Shown piece by piece: positions 1-14,796 of a stretch of 14,796 nt of DNA (position 1 is the first letter of the stretch; each line of letters starts with the position of its first letter). The translations under genes and the position numbers were made by a program. Below the pieces are notes generated by a model. That model did no database searches, was not told where the DNA came from, and saw nothing but the letters and a program-made list of their open reading frames with translations. The DNA is from Candidatus Micrarchaeota archaeon (GTDB lineage Archaea; Micrarchaeota; Micrarchaeia; Norongarragalinales; SBBD01), in assembly GCA_043813365.1 (NCBI GenBank), contig JBDRLB010000077.1, positions 1 through 14,796 on the forward strand, read 5' to 3'.

Positions 1-35
1 TTGATTTTTTCATCAAAAATGACTTGGAATGTCAT
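1..35 (-). CDS. 5' fragment of a probable RelE/ParE-family type II toxin (runs off the window edge)
   Basis: Reverse strand reads ATG ACA TTC CAA GTC ATT TTT GAT GAA AAA ATC (MTFQVIFDEKI). Its ATG (35-33) overlaps the antitoxin TGA (34-32) in an ATGA arrangement. The N-terminus resembles the first beta-strand of RelE/ParE toxins. Only 11 codons are visible. Confidence 0.55.
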   Translation of the reverse strand, partial: MTFQVIFDEKI

Positions 36-316
36 TTAAGGTCACTTCTTTTGATTCCCGCCTCCTTCAATACCTCATCGAGCGTAACCGTCCTGCGCTT
101 CCCTGCCTTGATTTCCGCATCTATTTTCATCATTTTTTTGACGGCAAGCTCATCAATGATTTCATCGTGCGTTTTTACCCCCCCATATTCCTTTCCAAGC
201 ATCAGCACCCCCGCACGGAACACTTCCGCTTTCGTTTTGAAATACCCCATGTCAATCAGCCCATCAACGATCCTTGCCAAAGCACCATCCATCCTCACGA
301 CCATCTCCACAACCAT
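32..316 (-). CDS. Ribbon-helix-helix (CopG/Arc/MetJ, ParD-like) antitoxin
   Basis: VVRMDGALARIVDGLIDMGYFKTKAEVFRAGV matches the RHH pattern (strand, helix, G-x-F-x-[ST]-x-[AS]-E-x-x-R). The C-terminal AGKRRTVTLDEVLKE is typical of RelB/ParD-type antitoxins. Start is uncertain: GTG 319, ATG 316 or ATG 304. Confidence 0.75.
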   Translation of the reverse strand: MVVEMVVRMDGALARIVDGLIDMGYFKTKAEVFRAGVLMLGKEYGGVKTHDEIIDELAVKKMMKIDAEIKAGKRRTVTLDEVLKEAGIKRSDLK

Positions 317-329
317 CACCCACGAATTG

Positions 330-360
330 ATACCAAATTAATACCAAAATGATATTAAAA
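330..360 (-). promoter_or_regulatory. TA operon promoter: TATA-like box with a tandem direct-repeat candidate operator
   Basis: The minus strand has TTTTAATAT (360-352). ATACCAAA occurs at 330-337 and 341-348, an 11-bp period, between the TATA box and the start codon. Confidence 0.5.
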
Positions 361-548
361 AGGCATGTTTTCGTGGTTTTAGCCCTTCCGGAAACTAATA
401 GGATTCGAATTCTAATTAAAGCCTTTTTCGGAGGGTGGGTTCGGGTGCCTACAGTCGACAAAATGCTGCCTTCAAATTTTTTTGCTCGGGTTTATTCCGG
501 GTTTCGCATTAATCCCGATTATTTGTAAGGGATATGTGGAAAGGATAT

Positions 549-1085
549 TTATCTGTTGAGCCGACGTTCACGGAGATTTGCCAATATGTGGTTCACGCTT
601 TCCTCGACGTTCATCTCATGCGTATTTACCGTAATTTCGGGATTTTTTGGCCTTTCATAAGCATCCACGATATCAGCAAAGTTCTTAAGTTCCCCTTTGG
701 ACGCCTTCCCGTATAGCCCTTTGGGATCCCTTTTTCTGCATATTTCAACTGGGCAGTTCACGAATATTTCCACATGCCTAGGCACCATGCCCCGCACAAC
801 GATACGTCCCTCTTCATAAGGAGAAAAGTACGGTGCGATTGCAATGATCCCCCTCGCATTCAATCTCTTGCAAATTTTTCCTCCCCGGATGATGGACGAA
901 ATTCGGTCCTTTTTTTCAAATCCTAGCTCCCTACCGATTTTTGCCCGGATCTCATCGCCGTCCACAACCTGAACCCTTCTGCCCATTTCCTTGAGCTTTA
1001 TTTCTAGTTCCCTTGCAAGGATTGTTTTTCCTGAGCCTGAAATGCCCGTCAGCCATAATGTAAACGGCATCCCTTTTTCGATCAT
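549..1085 (-). CDS. cysC: Adenylyl-sulfate (APS) kinase
   Basis: P-loop WLTGISGSGKT, plus VDGDEIR, LGFEKKDR, FSPY, RDPKGLY and AYERPKNPE motifs of APS kinase. 178 aa. Minus-strand TATTAAATA (1115-1107) lies about 22 nt upstream of the ATG, suggesting a leaderless mRNA. Confidence 0.93.
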   Translation of the reverse strand: MIEKGMPFTLWLTGISGSGKTILARELEIKLKEMGRRVQVVDGDEIRAKIGRELGFEKKDRISSIIRGGKICKRLNARGIIAIAPYFSPYEEGRIVVRGMVPRHVEIFVNCPVEICRKRDPKGLYGKASKGELKNFADIVDAYERPKNPEITVNTHEMNVEESVNHILANLRERRLNR

Positions 1086-1140
1086 AACATTATAGCTTCA
1101 ACAACGTATTTAATATCAGGCGAACCCATCCCCCGTTTCA

Positions 1141-1148
1141 TATATAAA
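1141..1148 (+). promoter_or_regulatory. Probable TATA box of radA
   Basis: TATATAAA in the divergent cysC-radA intergenic region, about 110 nt upstream of the radA ATG. Confidence 0.5.
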
Positions 1149-1258
1149 CCTCCCCTGCGATTCTATTTCATCTGAAAAAAGGTTTTCCCGATCAACCGCA
1201 AAATCGGATATGCCGAAAATGCCTCCATTATGGAAGCTTGTGGCGTTAGGTGGTAGGA

Positions 1259-2272
1259 ATGAAAGAGGAACTTATGCAAGAGATGGAGCCGGAGCTCTCC
1301 GAGCCCAAAATGAAGGAGAAGAAGGGGAAGAAAATCACCTCCATTGAGGACATCCCCGGTGTTGGCGGCACAATCGCCTCGAAATTGAAGGATGCGGGCT
1401 ACGATACGCTTATGACGCTCGCAGTTTCCATGCCAGTTGAGTTGGCGGAAGTTGCAGGAATCGGCGAGGGCACTGCGATAAAAGTAATTAATGCCGCACG
1501 CGAAGCGCTCGACATGGGCTTCGAAACCGGCGACAAAGTCCTTGAAAGAAGGAAAATAATCTCCAAAATCACAACTGGCTCTAAGGAGCTCGACAATTTG
1601 ATAGGCGGCGGAATTGAAACGCAGGCAATAACTGAAGCATTCGGAAAATTCGGCTCCGGCAAATCGCAGCTCGCATTCCAGCTCTGCGTGAACACCCAGC
1701 TTCCGATTGAACAAGGTGGCCAAGGGGGAGGTGTTTTATTCATCGACTCGGAAAACACTTTCAGGCCGGAAAGGATTGCGCAGATTGCAGCTTCAAGAGG
1801 ACTTGACCCGGATGCAATCCTGAAAAACATCCATATTGCACGCTCTCAAAACTCCGACCACCAGATGCTCCTCGCTGACAAAGCAGGGGACACAATCAAG
1901 GAGCACAACATCAAGCTGATAATCGTGGACTCCCTCACATCCGCCTTCAGGAGCGATTATGTCGGAAGGGGGCAGCTTGCGGATAGGCAGCAAAAGCTCA
2001 ACAAGCACCTCCACACTCTTCAAAAACTGGCCGACATGTACAACGTTGCGGTTTACGTAACAAATCAGGTGATGGACAGGCCCGACATTTTATTCGGCGA
2101 CCCCACGGCGCCTATCGGAGGCAACGTTCTGGCACACCAGAGCACTTACAGGCTGTATTTCCGGAGGAGCAAGGAGGACCGGAGGGTTGCGAAAATAGTG
2201 GACTCCCCCAACATGCCTGATGGGGAATGCGTTTTCAGAGTTACGGAAAAAGGACTAGAAGACGCCGAGTGA
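1259..2272 (+). CDS. radA: DNA repair and recombination protein RadA (archaeal Rad51 homolog)
   Basis: N-terminal HhH domain ([15 protein letters not shown]), polymerisation motif FETG, Walker [22 protein letters not shown], Walker [33 protein letters not shown] and IVDSP. No intein. SD AGGTGG at 1248-1253 favours ATG 1259 over GTG 1250. Confidence 0.98.
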
Positions 2273-2329
2273 GATTTTTATTACTTTTTTTCTTTTCATG
2301 GTCGTGGAGGGGCAAAATAGGTGATGGAA

Positions 2330-2704
2330 ATGGAATATGAGGAAAATGCCTCCGTGATGGAGGAAGAAACAAAGGAAGGCCGCCCCAAAACCGCTCCCAA
2401 AAGGAGGCCGATCAAGGGGCTGAAACTGAATTTCCCTTATTCGCAGGCGAACATCGACCTCGCGCTTTGGGAAAGCAGGATGAGCGAAAAAGGGAAACTG
2501 ATGCCCTCGAGCATCTCCTTGCGCTTGCAGGATGCGGATCCAAGTGTGACTAGAAACGCAATCTATTTCAAGGCGGCTGATGCACTGAAAATCGCGAACA
2601 TACTGCAGAATTTCGCTTACTCGGCGATGCAGGAGGATCAGGATAAGCGGTTTGAATTCTCAAAAATTCGGAAAGGCGCACCGGAGCCGATAAAGGCCAT
2701 CTGA
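2330..2704 (+). CDS. Hypothetical protein, possible PC4-like (beta4-alpha) ssDNA-binding fold
   Basis: SD AGGTGA at 2319-2324 precedes ATG 2330. A charged, probably disordered N-terminus is followed by strand-like segments LKLNF, IDLALWE, SISLRL and AIYF, then an amphipathic helix AADALKIANILQNFAYSAM. Same strand as radA, 57 nt downstream. The fold is inferred only. Confidence 0.7.
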   Translation: MEYEENASVMEEETKEGRPKTAPKRRPIKGLKLNFPYSQANIDLALWESRMSEKGKLMPSSISLRLQDADPSVTRNAIYFKAADALKIANILQNFAYSAMQEDQDKRFEFSKIRKGAPEPIKAI

Positions 2705-2711
2705 CCTCGAT

Positions 2712-3164
2712 TTACCATTTGTAGATTTTCCTTATCGCCTCCTCCAGCATTATCTCGAGCAGCATCGCCTCGTCATCGCTCAGATTTATTTGCATTGCAT
2801 TTACCTGCCCATCCTTGCTCTGCGAGGATAGTTTGAATAAATACCCGAAATCCCCTTTAGTGACCACGAGCGCATTGTTTTTCGTGTCAGCCGAGGAAGC
2901 GTACTCCCCCTTATTCGGGTCATGGAACAGGTTTGCCATCTTGGAACGTCCCTTCAAGACCAATAATATTTTGCTAATATCCACATCAGCCAATTTGAAG
3001 CTCAGCTTGCTCCCCCAATCAAAAGCGCGCTCCTCCTTCTGCCTTGCAATTTCAAAGAAGATGCTCTCCTTCTCAACCGCAAAGTCGAACTGGCACGCGC
3101 TTCCCTGCATCGCCTTGTTCGGCTTGTAGAATTTCAGCTGGTTCCTGTATCTCTGCTGTTCCAT
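2712..3164 (-). CDS. Whirly-like single-stranded nucleic acid-binding protein
   Basis: 150 aa from ATG 3164, with SD GGTGA at 3173-3169 containing the nth stop codon. Motifs FYK, IFFEIA, FDWGSKLSFKL, FHDPNKG, GYLFKLS, INLSDDEAMLL and a terminal W match the order of plant WHY domain motifs as I recall them. Confidence 0.8.
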   Translation of the reverse strand: MEQQRYRNQLKFYKPNKAMQGSACQFDFAVEKESIFFEIARQKEERAFDWGSKLSFKLADVDISKILLVLKGRSKMANLFHDPNKGEYASSADTKNNALVVTKGDFGYLFKLSSQSKDGQVNAMQINLSDDEAMLLEIMLEEAIRKIYKW

Positions 3165-3168
3165 AAAA

Positions 3169-3843
3169 TCACCCTCGCTTTCCCACACCTATCTTCTTGC
3201 ACATCCCATTTAATACGCATTCCGAACACAGCGGTTTTTGCGCTTTGCAGATTTTCCTTCCGAGCATAATGACCTGGACGTGCAAAGGAATTTTCAATTT
3301 GTCCGGAACCGCCTCCTCCATGAATTCATGCGCCTTCCCATAGCTCATTTTTTCCGGTATCAGCGGGATCCTTTTTATCACGCGGAAAATATGCGTATCT
3401 ATAGGGAACGCCGGCTTCCCGAAAGCGAACGCGACAATTACCGCTGCGCTCTTCGGCCCGATCCCATCGAACTGCATCAAATAATTGCGTGCATCAGCGG
3501 GGGAATAATCGGAAAGGAAATCCAAATCCAATTTGCCTGTTTTTTCCTTTATTTGCCTCAAAACGGTCCTGATCCGTTTCGCCTTGATATTTGCGAGGCC
3601 ACCTTCCTTGATCGCTTTTGCGATTTCACGTTCAGGCGAATTTAGCAATTCATCCCAATTTTTAAACCGCCTTTTCAATTTTCTGAACGCCTTCCCCGAA
3701 TTCACATCATTGGTGTTCTGCGAAAGTATCACGTTCACCAACGCATCAATCGAAGGCAATTTCCAGGGCTTTTCCGAACCGTATTCCTTATCCAGCAACC
3801 TATTGATCCGGATTATTTTTGCCCGTAATATTTTCCCTTCCAT
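3169..3843 (-). CDS. nth: Endonuclease III (HhH-GPD DNA glycosylase/AP lyase with 4Fe-4S cluster)
   Basis: ILSQNTND, GGLANIKAKRI, HhH FDGIGPKSA with the catalytic Lys, FPIDTHIFRV with the catalytic Asp, and CKAQKPLCSECVLNGMC (C-x6-C-x2-C-x5-C). Confidence 0.93.
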   Translation of the reverse strand: MEGKILRAKIIRINRLLDKEYGSEKPWKLPSIDALVNVILSQNTNDVNSGKAFRKLKRRFKNWDELLNSPEREIAKAIKEGGLANIKAKRIRTVLRQIKEKTGKLDLDFLSDYSPADARNYLMQFDGIGPKSAAVIVAFAFGKPAFPIDTHIFRVIKRIPLIPEKMSYGKAHEFMEEAVPDKLKIPLHVQVIMLGRKICKAQKPLCSECVLNGMCKKIGVGKRG

Positions 3844-3896
3844 TATCCCACCAAAATCGTCCGTCCCCCCCCGCCATCAACCCCGGTTCCCGCCCT

Positions 3897-4865
3897 TCAG
3901 CCAATCTGCTCCCTTACTTCCGCCATCAGCCTGTCAGCTGCGGAAATCGCATCCAGCCCGTGCAGGAAGTTTGCGCCTCCCACCATCTCGTGCCCACCGC
4001 CGCTCCCGTGGAACCGTTTTGCCGCAGCGTCTATCTCCTTCCCCACGTTGAATTTCCCAAGTTCCATTGCCCTTCCCTTCACAGCTGAAATTTTCCCTTC
4101 CTTTTGGTTGGCAACAACAGCAAAATCGCATCCTAAACCTATGAGAGCGGAGGCGCATTTCAGCTCAAAAGCAGAAACCTGCGTTGATGCTATCAGCAAT
4201 TCCCCGATCCTCTCGTACTGCGCCCTCTTCACCGCCTCCATCACTGCAATTTTTTCCGCAGCGTCTTCCCTTACCTCCAGCAATTGGTAAATCTCCTGCA
4301 GATCCATGGTGCTTCCTTTCAGGCATTCGCCCAGCGCTTCTATGGCGGAATTATTTGCGCTTTTCAGGTCGGCCGTATCGGAAACAATTCCGAGGGCAAT
4401 CAATATCGCATCCCCATCCTCGACTTTCCTCCCCATTGCGCCGAAAAGCCCGAAAACTATTTCGCTGCAGGAAGTTTTTTTCGGGTCGCAATAAATTTCT
4501 CCCTTCATTGGGTGATTATGCAAGTGGTGGTCGATGGCGATGATTTTCCCCTTGAACTTTCCGAATTCGTTGTGCAAGTTCCCAAGCAGTGCCGGAGTGC
4601 TCACATCCATGAAAATCAAATTATCATACTTTTCCAATTCCCCCTCCCCGAAAGCATCCAGGTTCAAATTGAGCCTTCCCCATACTTTCCGTGCCTGGGA
4701 GTTTACGGAGTCAATTCTGCGGACCTCCGCGCCTTTTACCAGATGCTGCAATGCGAATGCGCTCGCTACCGCATCCACGTCGCCTATTGAATGGAACGTA
4801 ATTGCCGTATTTCCTTTCAGGGATTTCAACTCCTTTACCAAATCATTAAAAGTCAGCGATCCCAT
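3897..4865 (-). CDS. DHH/DHHA1 family phosphoesterase (NrnA-like)
   Basis: TFHSIGDVDAVAS (H...DxD), FMDVS, IDHH, GIVSDT and C-terminal GGGH motifs. Start set at ATG 4865 (MGSLTF) because minus-strand TTTTATA (4895-4889) lies about 24 nt upstream and the longer ORF would overlap the JAB gene. Confidence 0.9.
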   Translation of the reverse strand: MGSLTFNDLVKELKSLKGNTAITFHSIGDVDAVASAFALQHLVKGAEVRRIDSVNSQARKVWGRLNLNLDAFGEGELEKYDNLIFMDVSTPALLGNLHNEFGKFKGKIIAIDHHLHNHPMKGEIYCDPKKTSCSEIVFGLFGAMGRKVEDGDAILIALGIVSDTADLKSANNSAIEALGECLKGSTMDLQEIYQLLEVREDAAEKIAVMEAVKRAQYERIGELLIASTQVSAFELKCASALIGLGCDFAVVANQKEGKISAVKGRAMELGKFNVGKEIDAAAKRFHGSGGGHEMVGGANFLHGLDAISAADRLMAEVREQIG

Positions 4866-4908
4866 AATTATCGAACGTCTTCCCCGAATATAAAACGGAC
4901 GGATCAAC

Positions 4909-5280
4909 ATGGAAATTCTGATATCCCTGAACGCGCTTGAAAGCGCCCTATATGCAGCCAAGAGCACGCACCCGCACGAATTCGTTGGCCTTTTCCGGGA
5001 GAAAAACGGAATTCTTTGCGAGCTCCTTGTTGCGCCATTGACCATTTCAGATGAGAGTTCTGCCACTTTCCCGGTTTATGCGATTCCCACGGATCCCACA
5101 ATAGTCGCTACCTACCATTCCCATCCGAGCATGGGCACGCCCCGTCCCTCGAGGGCGGACCTTAACCTCTTTTCAAGGCATTACCGCATCCATTTCATTT
5201 CCTCCTATCCTCACACTACCCAAACCACCCGTGCGTTCTCCAACCTGGGGGAGCCGCTCAGTTTTACCATTGTTGACTGA
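4909..5280 (+). CDS. JAB/MPN+ (JAMM, Mov34) domain metalloprotein
   Basis: Conserved Glu (HPHEFVG) and HSHP-x6-PSRAD zinc-binding motif. 123 aa. Divergent from the DHH gene with a 43-nt gap. Confidence 0.9.
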   Translation: MEILISLNALESALYAAKSTHPHEFVGLFREKNGILCELLVAPLTISDESSATFPVYAIPTDPTIVATYHSHPSMGTPRPSRADLNLFSRHYRIHFISSYPHTTQTTRAFSNLGEPLSFTIVD

Positions 5281-5374
5281 TAATCAACAAAAAACCCTTT
5301 TAATGGAGAGGTTTTTATACCTCCATAAATTATCCCTAAGTGGGTAGCGTTATCCCTTTCATGGTTGCATTATT

Positions 5375-8300
5375 ATGAACGTAAAAGGATTGCTTTTTTT
5401 CATCCTCTTGCTTTCCCTTTCTATTGAAATTGCCGCGGTTCCGACGCAGATCGCTTCCGGCCAAAGTGTCCTTACAATACCGCGGCATAAAATATTCCAA
5501 TCCCAGACGAACCCGAACGAAATTTGGGCGATTTTCCAAGGCCCCGGAACTGGAAATAGCAACAACTTCATCAAAACAACCAATGGCGGTACAACCTGGA
5601 GCACTCCCCTTACAATTAGGTATTACCTCGATTATCATGCCTCCCTTGATGGCGATTCGGCCGGCAACCTATACGTTGCTGATCCCGACTCGGGCGCCGC
5701 TTATTTCCGCAAAATTAATTACCCGGGGGCCAGCACATCCGATTTCGGGCCTGAAATGCACCTCACTTCCGCCTACATCCCTTCGGGGGTGGGCACCCGC
5801 AACAACGTGATTGCGCAAAGCACAAGTAGCATTTTCGTCATTGCACGGACATCCGTAAATACTGTCGGCAATGTGCGTTATTTCCATTCCACTGATGGTG
5901 GCGTTACCTTTCCGCAGCAAGGATGGGTTTCCGATACCGGATATGACAATGTGAGGATCGGCTCAATTCTCGTGAACGGCCAGCCTGCTGTAGTGATGTG
6001 GTACAGCGACGATTCTTCACCAACCGGCTGGGGGTACCGCTATTTCATCTGGAACGGCAATTCATTCGTCGCAAACCCCGACTCAACGATCATCTGGGGT
6101 TCAAAAATCTACAGGAGGGAATACGGGATGAATTTCGTTGACGGCGACATGCATGTAATATATGTGGATAATTCCGGCCATCTGCTCCATTCATGGAAGC
6201 CCTACAATGGGGGAACCGGCTCTTGGAACCAGATTACAGTTGAAACGCTTCCCTACAATCCCGCCGCCTGGCATCCCTCCCTTACAAGGCACGGCAACGA
6301 CCTTTACCTGTTTTACATTAGGCAGGTTACGAGCACTTCCGGAAACAACGCCGTGATGTACCGCAAGTGGAACAAGGCTACCAGTTCATGGAGCGCTGCA
6401 ACCATGCTCTCAACCACAACCGGAGTCGCCAACGGATTCCCGCACGGGCCCGCAGCTGTCAATCCATCATCAACATTCGTACCGGTTATTTGGGATGCGG
6501 CTGGAGCTATTATGTTCGAAAAAGTCTCAACTACCGCCCAGCCATCAGCTTCCCCCTTGCCCAGCCCTTCAGCAAGCCCTTCCCCATCACCCAGCCCCTC
6601 CCCATCAATTGCCCCCTCGCCTTCACCTAGCGCGTCCCCATCGCCCCAACCCCCTGCAGGAAATATTTTTGGGAATATCAACTATATAGGAAACATCCGC
6701 GGCCTCGGCGCAGCCAAGAGATGCACCTTGTTCACATCTTCCTTGCCATTATATGCAACAGCAATCAATGCGCATTTTGCCGGCAGCTCCGGAACCTCCT
6801 GCGCATTAGGCATTTACCAGGCAGCGAGCAATAGCCTCTCAACCCTTCTCTATTCCAGCAGCAGCTTTTCCGTGACTAGCTCAACTGCTTCCTGGCATAC
6901 CCAATCCCTCCCCAATCTTTACCTTGCTGCAGGCCAGTACGGCTTATGTGTAGTTTGCAACGGCGACTGGGGATATACTGCCCTCGATGCCCCTGCAGGA
7001 GTCATGCGCGGCAATTCCGTCCTGAGTTTCGAGAACCCTTTCACTTCAGCAGGCCAATGGACTGGCACTTACAATGCGACTATTTTCGCCAATGTGACAA
7101 CAAGCGTTCCCTCTCCATCCCCCTCTCCAAGCCCTTCACCATCGCCAAGCCCGTCCCCTTCGCCGACGAACACTCCGCCCTCAGTTACAATCACCTCCCC
7201 AACTTCAGGCGCGATAGTATCCGGAACAACCGCGATCGCTGCAAGTGCATCGGATTCTGATGGTGCCATTGCAGGCGTGCAGTTTGCGATTGATGGCACA
7301 AATTATGGAGCCGAGGATACCTCCCTTCCCTACTCCATTTCCTGGAACACCCTTGCCTACTTAAATGGAGGCCATACCCTTACAGCAACTGCAAGGGATA
7401 ATTCTGGTGCAAACACCACATCCCTCCCCATTCCGGTGACCGTTTCAAACAACCAGCCCCCAACAATAAGCATTACCTCCCCTCCGAATGGTGCAACCGT
7501 AACAGGCACCATCACAATATCCGCATCCGCATCGGACTCCGACGGCACAATAGCGGGCGTGCAGTTCCAAATTAATACGGTGCCATTTGGTCCAGAAGAT
7601 ACAAGCCCGCCTTATTCCATCCCGTGGGGTACGACGTTGGAGGCAAACGGAAACAGGGCAATTAATGCGATAGCGAGGGACAATGCGGGAGCTACTGCTG
7701 CAAGTTCTTTTGTGGGCGTAATTATAAGCAACGACCTGACCCCTCCCGCAGGCATAAATTCCCTCTCAATCCCCTCGTTCACTTACAACGCCATTACCCT
7801 CCAATGGAACGCTCCCGGAGATGACGGCTCAACGGGCACTGCAGCTTCGTATGATATCCGCTACTCTTCCTCAGCAATCACGGATGCAAACTGGGCAAGC
7901 GCGACCCAAGTCGTAGGCGAACCCGCACCAGCTGCTGCGGGCACATCCCAGACCTTCTCAGTATCAGGGCTAAATTCCTTAACAACATATTATTTCGCAA
8001 TTAAAACATCCGACGAAGCTCCCAACTGGTCGCCCCTCTCAAATGTCGTTTCCCAAACAACAACCGCCCCGCCGGATACGACCCCCCCGACAATCACGAG
8101 CCATGCGCCTACTGGGACAATACCCGCAGGCACGACTCAAACCGGGCTTAATGCCATTACGAACGAAGCCGCAATCTGCAGGTACAGCCAAACTCCTTCT
8201 TCGGCATTCTCCAGCATGACCTTGTTTACTACCAACGGCGGCCTCGCCCACTCATCGCTTATAACGGGTTTGCAAAACGGCCAACCATACTATTACTATG

Positions 8301-11300
8301 TGAAATGCAACGACACGGCGGGCAATTTGAACAATACCGATTACCGCATATTTTTCTCTGTAGCAGTTGATTCCACTCCTGCTACTTTAAGCAACGGCGC
8401 ACCAGCCGGCACCCTCCCATATGGGACAACAACCGCAACCCTCAGCCTAAACACCAACGAAGCCGCAACATGCAGATACGGCACAACCCCCAATGTCGCA
8501 TATTCCTCGATGACCAACATATTCACAACAACCGGAAGCACTTCCCATTCGTACTCCTTGGCGGGTTTGCAAAACGGTCAAAACTACTATTATTACGTTA
8601 GATGCAACGACACCGCCGGAAACACGAATCCCATCGATTACCCGGTCACTTTCTCTATTGCCGGCGATACAACCCCTCCGGCACTTAGCAACGGCGCTCC
8701 AACAGGCGAGCTTCCCCAAGGCACAACCAACACGACCCTAACCCTGAACACCAACGAGGTTGCAACCTGCCGCTTCAGCACCACTCCCAACGTCGCATAT
8801 GCCTCCCAGACAGGCATCTTCACAACAACGGGCGGAACAACCCACTCAAGGAACCTTTATACGCTCCAGGACGGCCGCACTTATCCGTATTACGTCAGAT
8901 GCAACGATACGGCCGGCAATTTCAATGGCGCCGATTACTCCATCATTTTCAGCATTTCAGCAGACACGATTCCTCCTCTTTTAAGCAACGGCGCACCAGC
9001 CGGCACCCTCCCATATGGGACAACAACCGCAACCCTCAGCCTAAACACCAACGAAGCCGCAACATGCAGATACGGCACAACCCCCAATGTCGCATATTCC
9101 TCGATGACCAACACATTCACAACAACCGGAAGCACTTCCCATAACCAAACCTTAACAGGCTTGCAGAATGACCAGACATACAATTACTACATTAAATGCA
9201 TCGACGCTTCCGGCAATCCGAACACTGCTGATTACACGGCCTCCTTCAGCATCGCAACCGATGCGATTCCCCCAGCTGCAATTGCGGATTTGATTGCTTC
9301 CTCCTCAACCGATGTACAAGTTTCCTTGCAATGGACCGCTACCGGAGACGATGCTTCCGTAGGGACAGCAACCTCATATGACATCCGATACTCTATCTCA
9401 ACAATCACGGATGCAAACTGGGCAAGCGCGGTGCAGATTCCTGGAGAGCCCGTGCCGCGATCAGCCGGCAATTTGGAGACGTACACAGTAACTGGCCTGT
9501 CTTCCTCAACAACATATTATTTTGCCATCAAGGTCGCAGATGAGCGCAACAATTGGTCGCCGCTCTCAAACATCGCCTCGCGCACGACAAGCCCGGCACC
9601 TGACACAACCCCGCCGATCCTAATCGGTGCAAGGCCCGCGCCAAACACGATTTACCCTGCCGGAACCACTTCAGTCATATTCGGATTCGATACGAACGAG
9701 CCAGCTAGCTGCAGGTATTCCACTTCCCCCGGCACGCCATTCGCCTCAATGGCCAATCCCTTCACCGCAACCGGGAACAGCCATTCCGCAACTGCGATCG
9801 CCCTCCAGAACGGCCAGGCATATTCCTACTATTCCAGATGCAATGACACTTCCGGAAACCTCAACAATTCCGATTACCTCATCACGTTCAGCATCGCACA
9901 GCCCCTGCAGGACCTCTCACCAGCCGTATTCCTGAATTCGCCCTCCTCCGGAACAACTGCATACCGGGAGAGCATGCCCTTCAATTGCTCCGCAACCGAT
10001 GATGCAATGCTAACCCGCCTGGAGCTTTTCGGGGACTTCTTCGGCGAATGGAGCATGATTGCAAATTATTCCGTTTCGGGCACCGGGGCCGCCCGCACCT
10101 TCAATATCGACCTCTCATCCGTCCCTGCAGGGAATTACAAATGGAACTGCCGTGCAACTGATAACGCTACCAATGCCGGCTGGTCCGCATTGAACTATTC
10201 CATCTCCCTGATAAACCGCGTCTATAATTTCACGCTTGCCCCGGCACAGGACATTTTCTCGGCCAGGAACGATCCCGACACCATTACCCAACGCACGTTC
10301 ACTTTGCAGAACACGGGCAACCAATACCTCTCAAATTTCGCATGCATTGCGGATAAAACGTGGGTCAACATCATCGGATGCCCAGTTGGCCTCCAACCCG
10401 GAAATTCCACACTGGTAACGTCCCAATACAATACCTACGGGCTTCCTGAAGGATTGCATGCGGTCCTGCTTAATTTCTCCCAGCCGAATTCCAACTTCCA
10501 TATGGCAATTGTTACGGTCAACGTCACCTCCGTGCCCGTCAACCTTATACCGGCAATTTCAAATGTTACAAACATTACGGGTTATAATTCGGAAATAATC
10601 AGTTGGAACACCGACATCAATAGCAATTCAACAATCTATTTTGGCACCAATGACACGAACCTTGACCGGAACTCCTCACTGAATGACAATGTGCTTTTGC
10701 ACTCAATAACCCTTCAAGGGCTCTCGCCCCAGACGCATTATTATTACCGTGTGGGCAGCTGTTCCATTGGAGGCTGCTCAAAATCCGCACAATATGATTT
10801 CATTACGAATCCCCTTCCAGCCGGTTGCGCCTATTCCAATCCTTCCTGCCCTTCAGGTTATTCCTGCCAGAGCAATACCTGCGTTTATAGCGGCGGTGGT
10901 GGAGGCGGCGGTTACAGCCCCCCAAGCGCCCCGAGGATTACCGGCACCGCAACTCCTGCGCCTTCGGCAAAACCCGCTGGAAACGCAACACCGACCGTTT
11001 CGGGCTCCTCATCGCAATTCGTTGATCTGAAGCAAGAACTCGAATACGGCATTCAAGATCTGCCCGAACAGGACCAGTTAGACATACAGGATCTCATTAA
11101 GGAGGCTGAACGCCTGAAACGAGAGGGCAATGATTCGCAGGCGCTCCTAGTACTGCAAAAGGCCAGGGCACGGCTGAACGATGCAGTGCAGAAAACAAAG
11201 GAAACCAAGGCGGGATTCGGCTGGCAGATCAGCGTTCTAGTTATTATTCTTATTGCAGCAGGAGCGATTTTCTACGTGAACAAGAAGCACAAGGACATGA

Positions 11301-11362
11301 AAAAAATGGAGCTGCTGCCTGAAATCAAGGTTCCTCCCGTGAAGCCCAGGGACGCTTTGTAG
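5375..11362 (+). CDS. Giant membrane-anchored modular surface protein (Asp-box beta-propeller, Ig-like and FN3 domains, Cys-containing Ig-like repeats)
   Basis: 1995 aa. Signal peptide; Asp-boxes KTTNGGTTW and HSTDGGVTF; two (SP)n linkers; two Big-like domains (PPSVTITSP...TATARDNSG); two FN3 domains (LQW.APGDD...YYFAIK); five ~99-aa repeats with TNE.A.CRY and YY..C.D..GN; further Ig/FN3 domains; a Cys-rich knot, poly-Gly, a charged helical domain, a C-terminal TM helix and a basic tail. Many N-x-S/T sequons. Confidence 0.92.
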   Translation: MNVKGLLFFILLLSLSIEIAAVPTQIASGQSVLTIPRHKIFQSQTNPNEIWAIFQGPGTGNSNNFIKTTNGGTTWSTPLTIRYYLDYHASLDGDSAGNLYVADPDSGAAYFRKINYPGASTSDFGPEMHLTSAYIPSGVGTRNNVIAQSTSSIFVIARTSVNTVGNVRYFHSTDGGVTFPQQGWVSDTGYDNVRIGSILVNGQPAVVMWYSDDSSPTGWGYRYFIWNGNSFVANPDSTIIWGSKIYRREYGMNFVDGDMHVIYVDNSGHLLHSWKPYNGGTGSWNQITVETLPYNPAAWHPSLTRHGNDLYLFYIRQVTSTSGNNAVMYRKWNKATSSWSAATMLSTTTGVANGFPHGPAAVNPSSTFVPVIWDAAGAIMFEKVSTTAQPSASPLPSPSASPSPSPSPSPSIAPSPSPSASPSPQPPAGNIFGNINYIGNIRGLGAAKRCTLFTSSLPLYATAINAHFAGSSGTSCALGIYQAASNSLSTLLYSSSSFSVTSSTASWHTQSLPNLYLAAGQYGLCVVCNGDWGYTALDAPAGVMRGNSVLSFENPFTSAGQWTGTYNATIFANVTTSVPSPSPSPSPSPSPSPSPSPTNTPPSVTITSPTSGAIVSGTTAIAASASDSDGAIAGVQFAIDGTNYGAEDTSLPYSISWNTLAYLNGGHTLTATARDNSGANTTSLPIPVTVSNNQPPTISITSPPNGATVTGTITISASASDSDGTIAGVQFQINTVPFGPEDTSPPYSIPWGTTLEANGNRAINAIARDNAGATAASSFVGVIISNDLTPPAGINSLSIPSFTYNAITLQWNAPGDDGSTGTAASYDIRYSSSAITDANWASATQVVGEPAPAAAGTSQTFSVSGLNSLTTYYFAIKTSDEAPNWSPLSNVVSQTTTAPPDTTPPTITSHAPTGTIPAGTTQTGLNAITNEAAICRYSQTPSSAFSSMTLFTTNGGLAHSSLITGLQNGQPYYYYVKCNDTAGNLNNTDYRIFFSVAVDSTPATLSNGAPAGTLPYGTTTATLSLNTNEAATCRYGTTPNVAYSSMTNIFTTTGSTSHSYSLAGLQNGQNYYYYVRCNDTAGNTNPIDYPVTFSIAGDTTPPALSNGAPTGELPQGTTNTTLTLNTNEVATCRFSTTPNVAYASQTGIFTTTGGTTHSRNLYTLQDGRTYPYYVRCNDTAGNFNGADYSIIFSISADTIPPLLSNGAPAGTLPYGTTTATLSLNTNEAATCRYGTTPNVAYSSMTNTFTTTGSTSHNQTLTGLQNDQTYNYYIKCIDASGNPNTADYTASFSIATDAIPPAAIADLIASSSTDVQVSLQWTATGDDASVGTATSYDIRYSISTITDANWASAVQIPGEPVPRSAGNLETYTVTGLSSSTTYYFAIKVADERNNWSPLSNIASRTTSPAPDTTPPILIGARPAPNTIYPAGTTSVIFGFDTNEPASCRYSTSPGTPFASMANPFTATGNSHSATAIALQNGQAYSYYSRCNDTSGNLNNSDYLITFSIAQPLQDLSPAVFLNSPSSGTTAYRESMPFNCSATDDAMLTRLELFGDFFGEWSMIANYSVSGTGAARTFNIDLSSVPAGNYKWNCRATDNATNAGWSALNYSISLINRVYNFTLAPAQDIFSARNDPDTITQRTFTLQNTGNQYLSNFACIADKTWVNIIGCPVGLQPGNSTLVTSQYNTYGLPEGLHAVLLNFSQPNSNFHMAIVTVNVTSVPVNLIPAISNVTNITGYNSEIISWNTDINSNSTIYFGTNDTNLDRNSSLNDNVLLHSITLQGLSPQTHYYYRVGSCSIGGCSKSAQYDFITNPLPAGCAYSNPSCPSGYSCQSNTCVYSGGGGGGGYSPPSAPRITGTATPAPSAKPAGNATPTVSGSSSQFVDLKQELEYGIQDLPEQDQLDIQDLIKEAERLKREGNDSQALLVLQKARARLNDAVQKTKETKAGFGWQISVLVIILIAAGAIFYVNKKHKDMKKMELLPEIKVPPVKPRDAL
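6540..6655 (+). repeat. Low-complexity Ser-Pro linker 1 (degenerate 6-nt repeat, coding)
   Basis: Encodes PSASPLPSPSASPSPSPSPSPSIAPSPSPSASPSPQPP with varied codons. Confidence 0.8.
7109..7165 (+). repeat. Low-complexity Ser-Pro linker 2 (coding)
   Basis: Encodes an uninterrupted (PS)n run with varied synonymous codons. Confidence 0.8.
8386..8548 (+). repeat. 163-nt direct repeat, copy 1
   Basis: Identical to 8980-9142 except T8520 vs C9114. Offset 594 nt equals two 99-aa units. Confidence 0.95.
8980..9142 (+). repeat. 163-nt direct repeat, copy 2
   Basis: 162/163 identical to 8386-8548. Confidence 0.95.
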
Positions 11363-11368
11363 GAATAT

Positions 11369-11698
11369 TTACATGCGGTAAATCTGCAGGTGCGGAACGC
11401 CGCCGATTTTCCTTACCATCCTTTTATCGATTTCAATGTTTTTTGATGCTGCAGCGATTGCCTTCTTCCCCACCAGATTGATATTCCCCGCCCCCTCGAC
11501 CATTTTGCCGACCTCGGCAACCGTGACACTTTCCCCCTCGTAAAAGGAGCGGTATTTCTGCAAATCAAGCACCAGCTCCCCCTCCTCGAAAACCTTCCCC
11601 AATAGCTCCTTGTCGCAAATCGCGACCACCCTCCTCTCAACCATCCTTCCCCCTTCCATAATTAATTTCCTGTTGATTTTACCCTTCATAAAAATCAT
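11369..11698 (-). CDS. DUF424 family protein
   Basis: VVAICDKELLGK, FYEGE, NINLVGKKAI and IGGVPHLQI are the characteristic motifs of this archaeal family. Start may be ATG 11689. Confidence 0.88.
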   Translation of the reverse strand: MIFMKGKINRKLIMEGGRMVERRVVAICDKELLGKVFEEGELVLDLQKYRSFYEGESVTVAEVGKMVEGAGNINLVGKKAIAAASKNIEIDKRMVRKIGGVPHLQIYRM

Positions 11699-11752
11699 GC
11701 TCCATCCATTCCTTCCCCCTCCTTCAAAATTTTCCCGTCCATTCCCAAAATT

Positions 11753-12805
11753 TCAAAGCAGGCTTTCGTACAGCTTTACTAGCTTCTCAATTGAAATATT
11801 GATGTCCCGCTTCTTTATCTCCTCCTTCGCACGCTCGCTCATCTCCTCCTGCAGGCTTTTGCTACCCGCAATCTCCTCAAGTTTTATTTTCATCAATTCC
11901 GGGGTTTTGCATGCGAATCCGCCCTTCCCAACAACCTCCTCAAGAATATCTAAGTCAGAAATCAGCACGGGCGCTCCGCACGCCATCGCCTCCTGCGCAA
12001 CCAACCCTTCCGTCTCCACCAACGACGGCATCATCAGTGCGCTGCAAGCCGCATACGAATCCAGCAAATCCTGCCTTGGCAGCCTCGGGAAGAATTGCAC
12101 GTTCTTCGGCGCCATGGATTTCAGCTGCGCCTCCATTGTCCCGTTCCCCGAAATTATGAACTGCATCTCCTTCATCTGCTTTGCGATTTCAATGATCCAT
12201 TCCGGCTGCTTGCTCGCATCCAGCCTCCCTATGAAAAGCGCAAACGGCTTATCCATAGTGTATTTTTTACGGAACCTCTCCCCATTTGCACCCCTGTAAT
12301 TATCCAAATTTATCCCGTTCGCAATGACTTCGACTTTCTTTTTCAGCCCCCTTTTTTGGAACATGCTTTTTCCGGCCTCCGTCTGCGTAATCACTCTGTC
12401 AAACCTGTTCAGCAGCCAGATTTCATACTTCCAAATCCCCTCCTCCAGCGTCTTGGGGGGGCTGGAGCCGAACATCGCCTCCAAAGTATGCAGCGGGATG
12501 AAATGCGCCGTAATCACTTTCGGGACTTTGAAACCTGTTGCAAATAATCCCATCGTATACTGCGAATGCGCATGCACCACGTCGCATTTTATGGGTTTGG
12601 TGGGCGGGATTATCACATCGTATTGCGGCAGCATCGGGTCCTTCAAAAAAGGAAGGGAGACGGTTTTGAAATCATATTTCTTCGTTACCCTTCCGGTATA
12701 TAGTGTGACATCCGTTTTCCTGCTAAGCATCGGCAGCGTCTCCTGCAAATAAGTGGCAACCCCGTTATTCTGCTCAAATGTGTCCGAAATCCACGCGATC
12801 TGCAT
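11753..12805 (-). CDS. Glycosyltransferase family 4 (GT-B, retaining)
   Basis: MQIAWISDTF...NGVAT, DVVHAHS, VIANGIN, FIGRLDASK and ETEGLVAQEAMACGAPV (E-x7-E). Minus-strand TTATTAA (12833-12827) lies about 22 nt upstream of ATG 12805, favouring it over TTG 12820. Confidence 0.93.
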   Translation of the reverse strand: MQIAWISDTFEQNNGVATYLQETLPMLSRKTDVTLYTGRVTKKYDFKTVSLPFLKDPMLPQYDVIIPPTKPIKCDVVHAHSQYTMGLFATGFKVPKVITAHFIPLHTLEAMFGSSPPKTLEEGIWKYEIWLLNRFDRVITQTEAGKSMFQKRGLKKKVEVIANGINLDNYRGANGERFRKKYTMDKPFALFIGRLDASKQPEWIIEIAKQMKEMQFIISGNGTMEAQLKSMAPKNVQFFPRLPRQDLLDSYAACSALMMPSLVETEGLVAQEAMACGAPVLISDLDILEEVVGKGGFACKTPELMKIKLEEIAGSKSLQEEMSERAKEEIKKRDINISIEKLVKLYESLL

Positions 12806-12835
12806 GAACGGCTTACTCAAAGCAAATTAATAAGT

Positions 12836-13321
12836 TTACCTTCCACTCGTCCTTCCGAGGATTTTATTGTAATGTTGCAGCAAAAATGAACGATATCCGG
12901 TTTCGATCTCCTTGCGCTGCACCAATAGGGATGCAACTTTTTGCGATTTTTCGGCAACTATCATTCTCTCAACCCTTCCAATTTCTTTCGTATCTTCCCA
13001 CTGTGCGGGTTTAAGCCGTTTGTTGAGTTGTTCCGCAACCACTTGGTGCAATTCTTGCCTTGCCCTGCTGTAATTGACTGCCTTTGCGATCAATTCCACC
13101 GGAGGCCTGAACTCGTGCCTTTGGCCGTCATGTGCTACTGCGATTTTATTCCCGGGAATATTGTGAAAATCCATCAGGTTTCCGGGAATATTATCCTCGC
13201 CGATTCTATCCACTGTACCCTTCTTCGCCATTGTCTCGAGTTCTGCTGTTTTGTCGATTAATCTTTCGATATATTTTATATGCTCCCGAAATTGCTTGAC
13301 AGTGAACGGTTCTATTTTCAT
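12836..13321 (-). CDS. Hypothetical protein (161 aa, charged, predicted helical)
   Basis: MKIEPFTVKQFREH...; protein-like composition. It fills the gap between rnpB and GT4. The longer 205-aa version overlaps the RNase P RNA and is rejected. Confidence 0.7.
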   Translation of the reverse strand: MKIEPFTVKQFREHIKYIERLIDKTAELETMAKKGTVDRIGEDNIPGNLMDFHNIPGNKIAVAHDGQRHEFRPPVELIAKAVNYSRARQELHQVVAEQLNKRLKPAQWEDTKEIGRVERMIVAEKSQKVASLLVQRKEIETGYRSFLLQHYNKILGRTSGR

Positions 13322-13336
13322 AGAAATCAACAAAAT

Positions 13337-13615
13337 GGGCGGCGGGCCGTAGTCTCCCTTCTGTTTCCGACGGCATTGGTCTGAGCGAGCTAAACTCTTG
13401 CGTCGAGCGCATTTCTGCGCCTGCAAAAAGGGCCGTTTCACTCCTGCTTGCAAAAATGCTCTTATTCATCATTGCTTTTGCAAGCTGATATCGTTTCTGT
13501 TCCCCTCCTTTGCCTTAGGCAAGGCGTATTGCAGCCTATGCAAGACATATTCTATCCCGACGGGGAGAACTTCCTCCTTTGCTTTTCAGCTAGGTTAGCC
13601 ATCCACCCGCCACCC
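13337..13615 (-). ncRNA. rnpB: Archaeal RNase P RNA (compact, ~279 nt)
   Basis: P1 GGGUGGCGGGU/GCCCGCCGCCC; P2 GAUGGC/GCCGUC; CR-I GAGGAAGUUCUCCC pairs (P4) with CR-V AACAGAAGGGAGACUA; CR-II ACAGAAAC; CR-III UGAAAC; CR-IV AGACCAAUG; P5 CGUCGGG/CUCGACG; P12 GCUUGCAAAAG/UUUUUGCAAGC. A U-tract follows the 3' end. Confidence 0.95.
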
Positions 13616-13637
13616 TCCAGAATTGTGCATTCCCCGG

Positions 13638-13654
13638 TATTTATTACTTCCTTT
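13638..13654 (-). promoter_or_regulatory. BRE/TATA promoter of rnpB
   Basis: The minus strand has purine-rich AAAGGAAG followed by TAATAAATA (13646-13638), about 23 nt upstream of the 5' end of P1. Confidence 0.6.
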
Positions 13655-13789
13655 GGGGGCAATTCGCATGTTGCTGGGCGATGGAGCGGCAAATGTCACT
13701 AATATGCGCCTTTTATTCCGATTTTTCGGGGGGGATTTATTAACCCCGAAATAGAAGTATTTTGTACCCAATTCCGCATGGTGATTTCG

Positions 13790-14796
13790 ATGAAACCCCT
13801 CCCCTGGCTGCTGCTTTTCGCTCTTCTTGCCCTGCCTTTTTCCAATGCGCTAACGCCTGTGACCGCCTGTGGGACGCTTTCCAAAGCCAGCGAAACCTAT
13901 ATTCTTCAAAATGATGTCTCCGCAGCAAAAACCTGCTTCAAAATAACCGCTAGCGGGATTACATTGGATCTGGGGGGCAAAACCGTCACATTTGATAATG
14001 CTGTACCTGTAAACCAGCCCAACGCCGGCTTTGAATCAGGAACGGTAAATTGGGATTTCTCAAATGCACCGAACGCGCAAGTTGTCACTACCGGTCAATT
14101 CCCTGCTGCAAAAGGCAGCTGGGCACCTGCAGAAATTCAAACCCATGCATTGAAATTCACCGCACCCTCAACGGCACAATATGTTTATTCGGACTGGATA
14201 CGGTTAGAAGACAATGACAACTACATGCTATCCGCCCTGATTGTCAGGCCTGTTAATTACAAAGGCATAATTGTCGCATCCCTTGAGGATCAGAACGGCA
14301 ATTCCTGCAATGCAGCGGACAATAGCTGGCCGGACCTCACCCACTGGTCCGCTGATAACTGCTTACTCACTTCGAGGACATCGCAATATGTGCGCGTAAA
14401 ACTAGGAGTCAGTGGAGGCGTCGGCAGCAATGATGTGTATTTCGATGCGATACAGGTTGTTCGTGGAAGCACACCCAATAGGATTATTGAACACATGTAC
14501 TCTGACTCAAATACGTATGGAGTTTACATTGCCGGCGGGCTTCAAAACGTCCGGGTTACTAACGGCAATATAGTTCAGGGGCAGTCAAAATCGGTTTACG
14601 CTGCAGGGATTCAGAGCCAATATAGTAACCAACGGACTGAAATCGACCATATTAATATGGTCATGTCCGGTTCGGATAATTGGGGCTTTTTCTTGGTGCA
14701 GAGCGTATCCTATGCGAAAATCCACCACAACACGATTACGATTAACGGAAAAAGGACACATTACGGCCACGAGGCAGTAGGAGGTGCGATATTGCT
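13790..14796 (+). CDS. Secreted right-handed parallel beta-helix protein with an inserted CBM-like jelly-roll domain (3' partial; absent from the ORF track)
   Basis: Manually translated open frame to the window end. Signal peptide MKPLPWLLLFALLALPFSNA; beta-helix cap CGTL...YILQNDV...TCFKITASGITLDLGGKTV; insert PNAGFE...VYFDAIQV; then beta-helix coils YGVYIAG, NVRVTNGNI and AKIHHNTI. SD GGTGA at 13780-13784; alternative ATG at 13778. Confidence 0.88.
   Translation, partial: MKPLPWLLLFALLALPFSNALTPVTACGTLSKASETYILQNDVSAAKTCFKITASGITLDLGGKTVTFDNAVPVNQPNAGFESGTVNWDFSNAPNAQVVTTGQFPAAKGSWAPAEIQTHALKFTAPSTAQYVYSDWIRLEDNDNYMLSALIVRPVNYKGIIVASLEDQNGNSCNAADNSWPDLTHWSADNCLLTSRTSQYVRVKLGVSGGVGSNDVYFDAIQVVRGSTPNRIIEHMYSDSNTYGVYIAGGLQNVRVTNGNIVQGQSKSVYAAGIQSQYSNQRTEIDHINMVMSGSDNWGFFLVQSVSYAKIHHNTITINGKRTHYGHEAVGGAIL

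Follow-up and report, generated by a model that had tools for sequence, protein, structure and literature searches.

Gene content and layout of the locus

Six closely spaced genes in a contig of Candidatus Micrarchaeota (JBDRLB010000077.1) bring together a recombinase, a base excision repair glycosylase and two possible single-strand binders, raising the question of whether they constitute a dedicated DNA repair module. A first-pass annotation had proposed exactly this. To answer the question, gene identities, gene order in relatives and predicted folds were analyzed, starting from the window, i.e., the whole 14,796-nt stretch of DNA. The features are as follows:

1250..2272, plus strand: RadA recombinase, 340 aa from the GTG at 1250 (earlier start 1259)
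2273..2329, plus strand: T-rich RadA-hyp127 spacer, 57 nt (sequence reading)
2330..2704 (or from 2321), plus strand: hyp127, small protein, 124 aa from 2330 or 127 aa from the GTG at 2321
2712..3164, minus strand: Whirly-domain protein, 150 aa (PF08536 and predicted fold)
3169..3843, minus strand: Nth, endonuclease III-like HhH-GPD glycosylase with FeS loop, 224 aa (profiles)
3897..4865, minus strand: DHH322, stand-alone NrnA/TmPDE-type DHH/DHHA1 phosphoesterase, 322 aa (profiles and motifs)
4887..4895, no strand assigned: AT-rich TATA-like box inside the 43-nt divergent spacer between DHH322 and JAB (sequence reading)
4909..5280, plus strand: Prok-JAB (JAMM) metalloprotease-like protein, 123 aa (PF14464)

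The ORF coordinates agreed with the six genes and the gaps of exactly 57, 7, 4, 53 and 43 nt as originally annotated, with starts at 2330, 3164 and 4865 that match the database proteins P0007 (124 aa), P0001 (150 aa) and P0020 (322 aa). The ORF strands likewise confirmed that RadA and hyp127 converge on the DHH322-Nth-Whirly unit, from which JAB diverges. Because short spacers are common throughout the window of this 1.34-Mb genome (the remaining gaps are 94, 6, 54 and 15 nt), the tight packing of the six genes is nothing special.

RadA and hyp127 cannot share the DHH322-Nth-Whirly transcript, as they are encoded on the opposite strand. T runs directly follow the RadA stop codon, and the 57-nt spacer may thus hold an archaeal oligo-T terminator and, behind it, a promoter of its own for hyp127. 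The TATA-like box (hexamer TTTATA) is centered about 26 nt upstream of the DHH322 ATG on the minus strand, a position at which it could serve as archaeal promoter of a leaderless DHH322-Nth-Whirly transcript. The 53-nt spacer between DHH322 and Nth is G-rich and, on reading the sequence, contains no TATA-like box; the Nth stop codon lies 4 nt ahead of the Whirly ATG. Based on the 53-nt and 4-nt spacers and on the only TATA-like box being located upstream of DHH322, the three genes probably form one transcript in the source genus. Three proteins would then be expressed together: an NrnA-like exonuclease/phosphatase for short single strands, an AP-lyase glycosylase and a single-strand binder.

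The assigned identities of RadA, Whirly, Nth, DHH and JAB were borne out by Pfam and NCBIfam profiles, for Whirly also by the fold. RadA scored 488.4 bits against NF003301 (cut-off 259), 484 bits against TIGR02236 and 310.8 bits against Pfam Rad51, has an N-terminal HHH_5 domain, and possesses orthologs in 38 of 40 relatives (E ≤ 1e-30). Nth matched the Pfam families HhH-GPD (58.2 bits) and EndIII_4Fe-2S loop (24.8 bits). Its nearest solved structure is Deinococcus radiodurans endonuclease III-1 (4unf, E 3.5e-34), with which the positions of the catalytic Lys and Asp align (GIGPKSA on GVGVKTA, IDTH on VDTH), but its score against TIGR01083 nth (103 bits) is below the NCBIfam equivalog cut-off of 211.7. 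DHH322 matched PF01368 with 38.6 bits (cut-off 28.1) and DHHA1 (PF02272) with 24.3 bits, just below the cut-off of 25.9. H-x3-D-x-D, D87, DHH (112-114), D163 and GGGH (289-292) are invariant among 15 sequences. The closest solved proteins are TmPDE (5o1u, E 3.3e-17), NrnA/Rv2837c, GdpP and family II pyrophosphatases, while RecJ proteins matched weakly. Thus, DHH322 resembles the nanoRNases TmPDE, NrnA and Rv2837c (E 3e-17 to 3e-15) and retains all DHH motifs, but its NrnA NCBIfam score is 21.6 against an equivalog cut-off of 350. As both Nth and DHH322 remain under their equivalog cut-offs, their substrates are putative. JAB matched PF14464 with 37.6 bits (cut-off 25) and carries the signature E...HSHP...S-x-x-D, which we take to be the JAMM motif.

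Conservation of the gene order

The full six-gene order was found only within the source genus, in genomes G002 and G003; in the latter, 2.7 kb of inserted DNA separate hyp127 from Whirly. G001 and G004 have short contigs that fit the same order. The congener G005 possesses JAB, DHH322, Nth, hyp127 and RadA and lacks Whirly, for which neither a remnant in the 650-nt gap nor a copy anywhere in the genome was found. In the sister genus (G007), JAB diverges from DHH322, which is followed by Whirly without Nth, while hyp127 is located 1.6 kb away and RadA elsewhere. In two other genera (G006 and G008), DHH322 faces hyp127-RadA with neither Nth nor Whirly in between. The genomes are 68-98% complete metagenome-assembled genomes, and all absences are therefore to be read as 'not found'. 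The backbone of the family hence consists of two facing pairs, JAB with DHH322 (adjacent in nine family genomes) and RadA with hyp127, separated by a slot that holds Nth and Whirly (the genus), Nth only (one genus member), Whirly only (the sister genus), or unrelated genes or nothing (the two other genera). Family collinearity also takes in the unrelated GT4 and DUF424 genes.

Outside of the family or genus the associations disappeared. Nth and Whirly shared a contig in none of eight genomes outside the genus holding both, and JAB and DHH322 were adjacent in none of 20 non-family genomes holding both. A search for the other five genes up to 6 kb away from Whirly found none of them in 20 loci that belong to other families of the order, nor in a set of 15 loci outside the family. 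The claim of a conserved six-gene repair module was therefore not upheld, as the adjacency is largely not kept in relatives.

The Whirly-domain protein and its neighbors

The third gene encodes a genuine member of the Whirly family, as seen in both sequence and predicted fold. The protein scored 39.3 bits against PF08536 (gathering cut-off 23; E 7e-10), and its AF2 model (pLDDT 89.5) consists of two beta4-alpha repeats with Arabidopsis thaliana WHY1 as best Foldseek match (4koo, E 3.4e-8, TM 0.77). At E values from 3e-10 to 7e-9, the archaeal family profile matched PBF-2 (potato p24), WHY3, WHY2, StWhy2 and WHY1, the last of these at E 2.9e-10 in an alignment that takes in the FDW and FHDP-KG stretches. 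In contrast to plant Whirly proteins, the archaeal protein is only 150 aa long, is about 21% identical to WHY1, and is encoded in a prokaryotic context, following a DHH-family gene. The sequence alignment covers the part after the N-terminal strands and thus leaves the plant motif KGKAAL outside. A plant review refers to the Whirly family as plant-specific (PMC9070903). The RNA binders MRP1/MRP2 of Trypanosoma brucei belong to the same fold class and are among the best Foldseek matches (E about 7e-8, TM 0.70). Jumbo-phage ChmC, described as an RNA binder, and the sPC4/Whirly N-terminal domains of Shedu provide prokaryotic or viral examples of the fold, but are reported to have been recognized by structure alone, whereas the archaeal protein is a PF08536 member at the sequence level. 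A Whirly fold may therefore serve to bind RNA instead of DNA. A tblastn search of 50,697 phage records gave no match to the archaeal protein.

The archaeal Whirly protein is accessory, being patchily distributed and lost without trace in one congener. The source genome encodes a canonical OB-fold SSB, as do 38 of 40 relatives (among them all 20 high-quality genomes), whether Whirly is present or not; the non-OB-fold handlers accordingly do not replace it. With ThermoDBP, which lacks an OB fold and took the place of SSB in Thermoproteales, there is a precedent for an archaeal ssDNA binder of this type, but no such replacement has occurred in the Micrarchaeota relatives.

Whirly is preceded by a second type of DHH-family gene elsewhere in the order. 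Of the 20 loci from other families, 10 (in four families) have a RecJ-like DHH/DHHA1 gene ahead of Whirly in the same orientation, six of them with an overlap or a gap of less than 40 nt. The other ten lack it there; two of these loci begin within about 450 nt of Whirly, a stretch that holds a Trm1 fragment (L037) or nothing (L041). A RecJ-like gene was likewise not found upstream of Whirly in five loci of the class that belong to other orders, nor in 47 verrucomicrobial loci searched with archaeal DHH profiles. The source genome has its own RecJ-like ortholog on another contig (C26) with no Whirly behind it, and DHH322 orthologs in other families are located away from Whirly. As the RecJ-like-Whirly pair lies within a wider conserved block (RNase HII, S8e, TFIIB, Trm1, TrmB), it may be inherited synteny. 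The Whirly-DHH link goes back to at most two independent juxtapositions, both in one order. The two kinds of DHH enzyme probably have different substrates, one being nanoRNase/pAp-phosphatase-like and the other RecJ-like. Since the gene follows DHH-family genes of both paralog types, we tentatively propose, with the odds against it, that Whirly is an ssDNA-binding partner of DHH-family exonucleases. Such a pairing with RecJ-like and NrnA-like enzymes would be analogous to the bacterial SSB-RecJ partnership of a single-strand-binding protein and a DHH-family single-strand exonuclease. In contrast to the latter, the archaeal binder has a Whirly rather than an OB fold, an OB-fold SSB is also present, and DHH322 is NrnA/TmPDE-like, not RecJ.

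The small protein hyp127

The second gene had been annotated as PC4-like. No Pfam or NCBIfam family matched at E ≤ 0.1, including PC4, PurA and DUF2128, and profile comparison did not link it to the Whirly family; the label retains weak support from the fold alone. The AF2 model, built from 18 sequences (pLDDT 75.6), shows a disordered, charged N-terminus followed by a beta-beta-beta-beta-alpha core with blocks at pLDDT 87-95 (strands 32-38, 43-50, 64-70 and 81-83; helix 85-119). The predicted four strands and long helix resemble those of the single-repeat PC4-like proteins (Borrelia Pur-alpha, PC4, YdbC/DUF2128). The best neighbors were single PUR repeats, namely PURA repeat III and Borrelia Pur-alpha, the latter aligned over 72 of 74 residues (rmsd 2.5), but matches of this quality (Z 5.9; Foldseek E ≥ 0.04) can arise by chance. 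A 2013 paper describes PC4 and PUR-alpha as absent from archaea (PMC3575825). We infer that hyp127 may be a small, dimer-forming, PUR/PC4-like nucleic-acid binder.

Among 201 sampled genomes of the phylum, the family was found in 12, and it adjoins RadA in seven of these (three genera). In a further genus, a multi-OB RPA-like protein is encoded 10 nt upstream of hyp127 in G023 and also upstream in G172, and in yet another an RFC-like AAA+ ATPase gene adjoins it (G039 and G171). As the gene thus adjoins RadA, RPA-like or RFC-like genes in three separate lineages, hyp127 may work with the strand-exchange and ssDNA-coating machinery.

Interpretation of the locus

We consider it likely (probability about 0.6) that the region is a lineage-specific neighborhood, not a conserved six-gene repair machine, that contains two likely accessory single-strand binders.

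An unlikely alternative is that the arrangement is wholly fortuitous: Whirly and hyp127 would be small nucleic-acid binders whose neighbors say nothing about function, and also the DHH and the RadA, RPA-like and RFC-like neighbors would reflect chance in compact genomes. The genomes are small and genes throughout the window are spaced by 4-94 nt, Whirly neighbors differ completely in the five loci of other orders (histidine phosphatase, GTPase, RelA/SpoT, ribosomal proteins, PAC2), and there are only the two independent DHH juxtapositions. However, the source genome has just three DHH genes in its 1.34 Mb, and by a rough estimate the chance of a relocated gene landing directly behind another DHH gene is well under 1%. 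In addition, the three different neighbors of hyp127 are all ssDNA or replication proteins, and among the loci of the Verrucomicrobiales, an independent lineage, Whirly adjoins priA in 20 of 47 and is located downstream of gyrA in 12 of 47, together 32.

Still less probable is a mainly RNA-binding or transcription-associated role of archaeal Whirly, as for PC4, plant PBF-2, trypanosome MRP1/2 or phage ChmC, which would make its position among repair genes incidental. In other families, the gene belongs to an information-processing block, where it neighbors the tRNA methyltransferase Trm1, a TrmB regulator, S8e and RNase HII and is located two genes downstream of TFIIB (directly downstream in G019). 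MRP1/2 rank high among the fold matches, and ChmC is reported to bind RNA better than DNA. Against this, the closest sequence relatives are ssDNA-binding plant Whirlies, the bacterial relatives adjoin priA and gyrA, and the RecJ-like and NrnA-like neighbors act on single-strand ends.

Least probable by a small step further, and very doubtful, is the six-gene module as first proposed, with two PC4/Whirly-fold proteins that link base excision repair (Nth, DHH) to recombination (RadA) by handing over single-stranded intermediates, and with JAB as regulator: all six genes are real, four have DNA-metabolism identities, two congeners keep the layout, hyp127 has its RadA, RPA-like and RFC-like associations and an AlkD-like DNA alkylation repair gene lies near the locus in the sister genus, but the layout is limited to one genus, Nth and Whirly are missing from the site in two family genera, and RadA and hyp127 occupy the opposite strand.

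For the lineage-specific neighborhood that we favor, the more lasting outcome is that an archaeal relative of Whirly and the small protein hyp127 repeatedly adjoin DNA-handling genes.

Gene content and spacing of the stretch

The source genome, G000, comprises 1.34 Mb at 88.6% completeness and contains the window as its contig C77; the database relatives of the window proteins are labelled Candidatus Micrarchaeota. The first-pass annotation had proposed that six closely spaced genes, encoding RadA, a PC4-like protein, a Whirly protein, Nth, a DHH protein and a JAB protein, might form an undescribed DNA-repair module. All six open reading frames were found where it had placed them, the spacers between them are exactly 57, 7, 4, 53 and 43 nt if the starts of the database proteins P0007, P0001 and P0020 are used, and the gene identities were supported by family, motif and structure matches. 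In window order, the genes and their neighbours are:

549-1085, minus strand: APS kinase gene upstream of RadA (TIGR00455, 181 bits)
plus strand: RadA
plus strand: hyp127, a protein of 124-127 aa without family
minus strand: Whirly
minus strand: Nth, an endonuclease III-like glycosylase
minus strand: DHH322, a DHH/DHHA1 phosphoesterase of 322 aa
plus strand: JAB
5375-11362, plus strand: secreted or surface-type protein of 1995 aa that contains numerous repeated domains, linkers rich in PS and a membrane anchor at its C-terminus

The remaining gaps in the window measure 94, 6, 54 and 15 nt, and the tight packing of the six genes is nothing special in the window. On the minus strand, only 4 nt separate the Nth stop codon from the Whirly ATG, the 53-nt spacer preceding Nth is G-rich and lacks an AT-rich box, and a TATA-like box, read against the spacing usual for archaeal TATA boxes, has its centre about 26 nt before the ATG of DHH322. 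Together, these features suggest that DHH322, Nth and Whirly may be produced from a single transcript in this genus. RadA and hyp127, located on the opposite strand, are separated by a T-rich spacer. A sigma-70 and terminator scan, which is ill-suited to archaea, remained at shuffle level (5 vs 4.4 and 6 vs 6.0, respectively).

Assignment of RadA, Nth, DHH322 and JAB

RadA matched NF003301 with 488 bits (cut-off 259) and TIGR02236 with 484 bits (cut-off 361) and possesses the HHH_5 and Rad51 domains. In four relatives (G020:C12, G024:C50, G030:C29 and G036:C26), RadA matches occurred in two pieces (residues ~21-139 and 139-340) within single open frames of 773-1088 aa, as would be expected if an intein had been inserted near the P-loop. 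Nth contains the HhH-GPD domain, the FeS-cluster loop C-x6-C-x2-C-x5-C, the lysine of GIGPKSA and the aspartate of IDTH, the latter two being the catalytic residues of this enzyme family. Both positions are aligned in the closest solved protein, D. radiodurans EndoIII-1 (E 3.5e-34). As Nth scored below the NCBIfam equivalog TIGR01083 (103.4 vs 211.7 bits) and also below its best model, NF053634 (140 vs 400), it is, judged by its domains, a member of the endonuclease III family and not a named equivalog.

DHH322 is a stand-alone protein of ~320 aa with DHH motifs I-IV and the DHHA1 motif GGGH, as found in NrnA-type enzymes, and these motifs were invariant in 15 sequences. Its nearest solved proteins are TmPDE, NrnA/Rv2837c, GdpP and family II pyrophosphatases, not RecJ, and its score against the NCBIfam NrnA equivalog was 21.6 vs a cut-off of 350. 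DHH322 is best read as a putative nanoRNase- or pAp-phosphatase-type enzyme. The sixth gene encodes a Prok-JAB protein, JAMM being the motif known from JAB proteins. The product pathway of APS kinase leads to pAp, which belongs to the substrate classes known for DHH enzymes of the NrnA type; in G002, a genome of the same genus, the APS kinase match (L025, 9908-10484) is split across two overlapping ORFs, possibly by a frameshift.

Gene order among relatives

For each of the six proteins, 40 relatives belonging to the same order were searched, followed by profile mapping on 33 fetched loci. Within the genus, G002 has the complete six-gene order. It is also present in G003, interrupted between hyp127 and Whirly by an insert of 2.7 kb, and the short contigs of G001 and G004 agree with it. 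G005 harbors JAB, DHH322, Nth, hyp127 and RadA; no Whirly remnant was found in the gap and no Whirly match elsewhere in this genome. In other genera of the family, G007 has JAB divergent from DHH322 followed by Whirly, lacks Nth at this site, and carries hyp127 at a distance of 1.6 kb and RadA on a separate contig, while in G006 and G008 DHH322 faces hyp127-RadA without Nth or Whirly. The family backbone therefore consists of two pairs, the divergent JAB and DHH322 and the collinear RadA and hyp127, between which Nth and Whirly are variable inserts. As the unrelated GT4 and DUF424 genes are also collinear across the family, the arrangement points to shared descent rather than to a module kept together by selection.

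Outside the family, none of the 20 Whirly loci had any of the five partner genes nearby, and JAB and DHH322 were adjacent in none of the 20 genomes holding both, lying 3-4 kb apart in two of them (G021 and G025). Similarly, an Nth orthologue and Whirly shared a contig in 0/8 genomes outside the genus holding both. The complete order is thus confined to the genus and the same genes are not adjacent in distantly related genomes, so that the adjacency in relatives to which the first-pass annotation had tied its module is largely absent. The six-gene arrangement is an ordinary lineage-specific gene order.

In G007, a member of the sister genus, DUF424 and JAB flank an AlkD-like DNA alkylation repair gene (L036, 3090-3782; PF08713, 115 bits), which is two genes away from DHH322-Whirly. 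In G002, the gene for the 1995-aa protein is missing from this position, and JAB borders directly on DUF424 and GT4. ORFs of 572-682 aa with 27-30% identity to the C-terminal ~120 residues of the 1995-aa protein are weak partial homologues of it; in G003 they are located between hyp127 and Whirly, in G004 beside Whirly.

The Whirly protein and its coexistence with SSB

The Whirly protein of the window matched PF08536 with 39.3 bits (cut-off 23; E 7e-10), and its relatives from other orders reached 40-45 bits. Plant Whirly chains were matched by the family profile with E 3e-10 to 7e-9, with FDW and FHDP-KG stretches in common; KGKAAL is a motif of plant Whirly proteins. The AF2 model (22 relatives; pLDDT 89.5) consists of eight strands and two helices forming two tandem beta-beta-beta-beta-alpha repeats, which are superposable on solved Whirly structures. 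Foldseek returned A. thaliana WHY1 (4koo) first (E 3.4e-8, TM 0.77), followed by StWhy2, PBF-2 and trypanosome MRP1/2. By its sequence, the protein is a Whirly-family member, which goes beyond mere fold resemblance. Longer ORFs or proteins of 243-327 aa with a C-terminal Whirly domain were also encountered (L059, 5998-6813; L061, 5689-6438; P0033; P0044), which may represent N-terminal extensions or mis-called starts.

Whirly was detected in 24 of the 40 relatives and, across the phylum, in 25 of the 201 genomes sampled (20 from this order, five from other orders of the class). G000 also encodes an OB-fold SSB with a 96-aa core (PF21473, 36 bits; Sulfolobus SSB 1o7i, E 4.5e-7), which was detected by PF01336 and PF21473; PF08646 and PF00436, giving a weak 18.9-bit match and none, respectively, are poor probes for archaeal SSB/RPA. 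Orthologues of this SSB occurred in 38/40 relatives, including 20/20 high-quality genomes. Whirly thus coexists with a canonical OB-fold SSB, and a role as SSB replacement is ruled out by the presence of SSB in 38 vs Whirly in 24 of the 40 relatives. RadB was not found in G000 (88.6% complete), where TIGR02237 matched only RadA, below cut-off.

Based on metagenome data, a representative library contained 1169 Whirly clusters when E<=0.001 was required and 422 with the stricter limit of E<=1e-10, and in a protein atlas, clusters of ~150 aa labelled Whirly stem from Bacteria and tailed phages. The window Whirly gave no tblastn match in phage records, nor did scans of viral contigs with two Whirly representatives yield any.

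Neighbors of Whirly genes in other lineages

In other families of the order, Whirly resides in a block of RNase HII, S8e, TFIIB, at some loci a RecJ-like DHH/DHHA1 gene, Whirly, Trm1, an unknown ~500-aa protein and TrmB. The RecJ-like gene precedes Whirly on the same strand at 10/20 loci from four families, with a gap of less than 40 nt or an overlap at six of these ten. Among NCBIfam models, the one for HAN nuclease matches the RecJ-like gene best, with a score far under its cut-off. G000 has three DHH genes only. The orthologue of the RecJ-like gene is a separate one, located on contig C26 without Whirly, and DHH322 was therefore rejected as its counterpart; orthologues of DHH322 occur away from Whirly in other families. 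With DHH322 here and the RecJ-like gene elsewhere, Whirly thus follows a DHH-family gene of two paralogue types, which amounts to at most two independent juxtapositions and is suggestive and not more. Against such a link, the other 10/20 same-order loci lack the RecJ-like gene, and at all five loci from other orders of this class, the genes beside Whirly are unrelated ones. The predicted complex of DHH322 and Whirly scored 0.02, a value informative neither for nor against contact.

Bacterial SSB cooperates with RecJ, and ThermoDBP is a precedent for a non-OB binder of single-stranded DNA in archaea. In the mechanistic reading favored here, Whirly would be an accessory single-strand binder that joins DHH-family exonucleases in acting on single-strand ends or gaps; to this we assign about one chance in three.

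Further neighbors were noted at Whirly loci. At 14 of the 20 loci that belong to the order but not to the family (both genes being called at 13 of them, L039 added by clustering), the unknown protein, of ~465-600 aa and without Pfam match (e.g., L028, 3930-5402), and the TrmB regulator are located beside Whirly. In f18, a family from another order of the class, Whirly starts 4 nt after a His_Phos_1 histidine phosphatase, a phosphoesterase neighbor different from the DHH genes, and precedes a GTPase (L057, 5370-5990; L058, 5361-5990).

A scan of species-representative genomes, using a nine-sequence alignment of non-archaeal Whirly representatives as query, identified 128 relatives of Whirly; 80 loci were kept (L067-L146), every one of them a record from the Verrucomicrobiota, an independent lineage. 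At 20 of the 47 loci of at least 8 kb, priA is located divergently upstream of Whirly, mostly 69-237 nt away, and at 12 of the 47 gyrA lies upstream on the same strand (Whirly following gyrB-gyrA). The archaeal profiles used detected no DHH gene in the vicinity of Whirly in Verrucomicrobiota, which likewise counts against the Whirly-DHH link. Stand-alone Whirly-domain genes (PF08536, ~33 bits) are widespread in records of Akkermansiaceae, Luteolibacter, Haloferula and Prosthecobacter, and the matches include a strain record of Haloferula chungangensis.

Fold and neighbors of hyp127

The AF2 model of hyp127 (18 relatives; pLDDT 75.6, core 87-95) has a disordered N-terminus and beta-beta-beta-beta-alpha topology, with strands at 32-38, 43-50, 64-70 and 81-83 and a helix at 85-119. 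Single PUR repeats ranked first in two aligners, VIA-align (Borrelia Pur-alpha, Z 5.9, rmsd 2.5, 72/74 aligned; below the tool's Z 8 caution line) and Foldseek (best PUR match with E 0.09, probability 0.98, a range that the tool warns may be chance). A Pfam search at E<=0.1 gave no match, and hhalign indicated no relation to the Whirly family (probability 0.3%). As the fold scores fall into the possible-chance range and no profile relation to Whirly was found, the earlier designation 'PC4-like' is a plausible rather than an established one.

The proposed link between RadA and hyp127 found partial support. Although the hyp127 family is very narrow, occurring in 12 of the 201 genomes sampled across the phylum and in two families only, its neighbors are all DNA-handling genes: RadA adjoins hyp127 in 7/12 genomes, a two-OB RPA-like protein is encoded upstream in G172 and G023, at a distance of 10 nt in the latter, and an RFC-like AAA+ protein adjoins it in G039 and G171. 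In at least five further genomes, the gene for the same RPA-like protein closely precedes RadA. This pattern suggests that hyp127 may be a small PUR/PC4-like binder acting together with RadA and the RPA-like protein. A multi-OB protein of ~400-540 aa is encoded just upstream of RadA in G011, G014, G017, G025 and G026 and near it in G018 and G021; in G000 (C72; L052, 730-2187; 485 aa) it shows OB and DUF2240 Pfam matches. It is the more widely kept neighbor of RadA, occurring in several other families of the order, and is unlinked from RadA in the family of the window.

Relation to known Whirly proteins and significance

In the available parts of the respective texts, a plant review describes Whirlies as plant-specific guardians of organelle genomes (PMC9070903), the term 'archae' is absent from a review of PC4-like domains (PMC7549692), a 2013 paper lists archaea as lacking PC4 and PUR-alpha (PMC3575825), an aside in a 2026 paper places the Whirly/Pur-alpha family in all three domains (PMC13392464), and preprints report Whirly-fold domains for phage ChmC and Shedu. 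A literature search, with supplements outside its scope, retrieved no study on an archaeal or verrucomicrobial Whirly protein. New findings are an archaeal Whirly-family member with a nuclease linkage that is suggestive, and hyp127 as a candidate for a narrowly distributed recombination accessory protein.

More broadly, stand-alone prokaryotic Whirlies might constitute an unrecognised class of accessory single-strand binders alongside SSB. Their partners would be enzymes at single-strand ends or stalled forks: in Micrarchaeota DHH-family exonucleases, in Verrucomicrobiales PriA or gyrase. hyp127 would be an archaeal mediator of the PUR/PC4-like type that works with RadA, RFC and the RPA-like protein. 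We consider this wider proposal unlikely as it stands. If true, the roots of a plant organelle genome-stability factor would lie among prokaryotic genome-maintenance proteins. The ~150-aa prokaryotic Whirlies form a large family, whose archaeal and verrucomicrobial clades neighbor DNA-maintenance genes. hyp127 would be a candidate for a missing archaeal recombination mediator. If the archaeal Whirly works with DHH-family exonucleases, it would provide a simple model for Whirly biochemistry and illustrate how a minimal SSB/RadA toolkit is supplemented in the reduced genomes of DPANN archaea.
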